This document shows positions 1 to 64,000 of a stretch of DNA of 64,000 nucleotides, in pieces (within the stretch, counting starts at the first letter, position 1; every line of letters starts with the position of its first letter). Source of the stretch: Candidatus Latescibacterota bacterium (GTDB lineage: Bacteria > Latescibacterota > UBA2968 > UBA8231); the NCBI GenBank assembly GCA_965248355.1, contig OZ252098.1, positions 2,208,001 to 2,272,000 on the forward strand. Reading direction: 5' to 3'. Both the position numbers and the translations under genes were made by a program. The notes beneath the pieces are model-generated. The model was not told the DNA's origin and ran no database searches. It worked only from the letters and a program-made list of their open reading frames with translations.

Positions 1-2
1 AG

Positions 3-203
3 CGGCGGGTCTTCCCGCCCAGCGACTATCCCTGGGGGCTGCCGGCGTACGGCGGCGACCGCAACGCCCGGTTCCCCTGCCCCAACGCGGTGGAGGCCGT
101 GGAGAGCCACTTCTCCCTGTCCATCCACGAGAACTGGGGGGAGGCGGAGGTGGCCGACACCATCGAGGCGGTCCGCAGGGTGACAGAGGAGTACGCGGCG
201 TGA
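3..203 (+). CDS. 3' end of DegT/DnrJ/EryC1/StrS-like aminotransferase (partial)
   Basis: Open frame RRVFPPSDYPWG...CPNAVEAVESHFSLSIHENWGEAEVADTIEAVRRV...* resembles the DegT-family C-terminus; 5' end lies outside the window. Confidence 0.6.
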   Translation, partial: RRVFPPSDYPWGLPAYGGDRNARFPCPNAVEAVESHFSLSIHENWGEAEVADTIEAVRRVTEEYAA

Positions 204-225
204 GAACGGGCCGGCACGGGGAGCT

Positions 226-254
226 TTGACTCTCTTTCGGGGCCCGAGTACCTT
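226..254 (+). promoter_or_regulatory. sigma70-type promoter
   Basis: TTGACT-17 nt-TACCTT upstream of the 306 ORF. Confidence 0.55.
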
Positions 255-305
255 CCTTTTTGCAGGCCATTCCTCTTCAGTGAAACCAGAAAGGCAGGCC
301 GTTTC

Positions 306-3300
306 TTGAAGTCCTCCCTCCGGGTGGCTGCCGCCGTTTTTCTGCTCGCCGTCACCGCCGACGCCCAGCCGCGCAGCATCCTCACCGATCACTTCATCAT
401 CACCTACACCCCCGGTACCGAGCGCACCGCCCGGCGCGTGGCCGAGGTCGCCGAGGAGGTCTTCCCCCACCTGGCCGCGGCTTTCGGGTACTACGACGAC
501 TACGCCCCGATCCACATCCGGGTTCGCGACGACTCCGACTACGGCAACGGCGCCGCATCCGACTACACCAACGATGTCCACATCTGGGCCTCGAACCTGG
601 ACTGGGAGATCCGCGGCGAGCACGACTGGATCCGCAACGTGCTCACCCACGAGATCACCCATGTGATGACCCTCGACAAGGCGCGCAAGAAATGGCCCTT
701 CCGCTTCGGGCTCGTGCGGGTGAGCCGTTTCGACTCCAACCCGGACATCTCCTTCAACTTCCCCCTTTACTACCTCACCGCTCCCAAGTGGTGGATCGAG
801 GGCATCGCCCAGATGGGGCCCTACGAGTTCGGCTGGGACACCTGGGACTCCCACCGCGACATGGTCCTGCGCATGGCGGTGCTCGAGGAAGACCTGCACA
901 GCTACAACGAGATGGGGACGCTGAGCAACCGCACCGGCGGATACCGCGCCGAGATGGTCTACAACCAGGGATTCGCCCTGCTCATCTACATCGCCGACCA
1001 GTACGGCCGCGACAAGGTCGACGAGCTCCAGGAGCACGTGGGCTTCCTGAGCTTCGAGGTCGCCATCCGGCGCGTCCTGGGCATATCGGCGGGACAGCTC
1101 TACCGCGACTGGGTGCGGTTCCTCAGGGACCAGTACGATCAGCAGGTGGCCGGGATCCTCACCGAGGGCTTCTTCGAGGGAACCGACCTGGGCGACGTCA
1201 ACGGCGGCGTCATCGACTTCCATCCGGCGTACTCGCCGGACGGCCGCAAGCTGGCCTACATCAGCAGCGAGGACCGCGACTACCGCCTCCCGCGCCTGAT
1301 CATCTACGACCTCGATACCGGCGAGCGGCGCACCCTCGACGGCTGGGTGGACACCCGTGTCTCCTGGTCGCCCGACGGCGAAAAGGTCTACTTCCTGCGC
1401 AACCGGCGCGGGCACAACGATCTCGCCGTCTACGACCTCGACTCCGAGAAGGAGCGCCGCCTCAGCGCCGGGCTGCGGGCCCGCGACCCCCACGTGAGCC
1501 CCGACGGGAAGCAGATCGCCTTCTCCCGCCTGCGCGACGGCAACGCGAACCTCTGTCTGATCAACGTGAACGGCACGGGCCTGCGGCAGCTCACCGACTT
1601 CGAGGACGGGGCCCAGACCTACGCTCCGCGCTGGTCCCCGGATGGGGAATCGCTGCTCTTCAGCCTCTTCCGGGGGCATGACCGGGACATCGCCATGATC
1701 CGCGCCGACAGCCCGGCCAAGCCCAAGGACTGGGGGCTGCGGGACCGCAAGGCGAAGGGCCGGGTCCCTTCCGCCGCCAACGGCGACAGCGCCGCGGCCG
1801 ATTCCGGGGCCTCGGCCGGCGGCGGCGCCTGGTCGGACAGTCTCACCTACCCCGATGCCGACTCCTCCGGGTTCCGGCTGGTGCTGGCCACGCGCGCGGA
1901 CGAGCGCGACCCCTTCTGGCTGCCCGACGGCAGCGGCTTCGTCTTCGCCTCGGACCGGGGCGGCGTGTTCAACCTGTACCGCCACGACCTCGCCTCGGGC
2001 GACGTCGTGCAGATCACCAACGTCGTCGGCGGCGCCTTCACGCCCACCGTCTCCGCCGGGGGCCGTGTGGCCTACGCCGGCTACCACGCCAACGACTTCG
2101 ACCTGCGCGAGTTCGACCTGGGCGCCTTCGAGCGCGAGGTGGCCTGGCCCGCCCCCCTGGACCGGGACTACCAGGGCAAGGTCGAGGTCCCCAAGCTGTC
2201 CGAGGAGTACACCGTCACCCAGGCCTACGGGCGCAGGGTGTACGACTTCATCCCCCTGCTGCAGGTGGGGCCGACCTTCATCGGCAACCAGTTCGGCCTC
2301 AACCAGGTCAGCGGCGGCGCCGTCCTTGTGGCCACGAACGTCTTCGGCGGGGAGTTCATCGGCCAGGGAATCCTCGGCAAGAACTTCCGCGAAAAGACCG
2401 ACCTGAACACCGATTTCCTGCTGCTCTACGAGCGCCGGCTCTTTCCCCTCCAGGGCAACAACATCGCCCTCAACCCCTCCCTCTTCGCCGCCTTCCGCAG
2501 GCGCGAGATCGACTACGTCATCAACACGGAGTCGAGGAGAGATACGATCCTCGCGGCGGGGATCGTCTACGGCGCCACCAGCGACACGACGGGCCTGTTG
2601 ATCCCCCGGGCCAACCGGTACCTCTACGATCTCGATACCCGGAAGAACCGCTTCAAGGACGCCTTCGACTTCATGAGCGTCGGCCTCGAGCTGCCTCTCG
2701 GGCGGCGCCAGCAGTTCATCATGCAGTACCTGCGGCGGTCCTACGCCGAGGACTGGGATCTCGAACGGCTGCGCGTCCGCGAGCAGGTCTTCGTCATCCA
2801 GGACAGCACCGACGTCACCGGGGCGCTGCCCCCCCGGTTGGTCAGCCAGGACACGCTGCTCATCGGCCCCGACGATCCCCACACCTGGTACAGGGGGCTC
2901 GAGTTCTTCGACTCCCACGACCTGAGTCTGGCCTGGCGCTACCGCCACCTGAAGCCGACGAAGGACTATCTGGTCAATCCGACGGGCCGCGCCGCGACCC
3001 TGGTCTACCGCTACAGGAAGGCGGGCCTCGCGGACTCGTTGTACGAGCAGTCCTCCCTCGTCGGCGTGCCTCTCGACGTCCTCGCCCCCAAGCGCCGGCC
3101 CGTGACGGTCAACGAGTACATATTCAGCTACAGCGAACGCCTGGGGCTGCCCTTCTACAACCGGCTGTCCCTGGAGGTCCTCGGAGCCTTTCACAACTTC
3201 CGCCTGAAGCCGGGGTTCGTTGAGGGAGGGGGGATCTTCGAAGGGCGGTTCTACTGGCCCCTGCGGTACTATATCGGGGGCCAGAACTTCCTCAGCGGCT

Positions 3301-3797
3301 ATCCCTACTTCTTCCGCTCGGGATCCAAGCTGCTGTACGCGAAGGCCGCGTACAGCTTCCCGATTCTGCGTCGGATCGACGCGCGCTTCCTGAACTTCAC
3401 CTTCGCCAAGGCCTACGCCGAGGTCTTCGCCGAGACCGGCACGGTCTCCAACGCCAGCTCCGTCTCACTCGGCGAGATCGATTTCGACCCCCGGAACGTG
3501 ATCCACGACCTGCCGCGCGTCCTCGAGGAGGACTACCTGTCCGACGTGGGCGCGGAGCTGCGCCTCGAGCTGTTCACCAACTACCAGATCCCCCTGCGCG
3601 CCTACTTGCAGGTGGCCCACCCCCTGAACCGCAACCGCCTGCAGAGGGAGTCGGCCAGGGAGCGGGGACTGGATCCCGAGGATCCCGAGGCACCGCCGAA
3701 GATCGACAAGTGGCGCTACTACTTCGGCCTGGGCTTCTTTCCCGCGGACCTGCTGTCAGCGGGCGGGCGGATCGCGCAGGCCCGGCTGTTCGACTAA
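306..3797 (+). CDS. Secreted/outer-membrane protein: zinc-peptidase-like (HExxH) domain + TolB/PD40 beta-propeller + Omp85-like C-terminal barrel
   Basis: Signal peptide; HEITH...WIEGIA; repeated SPDG/WSPDG PD40 motifs; aromatic-rich beta-strand C-terminus (RYYFGLGF). Confidence 0.75.
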   Translation: MKSSLRVAAAVFLLAVTADAQPRSILTDHFIITYTPGTERTARRVAEVAEEVFPHLAAAFGYYDDYAPIHIRVRDDSDYGNGAASDYTNDVHIWASNLDWEIRGEHDWIRNVLTHEITHVMTLDKARKKWPFRFGLVRVSRFDSNPDISFNFPLYYLTAPKWWIEGIAQMGPYEFGWDTWDSHRDMVLRMAVLEEDLHSYNEMGTLSNRTGGYRAEMVYNQGFALLIYIADQYGRDKVDELQEHVGFLSFEVAIRRVLGISAGQLYRDWVRFLRDQYDQQVAGILTEGFFEGTDLGDVNGGVIDFHPAYSPDGRKLAYISSEDRDYRLPRLIIYDLDTGERRTLDGWVDTRVSWSPDGEKVYFLRNRRGHNDLAVYDLDSEKERRLSAGLRARDPHVSPDGKQIAFSRLRDGNANLCLINVNGTGLRQLTDFEDGAQTYAPRWSPDGESLLFSLFRGHDRDIAMIRADSPAKPKDWGLRDRKAKGRVPSAANGDSAAADSGASAGGGAWSDSLTYPDADSSGFRLVLATRADERDPFWLPDGSGFVFASDRGGVFNLYRHDLASGDVVQITNVVGGAFTPTVSAGGRVAYAGYHANDFDLREFDLGAFEREVAWPAPLDRDYQGKVEVPKLSEEYTVTQAYGRRVYDFIPLLQVGPTFIGNQFGLNQVSGGAVLVATNVFGGEFIGQGILGKNFREKTDLNTDFLLLYERRLFPLQGNNIALNPSLFAAFRRREIDYVINTESRRDTILAAGIVYGATSDTTGLLIPRANRYLYDLDTRKNRFKDAFDFMSVGLELPLGRRQQFIMQYLRRSYAEDWDLERLRVREQVFVIQDSTDVTGALPPRLVSQDTLLIGPDDPHTWYRGLEFFDSHDLSLAWRYRHLKPTKDYLVNPTGRAATLVYRYRKAGLADSLYEQSSLVGVPLDVLAPKRRPVTVNEYIFSYSERLGLPFYNRLSLEVLGAFHNFRLKPGFVEGGGIFEGRFYWPLRYYIGGQNFLSGYPYFFRSGSKLLYAKAAYSFPILRRIDARFLNFTFAKAYAEVFAETGTVSNASSVSLGEIDFDPRNVIHDLPRVLEEDYLSDVGAELRLELFTNYQIPLRAYLQVAHPLNRNRLQRESARERGLDPEDPEAPPKIDKWRYYFGLGFFPADLLSAGGRIAQARLFD

Positions 3798-3822
3798 CTC
3801 CCGCGGCGGAAAGGGCGTTCCC

Positions 3823-3951
3823 TTGTCCAGAGTCGACCTGCGAAAGCTGGCCCTGCGCTGGAAGATCGTGGAGATGCTGCGCATCCACTCGGAGCGCAGG
3901 AAGCTGGCCGAAGCGGTCCGGTTCTGGCGGCGGCTCGTAAGGCCCAACTGA
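3823..3951 (+). CDS. Possible small basic protein (42 aa)
   Basis: GAAAGGG RBS, TTG start, MSRVDLRKLALRWKIVEMLRIHSERRKLAEAVRFWRRLVRPN*, high-GC3 codon usage. Confidence 0.45.
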   Translation: MSRVDLRKLALRWKIVEMLRIHSERRKLAEAVRFWRRLVRPN

Positions 3952-4002
3952 GGGCTGGCTGCCGCAGGCTCCAAGCGGGGGGCTGGCCCCGCCGGGTTCA
4001 GT

Positions 4003-4533
4003 TCAGGCCGTCCCCGGCTCCCGCAGGAGGATGCTCAACCGGCGTCCGTAGCCCACCGCCGATAGCAGGATCAGGCCCGCCGTGAGCCCCTGCAGCCACG
4101 CCGCCAGGGGCGGCTCCCCGGGCGCGAGGGCGTAGGCGAGGATCGTCAGGGACATGGCCCAGGTCGCCGCCTTGCCTGCCGAGCTCGCGCCCATGACCTG
4201 GCGCCGGCGGAGCAGGAAGGCACCCGCGGCCAGGATGGCCGCATCCCGCGCCACTTGCAGCAGCAGCAGCCAGGCCGGGAAGGCCTGCCAGGCCCAGAGG
4301 GCGGCGCCCACGGAGGCGATGAAGACCTTGTCGGCCACCGGGTCGAGGATCCGGCCCAGGCGGGAGGCCTGGTGGAGCCGGCGGGCGGCGATGCCGTCGA
4401 GGACATCGGTCGCTCCGGCGACGCCGAGCACGAGGAGGGTGATGGCACCGGCCTGATCGCCGTCGTCCCGGAGGCTGGAGACGACCACGGGCGCCAGGGC
4501 GATGCGCAGCAGGCTCAGGGCGTTGGCGAGCAC
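4003..4533 (-). CDS. CDP-alcohol phosphatidyltransferase family protein
   Basis: DVLDGIAARRLHQASRLGRILDPVADK matches the DxxDGxxAR...GxxLDxxxD signature. Confidence 0.9.
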   Translation of the reverse strand: MLANALSLLRIALAPVVVSSLRDDGDQAGAITLLVLGVAGATDVLDGIAARRLHQASRLGRILDPVADKVFIASVGAALWAWQAFPAWLLLLQVARDAAILAAGAFLLRRRQVMGASSAGKAATWAMSLTILAYALAPGEPPLAAWLQGLTAGLILLSAVGYGRRLSILLREPGTA

Positions 4534-4563
4534 GGGACGGACCCGACGGCGGCGCCGGGTGGA

Positions 4564-4845
4564 TCAGCCATCGTCGCCGGGAGGCTCGGTGAGGGCTGCT
4601 TCGTCCCCGGCGTCGAGGAACTCCACCTGAAAGTCGCCCCCGGCCCTTTCCACCAGCACCTGAACGCGCTTGCGCGTGTCGTCCAACAGCCGGGCACAGT
4701 CCCGGGACGCGGCGATGCCGCGCTCGAAGACCTCGAGGGACTCGTCGAGGCTGAGGTCGCCCGACTCGAGGCGGGCGACGCAGTCCTCGAGCTTCTCCAT
4801 GGCCTCCTCGAAGGTGGGCGCGGACTCCGGTCTCTCGGTGCTCAC
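4564..4845 (-). CDS. xseB: Exodeoxyribonuclease VII small subunit
   Basis: TFEEAMEKLEDCVARLESGDLSLDESLEVFERG; GTG start overlaps xseA stop. Confidence 0.92.
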   Translation of the reverse strand: MSTERPESAPTFEEAMEKLEDCVARLESGDLSLDESLEVFERGIAASRDCARLLDDTRKRVQVLVERAGGDFQVEFLDAGDEAALTEPPGDDG

Positions 4846-6065
4846 TGGCTCTCCACCTCCTCCACCTGGCATCGGGCCGACCCTTCGGCGAACCGCAGCC
4901 GCAGGCGTTCACCGGGGTGCAGGTCGGCGGTGGACCGCACCCTCCGGCCGTCCCTCTCGCGCTGGCAATAGGCGAATCCGCCGGCGAGGCTGCGCAGCGG
5001 GTTGCGCGCGTCGAGGCGCAGCAGGGACCGGTCGAACCGATCCCGGCGGGAACTCAGACATCCGTCCAGGGCCGCAGCAAGCCTCGCCCGGGACTCGTCG
5101 AGGCCCTGGGCCCGCTGGTCGACGCCATCCATCAGGTGGCCCGCCAAGCGCCCGGGAGGCGAGCCGTCGAGGCGCTGCTGCTGGTCGTCCAGCCGGGCCT
5201 GCACGGCTTGCAGCAGCCGTCCTCGCCGGTCGCCCAGACGCTCTCGCAGCAGGGCGCGCTCCCTGGTCACCAGCTCGGCCGCCACCGACGGGGTGGAGGC
5301 CCGTACATCGGCCACGTAGTCCGCGATGGTGTGGTCGATCTCGTGCCCCACGGCGGTCACCACGGGAAGAGCCGACGCATCGATGGCCCGGGCCACCCCT
5401 TCGTCGTTGAAAGGCCACAGGTCCTCGGGTGATCCGCCGCCGCGAGTGACGACGACGACATCGACCCCGCCGAACCGGTTGAGGCGATCGATGGCGGCGG
5501 CGATCTCGCCCGCCGAGCCCGCTCCCTGGACCCGGGCCGGCGCCAGCACCACCGGCAGGCCGGGAGCCCGGCGTCCCAGGACCTTCACGATGTCCCGGAT
5601 GGCGGCCCCCGTCGGTGAGGTGACGACGCCGATGGCGCGGGGGTAGACCGGCAGAGGACGCTTTCGCTGCGCGTCGAAGAGCCCCTCCTCCGCGAGGCGC
5701 GCACGCAGCTCCTCGAAGGCCAGGGCCATCTCGCCGACGCCGGACGGGCGCATGCGGTATACGTAGAACTGGTAGCGCCCGCCACGCTCGTAGACGGAGA
5801 GGTTGCCGTAGGCCAGGACCTTGCTTCCCGGCTCCGGATCGAACCGGAGCTGCTGGGCGTAGGAGCGGAACATCACGCAGCTCAGCTGACTGCGCTCGTC
5901 GGCCAGGCTCAGGTAGAGGTGCCCGGAGGCCGGCCGCGAGAGCTCCGAGATCTCCCCTTCCACCCAGCAGAACGGCAGGGCTTCCTCGAGGGCCGCGCGC
6001 ACGCGGGCGGTGACGTCGGAGACGCTGAAGGGACCGGCCGGTCCCCGCTCGAAGGCGCCGCTCAC
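4842..6065 (-). CDS. xseA: Exodeoxyribonuclease VII large subunit
   Basis: WVEGEIS, SGHLYL, IGVVTSPTGAAIRD, RGGGSPEDLWPFN, AVGHEID. Confidence 0.95.
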   Translation of the reverse strand: MSGAFERGPAGPFSVSDVTARVRAALEEALPFCWVEGEISELSRPASGHLYLSLADERSQLSCVMFRSYAQQLRFDPEPGSKVLAYGNLSVYERGGRYQFYVYRMRPSGVGEMALAFEELRARLAEEGLFDAQRKRPLPVYPRAIGVVTSPTGAAIRDIVKVLGRRAPGLPVVLAPARVQGAGSAGEIAAAIDRLNRFGGVDVVVVTRGGGSPEDLWPFNDEGVARAIDASALPVVTAVGHEIDHTIADYVADVRASTPSVAAELVTRERALLRERLGDRRGRLLQAVQARLDDQQQRLDGSPPGRLAGHLMDGVDQRAQGLDESRARLAAALDGCLSSRRDRFDRSLLRLDARNPLRSLAGGFAYCQRERDGRRVRSTADLHPGERLRLRFAEGSARCQVEEVESQ

Positions 6066-6066
6066 G

Positions 6067-6882
6067 CTAGTCCTCGTCGCCCACGTCGGCGGCGCCGGTC
6101 CCGGTCAGGGCGATCTGAAGCCGCTCGATCCCGGTGGCCATGCCGCTGTCGTCGTCCACGTCGATCAGGGCGCCGCAGAACCAGGGGACACCGTCGGCCG
6201 GCTTGAAGCGCAGCGGCACCTGGTTCAGGAAGCGCCGGACGGCGATCTCGGGGCGCGTTCCGATGACCGAATCGCGAACCCCGGTCATGCCCGCGTCCGT
6301 CAGGTAGGCCGTGCCCCGCGGCAGGATGCGCTCGTCGGCGGTCTGCACGTGCGTGTGGGTCCCGATGACGGCCGATGCGAGGCCGTCGAGATGGTAGCCG
6401 AGAGCGATCTTCTCCGCCGTGGCCTCGGCGTGGAAGTCGACGATCACCACCGGCGTCTGTCCCTTCAGACGCTCGACCTCGGCCCGCCCGCGCCGGAAGG
6501 GGCAGTCGATGGCGGGCATGAAGGTGCGCCCCTGCAGGTTGACCACCGCCACCGGCCGACCATGGCGCGCCTCTGCGACGGTGGACCCGCATCCGGGGGC
6601 GGCCTCCGGGTAGTTCAGGGGCCTCAGAACGCGGTCGAGGGCGTCGAGGCGGCTGACGAAATCGGCGCGGTTCCAGATGTGGTTTCCCGATGTGATCACG
6701 TCGACGCCGTAGGCGTGGAGCTTGCGCCGGATGTTGTCGGTCATGCCGAAGCCCCCGGCGGCGTTCTCGCCGTTGGCGATGCAGAACTGGACCTCGTGCT
6801 CCTGGATCAACCGGGGGATCAACTCGGCCGCGGCGCGGCGGCCGGGGCGGGCGTAGATGTCGGCGACGAAGAGGATTCTCAA
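6067..6882 (-). CDS. ymdB: TIGR00282/YmdB-family metallophosphoesterase
   Basis: NGENAAGG, TSGNH, DFHAEAT, GTHTHVQT, TDAGMTG; lies downstream of rny. Confidence 0.92.
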   Translation of the reverse strand: MRILFVADIYARPGRRAAAELIPRLIQEHEVQFCIANGENAAGGFGMTDNIRRKLHAYGVDVITSGNHIWNRADFVSRLDALDRVLRPLNYPEAAPGCGSTVAEARHGRPVAVVNLQGRTFMPAIDCPFRRGRAEVERLKGQTPVVIVDFHAEATAEKIALGYHLDGLASAVIGTHTHVQTADERILPRGTAYLTDAGMTGVRDSVIGTRPEIAVRRFLNQVPLRFKPADGVPWFCGALIDVDDDSGMATGIERLQIALTGTGAADVGDED

Positions 6883-6957
6883 ATCGGAGCCCTTCGGGTT
6901 GAGGGACGCGGCGGCACCCGCAACCGGCCTTCGGTCGGTGCCCGGGGCTGGGCCTGT

Positions 6958-8541
6958 CTACCTGGCGAAGTGGACGGCGCGAACCTCGCGGATGACGAGG
7001 ACCTTGATCTGGCCGTGCTGGCCGAGCTCCTCTTCGAGGTCGTAGGAGATCTCGTCGGCGAGCTGATCCGCATAGGAGTCGTCGACGGCGCCGCTGTCGA
7101 CGAGGACCCGGACTTCCCTGCCGTTCTGCAGGGCGAAGGCGTGCTGCACGCCGGGGTGGTCCAGGGCGACCTCCTCGATGTTGTGCATGCGGCGGATGTA
7201 GTCCTCCACCTTCCCCTTCAGGGCGCCGGGCCGGTGGGTGGAGATCTCGTCGGCGGCCTCCACGAGGATGGAAAGGGCGGAGCGGCCGGGCAGGTGGGGG
7301 ATGTGGGTCTCGATGACCTCCACCACCTCGGGGCTCTCGCCGCACTTGCGGGCCAGGGCGGCGCTCGCCTGGGCGGGGTCCGGGCCGGCGTCGTGGTCGA
7401 GGGCCTTGGCCACGTCGTGAAGCAGTCCGGCGCGCCGGGCCAGGGCGAAGTCCATGCCGAGTTCCTCGGCCATCATGCCGGCCAGGAGCCCCACCTCCTT
7501 GCTGTGGACGAGCAGGTTCTGCCCGTAGCTGGTCCGGAAGCGCAGCCGGCCCACGTGTTCGAGGAGGGGCTCGGCCATGTCGTGGATGCCGAGGTCGAAG
7601 GCCGCCTGCGACCCGGACTCGCGGATCAGTTCCTCCACGTCTCCGAGGCACTTGGCGTAGACCTCCTCGATACGGCCGGGGTGGATGCGGCCATCGAGGA
7701 TCAGCTTCTCCAGCGTGTTCCTGGCGACCTCCCGGCGCAGGGGATCGAAGCTGGACAGCATGACGACGCCCGGCGTGTCATCGACGATGACCTCGACGCC
7801 GGTGATCATGTCGAAGGAGCGGATGTTCCGCCCGTCGCGGCCGATGATGCGGCCCTTCATGTCGTCGGAGGGCAGGGGGACGTCGGAGACCGTGCTCTCC
7901 ATGGCCAGCCGGCCGGCGAAGCGTTGGATGGACCGCGAGATGATCTCCTTGGCCTCGCGGTTGGCGTTGGCGATGGCGTGATCCTTGATCAGCCTGACCT
8001 TGCGCGACGCGTACTGCCGGGCGCCCTCCTCCTGCTGCTCGATCAGGAGCCGGCGCGCTTCGGCCATGCTGAGGCCGGCGATCTCCTCCAGCCGCTGCCG
8101 CTGCTGTCTCGTCATGTCGTGGACGCGGTCCTCCTCGGCGGTGATCGACTCCTCCCGCTGGGACAGATCCTGCTCGGTCTTGAGAAGGCTGCGTTCCTTG
8201 CTCTCGAGGACGTCCACCTTGCGGTCGAGCTGCTGCTCCCGATCCTGCAGGCCGGCCTCGAACTGACGCAGAGAGCGCTTGGTGTTCTCCAGTTCGCGCT
8301 CCAGGGGCTCGCGCTGGCGTCGCCAGTCGTCCTTGGCCTCCAGGGCGGCGGTCTTCTTCAGGGTCTCCGCCTCGCCCCGCGCCTCCTCGAGGAGGCGCGC
8401 CGCCAGCTCTCGCGAGGACTCGAGCCGGTTGCCCCGGCGCCTGCTGTTGACCAGCAATCCGCAGATGAACCCGAGCCCGAGCACGGCCAGGGCGAGCGCT
8501 CCGGCGCCGAGGACCACCATCGTCTGGCCCGCCGGCATCAA
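6958..8541 (-). CDS. rny: Ribonuclease Y (divergent HD domain)
   Basis: N-terminal TM helix, coiled coil, KH motif MKGRIIGRDGRNIR, RTSYGQN, LLHD. Confidence 0.92.
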   Translation of the reverse strand: MMPAGQTMVVLGAGALALAVLGLGFICGLLVNSRRRGNRLESSRELAARLLEEARGEAETLKKTAALEAKDDWRRQREPLERELENTKRSLRQFEAGLQDREQQLDRKVDVLESKERSLLKTEQDLSQREESITAEEDRVHDMTRQQRQRLEEIAGLSMAEARRLLIEQQEEGARQYASRKVRLIKDHAIANANREAKEIISRSIQRFAGRLAMESTVSDVPLPSDDMKGRIIGRDGRNIRSFDMITGVEVIVDDTPGVVMLSSFDPLRREVARNTLEKLILDGRIHPGRIEEVYAKCLGDVEELIRESGSQAAFDLGIHDMAEPLLEHVGRLRFRTSYGQNLLVHSKEVGLLAGMMAEELGMDFALARRAGLLHDVAKALDHDAGPDPAQASAALARKCGESPEVVEVIETHIPHLPGRSALSILVEAADEISTHRPGALKGKVEDYIRRMHNIEEVALDHPGVQHAFALQNGREVRVLVDSGAVDDSYADQLADEISYDLEEELGQHGQIKVLVIREVRAVHFAR

Positions 8542-8885
8542 TCGTCGCTTCCGGGGGCGGTGTGACCTGGGTCGCGTGACGCCACCTCTTCGGCCTCGCG
8601 GAAGATCTGTCCGAGGGACTCGGTGAGGCGGTGGGTGCGCTCGGAGAGGTTGGCCTCCACGGTGGAGACCTCGTCCTGCAGATGCATCAACTCGTCTACC
8701 AACTCGAGACCGGCCAGCACCGCCGTCTGGATCGGCGTGCTGCCGTCGTACTGGACCTCGCGCATCTTTGAGTCCACGAGCTCGGCCACCTGCTGGATGT
8801 GGCGGTCGGTCTCCTCACCCCGGGAGGCGAAGGTGTACTGCCGGCCCATGATGGCGACCTTGATCGTCCGGAGGGCGGGCGCCAT
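8538..8885 (-). CDS. zapA: Cell division protein ZapA
   Basis: KVAIMGRQYTF...VAELVDSKMREV...TAVLAGL; pheT-zapB-zapA-rny synteny. Confidence 0.85.
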   Translation of the reverse strand: MAPALRTIKVAIMGRQYTFASRGEETDRHIQQVAELVDSKMREVQYDGSTPIQTAVLAGLELVDELMHLQDEVSTVEANLSERTHRLTESLGQIFREAEEVASRDPGHTAPGSDD

Positions 8886-8890
8886 CGATC

Positions 8891-9145
8891 TCAGGAGTCC
8901 ACGGCCTCGAGGCGCGACAGCAGGCATTCCAGCCGTTCCTTGGCCTGCCGGTTGCGCTCAGCCGCCTGGCGCTGTTCTTCCTCGGTCTCGGTGAGGCGGG
9001 CCTGCAGACGTTCGATCTCCTGCTGGGCCTCGGCGGCGCGCTCCCGCAAGGTGGCGTTCTCGCCGCGGAACTGCTCCAGCCTTTCCAGGAGGCGGTTCAC
9101 CTCCTCTTCCAGGCGCTGAAAATTGCCGTCCACGTTCTCGGTCAT
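8891..9145 (-). CDS. ZapB-like coiled-coil protein
   Basis: 84 aa all coiled-coil ([19 protein letters not shown]) directly upstream of zapA. Confidence 0.7.
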
Positions 9146-11538
9146 GATCTCCTCGGTGTCCCTGTCTGTCTCAGTCTTGCTCCAAAGGCCCCCCGCAGAC
9201 GTTCGAGGGCGCCTTCCACAGCCTTGTCTGCATCGCCGTCTTCGAGCGTCCGTTCCGCCGATCGCAGCCGCAGTGAGAAGGCCAGGCTGCGCTTGCCGGT
9301 CTCGACCTGATCGCCCTGGTAGACGTCGAACAGGTCGACGCGTTCCACCAGATCGGGGGCCGCCGCCCGGATCTCCGCCGCCACCCGGGCGGCGGGAACG
9401 CCCTCGTCGAGGACCACCGCCAGGTCCCGTTCGACAGGGGGGAACTTGGGTAGCGAGCGAAAGACGGATGGCCGCCGGGCCCAGGCTTCGAACAGCGCCG
9501 AGAGCTCAAGTTCAAAGATATAGGTGCCCCGGGTCAGATCAAAGCGGTCGGCGAGGGCCGGATCGGCCTGACCCAGCGCTCCCAGAACCCGGTCCCCCTG
9601 ACGGATCTCGGCTCCTTGCCCGGCCCCCCAGGGGAAACGCTCCGCGGGCTCGAACCCGATCCCGTCGAGCCCCTCCACGAGGCTCTCCACGACCCCCTTG
9701 AGGTCGAGCACGTCCACCTCGCGCTGGTCGGCGCGCCAGGTGGAGGCCCCCGTCCGCCCGGCGAGCAGGCCGCCGGCCCTCAGGGCCTCGCGGTGGCCGC
9801 CGGCGGCGGCGACGAAGACCCGCCCGACCTCGAAGAGCGCGACGCCGGGAGCCCGCTGGTGGAAGTTCCTCCTGGCCACGTCCAGCAGCCCCGGGATCAG
9901 GCTCGTGCGCAGGCTGGACATACCCCTGGCGGGCGGGTTGGCGAGACGGCAGGCGACCGGACCGCTCAGCTCGGCCCAGTCGTCGGCGACGATGCTGGAG
10001 GTGACGGCCTCGTCCAGTCCCGCCGCGGTGAGCAACCGGCGCAGGCGCCGCTGGTCCTCGTAGGCCCCGCCTGCCGGCCCGGGGGCCGGGCCTCGCAGCT
10101 CCTGCCGGGCCGGGATCTCCTCGTACCCGTACACCCGGCCCACCTCCTCGACCAGGTCGATCTCGCGCTCCAGGTCGGGCCGGAAGGAGGGGGCCTCGAC
10201 CTCCAGAACCCCTCTCCCCTCGCTCACCGAGCAGCCCAGGCTTTCGAGGATCCGGCGGCAGCGGGCAGGTCCGATATCGACGGCCAGCAGGGCCGCCGCC
10301 CGGGGCGGCCGCATCCGGATGCGGCGCCGCCGAAGGGCGGCGGGCATCACGTCGAGGCAACCGGGCGCGGCCCTCGCGCCTGCCACCTCCGCCATCAGGG
10401 CCGCGGCGCGGGCGCTGGCCACCTCGGGAAGGTCCCAGTCGACGCCGCGCTCGAAGCGATACGATGCCTCGGTCCTCAGGCCGAGATGCGACGACAGGGC
10501 GCGCACCCGGCGAGGGTCGAAGCAGGCGGCTTCGAGCAACACGTCCGTCGTCGCTTCCGAGACCTCCGACTCGGCGCCCCCCATCAGTCCGGCCAGGGCC
10601 ACGGGACGGCTGGCGTCGGCGATCACGAGGGCCTCGTGATCGAGCTCGTGATCGGTGCCGTCCAACGTCCGCAAGCGCTCCCCGGGGCGCGCCCGGCGGA
10701 CGACGATGCGGCCCTCCCGCAGCCGGCCCAGGTCGAAGGCGTGCAGGGGCTGGCCGAACTCGAGCATCACGAAGTTGGTCACGTCGACGATGTTGTTCAC
10801 CGGGCGCTGGCCGACGGCCCGAAGCCGGTCCTGCAGCCACCGGGGCGAAGGCCCGACGGCCACGTGGCGCAGAACCCGCGCCACGTAACGGGAACAACCC
10901 CCGGGGTCGTCGATCTCGACCCGGGTCGCCAGGGCCGCCGGCTCGCCGGTCTCGCTCAGCTCCGGAACGGGCAGGCGAAGCCGGGCCCCCGTCAGGGCGG
11001 CGACCTCCCGGGCGATGCCCGCGACGCTCAGGCAGTCGGGCCGGTTGGGCGTGACTTCGAAGTCCAGAACGATGTCGTCCAGCCCCGCCGCCTCCGCCAG
11101 CGGCGAGCCCACGCGGCAGTCCTCCGGCAACACCAGGATGCCTTGGTCGTCGTCCCCGAGGCCGAGTTCGGCCTCCGAGCAGATCATGCCCTCGGAGACG
11201 ACGCCGCGCAGCTCGACCCGGCCGATCCGGGTGCCATCGGGCAGGGCGCTGCCGGGCAGGACCACGGGGACCTTCTGGCCGGCGGCGACGTTGGGGGCGC
11301 CGCAGACGATCCGAGCCGCTTCCGATCCGCCCACGTCCACCCGGCAGACGGAGAGTCGCTCGGCGTTCGGGTGGGGCCTGCGCTCCAGAACGCGGCCGAC
11401 GACGAGGCCCGACAGGCGCCCACCGAGGTCTTCGACGCTCTCCGCCTCGAGGCCGGCCATGGTCAGGAGGTGCACCAGCTCGTCCGGCGTCGAGTCGATG
11501 TCCACGTAGTCGCGCAGCCAGTTCAGCGTGACCTTCAT
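9142..11538 (-). CDS. pheT: Phenylalanine--tRNA ligase beta subunit
   Basis: [49 protein letters not shown]. Confidence 0.97.
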
Positions 11539-11551
11539 CCCCTCCCCCCTC

Positions 11552-12586
11552 TCAGCCGGCCCCGAACTGGCCCGTGAACCTCAGGTCACTCTCGAGGAAG
11601 AGCCGGATGTCGTCGATGCCGTGGCGGATCATGGCCACGCGCTCTATCCCGAAGCCGAAGGCGAAGCCCGTGTATTTCTCCGCGTCGTAGCCGACGGCGG
11701 CGAACACCTCCGGGTCCACCATGCCGGCGCCCCCGATCTCGATCCAGCCCGTGCCTTTGCAGATGCGGCAGCGGCCCCGGTCCGCGGACTTCCGCCGGCT
11801 GCAGAGGGAACAGGAGAAGTCGTACTCGACGCTGGGTTCGGTGAAGGGAAAGAAGTGGGGGCGGAAGCGGATCCTGGTGTCCCCGCCGAGGACGCGCCGG
11901 CCGAGGGCGGTCAGGGTACCCTTGAGCTCGGCCATGGAGACCCCGAGGTCGACGTACAGCCCTTCGATCTGGTGGAAGACCATGTGATGGGTCGCATCGA
12001 CGTTTTCGTTGCGGTAGCAACGGCCAACCGACAGCACCCGGACCGGAGGGGGTTGGCGCTCCATCACCCGGATCTGCACCGTCGAGGTGTGGGTGCGCAG
12101 GAGCCTTCCGTCGGTGAGGTAGAAGGTGTCCTGCTCGTCGCGGGCGGGGTGGTCGGCAGGGGTGTTGAGGGCGTCGAAGTTGTGACGCTCGTCCTCGACC
12201 TCGGGGCCGTCGGCGACGCCGAAGCCCATCTGCCGCAGGGCGTCCACGAGCTCGTCGGCCGTGGCCGACAAGGGGTGGGAATGGCCGCGCCGCTGTGGCC
12301 GGCCGGGCAGGGTGAGATCGATGGCCGCCGCCGTTTCCGCCGCCGCCTCCAGGGCCTGCTGGCGCTCGTCGAGAGCGGCGGCGATCTGCTTCTGCGCCTG
12401 CCCTGCGGCGCGGCCCACCGCGGGGCGAAGGTCACCGGGGAGCTCGCCGATCCCGCCCAGGATCCGGCGCAGGCGGCTCCGGCGCCCGGTGAACCGCACC
12501 TTCGCCTCGTCGAGGGCCTTCAGGTCCGCCGCCGCGCCGATGGCCTCAAGGGCCTGCCGTCGGATCTCCTCGATCTCACTCACCAT
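11552..12586 (-). CDS. pheS: Phenylalanine--tRNA ligase alpha subunit
   Basis: [33 protein letters not shown]. Confidence 0.97.
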
Positions 12587-12727
12587 GGTCTGGTTCCCCC
12601 ACCGTTTTGGGCGCCGACCGGGGCGACAGCGGCGCGGCCACGGTCCGAGCCGGTCTACGTGCTGGCGGGAGTGGGGGAGTCGGGACCGGCGGGGCCCCGA
12701 AGGCCCCGCCCCGGCTGGCGCCGGTCT

Positions 12728-13081
12728 CTACAGATGGGCCTTCGCCTGATCGACGATGGCCGAAAAAGCCTCTGGATCGCGGACGGCGATGTCGGCCAGC
12801 ACCTTGCGATTGACCTTCACCTCCGCGCGGCCGAGTCCGTTGATCAGCCGGCTGTACGACAGCCCGTGGAGCCGGGCGGCGGCGTTGATTCGGGCGATCC
12901 ACAGGCGGCGGAAGTCGCGCTTGCGGGTGCGGCGGTCACGGTAGGCGTAGGCCTGGGCGCGATCGACCGCTTCGCGGGCGGTTCGGAAAAGGCGGCTGCG
13001 CCCGCCGAAGTACCCCCGCGCCTGCTTGAGGACCTTCTTGTGGCGTCGACGGGAGGCGACGCGGTTGCGCGCACGGGGCAT
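12728..13081 (-). CDS. rplT: 50S ribosomal protein L20
   Basis: YAYRDRR...[23 protein letters not shown]. Confidence 0.97.
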
Positions 13082-13093
13082 GGGACAAGCCTC

Positions 13094-13288
13094 CTACTTC
13101 AAACCCAGGGATCGCCGCACGTTGTCGAGATTGGCCGGCGACACGCTCTGGTTCTGCCGCAGAGCGCGCTTGCGCTTTGAGGAGCGCTTGCCCAGGAAGT
13201 GGTCGCCGAAGGCCTTGCGGCGCTTGAGGCCGTTCCCGCGCTTCTTGATGCGTTTCGCCGTGGACTTGTGGGTCTTGATCTTGGGCAT
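13094..13288 (-). CDS. rpmI: 50S ribosomal protein L35
   Basis: MPKIKTHKSTAKR...KRKRALR. Confidence 0.95.
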   Translation of the reverse strand: MPKIKTHKSTAKRIKKRGNGLKRRKAFGDHFLGKRSSKRKRALRQNQSVSPANLDNVRRSLGLK

Positions 13289-13328
13289 GGCGGACGTGGG
13301 CCTGGAGTGGTTTTGGGGTAACCCACGA

Positions 13329-13357
13329 AGGATAGGGCAAGGCCCCGCCTCTGTCAA
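13329..13357 (-). promoter_or_regulatory. sigma70 promoter for rpmI-rplT-pheST
   Basis: TTGACA-17 nt-TATCCT on the minus strand, 40 nt upstream of the rpmI ATG. Confidence 0.7.
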
Positions 13358-13490
13358 TGGATCCGGGTCCCGCGGGAAGCCGGGCTCTACCGGGCAAATA
13401 CTTGAGCGGCAAGATCTTGCGCGATCGTCCGCCAGGTCCGGGCGGGGCGAGGTGTGAGCGAGGGCTGCGGGCCCCGCGAGCCGGGACCGG

Positions 13491-13745
13491 TCAGGAGCCC
13501 CGGCCCTGCAGCAGCTCCCGAACCACCGGGCGCAGGAACACGTCGTCCAGGGGCAGCCGCGCCAGGGCGCGGGCCATCAGGTCGACCCGTTCGGGAACCG
13601 TGAGCTCCCGGTCGAGCAGAATGCAGATCCGTCCGCGGAGTCGGAACAGTCCGCCACGGCTGCCATCCAGGTCCTCGCGGCGGATCTCCACCGAGAGCTG
13701 GGAGGCCACCGCCTCCAACTCCTGCAGCAGGTGGGCGTCGTCCAT
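13491..13745 (-). CDS. Hypothetical protein (84 aa)
   Basis: MDDAHLLQELEAVASQLSVEIRRE...GGLFRLRG; typical codon usage. Confidence 0.7.
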   Translation of the reverse strand: MDDAHLLQELEAVASQLSVEIRREDLDGSRGGLFRLRGRICILLDRELTVPERVDLMARALARLPLDDVFLRPVVRELLQGRGS

Positions 13746-13909
13746 CCCGGCCGACGGCCCCCGGCCCCGCTCCCCCTCCGTCTCCGGGGCCTGAGGCGGG
13801 CCACGGCGCTCTTGAGAGGACGAGACCCTTCCAGGTTGGTGAGGATGCATCATATTGATAATATACGGCCCATACACCGCCTGAATACCCGCCTGCCGAT
13901 CGAGGGACC

Positions 13910-14764
13910 GTGATGGGAGACAGCCTTCCACCGACCCGGGAGAGTCGAGATCCCGGAGTCGACCCGTGGCTCCTCGTCACCAATGACGACGGCGTCGACT
14001 CCCCGGCGCTGGGGCCCCTGTTGACCTCCCTCGAATCGCTGGCTCCGGTGCGCGCTGTGGTGCCGGACCGGGAGTACAGCTGGTCGTCCAAGACCCTGAC
14101 CCGGTTCGGCCGCCTCACGCTCCGCAGGCGGAACGCCGGGGGTCGATCGCTGCACGCTCTCGACGGCTCCCCGGCGGACTGCGCCAATGTGGGGATCCAC
14201 AATCTGGAGTCGGAGCCGCCCCGGCTCGTGGTCTCCGGCATCAACATCGGGGCCAATGCCGGCCTCGCCTTTCTGCTCAGCTCGGGCACGATCGGCGCGG
14301 CCATCGAGAGCGCCCTGAGCGGTCTCCCGGCGGTCGCCTTCTCGCTGCAGCTTCGCCCGGAGGACTACGCCCGCTGGCGCCGGGACCGCCGCGACGCCCT
14401 GCCCCGCGGCGCCTGGGAGCAGGCCGCCGCCGTCGCCTGCGAGATCACTTCCGAGATCCTCGAAAGGGGTCTCCCCGACGGAGCGCGGCTGGTCTCCGTC
14501 AACCTGCCGCCCGGGGCGCATCCCGGTACCCGGCGGGTGCTGACCGGCGTCGCGCCGAGCGCCTACGGGCCGTTCTTCCGCGCCGAGGGCGACGGCCGCC
14601 TGAAGCACGTGTCTTCCGGCCTGCGGCGCACCCGGGAGACGGAGGACGGGGACCTGGACGCCCTGGAGCAGGGCTGGGTCTCGATCACCCCGCTGAGCCT
14701 GCGCTTCGACGTCCCTCTTTCCTCGAGGGACCGCGCCCGCTTCGAGCGGCCCTCGAGATGCTGA
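13910..14764 (+). CDS. surE: 5'/3'-nucleotidase SurE
   Basis: LLVTNDDG, DGSPADC, VVSGINIGAN, SGTIGAA, VSITPL. Confidence 0.9.
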   Translation: MMGDSLPPTRESRDPGVDPWLLVTNDDGVDSPALGPLLTSLESLAPVRAVVPDREYSWSSKTLTRFGRLTLRRRNAGGRSLHALDGSPADCANVGIHNLESEPPRLVVSGINIGANAGLAFLLSSGTIGAAIESALSGLPAVAFSLQLRPEDYARWRRDRRDALPRGAWEQAAAVACEITSEILERGLPDGARLVSVNLPPGAHPGTRRVLTGVAPSAYGPFFRAEGDGRLKHVSSGLRRTRETEDGDLDALEQGWVSITPLSLRFDVPLSSRDRARFERPSRC

Positions 14765-16104
14765 GCCGGGCCTGGATCCCCCTGGCCGCCATGGTGTCCT
14801 GCACGGCCGGAGCCGCGGCGGCGGCGCCATCGACCGGCGCGGACACCACCGACGCGCGGGCGGCTCGGATCGACTCCGCCCGCGCCCGCCGGCTGAACAG
14901 CCTGCTGAGCGGAGCGGCGGCCGTGGCCGATCCTCTGGCGGCCACGGAACAGACGGTGGACGCCGTGAGGTGGCTGGCCCGGCGGCGTCAGTTCGTGCTC
15001 GGAGACACGCCCTACGGATTCACCGGCCTGCCCATCCTCTACTACAGCCCGGGAACCGGGTGGAACTACGGCGGGCGCCTGCAGATCGCCGACTACGATC
15101 GGCGTCCGTACCGCTACAAGCTCAGCATCCACTGGGTCAAGTCCACCCAGGGCAAGCGCATCAGCTACCTGCGCTTCAAGGTGCCCCATATCGGGGGAAC
15201 GGGCTTCGGCGTCAGCCTGACGGCGAGCAACAAACGCGACATCCGGGCGCGTTACTACGGCCTGTCCAACGAGAGCGAGAACAACGAGAGTCTCACCGAT
15301 TCCGATCACGTCGACTTCGTCGACAAGGATTACTACCACTACGTGCTGGAGGAGCCCCGGCTGATCGTCAACCTCCTCCGCCACCTCTACGGTCCCGTGA
15401 CGGTGTCCCTCGGCCTCGGCCTCGAGCGGACGGACGTCGACGGCCGGGGGGAGCGCTCCTACTACCTCGAGGCCGGAACGCCCGACGGTGTCGTGGACGG
15501 CACCACGGGGTTCGTCGGCCTCAGTCTGCGCTGGGACACCAGGGACGACCCGTCGATCCCCCGCCGCGGGCTGTTCCAGGAGTGGAGCTACGAGAACTCC
15601 CGCAACTCCCTGCTGAGCCTGTTCTTCGAGCAGATCGACTTCCAGCGCTACACGTTCACGGACGCCCGCTACTTCCCCGTCTCCCCGCGCCTGAACATCG
15701 CCCACCGCACCATCGTCGAAGCGCTGAAGGGCACCGTGCCCCTGTACGCCTACGGCGAGATCGGCGGCAGCCGGAGGATCAAGGGCCTGGGGGGTTCGGA
15801 TACGTTGAGGGGGTTCGACCGGCAGCGGTTCACGGACAACGTGCGCGTCCTCACCAACACCGAGGCGCGCTATCACCTCGGGCACCAGACCGCCTTCAAG
15901 CAGCACCTGGAGCTCCTGGCGATCCTGTTCGCCGACAGCGGACAGGTGGCGCCCGGATTCTCGGACCTGCATCCCCTGGACACCCGCCTGACCGTCGGAT
16001 GGGGGCTGCGCACCTATTGGAACGAGGACTTCGTCGTGCGCGCCGACCTCGGAGTCTCGGGCGAACAGGTCTACACCGCGCTCAAGTACCGCAACCTCTT
16101 CTGA
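14758..16104 (+). CDS. Omp85/BamA-TamA family outer membrane protein
   Basis: Signal peptide, WDTRDD, LGGSDTLRGF (VRGF-like), C-terminal Phe. Confidence 0.8.
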   Translation: MLSRAWIPLAAMVSCTAGAAAAAPSTGADTTDARAARIDSARARRLNSLLSGAAAVADPLAATEQTVDAVRWLARRRQFVLGDTPYGFTGLPILYYSPGTGWNYGGRLQIADYDRRPYRYKLSIHWVKSTQGKRISYLRFKVPHIGGTGFGVSLTASNKRDIRARYYGLSNESENNESLTDSDHVDFVDKDYYHYVLEEPRLIVNLLRHLYGPVTVSLGLGLERTDVDGRGERSYYLEAGTPDGVVDGTTGFVGLSLRWDTRDDPSIPRRGLFQEWSYENSRNSLLSLFFEQIDFQRYTFTDARYFPVSPRLNIAHRTIVEALKGTVPLYAYGEIGGSRRIKGLGGSDTLRGFDRQRFTDNVRVLTNTEARYHLGHQTAFKQHLELLAILFADSGQVAPGFSDLHPLDTRLTVGWGLRTYWNEDFVVRADLGVSGEQVYTALKYRNLF

Positions 16105-16105
16105 C

Positions 16106-16648
16106 TCAGCCCCCGGGGGACCCGAGGACCGGCCTCAGCCGGACCGCCACCCAGGCGACCAGGAGCCCCACCAGCAGGTCCTTCGGCAAGGGCGCCAGGC
16201 CGAGCTCGAGGGCGTGGGCCGCCCCGTCCGGGCTGGCCGCGACGTAGCGCAGGTTGAGATAGAGGCCCAGCACCCCGGCGGCATAGATCGCCGCCATCCC
16301 GGCGTAGGTGGCCGTCAGGGCGCGCCGGAAGGTGAGCCCCCGGCCGGCCCCTGCCAGCCGGCCCGCCAGCCACGCCCCGGCGACGAACCCCAGCAGGTAG
16401 CCGAAGGAGGGCTTGAGCAGGGAGTGCGGCCCTCCCCCGCCTGCGAAGACGGGCAGCCCCACCAGCCCGGCTGTGAGATAGACCGCCTGGCTGGCCGCGC
16501 CTCGCCACGGCCCCAGCAACAGTCCCGACAGGCAGACGAAGGCGGCCTGCAGCGTGATGGGGACATGAGGCAGGGGGATGCGCAACTGCGCGCCCACGGC
16601 GGTGAGGGCGGCCATGAGGGCCACCGGCACGAGCAGGCGGGCTTGCAA
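16106..16648 (-). CDS. bioY: Biotin transporter BioY
   Basis: VPITLQ...GLLLG...YL..GLVGLPVFAGG...PSFGYLLGF. Confidence 0.9.
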   Translation of the reverse strand: MQARLLVPVALMAALTAVGAQLRIPLPHVPITLQAAFVCLSGLLLGPWRGAASQAVYLTAGLVGLPVFAGGGGPHSLLKPSFGYLLGFVAGAWLAGRLAGAGRGLTFRRALTATYAGMAAIYAAGVLGLYLNLRYVAASPDGAAHALELGLAPLPKDLLVGLLVAWVAVRLRPVLGSPGG

Positions 16649-16694
16649 GGGTTCGGGGCGGGGAGTCCGAGGTTCGCGCGGGGAGGCCGGCGGA

Positions 16695-17573
16695 TCAGGT
16701 GGCGGCCGGGGTGGGGGAACCCTCCGGCTCGCCGGGGGCCAGCATGGCGATGAGGCTGCCGAGGGTGGCGGCGAGCTCCTGCCGGGGGACGACGCGGTCG
16801 ACGAAGCCGTGCTCGAGGACGGTCTCGGCGATCTGGAACCCGGCGGGAAGCTCCTCGATGCCCATGAACTGCCGGATCACGGCCTGACCGGCGAACCCGA
16901 TACGGGCCCCCGGCTCGGCGAGGGTGAGATCCCCGAGCATGGCAAAGCTGGCCGTGACGCCGCCGTAGGTCGGATCGGTCAGGACGGCGACGTAGAGCCC
17001 GCCGGCGTTGGAGAACCGGCGCAGCCGGGCGCTGATCTTGGCCATCTGCATCAGCGAGAACGTGCTCTCCTGCATGCGGGCTCCCCCCGACTGGCAGACC
17101 AGGACCAGGGCCCTGCCGTCGGCCAGGGCCCGGTCGATGAGCCGGCTGATCTTCTCGCCCGTGGCGCCGCCCAGACTGCCCATGATATAGCGCGTGTCCA
17201 TGATGCCGAGGGCCACGGGGCTGCCGCCGATGGTGCACAGGCCCGTGTGAACGGCCTCGTTGATGCCGCTGGACCGGCGGGCCTCGCGGATCCGGTCGGA
17301 GTAGCGGCGGTGGTCGCGGAACTTGAGTGGATCGGCGGTGGACAGGCCGGCGTCGATCTCGGTGAAGGAGCCCCGGTCGCTCAGTAGGCGGATGTACTTC
17401 TCGTGGCCGATGGGGAAGTGGCTGCCGCAGTTGGGGCAGACCCAGCTGTTGCGCTCGAGGACGTGCTGGTAGGCCGTCTCGCCGCAGTCCTTGCACTTGC
17501 TCCAGATGGCCTCGGGGATCTCGCGCTTGATGCGCGTCAGGATCCCCGACTTCATCCTCTCGAACCAGTTCAT
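16695..17573 (-). CDS. accD: Acetyl-CoA carboxylase carboxyltransferase beta subunit
   Basis: WSKCKDC...CPNC zinc finger, MGSLG, SGGARMQE, PTYGGVTASFA. Confidence 0.95.
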   Translation of the reverse strand: MNWFERMKSGILTRIKREIPEAIWSKCKDCGETAYQHVLERNSWVCPNCGSHFPIGHEKYIRLLSDRGSFTEIDAGLSTADPLKFRDHRRYSDRIREARRSSGINEAVHTGLCTIGGSPVALGIMDTRYIMGSLGGATGEKISRLIDRALADGRALVLVCQSGGARMQESTFSLMQMAKISARLRRFSNAGGLYVAVLTDPTYGGVTASFAMLGDLTLAEPGARIGFAGQAVIRQFMGIEELPAGFQIAETVLEHGFVDRVVPRQELAATLGSLIAMLAPGEPEGSPTPAAT

Positions 17574-17577
17574 GACC

Positions 17578-17928
17578 TCAGACGATCCCGCGACGCCTGA
17601 GTCCGGCGAAGGCCACCCCGGCCGTCACCAGGATCCCCGCCGAGGCGAGGAGCGCCGTCTTCCATGGGAAGGACCCGCCGGCCTGGTGGCGGCGGTCCCT
17701 CAACTGGCGGAGCCGGGCAAGGACCCGGTCAGCCGCGGCCTGTGCGTCGGGGAGTGGCGGGGGCGGTTCGAGCACCCGGTCGACGAGGTCGTCGACGGTG
17801 TGCATCCTGGCCGCCTCCCGGCGCGCCCGGAAGCCGGACACGAGCCGACCGGCGACCCCGGGTTCGAACCCACCGCCGGCTTGCGCGGTCTCACGGCGCC
17901 GCCAGCGGCGCCACCATCCGGTCCCCAT
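17578..17928 (-). CDS. Membrane-anchored hypothetical protein, possible anti-sigma factor
   Basis: Immediately downstream of ECF sigma; C-terminal TM segment. Confidence 0.5.
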   Translation of the reverse strand: MGTGWWRRWRRRETAQAGGGFEPGVAGRLVSGFRARREAARMHTVDDLVDRVLEPPPPLPDAQAAADRVLARLRQLRDRRHQAGGSFPWKTALLASAGILVTAGVAFAGLRRRGIV

Positions 17929-17947
17929 CGACCTCTCCTCCGCCGTT

Positions 17948-18547
17948 TCAGACCAGGCGGCGGCTCTGCAGGGCCGCCCCCAGGCGCCGGCGGGCGCTGT
18001 GAATCCGCGAGCTGACCGTGCCCACCGGGATCTCCAGCACGCGGGCGATCTCCTCGTACCCGAGCTGCTCGAAGCTGTGGAGGATGAGGACCTCCCTCAG
18101 GGTGGCCGGCAGCTCGTCGATCTGCTCGCGTACGAGGCGCTGGGTCTCCCTCGTCAGCAGCCGGGCCTCCGGCCCCTCGCCGGCGGAGACGGACAGGCTC
18201 CCACCGGCCTCCTCGTACGTCCGGTGCAGGCCGAGGCGCCGCCAGGGGCTGCGAGCGCGGTCTCGCCGTCGGTTGAGGCTCAGGCGCCAGACGATGCGCA
18301 GGATCCAGGTCTTCAGCGAGGACTCGCCGCGGAACCCGTCGAGGGCCCCGTGGATCTTGACGAAGGCATCCTGGACGACCTCCTCCGCGTCCTCGCGGTC
18401 ACCGAGGGTCCCATAGGCCAGACCGTAGGCCAGGGGATGATACTCCGCGATCAACTGGCGGAACGCCTCGTCACTGCCCGCGAGGATGCGCTGCACGCGC
18501 TCCTCGTCCCGAGGGTAGATCCCGATTCTGGCGATCGTGGTCATCAT
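17948..18547 (-). CDS. ECF RNA polymerase sigma factor
   Basis: DAEEVVQDAFVK, FRGESSLKTWI, YEEIARVLEIPVGTVSSRIHSAR. Confidence 0.92.
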   Translation of the reverse strand: MMTTIARIGIYPRDEERVQRILAGSDEAFRQLIAEYHPLAYGLAYGTLGDREDAEEVVQDAFVKIHGALDGFRGESSLKTWILRIVWRLSLNRRRDRARSPWRRLGLHRTYEEAGGSLSVSAGEGPEARLLTRETQRLVREQIDELPATLREVLILHSFEQLGYEEIARVLEIPVGTVSSRIHSARRRLGAALQSRRLV

Positions 18548-18762
18548 GCTCCATGGAGACACCGGAAACCGGCCGCCTCTTCGCGGAAGATGCGCCGCCG
18601 CCCGCGGGATTGTCAAACGTTCTGGTGGCCGGTCCGCGGCTGGTGAGGGTGGTGGAATTCAACGCGACCCTGACTTTCAGGTTGATGGCCCCTTGCGGGA
18701 AACTATATTGGAGCGCCGTGGCACGGTGCTTGCATCCCTCCAGCGCCCGATTGGGGAGGATC

Positions 18763-19920
18763 TTGAAAAAGCCCCTTGAGATCTGCCTGCTGCTCGGCCT
18801 GATGACAGCGCCGGATCCCGCGGCCCCCGCGGAGGAGAGCGTGCCCGATTCGGTGACCAAGTACCGGTTTCTCGGCAAGAACGCCCGGGTCAAGAAACAG
18901 CACGACGACGTCGTGAAGTACTACACCGAGTTGATCAAGTACGACCCCGGCTACCACTGGGCCCACTACTCCATGGGCCGGGCCTTCCTGGAGCTGGGTC
19001 GGGAGGCCGACGCCCAACAGGCCCTGCTGGCCGCCGCCGCTCTCGATTCCACCCACCTCAACACCAACCTCTCCTTGTACACCATCTATCTGAACTCGGC
19101 CGCGCCGGACTCGGCCTGGCGGTTCCTCGCCCCCGTCATCCGCGCCAAGCCCGGGGAGGTCACGTATCTCGAGTACCGGCAAGACATCGCCGACCTGTAT
19201 CGGCGCAAGGGCCTGCCGCAAGAGGCCATCGAGCACTACACCGCCCTCTCCGAGTCCCCGGCTCTTCCCGAGGACACGCGCAACGAGTTGTACGAGTTGC
19301 TCGCCGTCATGAACGAGGACCAGGGAGACGCCGCCGCCGCCCTGGCCTGGCGCCAGCGGCTGGCCCCGGTCAGCGGCGCGGGACAGATCGAATCCCTGAC
19401 GCGGATAGTGGATCTGCAGATCCAGACCGAGGACTACAAGGGCGCCCACGCAACCCTCAAGGAGCTGGCGAGCATCGACTCCGCCGGCCGCTACGCCCAC
19501 TACGCCCGCATGTCCGAGCTGGGCGACACGGCGGGCGACCCCGCGGTCCGGCTCGAGGGCCTGGAGGGCATGGCGCGGGAGCAGCCCAAGGACCTGGTGA
19601 CCGTCGCCACGATCGCCGAGATCCATCTGAACGCGGACGATCTGGAGGCGGCGGCGGGTTGGATCGTGCGCGGCCTGGGGCGGGTGCCCGGCAATGCCCA
19701 CCTGCGCCTGCTGCGCGGCGACCTGCTGCTGCGCCAGGGCGCCGAGGAGGAGGCCATCGCCGAGTACGAACGCGCCCGGAAGGATCCGAACTGGGCGGCC
19801 GTTGCCCAGCAACGGATCTGGCAGCTTCGTCCGCCGGAGACGGAGGAGGAGAAGCTCCGCCGGGAGTTCTTCGGCGGCGGCGACGCCGACGAAGAGGGCT
19901 CGACCGACAACGACAGCTGA
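18763..19920 (+). CDS. Periplasmic tetratricopeptide repeat protein
   Basis: GGAGGA RBS + TTG; helical TPR-like repeats; first gene of the TonB cluster. Confidence 0.75.
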   Translation: MKKPLEICLLLGLMTAPDPAAPAEESVPDSVTKYRFLGKNARVKKQHDDVVKYYTELIKYDPGYHWAHYSMGRAFLELGREADAQQALLAAAALDSTHLNTNLSLYTIYLNSAAPDSAWRFLAPVIRAKPGEVTYLEYRQDIADLYRRKGLPQEAIEHYTALSESPALPEDTRNELYELLAVMNEDQGDAAAALAWRQRLAPVSGAGQIESLTRIVDLQIQTEDYKGAHATLKELASIDSAGRYAHYARMSELGDTAGDPAVRLEGLEGMAREQPKDLVTVATIAEIHLNADDLEAAAGWIVRGLGRVPGNAHLRLLRGDLLLRQGAEEEAIAEYERARKDPNWAAVAQQRIWQLRPPETEEEKLRREFFGGGDADEEGSTDNDS

Positions 19921-19956
19921 CAACGCGACCCTTCAACCCGAGAGAGAGGTTCCTTC

Positions 19957-20577
19957 ATGCTCCAACTATTCAATGACGGCGGCTGGGCCATGTGGCCGCT
20001 GGTCTTTCTGCTGGCCCTCGGCCTGGCCATCGCCTTCGAGCGGCTCATCACCCTGTCCCGCGCCGCCATCGACGCCAAGGGCTTCTTCGAGCAGTTGGAG
20101 GAGGCCCTGCGCTCCGGCGGGGCCGAGAGCGCCGCCGAGCTGTGCGCCGAGACGCGGGGGCCCGTGGCCAGCGTCATCCACGCCGGCCTGCTGCGGCTGA
20201 ATCGCGGCATCGACAACGTGGAGAAGGCGATCGAGAACGCCGGCGCCGTCCAGATGGCCTTCCTCGAGCGCGGCATGATCTGGTTGTCCACGGTGGCCAA
20301 CCTGGCGCCGATGGTCGGCTTCCTCGGCACGGTGAGCGGCATGATCGGCGCCTTCCAGGCCATCAAGGTCGCCGGAGACGTGGAGCCCTCGCTGGTGGCC
20401 GGCGGCATCTCGGAGGCCCTGATCACCACGGCTTCCGGCCTGATCGTCGGCATCCTGATCCAGTTCTGCTACAACTTCTTCGCCTCGCGCATCGACAAGA
20501 TCATCGCCGACATGCAGGAGCACACGGCGGGCTTCATCGACGTGCTCATCGAGATCGAGCTGAAGGGCAACGAGTGA
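19957..20577 (+). CDS. exbB: MotA/TolQ/ExbB proton channel protein
   Basis: APMVGFLGTVSGMIGAF, GISEALITTASGL. Confidence 0.9.
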   Translation: MLQLFNDGGWAMWPLVFLLALGLAIAFERLITLSRAAIDAKGFFEQLEEALRSGGAESAAELCAETRGPVASVIHAGLLRLNRGIDNVEKAIENAGAVQMAFLERGMIWLSTVANLAPMVGFLGTVSGMIGAFQAIKVAGDVEPSLVAGGISEALITTASGLIVGILIQFCYNFFASRIDKIIADMQEHTAGFIDVLIEIELKGNE

Positions 20578-20993
20578 ACCTGCGCAAACGGGGGAACCGG
20601 GTGCTCCCGGAGATCCCCACCTCCTCCATGGCGGACATCGCCTTCCTGCTGATCGTGTTCTTCCTCGTGACGACGACGATGAATCAGGACAAGGGGCTGT
20701 CGCTGCACCTGCCCCCGATGGCCGAGACCCTGGAGGTGCGGGAGAAGAACATCTGCAACGTGTGGATCAACGACCAGGACCGCATCGCCTACTTCGAGAA
20801 CTCCGCGCTCACGGAGATCGCCTTTTCCGACTTGCGCGCCGACATCCAGCGCCGGCTGGCGGCCAACGAAAAGCTGATCATCTCCCTGAAGGCCCAGCGC
20901 CAGGCCAGCTACCGCATGTTCGTGGACGTCCTCGACGAGCTGAAGCTCGCCGGCGCCACGCGGATCTCGATCGCCGAACCCGAGGGAGGCTGA
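20574..20993 (+). CDS. exbD: ExbD/TolR family protein
   Basis: GTG overlapping exbB stop; IPTSSMADIAFLLIVFFLVTT. Confidence 0.88.
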   Translation: MNLRKRGNRVLPEIPTSSMADIAFLLIVFFLVTTTMNQDKGLSLHLPPMAETLEVREKNICNVWINDQDRIAYFENSALTEIAFSDLRADIQRRLAANEKLIISLKAQRQASYRMFVDVLDELKLAGATRISIAEPEGG

Positions 20994-20999
20994 GGCCCC

Positions 21000-21431
21000 A
21001 TGAGATTTGCCCGCAAGTCCCGGGTGGGAGCCGCGGTGCCCACGGCGTCGATGGCGGACATCGCCTTCCTGCTCCTCGTATTCTTCATGGTTTCCACCGT
21101 GTTCATCCGCTTTCGCGGCATTCCCGTCTCGCTGCCCGAGGCGGAGCGGGTCGAGAAGCTTGAGATGCGCCGTCACGTGACCAGCATCTGGATCGGCGCC
21201 AACGGCGCCGTCAACATCGACGACAAGGCGGTCGCCCTGCAGGACCTGGGTCCCCTGGTCCACGCCAAGCTGACCGCGAATCCCCGTCTGATCATCTCCA
21301 TCAAGGGCGATGGCCGGGCGTCGTTCGGCACCATCTCCGACGTGCTCCAGGAGCTGCGCAAGGTCGAGGCCTTGCGCGTGAACTTCGCCACCAGCCGCGA
21401 GCGCAAGGCCGCGGTGACGGCAGGAGGCTGA
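21000..21431 (+). CDS. exbD: ExbD/TolR family protein (second copy)
   Basis: PTASMADIAFLLLVFFMVST. Confidence 0.88.
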   Translation: MRFARKSRVGAAVPTASMADIAFLLLVFFMVSTVFIRFRGIPVSLPEAERVEKLEMRRHVTSIWIGANGAVNIDDKAVALQDLGPLVHAKLTANPRLIISIKGDGRASFGTISDVLQELRKVEALRVNFATSRERKAAVTAGG

Positions 21432-21434
21432 GAG

Positions 21435-22112
21435 ATGCTGATACGGACAGGCGGGATGGTGCGCACGAAGTTCGCCGAGGCGGATCTGCGTCTCGAGTAC
21501 CGAAAGACCTTCTGGGCCTGCTTCGGGGCGTCCTCGATCGGGCTGGTGCTGGTCATCTTGTTCTGGCCGAGCTTCGAGGCCAAGGCCTACGCCAAGCCCC
21601 AGGAAGCGGTGATCATCCAGCTGGAGGAGATCCCCGAGACCCGGCAGGAGCGCCGCCCGCCGCCGCCGCCTCGGCCTGTGGTGCCCATCGCCTCCACCAG
21701 CGAGGAGATCCCGGAGGATGCCACGATCATGGAGACCGACCTCGACTTCGGCCTCGATGACCTGGCCCCGCCGCCACCCCTCGATGAGCTCAAGACCGAG
21801 GTCGCCCTGGAGGAGGAAGAGGAGGAGATCGTCGAGTACTGGCGGGTGGAGAAACCGCCGAAGCGGAAGAACAACCCAGAGCCCGAATACCCCGAGATCG
21901 CCCGCCGGGCCGGGATCACCGGGAACGTCACCATCCAGGTCCTGGTCGATCGCGAGGGCAAGGTGGAGAAGGTGGGCGAGATCCACGGCAACGAGGTGTT
22001 CCACGAGGCGGCGCGCAAAGCCGCCCTGGCCACCACCTTCACCCCGGCGATCCAGAACGACAAGGCCGTGAAGGTCTGGGTCGCCCTCACCTACAAGTTC
22101 CAGTTTCAATAG
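21435..22112 (+). CDS. tonB: Energy transducer TonB
   Basis: TM anchor, Pro-rich linker, PEYPEIARRAGITG TonB_C domain. Confidence 0.9.
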   Translation: MLIRTGGMVRTKFAEADLRLEYRKTFWACFGASSIGLVLVILFWPSFEAKAYAKPQEAVIIQLEEIPETRQERRPPPPPRPVVPIASTSEEIPEDATIMETDLDFGLDDLAPPPPLDELKTEVALEEEEEEIVEYWRVEKPPKRKNNPEPEYPEIARRAGITGNVTIQVLVDREGKVEKVGEIHGNEVFHEAARKAALATTFTPAIQNDKAVKVWVALTYKFQFQ

Positions 22113-22266
22113 CAGGCCGGTTGCCCTAACTCGCTGTTTTCCTTATGTAGAGACCACTCGCCAGCAGCCGCGGCCCGGCCGTGGCGCTCTCCCCGGCGTC
22201 CTCCCCCACACCCTCTCCCCGCGGCTTCGAACCCCGCCCCCCGGGGTTCGCCCGGAGGTCGGGACC

Positions 22267-22716
22267 ATGCGCTGCCCCTTCTGCAATACCGTGGACGACC
22301 GCGTCGTCGACTCTCGCTCCTGCCGTGACGGTCAGGCCATCCGCCGCCGCCGCGAATGCACGAGTTGCAGCCAGCGGTTCACCACCTACGAGTACATCGA
22401 GCATGCCCCGCTCACCGTCATCAAGCGGGACGGCAACCGTGAGCCCTTCGACCGCTCGAAGCTGCAGGCCAAGATCGAGCTGGCCTGCTACAAGACGAGC
22501 GTCTCCAGCGATCTCATTGAGGAGCTGATGGATCAGGTCGAGTCGGAGCTCGGGAACCGGGCCGAGAGAGAGATCCCGAGCAAGCAGATCGGGGAGCTGG
22601 TGATGGAGGGGCTGAAGGACCTCAACGATGTGGCCTATGTGCGGTTCGCCTCGGTCTACCGGCAGTTCAAGGACCGGCAGGACTTCGTCCGGGAGCTCGA
22701 GCAGCTCTCCAACTGA
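22267..22716 (+). CDS. nrdR: Transcriptional repressor NrdR
   Basis: MRCPFC...VVDSR...IRRRREC..C..RFTTYE, ATP cone, VAYVRFASVYR. Confidence 0.97.
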   Translation: MRCPFCNTVDDRVVDSRSCRDGQAIRRRRECTSCSQRFTTYEYIEHAPLTVIKRDGNREPFDRSKLQAKIELACYKTSVSSDLIEELMDQVESELGNRAEREIPSKQIGELVMEGLKDLNDVAYVRFASVYRQFKDRQDFVRELEQLSN

Positions 22717-22820
22717 CCCCTCTGCGGAGAGCCGGCCCGGCCGCCGCGGGCCTCGCCCGGCGGCCCCTCCACCTGTCCCGTGGCGCCTTCCACGCCGTCC
22801 ACCGGGGGCCGAGAAACCCC

Positions 22821-22850
22821 TTGACAAGCCGGAATCGGGGCCTGTATATT
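22821..22850 (+). promoter_or_regulatory. sigma70 promoter of nrdJ
   Basis: TTGACA-18 nt-TATATT. Confidence 0.65.
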
Positions 22851-22870
22851 CGCCCCGTTGTTGCGCCGTG

Positions 22871-22920
22871 CCACAAGATCTTGTGTACCGCGTAACCTAT
22901 GTGACCGCCAGATCATGTGG
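22871..22920 (+). promoter_or_regulatory. Tandem NrdR boxes
   Basis: CCACAAGATCTTGTGT (22871-22886) and CCGCCAGATCATGTGG (22905-22920) match the palindromic acaCwAtATaTwGtg-type consensus, between nrdR and nrdJ. Confidence 0.75.
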
Positions 22921-23057
22921 CCGAATTGCAGACGACCTCTCGCTCTCCCCGACGTAACATCCTGTAAACACGATAGTTAGTTCCAGTTATGCCGATGCTT
23001 TCCGTATGGAGGCACGGCAGCAGGGGCTTTTGGTCGTACCCTAGGGAGATTTCGAGC

Positions 23058-25451
23058 ATGTCCACCGAACACTCCGCAGCCGATCCAAGCGCCTCCGACG
23101 TGCCGGCAGGTGTCCACCGCATGGAAGACCTCCTGGCCCAGCTCGAGGGGCACGGGTACCAGTGCAACGGCCACGAGGAGGTCCTGCGTCGCGCCGCCGA
23201 CGCCGAGACCTACTACGGCGACAACGACCTGGCCATCGACGTGCTGCGTTCCAAGTACCTGGCACCGGGCGAGACCGGGCCGTTGCAGGTGTGGGATCGC
23301 GTCGCCCGGGCCATGGCCTCGGTAGAGGCGAACCCGCAGGTCTGGTACGACCGCTTCTTCTCCCTGCTGATCGACTTCAAGTTCATCCCCGGCGGGCGGG
23401 TCATGCACGGCGCCGGCCGCGACGAGGCCAGGCGCAAGCCGACCTTGTCGAACTGCTACGTCATCCCCATCCGGGAGGACAGCCTCGAAGGTATCTACAC
23501 CTGCCTCAAGGAGTCCGCCCTGGTCTACCGGACCGGCGGCGGCGTCGGTACGGACCTGTCGATCCTGCGGCCCAAGGGAGCGCCGGTGAACGCCACCGTC
23601 GACCAGTCGCCGGGGTGCACGGCGTTCATGAACCTGCTGTCGGAGAGCACCAACGCCGTCTCCCAGGCCGGGCGCCGCGGGGCGTTGATGCTCACCCTGC
23701 GCGTGGACCACCCCGACATCGTCGACTTCATCACGATCAAGAACGACACCAGCCGGACCAAGGTGCAGTACGCCAACATCAGCGTGCTCATCACCCACGA
23801 GTTCATGCAGGCCGTCATCGACGACGCCGACTTCGACCTGCGCTGGGGCGGTGAGGTCTACCAGACGCTGAGAGCCCGGGACCTCTGGGACAGGATCATC
23901 ACCAACGCCCACGCCAGCGCCGAACCCGGAATCATCTTCTGGGACACGATGCGGGAGCATCACAACGTCGAGTACGCCAATCCGCTGGTGAGCACGAATC
24001 CCTGCGGCGAGCAGCCCCTGGCCTCGTACACGGCCTGCAACCTCGGCAACCTCAACCTCGCGAAGTTCGTCGGCGAGGACGGCCTCATCGATTACGAGGA
24101 TCTGGCCGAGTCGGCGCGCGTGGCGACGCGGTTCCTCGATGACGTCATCGACTACAACATGCCCAACCACGCGCTCCCGAAGATCGAGAAGGCCGTGGCC
24201 TCCGACCGGCGCGTGGGGCTGGGCATCACCGGGCTGGCCGACGCGCTGGTGCTCATGGGGCTCAAGTACGACTCCGACGAGGCCCTCGAGGCGGTCGAGA
24301 AGATCATGCGCACCATCTCCCACTGCGCGTACGAGACGTCGATCGACATCGCCCGCGAGAAGGGTGCCTTCCCGCTGTTCGATTGGGAAGGGGTGGCCCG
24401 GAGCCGGTTCGTCCAGGATCTGCCGAGGGCGATGCAGGATCGCATCCGCGAGCACGGGCTGCGCAACTCCACCCTGATCACGGTACCCCCGGTGGGGACC
24501 GGATCGATCGTGGCCCAGACGTCCTCGGGCGTGGAGCCGATCTTCTGCACCAGCTATAAGCGGCGGGTCAAGCAGGAGGACGGCGAGAGCTTCCGCGAGT
24601 ACAAGGTCTACCATCCCCTGGTGCGCGACCTCTTCGGCGGCGACGAGAACCTGCCCGGGCACTTGGTGACGGCCCACGACATCGACCCCTACTTCCGGGT
24701 CAGGATGCAGGGCGTGATCCAGCGCTACACGGACAGCTCGATCTCGTCGACGATCAACCTGGCCGAGGAGACCTCGGTGGAGACGGTGGCCGACATCTAC
24801 GTCACCGCCTACAAGGAAGGCCTGAAGGGCGTTACGGTGTACCGTGAGGGCTGCCGGCAGGGGATCCTGCAGACGGAGAAGAAGGAGCCGCCGGCTCCTT
24901 CCGCCGGGCCGGAGGCGCCGGCGGAAGGAGCCGCCCCGGGCGCCGGACACCACCCGCGTCAGCGGCCGGCGGTCACCCGAGGCGTCACCGAGCGGGTGAG
25001 CACGGGCGAAGGCAACATCTTCGTCACCATCAACGAGGACGAGCACGGGATCTGTGAGATCTTCAGCACCATAGGGAAAGCGGGCGGCAATGCGGCGGCC
25101 CAGTCGGAGGCGATCAGCCGGCTGATCTCCATCGCCCTGCGTTCGGGCATCGACCCGCAGGAGATCATCGATCAGTTGAAGGGGATCTCCGGACCGAGTC
25201 CGGTGTGGGAGAAGGGCGAGCTGATCCTGTCCACGCCGGACGCCATCGGGCGGGCCCTGGAGCGTTACCTGCATCGGCGGGACGGCAGCGACATGCCACA
25301 CCCCTTGCAGGTCGGTTCCGAGGCCTCGGCGGCCGGCCCCGGCGGGGTCAGCGCTCCGACGACCCTGGCCACCTGCCCCGAGTGCGGCTCCACCGTATCC
25401 CACGAGGCCAGCTGTCTGACCTGCAAGCACTGCGGGTGGTCGAAATGCTGA
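23058..25451 (+). CDS. nrdJ: Adenosylcobalamin-dependent (class II) ribonucleotide reductase
   Basis: TLSNCYV, GGGVG, STNPCGEQPL, PPVGT, KGVTVYR, C-terminal TSCPD-like domain and CPEC...C..CGWSKC zinc ribbon. Confidence 0.92.
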   Translation: MSTEHSAADPSASDVPAGVHRMEDLLAQLEGHGYQCNGHEEVLRRAADAETYYGDNDLAIDVLRSKYLAPGETGPLQVWDRVARAMASVEANPQVWYDRFFSLLIDFKFIPGGRVMHGAGRDEARRKPTLSNCYVIPIREDSLEGIYTCLKESALVYRTGGGVGTDLSILRPKGAPVNATVDQSPGCTAFMNLLSESTNAVSQAGRRGALMLTLRVDHPDIVDFITIKNDTSRTKVQYANISVLITHEFMQAVIDDADFDLRWGGEVYQTLRARDLWDRIITNAHASAEPGIIFWDTMREHHNVEYANPLVSTNPCGEQPLASYTACNLGNLNLAKFVGEDGLIDYEDLAESARVATRFLDDVIDYNMPNHALPKIEKAVASDRRVGLGITGLADALVLMGLKYDSDEALEAVEKIMRTISHCAYETSIDIAREKGAFPLFDWEGVARSRFVQDLPRAMQDRIREHGLRNSTLITVPPVGTGSIVAQTSSGVEPIFCTSYKRRVKQEDGESFREYKVYHPLVRDLFGGDENLPGHLVTAHDIDPYFRVRMQGVIQRYTDSSISSTINLAEETSVETVADIYVTAYKEGLKGVTVYREGCRQGILQTEKKEPPAPSAGPEAPAEGAAPGAGHHPRQRPAVTRGVTERVSTGEGNIFVTINEDEHGICEIFSTIGKAGGNAAAQSEAISRLISIALRSGIDPQEIIDQLKGISGPSPVWEKGELILSTPDAIGRALERYLHRRDGSDMPHPLQVGSEASAAGPGGVSAPTTLATCPECGSTVSHEASCLTCKHCGWSKC

Positions 25452-25532
25452 GCGGAGGTCCCTTGTGACCGCGAGTCCGGCCCATTGACCCGGGCGCGGC
25501 ACCGTCACATCAGTGGCGGTGCCGTTCTCGTT

Positions 25533-26291
25533 CTAGCGAACCTCGAGGACCAGGCCGTCGTAGGCGAGTTCGACCCTCTCGGGCAGGTAGTCGTTGGTGG
25601 CCTGATGGTCGAGATCGTGGGCGATGTGAGTGAAGTAGGCTTGGCGCGGAGCCAGCTCGGCCACGACCTCGAGGGCTTCGTCGACGGTGAAGTGGGTGGG
25701 ATGGCCCTGGTGGCGCAAGGCGCCGAGGACGAGGATGTCGAGGCCGCGCAACTGGCCCATGGCTTCGTCCGGGATGGCGTTGCAGTCGGTCACGTAGGCG
25801 AACCGTCCGATGCGGAAGGCGAGCACGGGAAGCCGCCCGTGCATCACGGTCACCGGCTGGATGTGCAGGCCGAAGAGATCGAGATCCCCCTGGATCGGAT
25901 GCAGAGACATGCGCGGCACCGCCTGGGCCCAGGCCGAGTCGAAGGCGTAGTCGAAGACCCGGGTTATGCGGTCGAGGGTGGGCCGGTCGCCGTAGACGGG
26001 GATCGGCTCGTCGCGCCCGAAGCAGTACGAGCGCACGTCGTCGAGGCCGTGGAGATGGTCGGCATGGCCGTGGGTGAACAGCACGGCATCGACGCGCCGC
26101 AGGTCCTGGCGCAGGGCCTGGGTGCGCAAGTCGGGCGGCGTGTCGACCAGGATCGACCGGCCGAGGTGCTCGATGGCGATGGCGCATCGCAGGCGCTTGT
26201 TGCGCGGGTCGGTCGAGGTGCAGACCCCGCACTCGCAGGCGATGCGGGGCACGCCGACGGAGGTGCCCGTGCCGAGGAAGGTAACCTGCAT
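25533..26291 (-). CDS. MBL-fold metallohydrolase (PhnP-like)
   Basis: FLGTGTSVGVP..C.C..C, THGHADHLHGLDD. Confidence 0.9.
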   Translation of the reverse strand: MQVTFLGTGTSVGVPRIACECGVCTSTDPRNKRLRCAIAIEHLGRSILVDTPPDLRTQALRQDLRRVDAVLFTHGHADHLHGLDDVRSYCFGRDEPIPVYGDRPTLDRITRVFDYAFDSAWAQAVPRMSLHPIQGDLDLFGLHIQPVTVMHGRLPVLAFRIGRFAYVTDCNAIPDEAMGQLRGLDILVLGALRHQGHPTHFTVDEALEVVAELAPRQAYFTHIAHDLDHQATNDYLPERVELAYDGLVLEVR

Positions 26292-27073
26292 CAGACGGTC
26301 AGCCCGCCGAACCGAGGGCGGCCCCCCCCGGGGGCCAGGGTCAGGAGACTCGGTCCGTCCTCGGTGACGGCCACGGTGTGCTCGAAGTGCGCGGCGAAGG
26401 AGCCGTCCTTTGTGCGCGTGGTCCAGCCATCCTCGTCGACGACGACCTCGGCCCCCCCGAGACTGAGGATCGGCTCGATGGCGAGGACGTGTCCCGGCTT
26501 CAGGCGGGGGCCGCGCCCGGGGGCGCCATGGTTCGGCAGATGGGGATCCTCGTGCAGGTGTCGTCCGATACCGTGCCCCCCGTACTCGCGAATGACGCAG
26601 ACGCCTCCGGCCACGGCGGCCGACTCGACGGCGTGCGAGATGTCCGACAGGCGGTTCCCCGGGCGGGCGGCGTCGACGCCGGCGCGCAGGGCGGCTCTCG
26701 TCGTACCCACCAGGCCTCGGACCCGGCGGTCGACGCATCCGAGGGAGACGGTGAAGGCCCCGTCGCCGAACCACCCGTCGAGCTGCACGCCCACGTCGAC
26801 GCACAGCAGATCGCCGTCCTTCAGGGGCTCGGGACGCGGCAAGCCGTGCACCGCCTCGTCGTTGACGGAGGCGCAGATCGACGCCGGGAAGCCTTGATAG
26901 CCCTTGAAGGCCGGCTCGCCGCCGAGGTCGCGGATCGTGGTCTCGGCCAACTCGTCCAGGAGGAGTGTGGACACCCCGGGACCGGCCGCGGCCTCGAGGG
27001 CGATCTGCACTTCATGCACGACGGCACAGGCCGCGCGGATCCCTTCGATTTCGCTGGGGCTGCGACGATGCAA
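26291..27073 (-). CDS. map: Type I methionyl aminopeptidase
   Basis: FPASICASVN...HGLP, GHGIG..LHEDP, AIEP, AHFEHT; probable TTG start at 27073. Confidence 0.93.
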   Translation of the reverse strand: MHRRSPSEIEGIRAACAVVHEVQIALEAAAGPGVSTLLLDELAETTIRDLGGEPAFKGYQGFPASICASVNDEAVHGLPRPEPLKDGDLLCVDVGVQLDGWFGDGAFTVSLGCVDRRVRGLVGTTRAALRAGVDAARPGNRLSDISHAVESAAVAGGVCVIREYGGHGIGRHLHEDPHLPNHGAPGRGPRLKPGHVLAIEPILSLGGAEVVVDEDGWTTRTKDGSFAAHFEHTVAVTEDGPSLLTLAPGGGRPRFGGLTV

Positions 27074-27344
27074 GGGCCCTCGACTGGCCGGCTTGGAAGA
27101 GTGGATTCGAAGCGTAACCAAACACGGGGAGAGATTCAGTCTCGTCAAGATGGTGTCCGGCCTCTCGCCGGCCCCGGGCACCGCCCGCCCCGGGAGAGAG
27201 GCCCGAGATCTTCATTGCGGATCACTCCACCCCTGGTTATCTTGCGAGACCGGCGGCCTTGGGCGGGCCTCGTTTGGTCCCCGCCTTCAGGGCCGCGTCC
27301 TTTTTCATCCCAAGCTCTGAACAAAGCGAAACATATCACCGGAC

Positions 27345-29579
27345 ATGGGTAAATCACTCGTTGTCGTTGAGTCGCCGGCCAAGGCGACGACCATCAACAA
27401 GATCCTCGGTCGCGATTTCGTCGTGAAGTCGTGCATGGGACACGTGCGCGATCTGCCGCCGAAGGAACTCGGCGTCGACGTGGACAAGGACTTCATGCCC
27501 CGCTACGTGACCATCCGCGGCAAGGGGAAGATCCTCACCGATCTCAAACGCGCGGCGCAGAAGGCGGACACCATCTACCTGGCTACGGACCCCGACCGCG
27601 AGGGCGAGGCCATCGCCTGGCACGTGGCCCATGCGATCGCGCGCAAGGACATCGAGGTCAAGCGGATCCTGTTCAACGAGATCACGCCGAAGGCGGTCCT
27701 CCAGTCGATCAACGGGTCCGGCGTCCTCGACCTCTGCAAGGTCAACGCCCAGCAGGCCCGGCGCGTCCTCGACCGGCTCGTGGGCTACGAGATCAGTCCC
27801 CTCCTTTGGAAGGTCATTCACGCCGGTCTGTCCGCGGGGCGCGTGCAGTCCGTTGCCCTGCGCCTGATCTGTGAGCGGGACGCCGAGATCGCCGCTTTCC
27901 AGCGCCAGGAGTACTGGTCCATCGACGCCTTGCTCGGCCACGCCACCGACGACGGCGAGGCGACCTTCAAGTCGCGCGTGCTGCAGTACAAGGGCAAGAA
28001 GCTCGAGATCGCCGACCAGGAGACGACCGAAGGCATCATCGCGGCCCTCCGGGATGCGACCTTCACAGTCAAGTCGGTCAAGCATCGCGAGCAGCGGCGC
28101 CGGCCCGCGCCGCCCTTCATCACCAGCACCCTGCAACAGGAAGCGGCGCGCAAGCTGAGGTTCTCGGTGAAGCGCACCATGGCGGTGGCCCAACAGCTCT
28201 ACGAGGGCATCGAGCTCGTGGGCGAGACGGTGGGGCTCATCACCTACATGCGCACCGACTCGGTCCGCGTCTCCGACGAGGCGATCAGCGAGGTGCGCGC
28301 CGAGATTGGAAAGCGCTTCGGTCCGGAGTACGTGCCCGCGAAACCCACTGCCTACAAGACCCGCCGCGGCGCCCAGGACGCGCACGAGGCGATCCGTTCC
28401 ACCTCGGTGGAACGCACGCCCGACGAGATGAAGAAGCACCTGTCCCCCGATCAACGGCGGCTGTACGAGTTGATCTGGAAGCGCTTCGTCGCCTCCCAGA
28501 TGGAGCCCCAGGTGATGAACATCATCAGCGCCGACATCGGCGCCGGCGACTACCTGCTGCGGGCCACGGGCTCGCAGGTGAGGTTCCCCGGCTTCACCGT
28601 TCTCTACACCGAGAGCAAGGAGGAGGAGGACGAGGAGGAGAACATCCAGGTGCCGGCCGACCTGGCCGAGGGAGAGAAGCTCACCCTGAAGAAGCTGCTG
28701 CCCGAGCAGCACTTCACCAAGCCGCCGCCCCACTACTCCGAGGCGTCGCTGGTGAAGGAGCTGGAGGCCAAGGGGATCGGCCGGCCGAGCACGTACGCCC
28801 AGATCATCTCCACCCTGCAGGACCGGGAGTACGTGGAGAAGATGGACAACCGCTACTTCGAGGCCACCGAGCGCGGCCAGACGGTCAACAAGCTCCTCGT
28901 GGCCACCTTCCCCAACATCTTCGACGTCGAGTTCACGGCCCGCATGGAGGACGAGCTCGACCGCATCGAGGATGGCCAGGAGGACTGGGTCGCCTCGGTC
29001 CGCCAGTTCTACGGCTCGTGGAAGGGAACCCTCGAAGAGGCCAACGCGCGGCGCAGAGAGTTGAAGCAGTCCTTCCAGCAGGAGACCGACATCCCCTGCC
29101 AGGAGTGCGGGCGCAACATGGTCGTAAAGTGGGGACGCAACGGGCGCTTCCTCGCCTGCCCGGGGTATCCGCAGTGCAAGAACACGAAACCCCTGGAGGA
29201 ACAGCGCGAGCAGGTGAAGACCGACGAGGTCTGTGACCTGTGCGCCAAGCCGATGGTGGTGAAGACGGGCCGGTACGGCCGGTTCCTGGCCTGCTCCGGG
29301 TATCCCGACTGCCACAACGTGAAGCCCTTCTCCCTGGGCATCGCCTGCCCGGACTGCGAGGAGGGCGAGATGGTGGAGAAGCAGTCGCGCAAGGGCAAGG
29401 TGTTCTTCGGCTGCAGCCTGTACCCGAAGTGCAAGTTCGCCAGTTGGGACAAGCCGGTGGAAGGCCCGTGCCCGCAGTGCGAGGCGCCCCTGCTGTACGA
29501 GAAGGCCAGCCGCGGCGGCCCTCCTTCCCTCCACTGCAAGGTGTGCGACCGCCGCTTCGAGAACACGCAGGCCGCCTGA
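27345..29579 (+). CDS. topA: DNA topoisomerase I
   Basis: VVVESPAKA, ATDPDREGEAI, SAGRVQS, ITYMRTDS, GIGRPSTY, C4 zinc ribbons. Confidence 0.97.
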   Translation: MGKSLVVVESPAKATTINKILGRDFVVKSCMGHVRDLPPKELGVDVDKDFMPRYVTIRGKGKILTDLKRAAQKADTIYLATDPDREGEAIAWHVAHAIARKDIEVKRILFNEITPKAVLQSINGSGVLDLCKVNAQQARRVLDRLVGYEISPLLWKVIHAGLSAGRVQSVALRLICERDAEIAAFQRQEYWSIDALLGHATDDGEATFKSRVLQYKGKKLEIADQETTEGIIAALRDATFTVKSVKHREQRRRPAPPFITSTLQQEAARKLRFSVKRTMAVAQQLYEGIELVGETVGLITYMRTDSVRVSDEAISEVRAEIGKRFGPEYVPAKPTAYKTRRGAQDAHEAIRSTSVERTPDEMKKHLSPDQRRLYELIWKRFVASQMEPQVMNIISADIGAGDYLLRATGSQVRFPGFTVLYTESKEEEDEEENIQVPADLAEGEKLTLKKLLPEQHFTKPPPHYSEASLVKELEAKGIGRPSTYAQIISTLQDREYVEKMDNRYFEATERGQTVNKLLVATFPNIFDVEFTARMEDELDRIEDGQEDWVASVRQFYGSWKGTLEEANARRRELKQSFQQETDIPCQECGRNMVVKWGRNGRFLACPGYPQCKNTKPLEEQREQVKTDEVCDLCAKPMVVKTGRYGRFLACSGYPDCHNVKPFSLGIACPDCEEGEMVEKQSRKGKVFFGCSLYPKCKFASWDKPVEGPCPQCEAPLLYEKASRGGPPSLHCKVCDRRFENTQAA

Positions 29580-30547
29580 TCCAGACGGCCTCCCTGAGCC
29601 GGCATACCGCCATCGAGACGGGCATCGATCGATTCCTCGTCTCCCTGGCCGAGGCCGGTCCTTTCGGTCGATCGCCCCTCCGCCCCGGGACCCGGCGCGC
29701 CTACGGCGTCGACCTCGACCAGTTCGCCCGCTTCCTGCACACCCGTATCACCGCGCCCACCGTGGCCAATGTCCCCACCGAGGCGGTGGCGGCCTTCGCC
29801 CGGCACCTGACCGACGCCGGCCGGTCGCCCCGCACCGTGGCCCGCAAGCTGGCCGCCGTACGCCGGCTGTTCCGCTTCTTGTGCTCGCAGGGGGTCTGTC
29901 CCGCCGACCCTTCCACCGGCGTGCGCGGGCCCCGTCCGTCCGACGACCCGGCCCCCCTCACGCCCGAGGAGATGCGCGCCCTGCTGGCCCGGCCCGAGTT
30001 GGGCTCCTTCACCGGCGCCCGGAACCGGGCCCTGCTGGAGCTGCTCTACGGCGCCGGCCTGCGGCTCTCGGAAGCGGTGGGCCTGAACCTGAGCCACCTC
30101 GGCTTGGCCGACGGTCGTCTGCGGCTCACCGGCCCCACCCCCCGCGCCGTTCCCCTGGGACCGCAGGCGACGGAGGCGCTGCAGGCCTACCTGCTGCGCC
30201 GGGCGGAGGCGCTCCTGGCGCGGTCGATCTCCTCCGTCGACGCCGGCGCGCTCTTCGTCAGCGCCCGCGGGCGCCGCCTGCATCCGCGCTCGATCCAGCG
30301 CATCGTCGAGCGCTACCTGCGCCTCCTCGAGTCACCGCCGACCTCGACCCGGACGAGGACGCCGCGCCACCGGGGCCCCGGCCAGTTGCGCGCCGCCTGC
30401 GCCCGGCATCTGGTCGAGGCGGGCGCCGACCCCGGGCTCGTCTCCGCCCTCCTCGACCGAAGGCCCGCGGCCCCCCCCGACCCGAGCCGCCACCAGGACC
30501 TCTCCGAGCTGACGGCGCGCTACCGGCGGGCCCACCCGCGGGCCTGA
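29576..30547 (+). CDS. XerC-like tyrosine recombinase homologue lacking catalytic residues
   Basis: SAM-like N-terminus (TRRAYGVDL, RTVARKLAAVRRLFRF), RNRALLELLYGAGLRLSE, terminal AHPRA; catalytic K, H, H and Y absent; probable CTG start overlapping the topA stop. Confidence 0.8.
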   Translation: MIQTASLSRHTAIETGIDRFLVSLAEAGPFGRSPLRPGTRRAYGVDLDQFARFLHTRITAPTVANVPTEAVAAFARHLTDAGRSPRTVARKLAAVRRLFRFLCSQGVCPADPSTGVRGPRPSDDPAPLTPEEMRALLARPELGSFTGARNRALLELLYGAGLRLSEAVGLNLSHLGLADGRLRLTGPTPRAVPLGPQATEALQAYLLRRAEALLARSISSVDAGALFVSARGRRLHPRSIQRIVERYLRLLESPPTSTRTRTPRHRGPGQLRAACARHLVEAGADPGLVSALLDRRPAAPPDPSRHQDLSELTARYRRAHPRA

Positions 30548-30559
30548 AGGGGGTCCACC

Positions 30560-32170
30560 ATGCCGCGTCTGCTCTGCGCTGCCCTCGCCGCGGGGCTGGC
30601 CGCGGCCCTCGGCTGCGCCAAGCAGGGCCGGCCCACGGGAGGCCCGGTGGATCGGACCGCTCCGGTGGTTGTCTCCCACCGGCCCGCCCCCGACGCCACC
30701 GGCGTCGATCGACGTCAGGTGGTGACCATCGAGTTCAGCGAGGCCATGGATCGAGGGCGGACGGAGGAGTCGGTCTTCCTGGCTCCCCGAAGCGACTTCG
30801 AGGCCCACTGGAGAGGACGCCGGCTGCGCATCACGGTCCCCGGCGGCCTGGCGGAGGAGCGCACCTACGTGGTCACCGTCGGCACCGACGCCCGGGACCT
30901 GCGCGGCAATGGCCTGGAGCAGTCCTTCCAGTTGGCCTTCGCCACCGGCGGCCGGCTGGACGCCGGGAGCCTCTCCGGGAGCGTGCTGGCGGCGGATCTC
31001 GAGCCCCAGCGGGGCGCCTTCGTCTGGGCCTACGACATGGAGCTCTTCGACGGCCGCACCGGCGTCGACCCGCCGGACTACGTCACCCAGAGCGGGGCCG
31101 GCGGCGGGTTCCGCTTCGACCGGCTCGCCGGCAGCCGCTACCGGACGATCGCCTTCGTCGACGGCAACCGGAACCAGCGGCCGGACCCCGGAGAGCCCCT
31201 GGCCCTCCCCGACGAGGACAGGGTGGCCTCCACCGATGGCGAGGCCGGCGGCGGCGTGCTCGTGCTGGCCGCGAGGGACCCCGAGGTCCGCGTGCAGCGG
31301 ATCAGCGCCGTCGATCGCCGGCGCATCCTGCTGGCCTTCGAGAGGCCGGTGGATGCCGCCAGCCTGGAGGTGGAGATGGGATCTCTCGACGTTCAGGAGA
31401 TCCATGCCCACCCCACGGACCCGAGGAGGATCTATGCCGTCACCGCCGAGCAGCAGCCGGGACGGACCTACCGCCCCACCGTGCGGTTGGCCGGCCACGG
31501 CGTGGAGGTCCCCCGAGAGCCGGTACGCGGGACCGACCGGGAGGACCGCGGCCGCCCGGAGGTGGTCGGACTGGGTCCTCAGGGCCTGACCGTCGAGGCG
31601 GATTCCCTGGTTCTCACCTTCTCCGAGGCGATGGACCCGTCGGCCGTACCCTCCATGGCGGCGAGAGATACCACCTCGGCCCCTCCCCCCGGCCGCTGGC
31701 GCTGGACGGGTCCCCTGTCCCTGGCCTTCACCCCGGAGCCGCCCCTGGAGCCCGGGGCCCACCGGCTCGAGGTGCGGCTGGGCGGCCTTCGCGACCGGGC
31801 CGGCAACGCGCCCCAGGACTCGACGGCCCTCCTCGGCTTCGAGTTGCTGCCGGCCGCCGACCGGGCCTCGGTGGAGGGGAAGGCCGGGTGGCCGGCTGCA
31901 AGCGGGCCCGTTCAGGTTCGGCTCCGGCCGCCTGGCGGCCCCGCCTTGAGGGCCGACGTCGACTCGGCGGGCCTCTTCGCCTTCCCCGGGATCGCGCCCG
32001 GCACCTACAGGCTGTCCGCCTTCGTCGACCGGGACGGAGACGGAGAACACGGCGTCGGCCGCCTCGACCCCTACGCGCCGGCCGAACCGATCGCCGTGGG
32101 CCGAGAGCTGGTCCTGGAGCGCGGTCAGGGACTGTGGGTCGAGGTGCCGGAGGCGGCCCCGGCCCCATGA
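30560..32170 (+). CDS. Ig-like (Big_5-type) domain lipoprotein
   Basis: Lipobox LGC, P.GGPVDRTAP, FSEAMD repeats, DLRGN. Confidence 0.8.
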   Translation: MPRLLCAALAAGLAAALGCAKQGRPTGGPVDRTAPVVVSHRPAPDATGVDRRQVVTIEFSEAMDRGRTEESVFLAPRSDFEAHWRGRRLRITVPGGLAEERTYVVTVGTDARDLRGNGLEQSFQLAFATGGRLDAGSLSGSVLAADLEPQRGAFVWAYDMELFDGRTGVDPPDYVTQSGAGGGFRFDRLAGSRYRTIAFVDGNRNQRPDPGEPLALPDEDRVASTDGEAGGGVLVLAARDPEVRVQRISAVDRRRILLAFERPVDAASLEVEMGSLDVQEIHAHPTDPRRIYAVTAEQQPGRTYRPTVRLAGHGVEVPREPVRGTDREDRGRPEVVGLGPQGLTVEADSLVLTFSEAMDPSAVPSMAARDTTSAPPPGRWRWTGPLSLAFTPEPPLEPGAHRLEVRLGGLRDRAGNAPQDSTALLGFELLPAADRASVEGKAGWPAASGPVQVRLRPPGGPALRADVDSAGLFAFPGIAPGTYRLSAFVDRDGDGEHGVGRLDPYAPAEPIAVGRELVLERGQGLWVEVPEAAPAP

Positions 32171-32556
32171 GCGAAGCCACCTCCCGTCCCGCCCCTCGCT
32201 GGTGGCCCTGGCTGGAGACAACCCTCCTCGTGGCCCTCCTGGCCGGCATCGGCATCGTCCGATTCTCCCGGCTGACGGTGGCCGAGAGGCTGGCGATCCA
32301 GTTGGAGGCGGGCCTGCGGCAGCTCTACGAGATGGAGATCGACCACCTGCGGCGCCACGGGCGCTACTTCCCCCCGCGTGATCCGGCCTACGGCCGCTAC
32401 ATGCCCTGGATGCGGCTCTACGAGATCGAGGCCCGCCACGAGGACCGGGAGTCGTTCTTCCTCGTCGTGCGCGCCGACTTCGACCGCGACGGGCGGCCCG
32501 GCGTCTGGCGGATCGATCAGTCCTCCCCGGAGGTGCAGCGGCTGCAGGAGGACTGA
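32167..32556 (+). CDS. Pilin-like membrane protein
   Basis: N-terminal hydrophobic helix, then LRQLYEMEIDH...GRY and ADFDRDGRPGVWRID. Confidence 0.55.
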   Translation: MSEATSRPAPRWWPWLETTLLVALLAGIGIVRFSRLTVAERLAIQLEAGLRQLYEMEIDHLRRHGRYFPPRDPAYGRYMPWMRLYEIEARHEDRESFFLVVRADFDRDGRPGVWRIDQSSPEVQRLQED

Positions 32557-32593
32557 GAGCTCCGGGGCTGGCTGCGCGCCGAACGGTCGCCGG

Positions 32594-33475
32594 TCAGCGC
32601 GGATGCAGGCGCGGCTCGGCGGTGATCCCGGCCGGGTAGGTGCCCACCACGTGGAGACTGGCCACGAGGGCGTCGATCTCCCGCAGCGCACCGGCGGCCG
32701 GCTCGGTCCGGGCGTCGGCGGCGACGTCGAGGTAGACCAGGTAGGCCCAGGGACGGCCCACCCGCTTGTGGGTCTCCACCTTCAGGACTTCCAGTCCCCC
32801 CCGGGCCAGCGGTCCGAGGACGGCGGGCAGGCCCGCGGCGGTGTGCTCCATCTCGAGGATCACCGTCGTCTTTGGGGAGCCGCCCGCTCCGGTCCCCTCG
32901 CCGAGGACGAAGAAGCGGGTGAAGTTGTCCCGGCCGGCCAGGTCGCGGGCCAGGACCTGCATGCCGTTGTCCTCGGCCGCCTGGGCCGTGGCGATGGCCG
33001 CCTCGTCGGACCGTCCCTCCGCCTTGACCATCATGACCGCGCCGGCCGTGTCGTACACCGGCTCCACATCGACCTGAAGGCCGTCGAGGAACTCCCGGCA
33101 CTGGGCCAGGGCCTGGGGGTGGGAGCGGATGCGGCGCAGGTCCTCGAGACGCGTCCCCGCGTGGGCGATCAGGTGGTGGCCGATGCGCAGGCGGATCTCG
33201 CCGCACACCGGCAGCGGCTGCTCGCGGAGCAGGTCCCACACCTCGTGGATGCTGCCGGCCAGGGAGTTCTCCACCGGCGCCACGGCGGCCTCCGCGCGCC
33301 GGCCGGCGAGGGCGGAGAACAGGGCGGCGAAGGTGCGGCAGGGCAGTACGTCGACCTTCCTGCCGTCGAAGTACTCCCGCGCGGCCAGCTCGCTGTTGCT
33401 GCCCAGCTCTCCCTGGATGGCCACGGTGAGGGCGGCGTCGGAGCGGTGCCCCGGGGGGGTGGCTGGACCCTGCAT
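32594..33475 (-). CDS. pheA: Prephenate dehydratase
   Basis: VAIQGELGSNS, PVENSLAGSI, SHPQALAQC, NFTRF, ACT domain. Confidence 0.9.
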   Translation of the reverse strand: MQGPATPPGHRSDAALTVAIQGELGSNSELAAREYFDGRKVDVLPCRTFAALFSALAGRRAEAAVAPVENSLAGSIHEVWDLLREQPLPVCGEIRLRIGHHLIAHAGTRLEDLRRIRSHPQALAQCREFLDGLQVDVEPVYDTAGAVMMVKAEGRSDEAAIATAQAAEDNGMQVLARDLAGRDNFTRFFVLGEGTGAGGSPKTTVILEMEHTAAGLPAVLGPLARGGLEVLKVETHKRVGRPWAYLVYLDVAADARTEPAAGALREIDALVASLHVVGTYPAGITAEPRLHPR

Positions 33476-33505
33476 GCGGTGAATATAGGCAACGCAAGTG
33501 CCGCG

Positions 33506-33534
33506 TTGACAGGGACTTGCCTGCCCGGTAGGTT
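33506..33534 (+). promoter_or_regulatory. sigma70 promoter of tRNA locus
   Basis: TTGACA-17 nt-TAGGTT just upstream of tRNA-Cys. Confidence 0.6.
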
Positions 33535-33551
33535 CTGCCTGCCCGAATTCC

Positions 33552-33625
33552 GGCGGCGTGGCCAAGTGGTAAGGCAAGGGCCTGCAAAGCCCATATCCCC
33601 GGTTCGATTCCGGGCGCCGCCTCCA
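33552..33625 (+). tRNA. tRNA-Cys (GCA)
   Basis: GGCGGCG acceptor stem, AAGTGGTAA D-loop, CTGCAAA anticodon loop, GGTTCGATTCC, 3' CCA. Confidence 0.95.
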
Positions 33626-33635
33626 GACCTCCAAC

Positions 33636-33674
33636 GGCCTCGTCCGCATCCCAGGCGGGTGAGGCCCTTTTTTT
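33636..33674 (+). terminator. Intrinsic terminator
   Basis: GGCCTCGTCCGC...GCGGGTGAGGCC stem followed by T7. Confidence 0.75.
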
Positions 33675-33696
33675 GTTGCTACCTTTCCATGCGACG

Positions 33697-33783
33697 GCCG
33701 GGGTGGCGGAACGGTAGACGCAGCGGACTTAAAATCCGCCGGGCCGCAGGCCTGTAGGGGTTCGAATCCCCTCCCCGGCACCA
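33697..33783 (+). tRNA. tRNA-Leu (TAA)
   Basis: GCCGGGG acceptor stem, CTTAAAA anticodon loop, long variable arm, GGTTCGAATCC, 3' CCA. Confidence 0.95.
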
Positions 33784-33819
33784 CAACCGCAGGCTCTCGG
33801 ACCCAGGACGGACAGACTG

Positions 33820-35343
33820 ATGAACAGCCACCCCTGCTCACTCGACGACGGCGTCCGGGCCCGCTTCGTGGCCGACGGCTATCTCACGGTGCGCACCACC
33901 CTGCCGGCCGACTTCCACTCCGACCTCTACCGGCGCATCGACGAGGTCTTCGAGAAGGAGGGCAACCCGGGCAACAACATCCTGCCGCGGCTGCCCGGGA
34001 TCCGGCGGGTCTTCGACGACCCGGCCGTGACCGGCGCCCTCGAGAGCCTCCTCGGCGCCGGGTACGTGATGAACCCCCACCGCCACTGCCACCTGAATCC
34101 CCCCGGCGCCCCGGGCCAGTCGTGGCACAAGGACTGCTACGTCTTCGACCACAACCTCCGCCACCCCCGCTTCCGGTGGGTCCTCGCCTTCTACTATCCC
34201 CAGGACGTGACCGCCGACATGGGGCCCACCGGCGTCATGCCGGGCCAGCAGTGGTACCGCACGATCTCCGACCCCGACCCGGCGAAGGCCACCGAGACGG
34301 AGCAGCCGCTGCTGGGCGAGGCGGGCACGGTGGCGATCGTCCACTTCGACAGCTGGCACCGGGCCACGGCCAACCGCAGCGGCCGCAAGCGCTACATGCT
34401 CAAGTTCCAGTTCGCGCGCACCGCCGAGCCGGCCGCAGCGGAAGCCGCCGACGGCCGGCTGTCATGGGAGGAGAGCGGGGCCGTCTGCTCCGACGTGTGG
34501 CGCTGGCTCTCGGAGGCCGGCAACGGGGCCGCGGCCGGTTCAGAGGAGCCCATCGGGGCCTGGGTCGACGGGCTGGCTTCGGCCTCGGCCGCCGAGCGGG
34601 CCCGGGCGGCGGACCGCATCGCCCTCTCCGGGGCCGCGGCGGACGCCGTGCCCGCCCTGGCGCGGGCCCTGGAGGACGAGGCGGAGCCGGTGCGCCTGAA
34701 CGCCGCCTACGCCCTGGCCGGCGCCGGGGACGGTCCCGGGATCCTCGCCGGCAGCCTGCGCCGCGAGGCGGCCGCCTCCGAGGAGCTGGCCACGGCCAAG
34801 ACCGCCGACAACGCCCACGGCACGAATCCCACGGCACCCGCCGCCGCCCATGCCCTGGCCCTGGCGCCGGGGGGCGACGAAGCGGCGGCCGATCTGTTGC
34901 GGGACGAGCACTGGCTGGTGCGGGCCTCGGCGGCGGGGGCCCTGGGCAACATGGGGCCGGGGGCGGCCCCCCACGAGCCGGACCTGTGCGCGGCCACCGC
35001 CGACGGGCACTGGTGGGTGCGGCGCAACGCCCTGGAGGCCCTCGGCCGGCTTCCGGATCCCGGCGACGACGCTCGGGAGGCGGCCGCCCGGTGCCTGCGA
35101 GACGAGGACTACCGGGTCCGCCGGAACGCCGCCATCGCCCTGCGCCACCCCGCGGCGCCTGCACCGGAGACGGTGCCGGCCCTGGTGGAGATGCTGCGGG
35201 ACGAGGACCGCTACAACCGCTTCTACGCCGCCGACGCCCTGCGCCGCCTGGCGCCCGTCTCACCGGAAGCCGAGACCAGCCTCATGGACCACCTGTTCAC
35301 GTCGCGCTGGTGTCCGCTCACGACTCCCGAGAGCCGCTACTGA
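33820..35343 (+). CDS. PhyH-family Fe(II)/2OG dioxygenase fused to HEAT repeats
   Basis: WHKD...GPT...WHRA.AN.S...R motifs; C-terminal VRLNAAYAL/VRRNA HEAT repeats. Confidence 0.85.
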   Translation: MNSHPCSLDDGVRARFVADGYLTVRTTLPADFHSDLYRRIDEVFEKEGNPGNNILPRLPGIRRVFDDPAVTGALESLLGAGYVMNPHRHCHLNPPGAPGQSWHKDCYVFDHNLRHPRFRWVLAFYYPQDVTADMGPTGVMPGQQWYRTISDPDPAKATETEQPLLGEAGTVAIVHFDSWHRATANRSGRKRYMLKFQFARTAEPAAAEAADGRLSWEESGAVCSDVWRWLSEAGNGAAAGSEEPIGAWVDGLASASAAERARAADRIALSGAAADAVPALARALEDEAEPVRLNAAYALAGAGDGPGILAGSLRREAAASEELATAKTADNAHGTNPTAPAAAHALALAPGGDEAAADLLRDEHWLVRASAAGALGNMGPGAAPHEPDLCAATADGHWWVRRNALEALGRLPDPGDDAREAAARCLRDEDYRVRRNAAIALRHPAAPAPETVPALVEMLRDEDRYNRFYAADALRRLAPVSPEAETSLMDHLFTSRWCPLTTPESRY

Positions 35344-35373
35344 GCTGAGGCGCCGGCGCCCCCCCGAGGACTG

Positions 35374-36159
35374 CTAGCGCTTGAGGATCCCGCCGTTGAC
35401 GTCGAGGGTGGCGCCGGTGATGTAGGCGGCCATGGGCGAGGCCAGGAAGAGCGCCGCGTGGGCGATCTCCACCGGCTCCCCGAGCCGCCCGAGAGGGATC
35501 AGCCCGGTCACGTGGGCCCGCTGCTGGTCGGTGAGCAGGTCCGGATCGGCGTCGATCTGCCCGGGTGAGATGGAGTTGACCGTGACCCCCGCCGGCGCCA
35601 GGTCGCGCGCCAGGGTCTTGGTCATGGCCGCCAGACCGCCCTTCGAGGCGGTGTAGTTGACGCCGCCGCTGACGCCGCCGGTCTGGGCGCTGACCGAGGT
35701 GATGTTGATGATTCGGCCGCCGCCTTGGCGCTTCATGATCGGCGCCGCGGCGCGGCTGCACAGGTACGGGCCGGTGAGGTTGGCGGCGATCACCCGGTCC
35801 CAGGCCTCCGGCTCGATCTCCTCCAAAGGCGCGAACTGGATGAGGCCGGCGTTGTTGACGAGCACGTCCAGACGGCCCCAGGTGCCGGCGATGCGCTGCA
35901 CCGCCGCCTGCACCTGGGCCTCGACGCCCACATCGGTGGGCAGGACGAGGGCGGCCTCAGGACCGATCTCGCCGGCCACCTCCCGCAGCTGATCGGCGCT
36001 GCGCGCCGCCAGGGCCACGCGGGCGCCGGCGCGGGCGAAGGTCACGGCCATGGCGCGGCCGATGCCGCGGCCGGCGCCGGTGACCAGCACCACCTTGCCT
36101 GAGAAGTCCAGCAGCGAGCGGATGTCGTCGTGCACGTCCTGTCCTCTCCCGTCCGTCAT
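35374..36159 (-). CDS. SDR family oxidoreductase
   Basis: TGAGRGIG, NNAG, YTASK. Confidence 0.92.
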   Translation of the reverse strand: MTDGRGQDVHDDIRSLLDFSGKVVLVTGAGRGIGRAMAVTFARAGARVALAARSADQLREVAGEIGPEAALVLPTDVGVEAQVQAAVQRIAGTWGRLDVLVNNAGLIQFAPLEEIEPEAWDRVIAANLTGPYLCSRAAAPIMKRQGGGRIINITSVSAQTGGVSGGVNYTASKGGLAAMTKTLARDLAPAGVTVNSISPGQIDADPDLLTDQQRAHVTGLIPLGRLGEPVEIAHAALFLASPMAAYITGATLDVNGGILKR

Positions 36160-36932
36160 CCCCGCAGGCCGGGGATCTCCATGAAACGCCCGTTGTCCTG
36201 GCAGGCGATCTGGCCGCCGTCGACGATGACGTCCTGTCCGGTGAGGAAGGCGGCTTCGTCGGAGAGCAGGAAGGCGATGACGGCGGCGATGTCCTCGGCG
36301 GTGCCGTAGCGGTTCAGGGGGATCTGCTTCAGGTAGGCCGCCTTGAACAGGGGCTCCTCGACCTCGGGCGTCGCCGGCGTCGAGATCACCCCGGGGGAGA
36401 CGGCGTTGACGCGGATGCGGTGCCGGGCGAACTCCCCGGCGGCGGTGCGCATCAGGCCGACGAGGGCCGCCTTCGAGGCGTCGTAGGCGGCGTTGTTGGT
36501 GCTCGACCGGTAGGCGTTGCGGCTGGCCACGCAGACCACGGCACCGCCGCCGCCGCCGGCCATCACCGGCGCCAGGGCCCGCAAAAAGGCGAAGGGCGAG
36601 GTGACGTTGACCGCGAGGTTGAGGTTCCAGACCTCGTCGCTCAGGTCGACGATGGGGCCGCCGGGCCAGACGCCGGCGTTGAGGACCAGACGGGTCACGG
36701 GACCGTGCCGCTGAACGAGGCCGCGCAGCAGGTCGCCGGTGCCGGCGATGTCGGTGAGGTCGAACTCGCAGGTCGCCAGCCCGCCTCCCGCCCTTTCCTC
36801 CCCGGCCAGCCGGGCGAGACCTTCGCCGTCGAGGTCGAGGGCGATGACGCGCAGGCCGTCCTCGAGGAGCCGCGTGACCGTGGCCCGGCCGATGCCGCCG
36901 GCGGCGCCGGTCACCAGGGCCAGGGGGCTCAC
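36156..36932 (-). CDS. SDR family oxidoreductase
   Basis: TGAAGGIG, LNAG, YDASK. Confidence 0.92.
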   Translation of the reverse strand: MSPLALVTGAAGGIGRATVTRLLEDGLRVIALDLDGEGLARLAGEERAGGGLATCEFDLTDIAGTGDLLRGLVQRHGPVTRLVLNAGVWPGGPIVDLSDEVWNLNLAVNVTSPFAFLRALAPVMAGGGGGAVVCVASRNAYRSSTNNAAYDASKAALVGLMRTAAGEFARHRIRVNAVSPGVISTPATPEVEEPLFKAAYLKQIPLNRYGTAEDIAAVIAFLLSDEAAFLTGQDVIVDGGQIACQDNGRFMEIPGLRG

Positions 36933-37393
36933 CGGCGCACCAGGTCCTCGTACTCCTCGAAGAGCTCGACGGTGATGCCGTCGGGATCGAGGGCGTAGAA
37001 GGCGCGGGCCACGACGAAGCCGCCGCGCTCGACGTCGACGGGAGGGCTGGTGGAAGAGTACCCCGCCGCGATCAGGGATTCGTACAGGGCGTCGATGCCC
37101 TCCACCTCGAAGGCCACGTGGGAGGCGCCGACGAAGGGGTTGGCCAGGGGCCGCACCTGGCCCGGCGGGTTGACGTACTCGAACAGCTCCAGGAGGAACT
37201 CGTTCACCGGGTGGCGCAGGAGGGCGACGTCGAGGGCGATGTCGTCGTAGCCGATCATGCGGTCGTACGACGGCAGGTTGCGGCGCTCGGAGACGCGCAG
37301 CAACTCAAGCCCGAGGAGGTCCCGGTAGAAGGGAATCGATCGCTCGAGGCTGGAGACGGTGAAACCGTGGTGATGGCAGGCCTTCAGGGTCAT
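36929..37393 (-). CDS. VOC/glyoxalase family protein
   Basis: HHGFTVSSLERSIPFYRDLLG, HVAFEV, DPDGITVELFE. Confidence 0.9.
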   Translation of the reverse strand: MTLKACHHHGFTVSSLERSIPFYRDLLGLELLRVSERRNLPSYDRMIGYDDIALDVALLRHPVNEFLLELFEYVNPPGQVRPLANPFVGASHVAFEVEGIDALYESLIAAGYSSTSPPVDVERGGFVVARAFYALDPDGITVELFEEYEDLVRR

Positions 37394-38409
37394 ATGGGCG
37401 GCAGCTCCGGGACCGCCTCGGCGGCGCCGCTGGCCTGGGCCCGCCGGGCGGTCTCGGCGATGGCCACGGCCTCCACGGCATCGCGCAGGATCGGCGGCGA
37501 GGCGTTGGCGTGGACCATGCCGCGCACCTTGCGCAGGATGTCGGCGGCGCCGAAGGGAAAGTCGAAGTCGCTCATCGGCGGCGAGTGCACGGCGCCGCCG
37601 GGCCCGTAGGCGCTGGCGTGGAAGGCGCAGTGCCAGGGCGTGCCCACGTCGCAGCTCACGGTGACTCCGCGGGCGGGGCGGTCCGGGCGGTCCCCGTAGT
37701 CGAGGTGGAAGGTGTGCAGCTCGGTCTCGCCCATGCAGCGCACGGACTTGACGCCGCCGCCGAAGAGCAGCTGGGCGAGGCTGACGGCGTGGATGTGTCC
37801 GGCCAGGGTGGTGCCGCCGCCCTGGATCGTGCCGAACTGCAGCGGCCCCACCTCCGGCAGGCGGCTGCGGAACCGCGCCGCCACCGGCAGCACGCGCAGG
37901 ATCGAGATCGAGCACAAGGGGGCGGCGTGGCCCTCGGCCAGCTGCACGATCTCCAGCGCGTCTTCGGTGGTGTAGGCCATGGGCTTGTCGACGAAGGTGG
38001 GCACCCCCTTGCGCAGCCCGGGCCGGGCCAGGGCCAGGTGGTCGCTGCCATCGCCGTTGCAGTCGGCCACGAAGACGAGGTCCACGTCGTCGCTGACCTG
38101 CTCCGGGCGGTCGCAGACGCGGGGACTCTCATGGAAGACCGAGGCCAGGCACTCGGCCGCGTCCCGGTGCTCGTCCCACACCCTGGCCAGGGTGAAGCCG
38201 TCGACCCGCTCCACCGTCATCTGGGCCGGGCTGGCGTAGTTGGTGTAGAAGTAGAAGTGGGCGCCGCCCGTCTGCCACGAGTAGCGGGCGGACTGTCTCG
38301 ACGACAGGGGCCGTTGCAGGCGGAGGGGATCGTGGTCGGCGAACAGGCCGGCGTAGTAGGCGCCGTGGGTGTCGCAGCGGATGAGGCCGACGCGGATCGG
38401 AGCGTCCAT
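37390..38409 (-). CDS. Gfo/Idh/MocA-like oxidoreductase
   Basis: RVGLIRCDTH, FVDKPMA. Confidence 0.7.
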   Translation of the reverse strand: MDAPIRVGLIRCDTHGAYYAGLFADHDPLRLQRPLSSRQSARYSWQTGGAHFYFYTNYASPAQMTVERVDGFTLARVWDEHRDAAECLASVFHESPRVCDRPEQVSDDVDLVFVADCNGDGSDHLALARPGLRKGVPTFVDKPMAYTTEDALEIVQLAEGHAAPLCSISILRVLPVAARFRSRLPEVGPLQFGTIQGGGTTLAGHIHAVSLAQLLFGGGVKSVRCMGETELHTFHLDYGDRPDRPARGVTVSCDVGTPWHCAFHASAYGPGGAVHSPPMSDFDFPFGAADILRKVRGMVHANASPPILRDAVEAVAIAETARRAQASGAAEAVPELPPI

Positions 38410-38772
38410 GGGACACAACCAAGGCCACGGTCGGGGACCGGGCAAGGTACCGGAAGGCTTGCCCGTGTGGGGGCCCGCGGCGGCAGCAGGGCTGGTGGAT
38501 CACCGTGGCCCAGGGCGGCAACATCCGCAGGGCCGACACGCCGGTCCGCCTCACCCGGCGGATGGCCCATCACTTCCTGCAGGCGCCGCAACTACGTGCA
38601 GTTCCAGATCTGGCAGCCCTGCGGGATCCGGCCTTTCGAGTTGGAGGACGAGACGCCGGAGCTGGGCCGGGTGCGCTGGCCGGTGCGTTGACAAGGGCGC
38701 TCTGGCCACTCCAAAGTTGGGGCCGCACGGAGGGAAGGATCACCCGCACCGGGCATGGGAAGGGAGAAGCAG

Positions 38773-39519
38773 ATGGCGGCAGGCAAGGTGGCACTGATCA
38801 CGGGCGGCGGTTCGGGCATCGGCAAGGCGGCGGCCCTGGCCCTGGCCGAGGAGGGTTTTGCCGTGGTCCTGGCGGGACGCCGGTCCGAGCTGCTGGAGGA
38901 GGCCGCCTCCGAGGCCGCGGGAGAGGCCCTCGCCGTGCCCACGGACGTGGCCGACCCCGCTTCGATCCGGGACCTCTTCGCCCGCGCGAGGGAGACCTTC
39001 GGCCGGCTCGACCTGCTGTTCAACAACGCCGGCATCGGCGCTCCCGCCGTCCCCCTGGAGGAGCTGAGCTACGAGCAGTGGACGGGGGTGGTGAACGTGA
39101 ATCTCACGGGGGTCTTCCTGTGCACCCAGGAGGCCTTCCGCATCATGAAGGACCAGGATCCCCGCGGCGGGCGCATCATCAACAACGGCTCGGTCTCGGC
39201 CCACGTGCCGCGGCCGAACTCCGCTCCCTACACGGCCACCAAGCACGCCGTCACCGGGCTCACGCGGTCCACCTCCCTCGACGGCCGCAAGTACGGCATC
39301 GCCTGCGGTCAGATCGACATCGGCAACGCCGAGACCCAGATGACCCAGCGCATGCAGGGCGGGGTGCCCCAGGCCGGCGGCCAGGACATGGTGGAGCCCC
39401 GGATGCACGTGGACAACGTGTCCCGGGCCATCGTCTACATGGCCAGCCTGCCGCTGGACGCGAACGTGCAGTTCATCACCGTCATGGCCACGACCATGCC
39501 GTATATCGGGCGGGGTTAG
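38773..39519 (+). CDS. SDR family oxidoreductase
   Basis: [18 protein letters not shown]. Confidence 0.92.
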
Positions 39520-39725
39520 GCGCGTGCCGCAGGCCGGCGGCCGAGTGGACGTCGACGGTGGCGCCGCGATCGATGAGAAAGTCGGCCAGACCGCCGCGGT
39601 GCAGGTCGCGGGGGTGCCCCGAGTTCAGCGCCGTGAAGCCGCCCGCCCACCAGCGGCTCTTCTGGTCCACGAAGGACAGGAGCAGGTCGATCAGGTCCCG
39701 GTCGTACGTGGGGACCTCCTTGCGG
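39520..39725 (-). pseudogene. Ankyrin-repeat protein remnant
   Basis: Start-less frame ...DRDLIDLLLSF...WWAGGFTALN...LADFLIDRGATVDVHSAAGL. Confidence 0.5.
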
Positions 39726-39741
39726 AAAGGGACGGAGACAC

Positions 39742-40602
39742 ATGCGAATCTACTTGATGACCGATCTCGAGGGAGTGGCGGGCGTGCAGAACTCGCTGGA
39801 TTGGACGCGGCCGGGGCAGTACTGGTACGACCTGGCCCGCCAGCTCCTGACCCAGGAGGTCAACGCCGCGCTGGACGGGTTCTTCGCCGCCGGGGCCGAC
39901 GAGGTCCTCGTGGCCGACGGCCACGGGCCGAGCGCCGTGGACGTGCAGGACCTCGATCCCCGCGCCGAGTACATGCGCGGCTGGCCCGAGCAGTGGCCCC
40001 TCGGCCTGGAGGAAGGCGGCTACGACTACCTCGCCTTCGTCGGCCAGCACGCCAAATCGCGCACGCCTTTCTCCAACATGACCCACACCCAGTCCTACCG
40101 CACCCTGGAGCTGTCGGTCAACGGCACCGCCGTGGGCGAGTTCGGACAGATCGCCATGTGCGCCAGCCAGCTCGGCGTGCGCACCATCTTCGCGGCCGGC
40201 GAGAAGGCCCTGGCCGAGGAGGCCGAGGCCCTGGTGCCCGGCATGGAGACGGTGTGGGTGAAGCGGGGCACGAGATCGGGCCGCGGCGACGAGTGTTCCG
40301 AGGACCAGTACCGGGCGCGCAACGTCAGCGCCATCCACTTCCATCCGGAGCGGGCCCAGGCCCTCATCCGGGCCGGCGCGGTCACCGCCGTGCGCCGCGC
40401 CGAAGGCGACGACGGCTTCGGCATCATCCCCCTCCAACCGCCCTTCCGGGGCACCTTCGTGCAGCGGCCGTGGACGGAGGAGCCGCGGCGCCTGTACTGC
40501 CTGCGCGAGCACCCGGAGAGCGTGGCGGCCATGATGAACCAGTCCCAGGAGTGGCAGCCGGTGGCCAACGAGGACCACCTGCGCGAGCTGCTCGTCGACT
40601 GA
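39742..40602 (+). CDS. M55 family (DppA-like) D-aminopeptidase
   Basis: TDLEGVAGV, EVNAA..G, VADGHG, GQHA, HT. Confidence 0.88.
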   Translation: MRIYLMTDLEGVAGVQNSLDWTRPGQYWYDLARQLLTQEVNAALDGFFAAGADEVLVADGHGPSAVDVQDLDPRAEYMRGWPEQWPLGLEEGGYDYLAFVGQHAKSRTPFSNMTHTQSYRTLELSVNGTAVGEFGQIAMCASQLGVRTIFAAGEKALAEEAEALVPGMETVWVKRGTRSGRGDECSEDQYRARNVSAIHFHPERAQALIRAGAVTAVRRAEGDDGFGIIPLQPPFRGTFVQRPWTEEPRRLYCLREHPESVAAMMNQSQEWQPVANEDHLRELLVD

Positions 40603-40627
40603 CCGACAACAGGAAAAGAGGAGAAGC

Positions 40628-41323
40628 ATGCGAGTACTGATCACCGGCTCCGCCGGAGCCATCGGATCGACCCTCGTCGAGGGCCTGAAGGAGCGTCACC
40701 AGGTGCGCGGCTACGACCGCGAGCCCACCCCCGGGATCGAGGACTTCGTCGTCGGCGACATCGTCGACGCGGAGAAGGTGCGGGACGCCGCCGCCGGCAT
40801 GGAGGCGATCATCCACCTGGTCAACGTGCCGGGAGGGCAATGGGAGCACGCCCTGCAGAACATGATCGGCACCTACAACGTGCTGGAGGCGGCCCGTCAC
40901 CACGGCGCCAAACGCGTCGCCTACGCCAGCCGCGCCGGGGTGCTGCCCCAGTCGTACTACCCGCGCTCCATTCAACGCACCGCCCACATGCCCACGCGGC
41001 CCGACAGCTACTACTCGGTGACCAAGGTCTTCGCCGAGAACATCGGCTACATGTACACGTCCCGTTTCGACCTGGAGTTCGTCGGCGTGCGCATCGGCAA
41101 CTTCAACCAAAACCGGCCCGACCCGGAGCATCCCCACCACCTCGGCCACGCCGACTGCGTGCGCCTCTTCGAGCAGGCCATCACCCATCCGGACGTCGGC
41201 TTCGAGGTCGTCTTCGGCGTCTCCGACAGCGACTGGCCCCTGTACGACCTCGACCACGGACGGCGGGCGATCGGCTACCACCCACAGGACCGCTCGGAGG
41301 TGCCCGAGGACAAGCGCGTCTGA
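40628..41323 (+). CDS. NAD-dependent epimerase/dehydratase (uronate dehydrogenase-like)
   Basis: ITGSAGAIG, YSVTK, RIG, GVSD. Confidence 0.85.
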   Translation: MRVLITGSAGAIGSTLVEGLKERHQVRGYDREPTPGIEDFVVGDIVDAEKVRDAAAGMEAIIHLVNVPGGQWEHALQNMIGTYNVLEAARHHGAKRVAYASRAGVLPQSYYPRSIQRTAHMPTRPDSYYSVTKVFAENIGYMYTSRFDLEFVGVRIGNFNQNRPDPEHPHHLGHADCVRLFEQAITHPDVGFEVVFGVSDSDWPLYDLDHGRRAIGYHPQDRSEVPEDKRV

Positions 41324-41386
41324 GTCGATTACCCCCAGGTCGGGCCGGCGGAAAGCGCGTCCGGGCAGCCGCCGGACCGCTACTCC

Positions 41387-42367
41387 TCAGCTCCTCTGCA
41401 CCATGCCGGTGCTCGGCGCCCCGTCGCGCCCGTCCATCGCCCTCTGCACGCGGTCGATGGTCTCCATCACCGGCAGCACCTGGGAGCAGCTGGTCAGGGC
41501 CTTGCGCCCCTCGCGGATGGCGGCGAAGAACTCGCCGTCCTGGGCGTCCACCCCGGAGGGGCCCTCTGGCAGGGGTACGTCGTTGCCGAGGTGATCGCGC
41601 AGGGTCTGGCCGTCGGTGAGCCAGGTCTCCTCCTCGCCGATGAGGCGCCAGTCCCCCTGGATCGGTCCGTGGTTGTTGAAGGACTGGGCCGCGCTCACCA
41701 GGCAGCCGTCGGCGGCGCGCAGGGAGATGCAGATGTCCATGGGCACTCCCAGCGTCTCGTGCACCGGGCCGCTGCGCCCCCAGGCTTCCATGTGGGGATC
41801 GCCGAGGAGCCAGTAGGCCATGTCGATCATGTGGCAGGCCTGGTGCCATAGCAGGTCGTCGGTCCAGATGCGCGGCTTGCCGAAGCGGTTCTCGTTGATC
41901 CGGCGGAAGAAGTAGGTGTGCTGCACGATGTGGTGCAGGTGCAGATCGCCGGCCTCGATCATCTCGTGGAGCCGGCGGAAGGCCGGGCTGTAACGCTGGG
42001 TGTGGCACATCATGGCCACCTTCCCGGACCGCTCCTCGGCCTCCGCCACGCGTTGCGACTCCGCCAGTGACAGCCCCATGGGCAGCTCGAGGAGCACGTG
42101 CTTGCCCCGCTCCAAGGCGGTCACGGTCTGCTCGCAGTGGACCTGGTTGGGGCTGGTGATGACCACGGCCTCCACCCCGGGCCGGTCGATGCACTCCTCG
42201 AAGTCGGTGGACGCATGGCCAATGCCGTGCTCCCTGGCAAACGCCTCGGCGTCGGCCTCGAGGCCGCCGGCCAGGCTGACCACTTCCACGTCCTCCATCT
42301 TGCGCAGGGCTTCCATGTGGGTCACGCCCTGGGCGCCCTCCCCCACCAGACAGACTCTCATCTTCAT
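41387..42367 (-). CDS. Gfo/Idh/MocA oxidoreductase (LigC-like)
   Basis: VGEGAQG, GKHVLLELP, FFRR.N....PR.WTDDLLWHQACH. Confidence 0.85.
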   Translation of the reverse strand: MKMRVCLVGEGAQGVTHMEALRKMEDVEVVSLAGGLEADAEAFAREHGIGHASTDFEECIDRPGVEAVVITSPNQVHCEQTVTALERGKHVLLELPMGLSLAESQRVAEAEERSGKVAMMCHTQRYSPAFRRLHEMIEAGDLHLHHIVQHTYFFRRINENRFGKPRIWTDDLLWHQACHMIDMAYWLLGDPHMEAWGRSGPVHETLGVPMDICISLRAADGCLVSAAQSFNNHGPIQGDWRLIGEEETWLTDGQTLRDHLGNDVPLPEGPSGVDAQDGEFFAAIREGRKALTSCSQVLPVMETIDRVQRAMDGRDGAPSTGMVQRS

Positions 42368-42409
42368 CTCCTCACTCGTTGGGGTTCACTCCCGCGGCCA
42401 CTGCATCCT

Positions 42410-43645
42410 TCAGGTCGCATCCTTCAGGTCGTCGTGATCGAAGGCGCTGGACATCCGCTCCACCTCATTCGGCGCAATGCCCAGGTGAGCCGCAGCATCT
42501 CGCCAGCCTCGGACCGCCTTGCCCACCTCAGCCGCTGTCGCGCGCGCGGCTGGCCCGGTCATGCCGAACATGGGCGCCACCTCCATGGCGAGGTCGAGAG
42601 ATGCCGTGCCGTCCGTCTCGTCGATCGCCAGGGCATGGACGCGCGGCTTCACGTCGACCGGCACCGGGTTGAGGTCATACGCCGGTGACAGCCGCCAGCC
42701 GCTCCTCTCCCGGAGAAACCCGTGATTGCGCAGATGGTCATCGGTGTTGGAGACCAGCATGTTGAACACGATCCGCCGCCAGAGTTGGCGCAGTTCCTCC
42801 TTGACCTCGATTCCCTCCCGCCGCAGGAACTCGGCGATTTCCAGATAGCTTCGCATCTCGTCATCCGACCCTTCGATTGCGGTGAGGGCCGACATGAAGT
42901 GAATGCGCCGGCCCTGCCTGCGGTCGAAGCGGCGGGCCGTGAATACGGGGCTCCTCGATACCTGCCGGAGCTGGAACGGCGCCACGCGGACCCCGGCCGC
43001 CTCGGCCAACGCCATGGTAACCGCTTCCCATCGTGTCTCGGGCCAGTCGTCGTCCCGGCGCGGGAACTTGGCTATCAACAGGCTTCCGTCCCGGTCGCGG
43101 ACCGTGGCCTTGGGACGGGCGCCGCCGAGCGAGGTGCCGGGGGCCAGGAGCAATCGCAGGTCGTCGTCGCTCTCCCTGGATTCGATGACGCGAGTGGTGG
43201 CGGACAGCAGCCGCGGCAGATCGACGACCGGCGGCACCTGCCGGCCGGTCGAGGCGAGAAACGGACCGCCCTCCGCCTCCTTGAACCGAAGGGCGCCGAG
43301 CCGCGTCTCGTCGTCGACGAGGATGAGAAAGTCGACCTCGAGCAGTGTCCTGGGTTGGCGCCCCTCCGCCGACGCCCTCCGCAGCTCGTTGCGGCGAATG
43401 AGGGTCTGTCCCCAGCGGTCCGGGGCGGGATCGGTGAAGGCATTGAACAGGGGCCGGTCCGTGTGGAACGGCCCAAGCCCCGGGGGGAGCACCGGATCGA
43501 GCCCGAAGGCGTCCCGGCGCCCCAGCCACGATCGGGCGTACTCGAAGGAGGCCGTCTGCCGGGCCCCTCGCGTGCGGGCCCACAGGGTGCCTACGGAAAC
43601 GGGCTCACCGCCCCGATCCATGAATACGGAGATCTCACTTTCCAT
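42410..43645 (-). CDS. hipA: Type II TA system HipA-family kinase toxin
   Basis: PDRWG, GTSLGGARPK, RFDR, DDHLRNHGF, LSPAYD. Confidence 0.92.
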   Translation of the reverse strand: MESEISVFMDRGGEPVSVGTLWARTRGARQTASFEYARSWLGRRDAFGLDPVLPPGLGPFHTDRPLFNAFTDPAPDRWGQTLIRRNELRRASAEGRQPRTLLEVDFLILVDDETRLGALRFKEAEGGPFLASTGRQVPPVVDLPRLLSATTRVIESRESDDDLRLLLAPGTSLGGARPKATVRDRDGSLLIAKFPRRDDDWPETRWEAVTMALAEAAGVRVAPFQLRQVSRSPVFTARRFDRRQGRRIHFMSALTAIEGSDDEMRSYLEIAEFLRREGIEVKEELRQLWRRIVFNMLVSNTDDHLRNHGFLRERSGWRLSPAYDLNPVPVDVKPRVHALAIDETDGTASLDLAMEVAPMFGMTGPAARATAAEVGKAVRGWRDAAAHLGIAPNEVERMSSAFDHDDLKDAT

Positions 43646-43985
43646 GGCCGCTGTCCGACGGTGCCTCCCGGGCAGTACGGATGCGCCGCGGCAGCCGTTC
43701 CTCTTCGAGGCTGAGCCCGACCGGGTCCCGAGCCGCGTCCGCGAGGTCTCCCAGTCGGTCCGCCATTCCCAGGACGAAGAGGACGGAGGCGTAGATGCCC
43801 ATCGATACGCCGGGGTCCCCTTTCTCGACCCTGGCCAGGGTGGTGCGGCTGATGAAGGCGCGCTCCGCCATGAGAGCCATGGGTATCCGTCGCCGGCGGC
43901 GGGCGGCCGAGAGATCCATGCCCAGTTTCTGCAGGGCGCGCCGCACCCCGAGGGGCAGCGCCTGTTGGGATCGGGAGGATTTCAT
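43635..43985 (-). CDS. HTH-XRE antitoxin (HipB-like)
   Basis: ARRRRRIPMALMAERAFISRTTLARVEKGDPGVS; overlaps the hipA start. Confidence 0.85.
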   Translation of the reverse strand: MKSSRSQQALPLGVRRALQKLGMDLSAARRRRRIPMALMAERAFISRTTLARVEKGDPGVSMGIYASVLFVLGMADRLGDLADAARDPVGLSLEEERLPRRIRTAREAPSDSGHGK

Positions 43986-44002
43986 GAACGAGAAAGCAGG
44001 CG

Positions 44003-44048
44003 ATAAAGCGTATATGGACCAATTTATGCATCTTTACGGGGATGTCAA
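44003..44048 (-). promoter_or_regulatory. hipBA promoter with imperfect palindromic operator
   Basis: TTGACA-16 nt-TAAATT on the minus strand; ATAAAGCGTATA...TATGCATCTTTAC inverted repeat overlapping the -10. Confidence 0.5.
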
Positions 44049-44055
44049 CGGAGAC

Positions 44056-44625
44056 TTAAGGCAGGTCATGCAGCTCCTCTCGACCCTTCTCGGTGAGCTC
44101 CCAGATCCCCCTCCGGGAGTAGGGGTTCAGGAAACCTTCCTTGACCATCTTCCAGCGCGCCCAATGGACGTTCTTTTGCCAGCGCTGCATCCCGCCGGAC
44201 AGCCGTTCGTAGTCGACTTCGCCCAGGACCGGCTTCATGATTCGTCCCACACGCTCCACGACCGCATTGGCCTCGCCGCTCCCTCCCATCTTGTCCAGGA
44301 CCTGCAGAATCGGCTTGACAAACTCCTTCCGCGGCGTTGGCTGCCCCTTGGACTTGCCGTTGCTGGGGAGGTCACGGATTCTCTCATTCTCGCTCTGTTC
44401 GGCCGACAAGGAAAGCTCCGCCCATCCCTTTGCAAGCTCGGCAACCTTGTCCCGAAACGCCGTCAGGGCCTTCGACCGCTGCAATGACTTCTCGGCATCG
44501 CCGTGGTCCCCCCTCGCCAAGCAATCGGTCACGGCCCGGTTTGCCCCGTCGATCTCTTTCTCGACCTCTTCTTGAAGCACTTGAAACGCCGATGTGACGT
44601 TCCCAGGGCCACTCTCGCTCGTCAT
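44056..44625 (-). CDS. Coiled-coil + Mrr N-terminal winged-helix domain protein (no nuclease domain)
   Basis: PILQVLDKMGGSG...RWQKNVHWARWKMVKEGFL...RRGIWELTEKG. Confidence 0.75.
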   Translation of the reverse strand: MTSESGPGNVTSAFQVLQEEVEKEIDGANRAVTDCLARGDHGDAEKSLQRSKALTAFRDKVAELAKGWAELSLSAEQSENERIRDLPSNGKSKGQPTPRKEFVKPILQVLDKMGGSGEANAVVERVGRIMKPVLGEVDYERLSGGMQRWQKNVHWARWKMVKEGFLNPYSRRGIWELTEKGREELHDLP

Positions 44626-44794
44626 TCCGCCATTCCCTTCTGCCTGCCTCGGCGCAGCGTCCCCTTCTGATCCGCTGGCCGAGAGGGGTAGGCGGTGATG
44701 ACGTGCCCGCTGCGCATGGTAGTGTACCCCAAATCCTGGACAGGTGGCTAAGCGAGACTTTGCGTCCACCGACCCACTGTCCGGAGGGGCTTGG

Positions 44795-45088
44795 ATGACG
44801 AGGAAACGCAAGACGCATTCGGCGCAGTTCAAGGCCAAGGTGGCCTTGGAGGCTCTGCGCGAACGGCAGACAGTCAACGAGCTGGCCCACAAGTTCTCCG
44901 TCCACCCCAGCCAGATCCACGGCTGGAAGAAGCAGTTGCTGGAGCGGCTGCCCGAGGTCTTCCGGGGCCCCGGGACCCGCCGGGGCGACGACGAGGCCGC
45001 CTTGGTGCCCGAGCTCTACCAGCAGATCGGGCGGCTGCAGATGGAACTGGAGTGGCTTCAAAAAAAACACGAGGCTCTCGGTGGCTGA
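44795..45088 (+). CDS. IS3 transposase OrfA
   Basis: [14 protein letters not shown]...[33 protein letters not shown]. Confidence 0.9.
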
Positions 45089-45908
45089 GCGCCGCGCCCT
45101 CATCGAGCCGCACCCCGGCCCGCTGAGCGTGCATCGGCAGTGCCAACTGCTCGGGCTGGCCCGCTCCAGTTTCTACTACCGCCCGGAGGCGCCGGATCGG
45201 CTCACCCTCGACCTGATGAACGCCATCGACCGGATCTACACCGAGCACCCGGTCTACGGCGTGCGCCGGATCTGCGCGGCCCTGAGGCGGGACGGCTACC
45301 CGGTCAATCCCAAGCGCGTGCACCGCCTGATGAAGGCCCTGGGCCTGCAGGCGATCTATCCCCGGCCGCGACCGACTACCCCCAACCCTCAGCACCGGGT
45401 CTATCCGTATCTGCTGCGAGGGGTGACCGTGAACCGGCCGGACCAGGTGTGGTGCAGCGACATCACCCATCTGCCGATGCCCTCCGGCTTCGTCTACCTG
45501 GTGGCGGTCATGGACTGGTTCAGCCGCTACGTGCTGGCCTGGCGGGTCTCCAACACCCTCGACGCGGCCTTCTGCCTGGAGGCCCTGGAGGAAGCCCTGA
45601 GCCAGGGGCGGCCGGAGATCTTCAACACCGACCAGGGGGCCCAGTTCACCAGCACCGCCTTCACCGGGCGGGTCGAGGCGGCCGGGGCCCGGGTGAGCAT
45701 GGACGGCCGCGGCCGGGTGCTGGACAACATCTTCATCGAGCGGCTGTGGCGCTCCCTGAAGTACGAGGACATCTACCTGAAGGCCTACGACAGCGTCCCC
45801 GAGTTGATCGAGGGCGTGGCGGCCTACTTCCGCTTCTACAACCTCGAGCGGCCGCACCAGGCCTTCGACTACGAGACCCCCAGCGATGTCTACCACCGGG
45901 CGGCCTGA
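45081..45908 (+). CDS. IS3 transposase OrfB (DDE integrase core)
   Basis: [32 protein letters not shown]. Confidence 0.92.
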
Positions 45909-46105
45909 GCGCGGGGGCTCCTCACGGCCTCGGTGGCCCGGCCTGGGTGCAAGTCCGGGAGGCGGGGCTTCGGTCCCAGCGCCGGGGCGCAGTACGGCTC
46001 CATTACATCTCGAGACTCTCGCTTGTACAAGCCCAATTCCTGTCCAGTTGACGGGGTACACTTCCGCAATGCGCATGTCGGCATGTCGGGAATAGACGAT
46101 GTCGA

Positions 46106-47111
46106 TCATTGGTTGTCTCCTCCACTCTCAGCACTGTTCCCCGCTTCATTGGTAGCCGCCTTTTCCACAACCTCCCTTATTGTGCCCTCGGAATCTGTGG
46201 CCAGGAGCTGTGCAATGTCCCCTCCTCCTTCCACGACCGGCTTGATGGAGGGAGGCAGCCTGTCTTCGAGCCACTGCGCGCGCTCCCCGCCTGCGTCTTC
46301 CTCCTGCAGTTCCTCCGGGATCTCGGAGAGCCGCGCGTAGCCGGTCTCAAGGGCCCACTTGGCGTTTGCGGAACCATTGGCTATGCCGTCGAGTTCATCT
46401 GGACATATGTGGTAATCGGGGAACCTGAACTGCGGTGGGAAAGCGAGATCCTCGCTGTCCACGTCGACGACGCGGGGTATGGCGAGTTCATCCTTCAACC
46501 GGCGCAGATAGCTGGCGAAGGGGTTGTTCTTTGAGGGATCGAAGAAGACCGGGCTCCCCGGATTGCCAGCCAAGTGCTCTCCGAACAGATCGATCTTCGA
46601 GATAGATGCCTCTTCCTCCCATATAGCCCCATTCGCGGCGTCCAAGGCTTCAAAGAAAACCCCATGCCCAGAGCTGATCTGCTGAAGATGATCGGACCCC
46701 TCTTCCACTTCTTTGCGTCTGCGGGCGAGACTTCCTTCGGCCAGAAGCGTGAAGAAGAGCGGCGCCATATTGATGTCTCGGTGGCGCTGACGCCGTATCG
46801 GCGCTTGACGAGGTCGTAGGCGAGCCTGGCCTTGGGCGAGATCTGCGCGCCGATCTGGACGCGCTCAGGAGCGGGGGCAGGGGCCCCGTCAGGCTCGGGC
46901 AGTGGCACCTCACCGGTGAGCACACCCGCTTCGACACCGAGTGCCTTGGCCAGGCGATTCACGGTGTCCTCCCGCGTCTTCTGGCAGTGCTCGGGTTCGT
47001 TCTCCAGGCGTTGGACCGTGCGGATGGCAATTTTCGACCGTCGAGATAGCTCGGGCCGCGTCAGACCTTGTCTTCCCGAAGGCTCAGTAGTCGATCAGGA
47101 TGAATCTTCAT
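46106..47111 (-). pseudogene. XRE-family HTH protein, two frameshifts
   Basis: MKIHPDRLLSLR / QGLTRPELSRRSKIAIRTVQRLENE...RLAKALGV...YGVSATE / INMAPLFFTLLAEGSL; frameshifts near 47070 and 46775. Confidence 0.75.
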
Positions 47112-47318
47112 GCCCTATGCCCCTTTCCCCTCGGACGGCTATTTCCTGCCTTCGGAAAGCACCGCCGAAGCCGGTCAGGCGCATGGGGGAGACCCGCACA
47201 ATTCCGATTCCCGGTGAAGCCGCCCGGAGGCACAGCGCCAGCCCATGGGTCGGCCGCAGGACCGCCGGGCAGGAGGAGACCGACCCTGGAGAACCCCCGG
47301 CGGGCGTACCTCGGGAGG

Positions 47319-49307
47319 TTACCCCTGCTCCGGCGGCCACGGCTCCAGGCCGCGGACCCGCTCCGCCAGCTCCCGCCAGCGGCGCGGGCGGTACGGCGGC
47401 ACCTGGGTCTCGCGCAGATCGAAGCCGAAGGCGCGCTTGCTGAGCACGATGAGCGGCGGAGACTGGATGCGCTTGAAGAAGCTGACCCGCAGCTGGTCCT
47501 CCACCCACGCCAGGTCGTCGATCCACGTCCGGGGCGTGGGGAAGTAGCACCCGAAGGTGCGGTCGCCGTCGCGGCCCCCCCAGCCCAGCTCCGCGAACAG
47601 CCGCCCCTCCAGCAGCCACTGCATCAGGTCGGCCGGATGACGGCGGTACTCGATGAGCTGGCGCAGCACGGCGTCGTGGTACCCGTACTTGATCGGGTCG
47701 CCCTTGCCCCGGGTCACGTCCTGCTCGGCCGACAACTCGGCGCTGGGCACGGTGGAGCGGTCGAGCAGGTTCCGCGGGATCACCTCGCTGTCGTAGACCT
47801 CGGCGTTCAGGTACTCCCCCAGCTCGTAGACCTGCACCTTGTAGAGGTCGGCGATGGGGGCCACGGCGCCGGAGAGGTCGCCGTAGAGGGTGGTGTAGCC
47901 CAGGGCCATCTCGGTCTTGTTGCCGTTATTCGTGAACAGCAGGCCGTGCCTGGCGGCGAGGCCGGAGAGCACGTCGGAGCCGCGGATGCGGGCCTGCAGG
48001 TTCTCGTCCACGAGCGATCCGTAGTCACCGGCCGAGCGCGGAAAGACCGCCTCCCGCACGACGCGCGAGACGGCGCCGTAGAGCTCCTCGATGGGCACGC
48101 TCAGGTAGTCGATCCCCAGCTCTTCCGCCAGGCCCCGGGCGTTGTTGCGGGTCACGGCGGCGTTGAAGCGGGTGGGCATGTTGACGGCGAAGACCCGCCC
48201 GGGGCCGAAGGCGCGCTCCAGGAGACAGGCCACGACGCTGGAGTCGATGCCGCCCGACAGGCCCACGAGGTAGCGGTTGGCGCCGCCGCGGATGTGGTCG
48301 AGGTGGCGCAGTCCGGTGAGCACGGCGCCGTACACGGCCTCGACCTCCTTCGACGCAGCCGTAGATGTCTGCAAGGTGACCGCGGAAACCGCGTCGGCCG
48401 CGGCCTCGACCCGGGGCGGCTCCCCCCCGCCGGCGAAGACCACCTGCTCGCGCCAGGGCCGGGCGCGGGCGGCGATGGCGCCGTCGGGCTCGTACGCGGT
48501 GGTGTCGCCGTCGAAGACGAGGATGTTCTTGCCGTTGTTCTGCGCGCCCACGTGGTTGACGTAGAGGAAGGGCAGGGGCGACGGCCGCAGGATGTCGCGC
48601 ACCGTGCGGTTGCGCTTGTCGTTCTTCTGCCAGGTCCAGGGTGAGGAGGAGAGGTTGAAGACCGCCTCGGCCCCGGCGGCGGCGTAGAGGGAGAGGGTGT
48701 CGAGGACGGCGCCGTCCCAGCGGTAGTCGGCGCACCAGATGTCCTCGCACAGCTGCGCCCCGAAGCGGAAGCGGCCGCCCCCCCGGCGCGGCACCTCGAA
48801 GGGCACGGCCCACTCGGAGAGCGGGCGACCCTGCTCGGCGGCCAGCTTGCGCACCGAGTAGAAGTGCCGGTCGTCGTCGAAGAACCGGTAGTTGGGGTGC
48901 AGGGTCTTGGGCTGGCAGCCGGGAGGAAGTCCCGGCGGCAGGCCCGGGCGCTCCACCCAGCGGCCATCGTGACAGACGCGCGCCGTGTTGTACTTGCGCG
49001 GGCGACCGTCCTCGCCGAGGGCCTGGGGATCGCGGACGACGTTGCCGAAGAGGACGGTCACGCCCTCGCTGGCGGCGCGCACCTCGTCGCTGAGGGCGGC
49101 CCAGTCCTCCACCAGGGCGTCCACCTCCCACAGGTCGCCGACGATGTACCCCGAGAGGCACATCTCCGGAAAGGCGACGACCTCGGCGCCGCCCTCCCGG
49201 GCCTGCGAGATCAGCCGCCGGACGCGACGGGCGTTGGCCTCCGGCCGTCCCGGCAACACCTCCATCTGCGCCAGGGCGACGCGCGGCAGCTGCCGGAGGT
49301 GGGACAT
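47319..49307 (-). CDS. nadE: Glutamine-dependent NAD+ synthetase
   Basis: Nitrilase domain FPEMC / K / LCEDIW; synthetase GLSGGIDS, ENLQARIR, GYTTLYGD, PSAEL. Confidence 0.93.
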   Translation of the reverse strand: MSHLRQLPRVALAQMEVLPGRPEANARRVRRLISQAREGGAEVVAFPEMCLSGYIVGDLWEVDALVEDWAALSDEVRAASEGVTVLFGNVVRDPQALGEDGRPRKYNTARVCHDGRWVERPGLPPGLPPGCQPKTLHPNYRFFDDDRHFYSVRKLAAEQGRPLSEWAVPFEVPRRGGGRFRFGAQLCEDIWCADYRWDGAVLDTLSLYAAAGAEAVFNLSSSPWTWQKNDKRNRTVRDILRPSPLPFLYVNHVGAQNNGKNILVFDGDTTAYEPDGAIAARARPWREQVVFAGGGEPPRVEAAADAVSAVTLQTSTAASKEVEAVYGAVLTGLRHLDHIRGGANRYLVGLSGGIDSSVVACLLERAFGPGRVFAVNMPTRFNAAVTRNNARGLAEELGIDYLSVPIEELYGAVSRVVREAVFPRSAGDYGSLVDENLQARIRGSDVLSGLAARHGLLFTNNGNKTEMALGYTTLYGDLSGAVAPIADLYKVQVYELGEYLNAEVYDSEVIPRNLLDRSTVPSAELSAEQDVTRGKGDPIKYGYHDAVLRQLIEYRRHPADLMQWLLEGRLFAELGWGGRDGDRTFGCYFPTPRTWIDDLAWVEDQLRVSFFKRIQSPPLIVLSKRAFGFDLRETQVPPYRPRRWRELAERVRGLEPWPPEQG

Positions 49308-49323
49308 GCCGCGGCCGGTCCGC

Positions 49324-50466
49324 CTAGCCGGCGGCCACCGCCTCGGAGCGCCGCGCGGCGCGGATGCACCCGCCGAGCCGAAGGATGCCCTCGCGGATGC
49401 TGTCCACCGGGGGCTGACCGAAGGCCAGACGGATGTTGGGCACGTCCTCGCCGCGCACGTGGAAGCCGCGCCCCCGGGCGAAGCGGACGCCGCGTTCGTC
49501 GGCCAGCTCCTGCAGGCGGTCGAGGTCGAGGTCGCCGGGCAGGCGCACCCAGACGAACAGCCCGCCCACGGGCCTCGACCAGGTGCAGATGTCGCCCACG
49601 CTCTCCTGCAGCCCGGCGAGCACGGCGTCCCGCTTCTGCTTGAGGGCCGCGTTCGTGCGCTCGCAGTGCGCCCAGAGCCGGTCCCGGAAGAACTCGGCCA
49701 GCACCGACGCGGCCAGCAGGCTGTTGCCGCCGTCGTAGCGCCGGTCGAGGAGGCGCTGCAGCATGGGCGGACGGGCCAGGACGTAGCCCATGCGCACGCC
49801 GGGGCCGAGGATCTTGGACAGGGAGCAGATGTAGACGTGATCGGCGTCCGGGTCGAGGGCGTAGAGCGCGGGCGCCTTGGGCCCCTCGAAGTGGACGTCG
49901 CCGTAGCAGTTGTCCTCCACCAGGGGCACCCCGTGGCGCCGGGCCACCTCGATCAGCTCCAGGCGGCGGGTCCTCGGCATGACCAACCCGGTGGGGTTCT
50001 GATAGGTGGGCAGGGTGTAGACGAAGCGCGCCGGCGTGCCGGCCCGCTCCAGCTCGTGCAGCCTGGCGTCGAGGGCGTCCGCGCGCATGCCCTCCTCGTC
50101 GAGGCCGACGCCCTCCAGCCGCACGCCGAGGCGGCGGTAGGCGCCGATCGTGCCGGAGTAGGTCAGCTCCTCGCACACGACCACGTTCTCCCCGGCGCCG
50201 CCGGCCAACGCCTCGGCCACCAGGGTCACCCCCTGCATCGACCCGTTCATCAGGGCGATGTCCTCGGGCGATACGGGGACCCCCTCGCGGTCCGACTCGC
50301 GGGCGGCCATGACCTCGCGCAGGCCGAGGTGGCCCTGGTCGCCGGGGTAGCGCGTGAAGGCCTCCCCCACGCCGGGGATCGCCTTGACCGCGGCCTCGGC
50401 CAGCTCGGCGGTGGGAAAGGTCGAAGGGTTCGTGCAACCGCTGCCGAAGTCGTAGACGCCACTCAT
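49324..50466 (-). CDS. PLP-dependent class I aminotransferase (2-aminoadipate transaminase-like)
   Basis: YTLPTYQNPTG, EDNCY, SLSKILGPGVRMG. Confidence 0.88.
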   Translation of the reverse strand: MSGVYDFGSGCTNPSTFPTAELAEAAVKAIPGVGEAFTRYPGDQGHLGLREVMAARESDREGVPVSPEDIALMNGSMQGVTLVAEALAGGAGENVVVCEELTYSGTIGAYRRLGVRLEGVGLDEEGMRADALDARLHELERAGTPARFVYTLPTYQNPTGLVMPRTRRLELIEVARRHGVPLVEDNCYGDVHFEGPKAPALYALDPDADHVYICSLSKILGPGVRMGYVLARPPMLQRLLDRRYDGGNSLLAASVLAEFFRDRLWAHCERTNAALKQKRDAVLAGLQESVGDICTWSRPVGGLFVWVRLPGDLDLDRLQELADERGVRFARGRGFHVRGEDVPNIRLAFGQPPVDSIREGILRLGGCIRAARRSEAVAAG

Positions 50467-50482
50467 CTGGAGTTCTCCTGTT

Positions 50483-51496
50483 TCAATTCAACTCGAGCAA
50501 CTCGAGCCGTGGATTGTCGGTGCGGCCGGGGCGCCGTCCGCGCTTGGCCACGGGGAGGCCGTCCACCTCCTTCACGTCGGCCGTGAAGTCGACGGCGCGG
50601 GCGCCGCTGATGGCGCTGCCCACGCCGTACCCGTCCACCGGGGCGCCCGCCTGCCGGAAGGCGCGGATGCGCTCCGGCGTGAGGCCGCCGGAGACGAGGA
50701 TCCTCACCCCCCGGTGGCCGCCGCCGTCGAGACGGGACCGCACCCGGCCCACCAGCTCGGGCGTGACCCCGCCGAGCTCCGACGGCGTGTCGAGACGCAC
50801 CGCCCACAGCCGCTCCCCCATGGCCCCGGCGACCCTGACACTCTCCTCGGCCTCGTCGGCGAAGGTGTCCACCAGGACGGTGCGCCTCACGGCCGGATCG
50901 ATGTGGCGGTCGAAGGCGAGGGCCGCCTCCAGGGTGTCGCCGTAGAGCAGCACGAGGGCGTGGGGCAGGGTGCCCGTCGCCTCCAGGCCCGACAGGGCGG
51001 CGCCGGCCGGTGTGGCGCAGCCGCTGCAGCCGCCCACGACGGCGGCGTACTCCAGGCGGGGGCTCACGTCGGGATGCACGTGGCGGGCCCCGAAGTGGAC
51101 CACGGGAACGCCCCCGGCCTCGGCCACGCAGGCCGCCGCCGCCGTGGCCCAGCCCGTCTCGCCGGCCAGGGCGCCGAGGAACGCCGTCTCGTAGAGACCG
51201 AAGGCGCGGTACGGGCCGGCGACGCGCAGCACCACCTCTTCCGGCTCGAACCAGCAGCCCTCCGGCAGGCGCTCGACCGCGGCCCCCGCGACCCCGGCCA
51301 GGGCCCGGGCCAGCAGGGCCTCCACCTCGCGCATGCCGCACAGCAGGGCCCGCCGCCGGGCGAAGACCTCGATCACCGCCTGCGGGTCCCGGTCCTCCGC
51401 CTCGAGAACCTGCCGGGAGCGCAGGAAGTAGATGTCGGCGTTCTGCCCCGCCAGCGTCGCCGGCGAGGGCTCGAACCCCGGGGGGGCGGCCGTCAT
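50483..51496 (-). CDS. pncB: Nicotinate phosphoribosyltransferase
   Basis: ADIYFLR, FGARHVHP, GTLPHAL, LVDTF, VRLDTPS, VSGG. Confidence 0.88.
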   Translation of the reverse strand: MTAAPPGFEPSPATLAGQNADIYFLRSRQVLEAEDRDPQAVIEVFARRRALLCGMREVEALLARALAGVAGAAVERLPEGCWFEPEEVVLRVAGPYRAFGLYETAFLGALAGETGWATAAAACVAEAGGVPVVHFGARHVHPDVSPRLEYAAVVGGCSGCATPAGAALSGLEATGTLPHALVLLYGDTLEAALAFDRHIDPAVRRTVLVDTFADEAEESVRVAGAMGERLWAVRLDTPSELGGVTPELVGRVRSRLDGGGHRGVRILVSGGLTPERIRAFRQAGAPVDGYGVGSAISGARAVDFTADVKEVDGLPVAKRGRRPGRTDNPRLELLELN

Positions 51497-51498
51497 GA

Positions 51499-52026
51499 TC
51501 AGCGGTTGGTGACCCGCGCGCCGAGGATCTTCTCCATGTGATCCAGGGCCCACTCGTGCTGCCGGGGATCGAAGCTGGCCACGCAGTCGGCGGGCACCTC
51601 GACCTCGTAGTCGCGGTTGCGCAGGCCGGCCACCGTGTGCAGCACGCAGATGTCGGTGCAGTCCCCCATGACCACGACGCGCTCGGGACGCAGCTGTTGA
51701 AGCTGCTCGGCCAGGTCGGTCTCGAAGAAGGCGGAGTAGCGGCGCTTGACCACGCGCCTCGCCTCGGCGGCCAGATCGGCGAGCTCGTCGATGATCTCCT
51801 CCTCGCCGGATCCGGCCACGCAGTGGGGCGGAAACATCTTGAACTCGGCGTCGTCGGGCTCGTGCGTGTCCTGGGTGAAGAACAGGTCGGCGCCGGCAGC
51901 CTTCTCGCGCTCGACGCGGGCTCGCATGGGCGCGATGATCCCGCGCGCGCCCTCACCGCAGAACAGGGTGCCTCCGGGCTCCATGAAGCCCTTCTGCATG
52001 TCGACGACGATCACCGCGTTGGCCAT
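51499..52026 (-). CDS. pncA: Nicotinamidase (isochorismatase-like cysteine hydrolase)
   Basis: VVDMQKGF, QDTH, PPHC, GDCTDICV; upstream of pncB. Confidence 0.85.
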   Translation of the reverse strand: MANAVIVVDMQKGFMEPGGTLFCGEGARGIIAPMRARVEREKAAGADLFFTQDTHEPDDAEFKMFPPHCVAGSGEEEIIDELADLAAEARRVVKRRYSAFFETDLAEQLQQLRPERVVVMGDCTDICVLHTVAGLRNRDYEVEVPADCVASFDPRQHEWALDHMEKILGARVTNR

Positions 52027-52189
52027 GTCCACTCCTCCCGCGCCGCTAAGTTACGGCGGCCCTGCCCGGAGGGAAACGCACCCCGCGGCTCACGGCCACA
52101 GCTGTCGACGTCCGGACGGTCCCGGCCGCCGGTGACTATCCTGCAAGAACGCATCCCGTTCACGCGCGACATTTACTCCGCTCGCAGTC

Positions 52190-53227
52190 ATGACAAGGGA
52201 GAGGAAGACGACGTTGAACCTTCTCGATTCTGTCTGCTCGATCCTGCGCGAAGCCCCAGAGCCGCTCCACTACCGCGAGATCACGAAGCGCATCCTCGCT
52301 CGGAAGATATGGTCGACGCGCAGCAAGACGCCGGAGGCGACCGTGAATGCCCAACTATCAGTGGACATCAAGCAGCACGGCGATTCCTCGCGTTTCCGGC
52401 GGGTCGATCGCGGCGTATACGCCCTCACCCACCCGGCAGTTCCTCCGCAGGAGGTGGCCCCCCCGTCTGCCCCATTGTCGTTTCTCGACGCCGCCGAGCA
52501 AGTTCTGCGAGAAGCTGGAGATTCACTGCACTATGAGGAGATCACCAAGCGCGCGCTTGCGGCCGGGCTCATCCGCACGGGAAGCAAGACGCCGGCGGCC
52601 ACGCTGACAGCCAGTGTCGGTATGGACATCCGCAGGCGGAGCGAACGCGGGGAGGGGCAGCGCTTCTCGCGCCCCTCACGTGGGAAGATCGGGCTCGCCG
52701 CCGAGCACTCCCGCAGCGTCACCACCCGGATCGACAAACAGAATCGAGAGGTGGAAGCCCGGCTGCTGAACCGGATCCGGGAGGGATCGCCAAAGGACTT
52801 CGAACACCTTGTCGCGGGGCTGCTCGGTGAGACTGGCTTCCCGGATGTCGAGGTAACCCGCCACAGCGCGGATGGCGGAATCGACGTACGGGGGACGCTG
52901 GTCGTCGGCGATGTCGTACGCGTCCGAATGGCGGTGCAGGCCAAGCGCTGGGAGAGCAACGTCGGCGCGCAGACCGTCCGGGAGATGCGGGGCAGCCTTG
53001 GCGTGCACGAGCAGGGGCTGATCATCACGACCAGTGACTTCAGCTCCGGAGCGCGCAGGGAGGCGGAGCGCCCCGACGCGTCTCCGGTGGCGCTGATGAA
53101 CGGCGAGCAGTTCGCGTCCCTGCTTGCCGAGACAAGGATCGCGGAAGAGATGGGGGTGGAGCGTAAGCCGCTCGTGCTGCTGGCGCTGGGTGAACCGGAT
53201 GCCACCGAAGAGGGCGCCGAACAGTAG
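52190..53227 (+). CDS. Mrr-family restriction endonuclease with two N-terminal HARE-HTH domains
   Basis: Duplicated LHYxEITKRxL...SKTPxAT domains; FEHLV, DGGIDV, VQAKRW, ITTSDF. Confidence 0.85.
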   Translation: MTRERKTTLNLLDSVCSILREAPEPLHYREITKRILARKIWSTRSKTPEATVNAQLSVDIKQHGDSSRFRRVDRGVYALTHPAVPPQEVAPPSAPLSFLDAAEQVLREAGDSLHYEEITKRALAAGLIRTGSKTPAATLTASVGMDIRRRSERGEGQRFSRPSRGKIGLAAEHSRSVTTRIDKQNREVEARLLNRIREGSPKDFEHLVAGLLGETGFPDVEVTRHSADGGIDVRGTLVVGDVVRVRMAVQAKRWESNVGAQTVREMRGSLGVHEQGLIITTSDFSSGARREAERPDASPVALMNGEQFASLLAETRIAEEMGVERKPLVLLALGEPDATEEGAEQ

Positions 53228-53289
53228 GAGTCGAACGCCCGCGCCGTTGACACGCGCCTCCCGCGTTCTTGGTCGCCAAGGGGATGGCC

Positions 53290-54025
53290 ATGAGCACGGA
53301 GCTCCTTCCCGGCAAGCATCTCTTCGTGGACGACTTCCGCATCCAGGAGATGCACGCCGCCCGCCGGGTCCTGCATCAGCCCGAGAAGCACCCCCTCAAC
53401 CCGGTGTTGCGTCCCGAGCGGCCCTGGGAGAAGGTGTCGTTGCACGCCGGGCGCCTTCGTCTTCGACGAGGAGCGGGGATGCTTCCGTCTTTGGTACACC
53501 TCCGAGTCGCCACCGTCATCGGCACGCGGGTGCTGGTCCGCGACAATCCTCCCAAGGAATTCCGGGAGTACCAAATCTGCTACGCCGAGTCGGCCGGCGG
53601 CGTCCATTGGGAACGCCCCCATCTGGGCATCACCGCCGGACGGCCTACTGGAAGACGCGCCAGATCGGCCGGCGGGACAGCGACGACTTCGTCCACTGGA
53701 GCGGGAACCGGCCGTCCTGGAGAGCCGCCTCGGCGACACCCCCGGCCTGGAGTTCTACTACCTGCAGGGAGCGGTGCGGAACCAGACCTGGGCCGGCCCT
53801 TTACCTCGGCATGCTCGGCGCCTACCAGGCCGACCTGCGCCGCAAGTACGACCCGGCGCGCAACGACGGCGTCACCGACTGCCAGCTAGCCTGGAGCCGC
53901 GACTCGGTCCGCTGGGAGCGCTGGCCCGAGCCCTTCATCCCCCATGGCGAGCCGGGCTCCTTCGACCGGGCTAGCGTCTACTGCGAGTACCCGGCCATCC
54001 GCGGGGACCCCATCTACTCCGTACA
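53290..54025 (+). pseudogene. Degraded beta-propeller glycoside hydrolase-like gene
   Basis: Fragments in shifting frames: HLFVDD..., NPVLRPERPWE, FRLWY, CYAES..GVHWERP, SDDFVHWS, QLAWSRD..RWER. Confidence 0.7.
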
Positions 54026-54027
54026 TG

Positions 54028-54062
54028 AAAAAGGGCCCGGGAGGAATCCCCCCGGGCCCTTT
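54028..54062 (-). terminator. Intrinsic terminator (possibly bidirectional)
   Basis: AAAAAGGGCCCGGG-loop-CCCGGGCCCTTT. Confidence 0.75.
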
Positions 54063-54173
54063 GAGCGACCGGCCCCGCCTCGATTCACGGCGTCACGCCG
54101 CTATGCGGCCGGTCGACTGGCCCCCAAGGAAAGGGGAGCATCTTCCTCTGTCAAGGGACAGCAAAGCGGCCGT

Positions 54174-54599
54174 TCAATCTCTCCGCATGCTTTCGAAGTT
54201 GACTTCGTATCTGTCTTCGTCGATCTGATCGTGCGGTGGTTCAAGTCCGACCTCGAACAGAGTGGCGCGTCCATTGCCGAGAATGCCGTACTTCGTGGTG
54301 CTGGCCGAATCCAGGGCCCGGCCCTCCGCATCGTACACGATGATCGTCATCTTGACGCCTTCATCGCTGTCGAAGCCGCTCCCCGAATTGCGCACGAGCA
54401 CCGTGCAGCGAGTGAGTTTGCCGAAGAACAGGCTCAGGTCGACCGAGCCTTCGGCACTGATCACCTCGCCCTTGGGTGCGAAGGCGACGCTCTCGACGGT
54501 GAGAATCTCGTCGAGTTCATCTGGCGTAAGCAGCTTGTCACTTGCGCAACTGACAAGAGCGGACATGCAACCAGCGAGGACGAGGGCGTATTTCATCAT
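54174..54599 (-). CDS. Hypothetical lipoprotein (Ig-like/FxLYD-like)
   Basis: Lipobox LVSC; VRNSG...IIVYDAEGRAL. Confidence 0.65.
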   Translation of the reverse strand: MMKYALVLAGCMSALVSCASDKLLTPDELDEILTVESVAFAPKGEVISAEGSVDLSLFFGKLTRCTVLVRNSGSGFDSDEGVKMTIIVYDAEGRALDSASTTKYGILGNGRATLFEVGLEPPHDQIDEDRYEVNFESMRRD

Positions 54600-54603
54600 T
54601 GAT

Positions 54604-55473
54604 CTACAGAAACCGCGTGATGCCGAAACCGGTGCGCCAGTTGTCCGGTGCCGCGTCGTACGGCGCTCCCACGAGGTACTGGGACGGACTGAGGCGCGTG
54701 TTGTTGGTGGCGAGCAGGTAGAAGGTGTGCCCGCCCGTATCGAGGGAGAGACCCCAGGCCAGCGAGTGGTAAGAGCGCCCGCTCTCGCCCGGTGACAGGA
54801 TGCCCTGGTAGCCCGCCAGGGCCGGGCTGTACTCCAGCAGGATTCCCCAGGCGTGGTTGATGAAGTACTGGACATAGGTGCCCAGGGTGACGGTGTACTG
54901 CGGATCGACGCTGAAGATGGTGCTGTTGTACACGCAGGAAGGCACCAGTCCCAGGCCCAGCCTGTCGGCGACCATCGTGTTGAGGACGAGCTGGCCGTAG
55001 TACTGGAAGTTGTCGGCCGCGAGAGCACCTCGGTCGACGATGGCCGGCATCTCCGTGTTCCAGGCGGCGCCGGCGTTCAGGGCGAGGACGGCGGGGAACC
55101 GCTCGTGGTGGAACTGCAGCCAGCGGTAGCGGAGCTGCAGGTCGAGGTTGTCGAGCACGTTGCTTCGCCCCAGGGTCAACATCAGGCGGTCGCCGAGGCC
55201 GTAGCTGACGGACGTGCGGATGTTGGCCGGCCCGTCGAAGCCGAAGTTGGCCTTGTATCCCCTGTTGATGGGCGGCACGAAGCGATGGGAGATCTCGTAG
55301 TGGAAGCCGCCCCGGTAGAGGGTTTCAGTCGTGGGATAGTTGGGCGTCACGAGAGCGGTGAAGAGCTCCACTCGGCTCGTGACCGGCGCGCTCGGCTGCC
55401 ACGAGGGCTGGCCGCCGGCCAGGGCCGGAAGGAGCCCGAGGACGACCGTCAGACGCAAATGCCTCAGTTTCAT
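54604..55473 (-). CDS. DUF5777-like outer-membrane beta-barrel protein
   Basis: ISHRF...FGFDG, YGL.DRL, LDTGGHTF, GFGITR. Confidence 0.8.
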   Translation of the reverse strand: MKLRHLRLTVVLGLLPALAGGQPSWQPSAPVTSRVELFTALVTPNYPTTETLYRGGFHYEISHRFVPPINRGYKANFGFDGPANIRTSVSYGLGDRLMLTLGRSNVLDNLDLQLRYRWLQFHHERFPAVLALNAGAAWNTEMPAIVDRGALAADNFQYYGQLVLNTMVADRLGLGLVPSCVYNSTIFSVDPQYTVTLGTYVQYFINHAWGILLEYSPALAGYQGILSPGESGRSYHSLAWGLSLDTGGHTFYLLATNNTRLSPSQYLVGAPYDAAPDNWRTGFGITRFL

Positions 55474-56051
55474 TCGATCTCCTCCGGTGCGCCAAGGAAT
55501 ACCGAGACCTCCAGGTCGATCTCCTGGCTCACCTTGACGAAGGCCGCCAGGGCGGGGGCCTCGATGCCGTAGTCGGCCAGCTTCAGGGAGAAGGCGGCCT
55601 CGACTTTGGAGCGCTCCCCCTGCACCACGACGAGGCCGGGCACTCCGATCTCCCGTTCGACCCCGTGCAGGGACAGGGTGCCCCTGGTCTCGACGCGAAA
55701 GGCCGCCACCGACGAATCGACGACGGCGAGCTCGGTGATCTCCCCCTTGTACACCGCCTTGGGCCACTGGTCCGTGTCGAGCACCTCGCGCATGTCGCGG
55801 TCTCGCTTGCCGAGGCCGCTGTCGAAGTCCGCCAGGCTCACCTCGAAGTGGAGCTGGCTCTTCTCCGCAAAGAGGGAATCCCCTTCCCAGTAGATGAAGC
55901 CGTCGATCTGATCGGTCACCCCGGAGAAGCTGAAGGCGGCCACACTCGAGGTGTACCTCACCTGGTTCCCCCGGGCCTTCCTGTCCACGTGCCACTCGCC
56001 CCCCTCAACCGCGAGAGGAAGGCAGATCAGGAAGGCGAGGAGCCCGCGCAT
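55470..56051 (-). CDS. YceI-family lipid/polyisoprenoid-binding protein
   Basis: Signal peptide; FDSGLGKRDRDM, GTLSLHGVER, LADYGI. Confidence 0.88.
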   Translation of the reverse strand: MRGLLAFLICLPLAVEGGEWHVDRKARGNQVRYTSSVAAFSFSGVTDQIDGFIYWEGDSLFAEKSQLHFEVSLADFDSGLGKRDRDMREVLDTDQWPKAVYKGEITELAVVDSSVAAFRVETRGTLSLHGVEREIGVPGLVVVQGERSKVEAAFSLKLADYGIEAPALAAFVKVSQEIDLEVSVFLGAPEEIE

Positions 56052-56086
56052 GGGGTTCTTCCTTCGGGAGGGCGGCCGGTCCGGCC

Positions 56087-56497
56087 TCAGTCCCTCGGGG
56101 CTCCCCTCTCGATCCAGGCGCGCACGATCTCGAGGGAGGCGGCATCCAGGTACGGCCCCCCGAGAGGCATCCGCCCACCGGAGACCGGGGCATCCGGTAA
56201 CAGCTTGAGATACAGGTAGCTGCTGTCCGGGCGGCCTGGGTGGACCAAGGCGAGACCCTGGGTGCTCTCCACGCCGACGATGTTCCCGTACGCCGTGCCG
56301 GCGGACAGATCGGGCCAGGCGCTGCCACCGTGGCAGCCGCTGGAGGCGCAGGAGACGTCGAAGACCGTCGTCTGCACCCGCTCGAAGGTCGCCGGCCCTT
56401 CGGGGGAGGAATCGAAGACCATGTCCGTGCTCGTGGTCAGGTCGGAGCAGGCCGCGGCGATCACCATCAGGGGGAGCAGCAGGAGAGGCTTCTTCAT
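56087..56497 (-). CDS. Lipoprotein with cytochrome-c-like CxxxxCH motif
   Basis: Lipobox AAAC; CASSGCH; PGRPDSSYL..K; RMPLGG; WIERGA. Confidence 0.7.
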   Translation of the reverse strand: MKKPLLLLPLMVIAAACSDLTTSTDMVFDSSPEGPATFERVQTTVFDVSCASSGCHGGSAWPDLSAGTAYGNIVGVESTQGLALVHPGRPDSSYLYLKLLPDAPVSGGRMPLGGPYLDAASLEIVRAWIERGAPRD

Positions 56498-56594
56498 GGC
56501 CAATCGGTTCCGAGGACAGGTTGGAATCTCCATCGCGTACACGCATCGACGACAACGTGGCCGATTGGGCCTTCAAGAAAGCGCCGCCCTAACG

Positions 56595-57329
56595 CTAACA
56601 GCTCAAGAGGTCCCGCCACACTTCTGGATACTGCTTCCGAAGATTCTTAAAGGGCTCTTCTTCCCTTCCATCACGCCCAAAGAACCAGGAGGCAAGTCCA
56701 TGGTCGTCCTGATCCCTAATTCCGAGCTTGAGAGACTCCACAGCATCCTCAAAGTCACCAGTCCGAGCGTCCGAAAGGAACGCTTCCACAACGCGCACCA
56801 GATTCCTCGCGGTCTTCTTGCGTGACTCACCGATTGCCTCAATGTTGAGGGGTAAGATTTCGTCGCCGCATGTTGCCCTGCCCTTTGGGTCTTGCTCCTG
56901 ATAATCAACGAGCCATCGTGGGACCAATTGCCCTGTTGTCACATCATAGAACAGATGATCCCATGGATCATCCTTGGTGGGGTCAATGAGCAAAGGAGCC
57001 CCGCTTTGATCCAACGGAAACTGCTCTCCCTTCTGCCTGTTGCAGCCTGCACAGGCTAGAAGAAGATTGCACCAGCGGAAGGCACGTTGTGGGTACTTCC
57101 TCTTCGGCCAAAAGTGCTCGGCATCCGTGCCTCGCGAATCACCACAGTAATAGCACCGTGAACGCTCGATCATCTTCTCCAATGTGTTTCGAACGCACCT
57201 GATCGCTGTTGTCCTTCCAGCAACTTTCCACTCAATGGTGACATCGGCGCCACGCCTTACCCTCTCCTCTCGTCCCTCAAGATCCCTACTGGTAGAAGAT
57301 GGGAGGTCCAGCCTAGTAACTTTCCTCAT
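56595..57329 (-). CDS. HNH endonuclease (Septu PtuB-like)
   Basis: CYYC...EHFWPK..YP...F.WCNLLLACAGCN..K, LIDP; lower GC. Confidence 0.85.
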   Translation of the reverse strand: MRKVTRLDLPSSTSRDLEGREERVRRGADVTIEWKVAGRTTAIRCVRNTLEKMIERSRCYYCGDSRGTDAEHFWPKRKYPQRAFRWCNLLLACAGCNRQKGEQFPLDQSGAPLLIDPTKDDPWDHLFYDVTTGQLVPRWLVDYQEQDPKGRATCGDEILPLNIEAIGESRKKTARNLVRVVEAFLSDARTGDFEDAVESLKLGIRDQDDHGLASWFFGRDGREEEPFKNLRKQYPEVWRDLLSC

Positions 57330-58605
57330 CCTCAGCGATCTTCGCAAATAGAGAGAGCTGTTCAAGCTGATCCTTCTCTGAGGAGTTGAGTGGCACAGCA
57401 GCACTCTTCGCCTTCAGTTCGGCGTACTCCTTTCTGGCTCTAACCGCACGTGGGGAGCGCGTGTGCTTGAGGCCAAAAGCTGGACTGAGCAGGATCGCAT
57501 TGGGCCGACTGGCTACGAGCCTCTGTTGATCCATAGGAGCAAGCTGGAATGGCCCCAGCTCAGAACTGGGGGGTGGTAGGTGAAACACGCCCTTGTCGTC
57601 GGCAGCCTGACAGATCAGTGGGCTATGGGTTGTTACCAGAAACTGCAGATTGGGGAAGACCGTCTTCAACCAGTCACCAATCACCCTCTGCCATGAGGGA
57701 TGCAAGTGAGCATCTATCTCGTCAATGAGGACAACTCCACTGGAATCAACGTACGGCTCACCGCTTTCTCGGGGCCGAAACCCTTCAAGGCCGTAGACCT
57801 CGATAAGTTGCCGAAGCAGATCGACCAGCATCGCAATTGCGGCTCTGTAGCCGTCGCTCATGTCCTCGAGGGGTAGTACGACTCCATCCGACTGCCGAAG
57901 CTGTAGACCTTCGGAGTCCACTTTGTCAATCTGAATGCTGTGCTGGAGAAATCGATGATTCAGTAATGCGAGTACCTTCTGCAATTCCTCTTTAGCTGGT
58001 TCGTTGCCTTCGAGTTCTCGGTATTTCATCTCCCTCAGCCAAACATCGCCCTCAGCAAGCGTAGCATCCTCCCTAAACATGGTGGCAAACCTTGATACCT
58101 TACCCGGTGTGGACATAACTCGCTGCGCTTCAGGCGAATGGCCGTAAAGGCGCCTAAACGGTCCATATCCTATGCAGAACCAACCGTCAGGAGACTCTAG
58201 CCATGGACCACGGGTTGCACCCTTACCCTTCCGGAGGTACTTCTGCCCCTGGGTCACTGAGATGAGGTCTCCATTCTCCCTGCCGAGTTGAAGTTCGGAC
58301 CAGAATGCCTTGTTATAGCGACGACCTTGTGCGAATCGATCTTGGTTACCTGGAACAAGCTGAACTGCAATCGTACCCCTGTCAGCCCCCTCCCGAATCC
58401 AACCATCCAAAGACGGTTGAAGGGTGCGGCCTGACTGTGGCCCCAGTAGAGCCATGGAGACGGCCTTCAGCAAAGCTGTCTTTCCCGATGCGTTGTCTCC
58501 AGTGAATACTGTCCATCCACTGTACTCACCGTTAGACCTTTCTAGGTTGAAGTCAAGTTGCTCAAAGCCTCGGATGTCTTCGAGAACTATTCTTCTGATG
58601 TACAT
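57313..58605 (-). CDS. ABC/AAA ATPase (Septu PtuA-like)
   Basis: Walker A GDNASGKT, signature MSDGY, Walker B LIDEIDAHLHP.WQ, TTHSP; lower GC. Confidence 0.88.
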   Translation of the reverse strand: MYIRRIVLEDIRGFEQLDFNLERSNGEYSGWTVFTGDNASGKTALLKAVSMALLGPQSGRTLQPSLDGWIREGADRGTIAVQLVPGNQDRFAQGRRYNKAFWSELQLGRENGDLISVTQGQKYLRKGKGATRGPWLESPDGWFCIGYGPFRRLYGHSPEAQRVMSTPGKVSRFATMFREDATLAEGDVWLREMKYRELEGNEPAKEELQKVLALLNHRFLQHSIQIDKVDSEGLQLRQSDGVVLPLEDMSDGYRAAIAMLVDLLRQLIEVYGLEGFRPRESGEPYVDSSGVVLIDEIDAHLHPSWQRVIGDWLKTVFPNLQFLVTTHSPLICQAADDKGVFHLPPPSSELGPFQLAPMDQQRLVASRPNAILLSPAFGLKHTRSPRAVRARKEYAELKAKSAAVPLNSSEKDQLEQLSLFAKIAEDEESY

Positions 58606-58703
58606 GACGGTCTTCCTGTCCTAGTTTTGGGCGGTAAGCCCCTCAGGACCATCGAGTCCAGATTTTATGTATGGCTAGCAAAGCGGGGAAGGGGACCTCT
58701 ATC

Positions 58704-60107
58704 CTATGTCGAATTCCTTAGGTCCCTCATCTCCCCCACCCCCGCCGCTGCTTCCCTCACCACCTCTGACAGGCTCGGATGCGCATGCACCGTGCGCGCC
58801 AGGTCCTCGGCGCTGGCCCCGAACTCCAACGCCACCACCGCCTCGGCGATCAGATGCGAGGCCTGGGCCCCGAGGATGTGCACGCCCAAAAGGCGGTCGC
58901 CGCCGGCCTCGGCCACCACCTTGGCAAAGCCCTCGAGGGCGTTCATGGTGTGGGCCCGGGCGTTGGCGCGGAAGGAACAGCGGCCGGTGCGCACCTCGTG
59001 GCCGGCTTCGCGGGCCTGTTCCTCGGTGAGGCCCACGGAGGCGACCTCCGGGTGGGTGTACACCACGTTGGGGATGGCCCCGTAGTTGACGCTCGATCCC
59101 AGGCCGGCCATGCGCTCCACGGCGGCCACGCCCTCGGCCTCGGCCTTGTGGGCCAGCATCGGTCCGGGGGTGACGTCGCCGATGGCGTAGATCCCGTCGA
59201 CGCTGGTGCGGTAGTCCTCGTCGACGGTGACGAAGCCGGAGCGGTCGCGGTCGACGCCCGCCTCCTCCAGGCCGAGTCCCTCCGTGTGCGGGCGGCGGCC
59301 CACGGCCACGAGCACGTAGTCGCACTCGACGGTGGAGGTCCTTTCGCCCTTCCTGGCCTCCAGGTGCAGGCGCACGCCGGAGTCGCAGGTCTCGGCGCCG
59401 GTGGCCCGCGTCGACAGGTGGAACTTCAGGCCCTGGCGCTTCAGGGTGCGCTCCAACTGCCGGGAGATCTCGCCGTCGGCGCCCGGAAGCACCGCATCCA
59501 GGTACTCCACCACCTCCACGGCGGCGCCGAGGCGACTCCAGACCGAGCCCATCTCCAGGCCGATGGCGCCGGCGCCGATGACGGCCATGCGCGCGGGCAC
59601 GGCTTCGAGGGACAGGGCCTCCTGCGAGCTGAGGATGCGCTGCCCGTCGAAGGGCAGGTCGGGCAGCTCCACGGGCGAGGATCCGGTGGCCAGCAGCACG
59701 CGGCCGGCCTCGATCAGGCCGGCGCCTTCCACCGAGACCCGGCCGGCCGCCGCGAGACGGGCCTCGCCCTCCACGTACTCGACGCCCTTGCTCTTGAAGA
59801 GGCTGGCCACGCCCTTGGTCATGCGGCCGACGATGGCCTGCTTGTGCTTCATCATCGCCGCCAGGTCGAGGCGCAGGTCGCCGGCGAGGATGCCGTGGTC
59901 GTCGAGGCCCTCCTTCAGCTCCGCCCAGCGGTGGCTGGCCTCGAGCAGGGCCTTGCTCGGGATGCAGCCCGCCTGCAGGCAGGTTCCCCCGAGCCAGCCG
60001 CGGTCGACGCAGACCACCTTCAGGCCCAGGTCGGCGGCTCTCGCCGCCGCCGCGTACCCGCCGGGACCGGCGCCGATGACGACGAGGTCGCAGGAGCGGC
60101 CGGCCAC
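58704..60107 (-). CDS. lpdA: Dihydrolipoyl dehydrogenase
   Basis: GAGPGG, GGTCLQAGCIPSK, MLAHKA, HAHPSLSE. Confidence 0.95.
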   Translation of the reverse strand: MAGRSCDLVVIGAGPGGYAAAARAADLGLKVVCVDRGWLGGTCLQAGCIPSKALLEASHRWAELKEGLDDHGILAGDLRLDLAAMMKHKQAIVGRMTKGVASLFKSKGVEYVEGEARLAAAGRVSVEGAGLIEAGRVLLATGSSPVELPDLPFDGQRILSSQEALSLEAVPARMAVIGAGAIGLEMGSVWSRLGAAVEVVEYLDAVLPGADGEISRQLERTLKRQGLKFHLSTRATGAETCDSGVRLHLEARKGERTSTVECDYVLVAVGRRPHTEGLGLEEAGVDRDRSGFVTVDEDYRTSVDGIYAIGDVTPGPMLAHKAEAEGVAAVERMAGLGSSVNYGAIPNVVYTHPEVASVGLTEEQAREAGHEVRTGRCSFRANARAHTMNALEGFAKVVAEAGGDRLLGVHILGAQASHLIAEAVVALEFGASAEDLARTVHAHPSLSEVVREAAAGVGEMRDLRNST

Positions 60108-60109
60108 GG

Positions 60110-61453
60110 TCAGATCTCCAGGGCGAGGCGGGCGGGGTCTTCGAGAAGCTCCTTGACGCGCACCAGGAAGCGCACGGACTGCTCGCCGTCCACGAGGCGG
60201 TGGTCGTAGGTCAGGGCCAGGTACATCATGGGACGGACGACGACCTGGCCGTCGACGGCGACGGGCCGCTCCTTGATGGCGTGCATGCCGAGGATGCCGG
60301 TCTGGGGCGGCGTCAGGATCGGCGTCGACATCATCGAGCCGAAGAGGCCGCCGTTGGTGATGGTGAAGGTCCCCCCCGACAGGTCGTCGAGGGACAGCCC
60401 GCCCTCCCGGGCCCCGGCGGCGAGACGCTTGATCCCGGCCTCGATGCCGGCCATGGACAGGCTCTCGGCGCCGCGCACCACGGGCACCAGCAGGCCGCGC
60501 TCGGTGGAGACGGCGATGCCGAGGTTGACGAAGTCCTGGTAGACGACGTCGTCCCCCTCGATGCGGGCGTTGAGGGCGGGGATCTCGCGCAGGGCGATGA
60601 CGGAGGCCCGCGAGAAGAAGGACATGAGCCCGAGGGAGACGCCGTGCTTCTGCTGGAAGCGCTCCTTGTGGCGCGCCCGCAGGGCCGCAACCTCGGCCAG
60701 GTCGACCTCGTTGAAGGTGGTCAGCATGGCCGCCACCCGCTGCGCCTCGGTGAGCCGCTGGGCGATGCGCTTGCGGATGCGGGACATGGGCTCGCGGCGC
60801 TCGCCGGCGGACTCTGCGGCCGGAGCGGGACTCGGCGGTAGCGCGGGCTTCTCCTGCCGGGGCGCGGGGGGTGCCGCAGCGGGTGCGGGCACAGTCTCGG
60901 CGGGACCGCCTCCCTCGGTGGGACCGCCGTCCCCTGCGGCCTCGCGGTCCTTCAGATAGTCCAGCACGTCCTGCTTGATCAGCCTTCCGCCGCGGCCGCT
61001 ACCCTCGACGCGGGACGGATCGACGCCGCTCTCCTGCACCAGGCGGCGCACCGCCGGGCTCAGCGCGGACGGGCGCGGCGCCGGTGGACCGGTGACGCCA
61101 GCGGCGGGGCTCAGCGCCGGCGGCTCCGAAGGCGATTCCGCCGGAGGCGCCGAGTCGGCGTCCGGCGCGGGCGCCTCGGCGGACGCCCCCGCCTCGGCCT
61201 CGCCTTCGGACGGCCGCTCCCCTTCCTCGATGCGGGCGATCACGTCCCCCACGGCGATCCCCTCATCCACCTGCTTCAGGGGATGCAGCACGCCGGCCGC
61301 CGGGGCCGGCAGGTCGACGTTGGCCTTGTCCGTCTCCAGCACGCAGATCGGCTCCCCCTTCTCCACGTACTCGCCGCCGGACTTGAGCCATTCCACGAGG
61401 ATGGCCTCGCTGATCGATTCCCCCATCTCCGGCACGCCGACGTCGATTGCCAT
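60110..61453 (-). CDS. sucB: 2-oxoglutarate dehydrogenase E2 (dihydrolipoyl succinyltransferase)
   Basis: Lipoyl ETDKA, E3-binding [20 protein letters not shown]. Confidence 0.95.
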
Positions 61454-64000
61454 CAGCTGCCGCCGTCGGAGCCCGCGGCCCTCTTGGCCGACGGGGCCGC
61501 GTCGATGCGCAACTCCTTGCCGGGGTCGAGGGCCTGCTCGACGATCTCGTGCTGCTCGCTCTGGTGCTGCCCGGCGTCGCCCACGGCCGGGCTGGCCGCC
61601 TCGTCCCGGCCGACGTAGCCCAGCTCCGCCGACGCCGGCAGCAACTCGTCGATGAGGGGCTGCACGAAGTACCAGGCGCCCATGTTCAGGGCCTCCTCCT
61701 GCACCCACAGGAACTCCTCGGCCCTGGGGTAGCGGCCGATCGCCTCGGCCACCTGGGCCTCGGGGAAGGGGTAGAGCTGCTCGAGGCGCACCACGGCGAC
61801 CTCGGCGAGCCCCTTCTCCTCGCGCCGGGCGAGCAGGTCGTAGTAGATCTTGCCCGTGCACAGGATGAGGCGGCGGATCCCATCCGGCTCGGGGGTCTCG
61901 TCGTCGATGACGTTGCGGAAACCGCCGGCGGCCAGCTCGTCGATGTCGGAGACGCAGCTCTTGTGGCGCAACAGGCTCTTGGGGGTCATGACCACCAGGG
62001 GCTTGCGGAAGTTGCGGTGCATCTGCCGGCGCAGGACGTGGAAGAGCTGTCCCGGGGTGGTGGGATGGACGACCTGCATGTTGTTCTTGGCGCACAGCTG
62101 CAGGTAGCGCTCCAGGCGGGCGCTGGAGTGCTCGGGCCCCATGCCTTCGTAGCCGTGGGGCAGCAGCAGGACGAGGCCGCACATGCGGTGCCACTTGGCC
62201 TCGGCGCTGGAGATGTACTGGTCGATGACGAGCTGGGCGCCGTTGGCGAAGTCCCCGAACTGCGCCTCCCACATGACCAGGCGCCGGGGATCGGCGGAGC
62301 TGAGACCGTACTCGAAGCCGAGGACGGCCAGCTCGGAGAGCATGGTGTTGAGGACGACGAACTCCCCCTGGCGGGGAGACAGGTGCGCCAGCGGCGCGTG
62401 CCGGGCGCCGGTCTCGACGTCGTGCCAGACGGCGTGGCGGTGGGCGAAGGTGCCGCGCTGGGCGTCCTGGCCGGCGAGCCGCACGGGCACGCGCTCGAGC
62501 AGGAGACTGCCCCAGGCGAGCATCTCGGCGCCGCCCCAGTCGACGGGACGGTCGCCGGCGGCCATCTCCCGGCGGGCGGCGTTGACGCGCTCCACGGTGC
62601 GGTGCACCTGGAACCCTTCGGGCACCCGGGCGGCGAGCTCGCCGATCCGCTTGAGGGTGCGGCGGCTGACGCCGGTCTCGGCGTCCCCGTCGGGACCGGC
62701 CCAGGTCATGCCCTGCCAGATGCCGCCGAAGGTGTTGGTCCGCGGCTTCACCTTCAGGCGCCGGGCCTTCTCCTGGCAGCGATCCAGGGCCTCGCGCACG
62801 TGGACCCGCATCTCGTCCACCTCGTCGGCGGTGACCACGCCGGCCTCGGTCAGCTGCGCCGCGTAGAGGGCCGCCGCCGTGGGATGGCCGGCGATCTTCC
62901 GGTACATGCGCGGCGAGGTCAGCGTGGGGTCGTCGGCCTCGTTGTGACCGTAGCGCCGGTAGCACTTGAGGTCGATGAGGACGTCGCGCTTGAACTCCTG
63001 CCGGAAGCCGAGGGCCAGACGCGCGGCGTGCACCACCTGCTCCGGGTCGTCGGCGTTGACGTGGAAGACCGGGGCCTGGATCTGGCGGGCGATGTCGGTG
63101 GGGTACTGGGTGAACCGCGTCTCCCGGGGGGTGGCCGTGTAGCCCAGCTGGTTGTCGATGATGACGTGGATGGTGCCGCCGTTCCAGTAACCCTCCAGCT
63201 GGGCCAGGTTCAGGGTCTCGGCCACCGTGCCCTGGCCGGTGAAGGCGGCCTCCCCGTGGATCTGCAGGGGCGCCACGCGGCCCCGCTCCCGGTCCTGCAG
63301 GTAGTCCTGCTTGGCCAGCACCATGCCCTCGATGACCGGGTTGACCAGCTCCAGGTGGCTTGGGTTGGGGCTCAGGGAGAGGTGCATCTTGCGGCCGTGG
63401 GAGGTGACGAAGTCGTAGGAGTAGCCCTGGTGGTACTTGACGTCGCCCTCGTCCTCGGCCCCCTCCCCGCGGGAAGCGCCCTCGAAGTCGGCGAGGATCA
63501 CCTCGTAGGGCTTGTGCAGGATGTGGGCGAGCACGTTGAGCCGCCCGCGGTGGGCCATGCCGATGACCATCTCCTCGACGCCGAGGCCGCTGCCGCTCTC
63601 GACGAGGGCGTCCAGGAGGGGGAGCAGGGCGTCGCCGCCCTCGATGGAGAACCGCTTCTGGCCCACGTAGCGCGTGTGCAGGAAGCGCTCGAACTCCTCG
63701 GCCTCGATCAGCAGGAACAGGATGCGCCGGCGCTCCTCCGGTGAGTAGTCCAGGCGGCCGAGGATGGGCTCGACGCGCTCCTCGAGCCAGGCCTCCTGGT
63801 CCTTGTCGGAGGTCGACATGGTGTCGACGCCGAGGCTGCCGCAGTAGGTCCGGCGCAACTGGCGGATCAAGCCGGCGAGGGTGCCGTCGGTGTCGTGGCG
63901 GAAGGTGCTGGCGCCGGCGCCCTTCTCCAGGTCCTCCTCGGTGAGGCCGAACTCCGACAGCTCCAGCAGCGGATGGGAGACGGGGTCCTCGCCGAGCGGG
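61453..64000 (-). CDS. sucA: 2-oxoglutarate dehydrogenase E1 (5' partial)
   Basis: [53 protein letters not shown]. Confidence 0.96.

Follow-up and report, generated by a model that had tools for sequence, protein, structure and literature searches.

A XerC-derived pseudo-recombinase, predicted to be catalytically inactive, is conserved downstream of topA in 10 genera of a bacterial family

Introduction

XerC and XerD form one of the most conserved housekeeping recombination systems. In tyrosine recombinases the hairpin lysine acts as the general acid and the tyrosine as the nucleophile, while two arginines bind phosphate; in Xer proteins the C-terminal tail is additionally used in docking one subunit to another. 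Single-recombinase Xer systems are also known, namely XerS/difSL of the streptococci, XerH/difH and the XerL of Legionellales, and a streptococcal XerD 'with unusual active site motifs' was reportedly described by Reichmann and Hakenbeck in 2002. The xerS gene is preceded by its conserved site (PMC1914069), and at the dif site of Legionella XerL is both required and enough (PMC9765430). In Bacillus subtilis, as in Staphylococcus aureus, XerD unloads SMC at the terminus, according to PMC9226527 (citing Karaboja 2021), PMC8357415 and PMC12322038. As described there, this is a precedent for an Xer protein binding dif-like sites near the terminus independently of XerC and without recombination.

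The locus described here lies in a window of 64,000 nucleotides (the whole stretch of DNA that was analysed) and holds, downstream of topA, an open reading frame derived from xerC whose product is referred to below as the pseudo-recombinase. Compared with the XerC of XerC/XerD-dif dimer resolution, the protein is alike in synteny, best matches, two-domain fold, Arg I, Arg II and tail, but differs in having no Tyr, no hairpin Lys and neither His, and in scoring 163 bits against a cut-off of 335 on the XerC model. The XerS, XerH and XerL systems resemble a separate recombinase found in the bacterial family studied here, encoded in a slot between leuS and mutL, which is likewise single-copy with an adjacent palindromic site. 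Unlike in those systems, the old XerC and XerD genes have been retained here under selection, XerC lacks catalysis in 10 genera and the function of the slot recombinase is putative. The SMC-unloading precedent concerns XerD, which is still a working enzyme, whereas the present case concerns a dead XerC, and we know of no role of the SMC-unloading type for XerC. The streptococcal XerD possibly represents the same outcome, an altered Xer homologue persisting beside another recombinase (XerS), although it is a XerD rather than a XerC and comes from a different phylum. As in pseudoenzymes generally, the catalytic residues have been erased from a protein that retains its fold and binding surfaces and is still under selection; pseudoenzymes, however, are dead paralogues serving as scaffolds or allosteric partners, whereas here the orthologue itself rather than a duplicate is dead, and repeatedly so. 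A literature search with most subscription journals outside its reach found no description of a catalytically dead XerC or of a 'pseudo-recombinase'.

Results

Reading frame and gene neighbourhood

The pseudo-recombinase frame occupies positions 29576..30547 of the forward strand (323 aa read from 29576; stop TGA at 30545-30547). It lies in the same transcription unit as the upstream topA (27345..29579, forward strand), which encodes a type IA DNA topoisomerase of 744 aa with Pfam Topoisom_bac (2.2e-123), Toprim and three Zn ribbon matches. The downstream gene on the same strand (30560..32170; 536 aa, Big_5 Ig-like domains) begins 13 nt past the stop.

The candidate start region (29543..29578, forward strand) contains an in-frame GTG at 29543, within topA, and a CTG at 29576-29578, an unusual start codon that overlaps the topA stop TGA (29577-29579). 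No in-frame ATG, GTG or TTG occurs from 29576 until far downstream. In close relatives xerC starts at a GTG about 27 nt past the topA stop; this spacer has been lost in the window, and the CTG stands at the place equivalent to the relatives' GTG. Translational coupling to topA, as proposed in the earlier note, is therefore plausible from the overlap, while the start codon itself is unproven and CTG is non-canonical. A promoter scan of 27000-30800 found no promoter, and no terminator-like site was found between topA and the pseudo-recombinase gene, the sole such site preceding topA; both results are weak evidence in either direction. In G005 and G008, two genomes of the same genus, the search found no topA copy above 45% identity to that of the window, and the first 16 topA codons persist, fused in frame to an intact pseudo-recombinase. 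The gene thus survives without an adjacent topA body and does not depend on that adjacency. The G+C content of the region is 69-77%, at which open frames arise easily.

Domains, catalytic residues and predicted fold

The protein was placed within the tyrosine recombinase superfamily by Pfam Phage_integrase (PF00589, the catalytic domain; 7.7e-20, 71.8 bits, cut-off 27.1) and matched Phage_int_SAM_1 (PF02899; 5.4e-13, 49.5 bits, cut-off 22.3) over residues 35-106. It fell below the cut-offs of both the NCBIfam XerC model (TIGR02224; 163.4 bits, cut-off 335.15), and so outside that equivalog, and the NCBIfam XerD model (160.3 bits, cut-off 329.6). The best solved relative was Escherichia coli XerD (1a0p), by sequence (E 4e-24) and by fold, the top Foldseek matches of the structure model being 1a0p and XerA.

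Residues were assigned by alignment to 1a0p and by orthologue alignments, all features lying on the forward strand. The conserved core of the SAM-like N-terminal DNA-binding domain (TRRAYGVDLDQFARFLH ... SPRTVARKLAAVRRLF; 29690..29872) has invariant columns Y43, D46, L47, Q49, R90, K91 and R96 in a 15-sequence alignment, and the helices of this domain were modelled at pLDDT >90. The motif YGAGLRLSE (30047..30073) retains Arg I as R163 (nt 30062-30064). The remnant of the beta2-beta3 hairpin, RLTGPTPRAVPLG (30122..30160), aligns to the Lys-bearing hairpin of 1a0p but has no Lys and is two residues shorter than canonical. Further on, a lineage-specific insertion of about 9-12 residues, SPPTSTRTRTPRHRG (30332..30376), forms a low-confidence loop ahead of the HxxR remnant GPGQLRAACARHL (30374..30412), in which His has been replaced by Gly (GPGQLRA) and Arg II is retained as R272. 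The LLGH motif reads LLDRR, its His replaced by Arg, and the tyrosine-bearing helix has given way to a Pro-rich loop, PAAPPDPSRHQ, which holds no Tyr (together 30449..30496). The C-terminal helix and tail, DLSELTARYRRAHPRA (30497..30544; helix 309-319 in the model), are conserved, with Y316, H320, P321 and R322 invariant in 15/15 aligned orthologues. R163 and R272 are likewise invariant in the 15-sequence alignment and match the XerD arginines. The predicted fold is intact (pLDDT 80.6), with disorder (pLDDT <50) only at residues 255-262, in the inserted loop, and 296-306, in the replacement of the Tyr segment.

With the Tyr nucleophile, the hairpin Lys and both His gone, the protein is predicted to be unable to cleave DNA, and catalysis of strand exchange is, on its residue content, lost. 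For comparison, a study of Cre (PMC2943603) states that every substitution of the tyrosine abolishes activity, that Lys-to-Arg leaves low activity only and that the first His tolerates substitution, Gln included. The earlier note had described a XerC/XerD-type frame with erased hairpin Lys, His and Tyr residues, both arginines retained, an intact N-terminal DNA-binding domain and a preserved terminal helix, all of which the open frame, Pfam matches, alignments and model bear out; its statement that the register was intact fails at the shortened hairpin and the insertion before the HxxR remnant.

Orthologues and distribution of the catalytic loss

Nearly every member of the family, as well as two sister families, has retained the order topA-then-xerC. 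The organisms are represented solely by metagenome-assembled genomes. Orthologues following topA in families f3 and f4 read R-K-H-R-H-Y, a set carried by 16/16 orthologues of three sister families, and on this shared synteny the window gene is a vertically inherited XerC orthologue. Within the window's own family, Tyr is missing in 24/68 orthologues, distributed over 10 genera. All 24 are full-length with neither stop nor frameshift; Arg II is kept in every one and Arg I in 22. In the window's genus, all 10 orthologues have lost Lys, both His and Tyr, the Tyr column being occupied by R, A, K, H or S, and the nine copies from other genomes are 54-85% identical to the window copy. Mapping onto the topA tree required at least four state changes, or at least three losses if loss is irreversible, so that at least three independent events of Tyr loss are estimated within the family.

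The reach of dead XerC beyond the family was judged from 108 sampled XerC/D-like proteins of other phyla. R-K-H-R-H-Y was present in 107 of these, which indicates that the residue loss is more than chance; the exception, L083 from an Oscillospiraceae MAG, reads R-D-Q-R-H-F. An alignment-based search for related loci returned only distant canonical XerC genes of other phyla, and a single-protein search returned four close relatives along with distant ones. With the window query, no XerC orthologue was found in either of the two genomes of genus g10, suggesting that outright gene loss may also occur.

Selection and transcription

The dN/dS of the pseudo-recombinase gene was 0.13-0.42 in all pairs within the genus, compared with 0.11-0.33 for XerD and 0.04-0.23 for topA. 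Over the entire gene, and over either domain in full, bootstrap 95% intervals stayed under 1; one short sub-window of 61 codons reached 1.04 in one pair. Selection acts equally on both domains. These ratios indicate that purifying selection maintains the gene product, a folded protein of two domains.

In RNA libraries of two studies, contigs extend across the junction with topA and cover internal and 3' parts of the gene, one of them spanning 30479-30922 and thus running into the downstream gene; these contigs are assembled, belong to a close relative with about 98% identity, carry no information on strand or level and may contain carried-over DNA. The parts without cover (about 29735-29930 and 30220-30460) are uninformative, since contigs cannot show absence. 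A dN/dS below 1, like that of XerD, together with the RNA contigs leads us to reject recent decay. A sequencing or frameshift artefact was ruled out by the same changes in nine further genomes of the genus and by a register held to the last residue. The proposal of the earlier note that the gene is a pseudo-recombinase under selection rather than in random decay is thereby supported, the checks that it suggested (a loss shared by relatives, dN/dS below 1 and a transcript) having agreed with it.

XerD, dif-like sites and the leuS-mutL slot

The earlier note had called for an intact XerD and a dif site elsewhere in the genome. XerD of the window genome keeps R, R, H and Y, so its nucleophile is present, but the hairpin Lys has been replaced by Arg and the HxxR His by Gln in 10/10 genomes of the genus, and a heteromer of XerD with the pseudo-recombinase may therefore be nearly inert. 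A dif-like locus is indeed present: 13 matches with at most two mismatches were found genome-wide, six of them within a 1.2-kb stretch where cumulative GC skew peaks, and those near the terminus sit between leuS and mutL, the slot that lies at the GC-skew maximum in the window genome (G000). Four sites of this slot are at 1057612, 1057660, 1057729 and 1058800 of G000. None of the nine other genomes of the genus yielded the exact dif core pattern. Genes for SMC (1010 bits) and for an FtsK that has a gamma domain are also present in the window genome.

A separate, intact recombinase gene also lies in the leuS-mutL slot and has a palindromic site of its own; its product is Cre-like in the window genome and a different Xer-like protein (the 'third' recombinase) in most relatives. 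The latter is single-copy, has a palindromic 11-6-11 site 130-600 bp upstream, occupies a conserved slot and does not reach the cut-off of any named Xer model (XerC 126 bits, XerA 107, XerS 73). In most family genomes dif-like sites lie on both sides of the slot recombinase gene. The Cre-like recombinase (L003) was considered as a family-wide replacement and rejected, as it occurs in only 12/41 relatives and 12/76 family genomes; a Cre-like gene in the slot itself was seen only in the window genome and in genus g22 (3/3 genomes). An association of XerC catalytic loss with the third recombinase among 24 family genomes was undone by the wider sample, in which this recombinase occurs in 18/24 Tyr-less and 36/44 Tyr-bearing genomes. 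Within the family, then, Tyr loss does not follow the distribution of the slot recombinase, and the idea of a 'takeover' rests on one between-family contrast.

Predicted complex with XerD

For the catalytic domains of XerD and the pseudo-recombinase, the predicted complex scored 0.40 against 0.00 for the best of three controls, a mark reached by 116/157 solved complexes and 2/215 mismatched pairs, with scores up to 0.60 being wrong more often than right. Agreement between runs was 86% of contacts or more, with partner pLDDT at 77 or above; the score could reflect likeness to solved tyrosine-recombinase assemblies. The prediction weakly suggests that the two proteins may be in contact.

Discussion

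We consider it fairly likely that the pseudo-recombinase is a non-catalytic DNA-binding partner of XerD at the dif-like sites of the terminus; more generally, it has probably kept the ability to bind DNA or partner proteins while no longer recombining. As a product of the topA operon, it would occupy the XerC-type half-sites in the leuS-mutL slot and pair there with XerD as a non-catalytic subunit, a role in which it would be either a structural or allosteric partner or an architectural DNA factor that marks the terminus. Strand exchange in chromosome dimer resolution would then be carried out by XerD alone, by the intact recombinase of the slot, or by both. Given the altered XerD and the separate intact recombinase at the terminus, a half-dead heteromer resolving dimers is one of several possibilities.

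More tentatively, and with some doubt, this Gemmatimonadota family may be midway in replacing its dimer resolution. The leuS-mutL slot would hold an exchangeable cassette, either the new Xer-like or the Cre-like gene, each with its own palindromic site, that resolves dimers. XerC catalysis would have been lost repeatedly and completely and the XerD lysine in most genera, leaving the two as a non-recombining, terminus-marking pair that might serve, for example, SMC unloading or FtsK-linked segregation. If so, the pseudo-recombinase would, as far as the literature searched shows, be the first of XerC descent to have a cellular function.

It is unlikely, though worth weighing first among the alternatives, that the protein is a neofunctionalised DNA-binding protein unrelated to dif or XerD, such as a transcription regulator or topoisomerase I co-factor using the fold as a DNA clamp. 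Such a role would suit the retention of the gene in the topA operon across the class, its start abutting topA in the window, the equal selection on both domains and the independence of Tyr loss from the state of the slot recombinase within the family. The invariant C-terminal docking tail and both phosphate-binding arginines would, however, be unexpected in a simple repressor, and in G005 and G008 the gene persists without the body of topA beside it.

An accessory subunit of the slot recombinase, binding the flanking dif-like sites with or without XerD and controlling or directing recombination at the palindromic site, appears improbable. Canonical XerC coexists with the same recombinase in 28/29 genomes of genus g14, and because two unrelated recombinase types occupy the slot, a specific contact would need to evolve twice; these points outweigh for us the dif-like sites on either side of the recombinase gene in most family genomes and the presence, in 23/24 Tyr-less genomes, of the third recombinase (18), a Cre-like slot gene (4) or a Cre-like fragment (1).

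That the protein is still an active recombinase with a non-canonical nucleophile and general acid seems very improbable. The two kept arginines and the invariant Y316 near the C-terminus could be read in this way, but Y316 is equally invariant in canonical orthologues, where it stands alongside the normal Tyr. The replacement of the Tyr helix, modelled as disordered, also differs among subclades of one genus (DPDRGR, PEIKAV, PDRSPL), and no residue can take the place of the Cre tyrosine (PMC2943603). Scarcely credible, finally, is a gene inactivated recently and heading for loss or an assembly or sequencing artefact, despite the non-canonical start codon in the window genome, the ease of open frames at this G+C and the two g10 genomes in which no orthologue was found, since orthologues at 54-85% identity in nine further genomes of the genus show the same losses, the alignment keeps its register through the last residue, dN/dS is well below 1 and 15 public runs contain at least half of the words sampled from the stretch.

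Returning to the favoured reading, a non-catalytic partner of XerD at the terminus, the wider point concerns XerC itself. To our knowledge, only XerD has a role other than recombination in model bacteria. That a XerC orthologue has died at least three times and yet remains under selection suggests that XerC has a job that does not require strand exchange. The lineage would thus offer natural 'separation-of-function alleles' of XerC, and it suggests that the terminus carries a gene-plus-site recombinase module of a kind so far undescribed.

Identity of XerC*

The xerC-derived ORF, here called XerC*, occupies 29576–30547 (+), is open over 323 residues and lies directly 3' of topA (27345–29579, +, identified by Pfam). 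The earlier note's description of a full-length ORF holds for the open frame but not for its start, which is ambiguous. The codon at 29576 is CTG and overlaps the topA stop, and because the spacer carrying the GTG start of close relatives (~27 nt past the topA stop) is lost in the window, the putative start is either this CTG or an in-frame GTG at 29543. The next gene (30560–32170, +) starts 13 nt past the XerC* stop and encodes a 536-aa protein whose N-terminus is lipoprotein-like and which carries two Big_5 Ig-like domains.

XerC* matched two Pfam domains, the catalytic domain of tyrosine recombinases (7.7e-20) and, at the N-terminus, the SAM-like domain that binds DNA (5.4e-13), and scored 163 bits on the XerC model (curated cut-off 335) and 160 bits on the XerD model (cut-off 330). 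By both sequence (1a0p, E 4e-24) and fold, the nearest solved protein was E. coli XerD. A structure model built from 15 orthologues displayed the usual two domains with a mean pLDDT of 80.6, falling below 50 only at residues 1–3, 255–262 (an inserted loop) and 296–306 (the expected tyrosine helix).

The window's own genome, G000, consists of one 5.5-Mb contig in which the XerC model found only three matches: a XerD-like gene next to uvrC (255 bits with this model and 300 with the XerD model), XerC* and a weak third match. The order topA then xerC was observed in nearly all members of the window's family, f1, and in the sister families f3 and f4; a canonical XerC occupies the post-topA position in the sister families. 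XerC* is the XerC orthologue.

Loss of catalytic residues

Residue states were determined by aligning XerC* to XerD and to orthologues, and the erasure of catalytic residues reported in the earlier note proved to be real. From the canonical set R-K-H-R-H-Y (Arg I, hairpin Lys, HxxR His, Arg II, LGH His and Tyr), Arg I (R163 in YGAGLRLSE) and Arg II (R272 in GPGQLRA) are retained. The hairpin (RLTGPTPRAVPLG) is without lysine and two residues shorter, the His of HxxR is Gly, LLGH is replaced by LLDR, and the tyrosine segment (PAAPPDPSRHQ) has no Tyr. The tail (...ARYRRAHPRA) is retained as had been described, but the claim of an intact register needs qualifying, given the two-residue hairpin deletion and an insertion of ~9–12 residues before HxxR. 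In Cre, every tyrosine substitution was inactive, Lys-to-Arg gave low activity and the first His tolerated Gln (PMC2943603). By analogy with these mutants, XerC* should be catalytically dead and XerD, whose residues are described below, slow at best.

The loss extends to some of the relatives, as their orthologues showed. A total of 84 were extracted, 39 from the first two locus sets and 45 chosen from the 68 f1 genomes with a match; an incomplete copy bordering a contig end (G013) was excluded. The full R-K-H-R-H-Y set was present in all 16 orthologues of the sister families f2, f3 and f4, and the baseline among XerC/D-like proteins from other phyla was 107/108. Within f1, Tyr was kept in 44 of 68 orthologues (genera g14, 29; g13, 5; g16, 5; g9, 3; g11, 1; g4, 1) and absent in 24, which span 10 genera (the window's genus g1, 10; g22, 3; g3, g6 and g7, 2 each; g8, g12, g15, g2 and g21, one each). 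Arg II was present in all 24 Tyr-less orthologues, and 22 of them also had Arg I. A topA tree of 24 genomes, its basal branches unresolved, requires at least four changes of the Tyr state, or at least three losses if regain is excluded.

The sole non-canonical protein among the 108 homologues from other phyla, L083 from an uncultured Oscillospiraceae MAG, reads R-D-Q-R-H-F, and dead Xer proteins may on this sequence occur elsewhere.

Selection and expression

Pairwise Nei–Gojobori dN/dS among 10 orthologues of the genus was 0.13–0.42 for XerC* (0.21–0.34 in pairs of dS 0.06–0.37), 0.11–0.33 for XerD and 0.04–0.23 for topA. Bootstrap 95 % intervals for XerC*, calculated for six pairs, all stayed under 1 when the gene was taken as a whole or domain by domain; in the HxxR-to-Tyr zone (61 codons) five pairs stayed under 1, the sixth having an upper bound of 1.04. 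In two genomes (G005 and G008) the native topA is cut to its first 16 codons, which run in frame into an intact XerC* (L012 ~1087–1183 and L013 ~1405–1500). Elsewhere, both genomes yielded only topA-like genes of at most 45 % identity, which suggests topA displacement. Random decay of XerC* is therefore rejected on the dN/dS values, the bootstrap intervals and the intact XerC* of these two genomes, in agreement with the earlier proposal that the protein is kept.

Transcript evidence was found in contigs assembled from the RNA libraries of two studies; these contigs derive from a strain ~98 % identical, carry no strand or level information and may include DNA carry-over. Three bridge the topA/XerC* junction (28648–29730, 29381–29734 and 29388–29692), one lies within XerC* (29934–30142) and one joins the 3' end of XerC* to the gene that follows (30479–30922). 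A scan of the region found no terminator-like site between topA and XerC*.

The XerD partner

The earlier note suggested looking for an intact XerD elsewhere in the genome, and a XerD that keeps part of the catalytic set is present. The XerD of G000 (L001 1498–2517 = G000:C1:321237–322253, −), beside uvrC, retains both Arg, the LGH His and Tyr, but its hairpin (GRGARER) has Arg instead of Lys and its HxxR His is changed to Gln. Both changes were present in 10/10 genomes of the genus. Among 22 XerDs of f1, the aligned hairpin Lys occurred in only four and Tyr in all 22; all eight sister-family XerDs were canonical.

Complex prediction for the catalytic domains of XerD and XerC* gave a score of 0.40 against 0.00 for the best of three controls, in a range (0.60 or less) where scores are more often wrong than right. 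The runs shared at least 86 % of contacts with partner pLDDT of at least 77. Of 157 solved complexes, 116 reached the mark used for such scores, as did 2 of 215 mismatched pairs. The model weakly supports a XerD–XerC* contact, and the score may stem from resemblance to recombinase assemblies of solved structure.

dif-like sites and recombinases at the terminus

The dif core pattern, a short motif, occurred once as an exact match in G000, at 1,057,660. Allowing up to two mismatches gave 13 matches genome-wide, six of them within 1.2 kb around this position and representing four distinct sites, two read on both strands. The search for dif elsewhere in the genome has thus yielded a candidate cluster (G000:C1:1057607–1058800 = L003 1226–2446) at the cumulative GC skew maximum, 1.18 Mb from the window. 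The cluster surrounds a Cre-like gene in the leuS–mutL interval near the replication terminus, here called the slot. Each sister-family genome has a single canonical dif that reads nnnCGGTATAA-GATACA-TTATGTAAACT, which agrees with the site predicted for the one Gemmatimonadetes genome in PMC3025954.

The intact Cre-like recombinase of the G000 slot (L003 1402–2361) has an ORF in which inspection by eye gives the active-site signature R, K, HxxR, W, Y. Among solved proteins Cre is its best relative (E 2e-19), and its own palindromic site, one of the four in the cluster, lies just upstream. In all three g22 genomes (L292, L293 and L294) the slot holds the Cre-like type in place of the third recombinase described below. 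These genomes have 4–12 matches to the Cre-like protein, so its gene also behaves as if mobile or multi-copy.

In most relatives the slot holds a third, separate tyrosine recombinase. It was found once per genome (in G004 and G008 split over two contigs or pieces) in 60 of 76 f1 genomes and in none of 16 sister-family genomes. An intact copy of 314 aa lies at L184 1540–2484 (−), with the same slot in L196–L209. Full-length copies are 57–82 % identical. No named Xer model scores the protein above its cut-off (XerC, 126 bits; XerA, 107). A palindromic site, TAACGATAA-N6-TTATCGTTA, was located 130–600 bp upstream of the start, matching with up to two mismatches in 14 of 19 gene-bearing genomes of the first sample and usually the sole such site per genome; canonical-looking dif sites flank the gene on both sides. 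The gene-beside-site layout resembles xerS/difSL (PMC1914069) and recalls the single recombinase XerL (PMC9765430). Gene and site are a candidate for a new single-recombinase Xer-type module.

Fourteen scattered copies of a site sharing one arm with the palindrome (TGAGGATAAGATAGGTTATCGTTA and variants) were found in G023:C2 (e.g. 1134278–1156259, 1839013 and 2422549) and may be a repeated element with a site mimic. Separately, PDB chain 9i5v_14 (401 residues) bears the name 'Ribosome-associated translation inhibitor RaiA', and ~230–270 of its residues match tyrosine recombinases (E 1e-15, 8e-14); its name and sequence seem mismatched.

Proposed role of XerC*

The family with the slot recombinase, f1, is also the family with erosion of XerC and of the XerD lysine, and neither feature occurs in the three sister families, a single evolutionary contrast. 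Inside f1, no association of Tyr loss with the third recombinase was found (18/24 Tyr-less vs 36/44 Tyr-bearing genomes). The six Tyr-less genomes without it comprised four with a Cre-like gene in the slot, one with a Cre-like fragment and one with neither (G003, 76 % complete). In our view the slot recombinase provides a setting that permits XerC catalytic loss rather than a demonstrated cause of it.

No description of a catalytically dead XerC under selection was found in the literature searched, which covered few subscription journals. The nearest hint is a streptococcal XerD reportedly, by its title, 'with unusual active site motifs'.

XerC* is a dead yet selected XerC orthologue that retains the DNA-binding domain, the phosphate-binding arginines and the docking tail. 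One precedent for a Xer protein acting outside recombination comes from SMC unloading, which depends on XerD at dif-like sites (PMC9226527), and G000 encodes SMC and FtsK with a gamma domain. In the likeliest mechanism, XerC* would still bind XerC-type half-sites at the terminus and be the non-catalytic partner of XerD; the pair would act structurally or allosterically, with strand exchange supplied by XerD and/or the slot recombinase.
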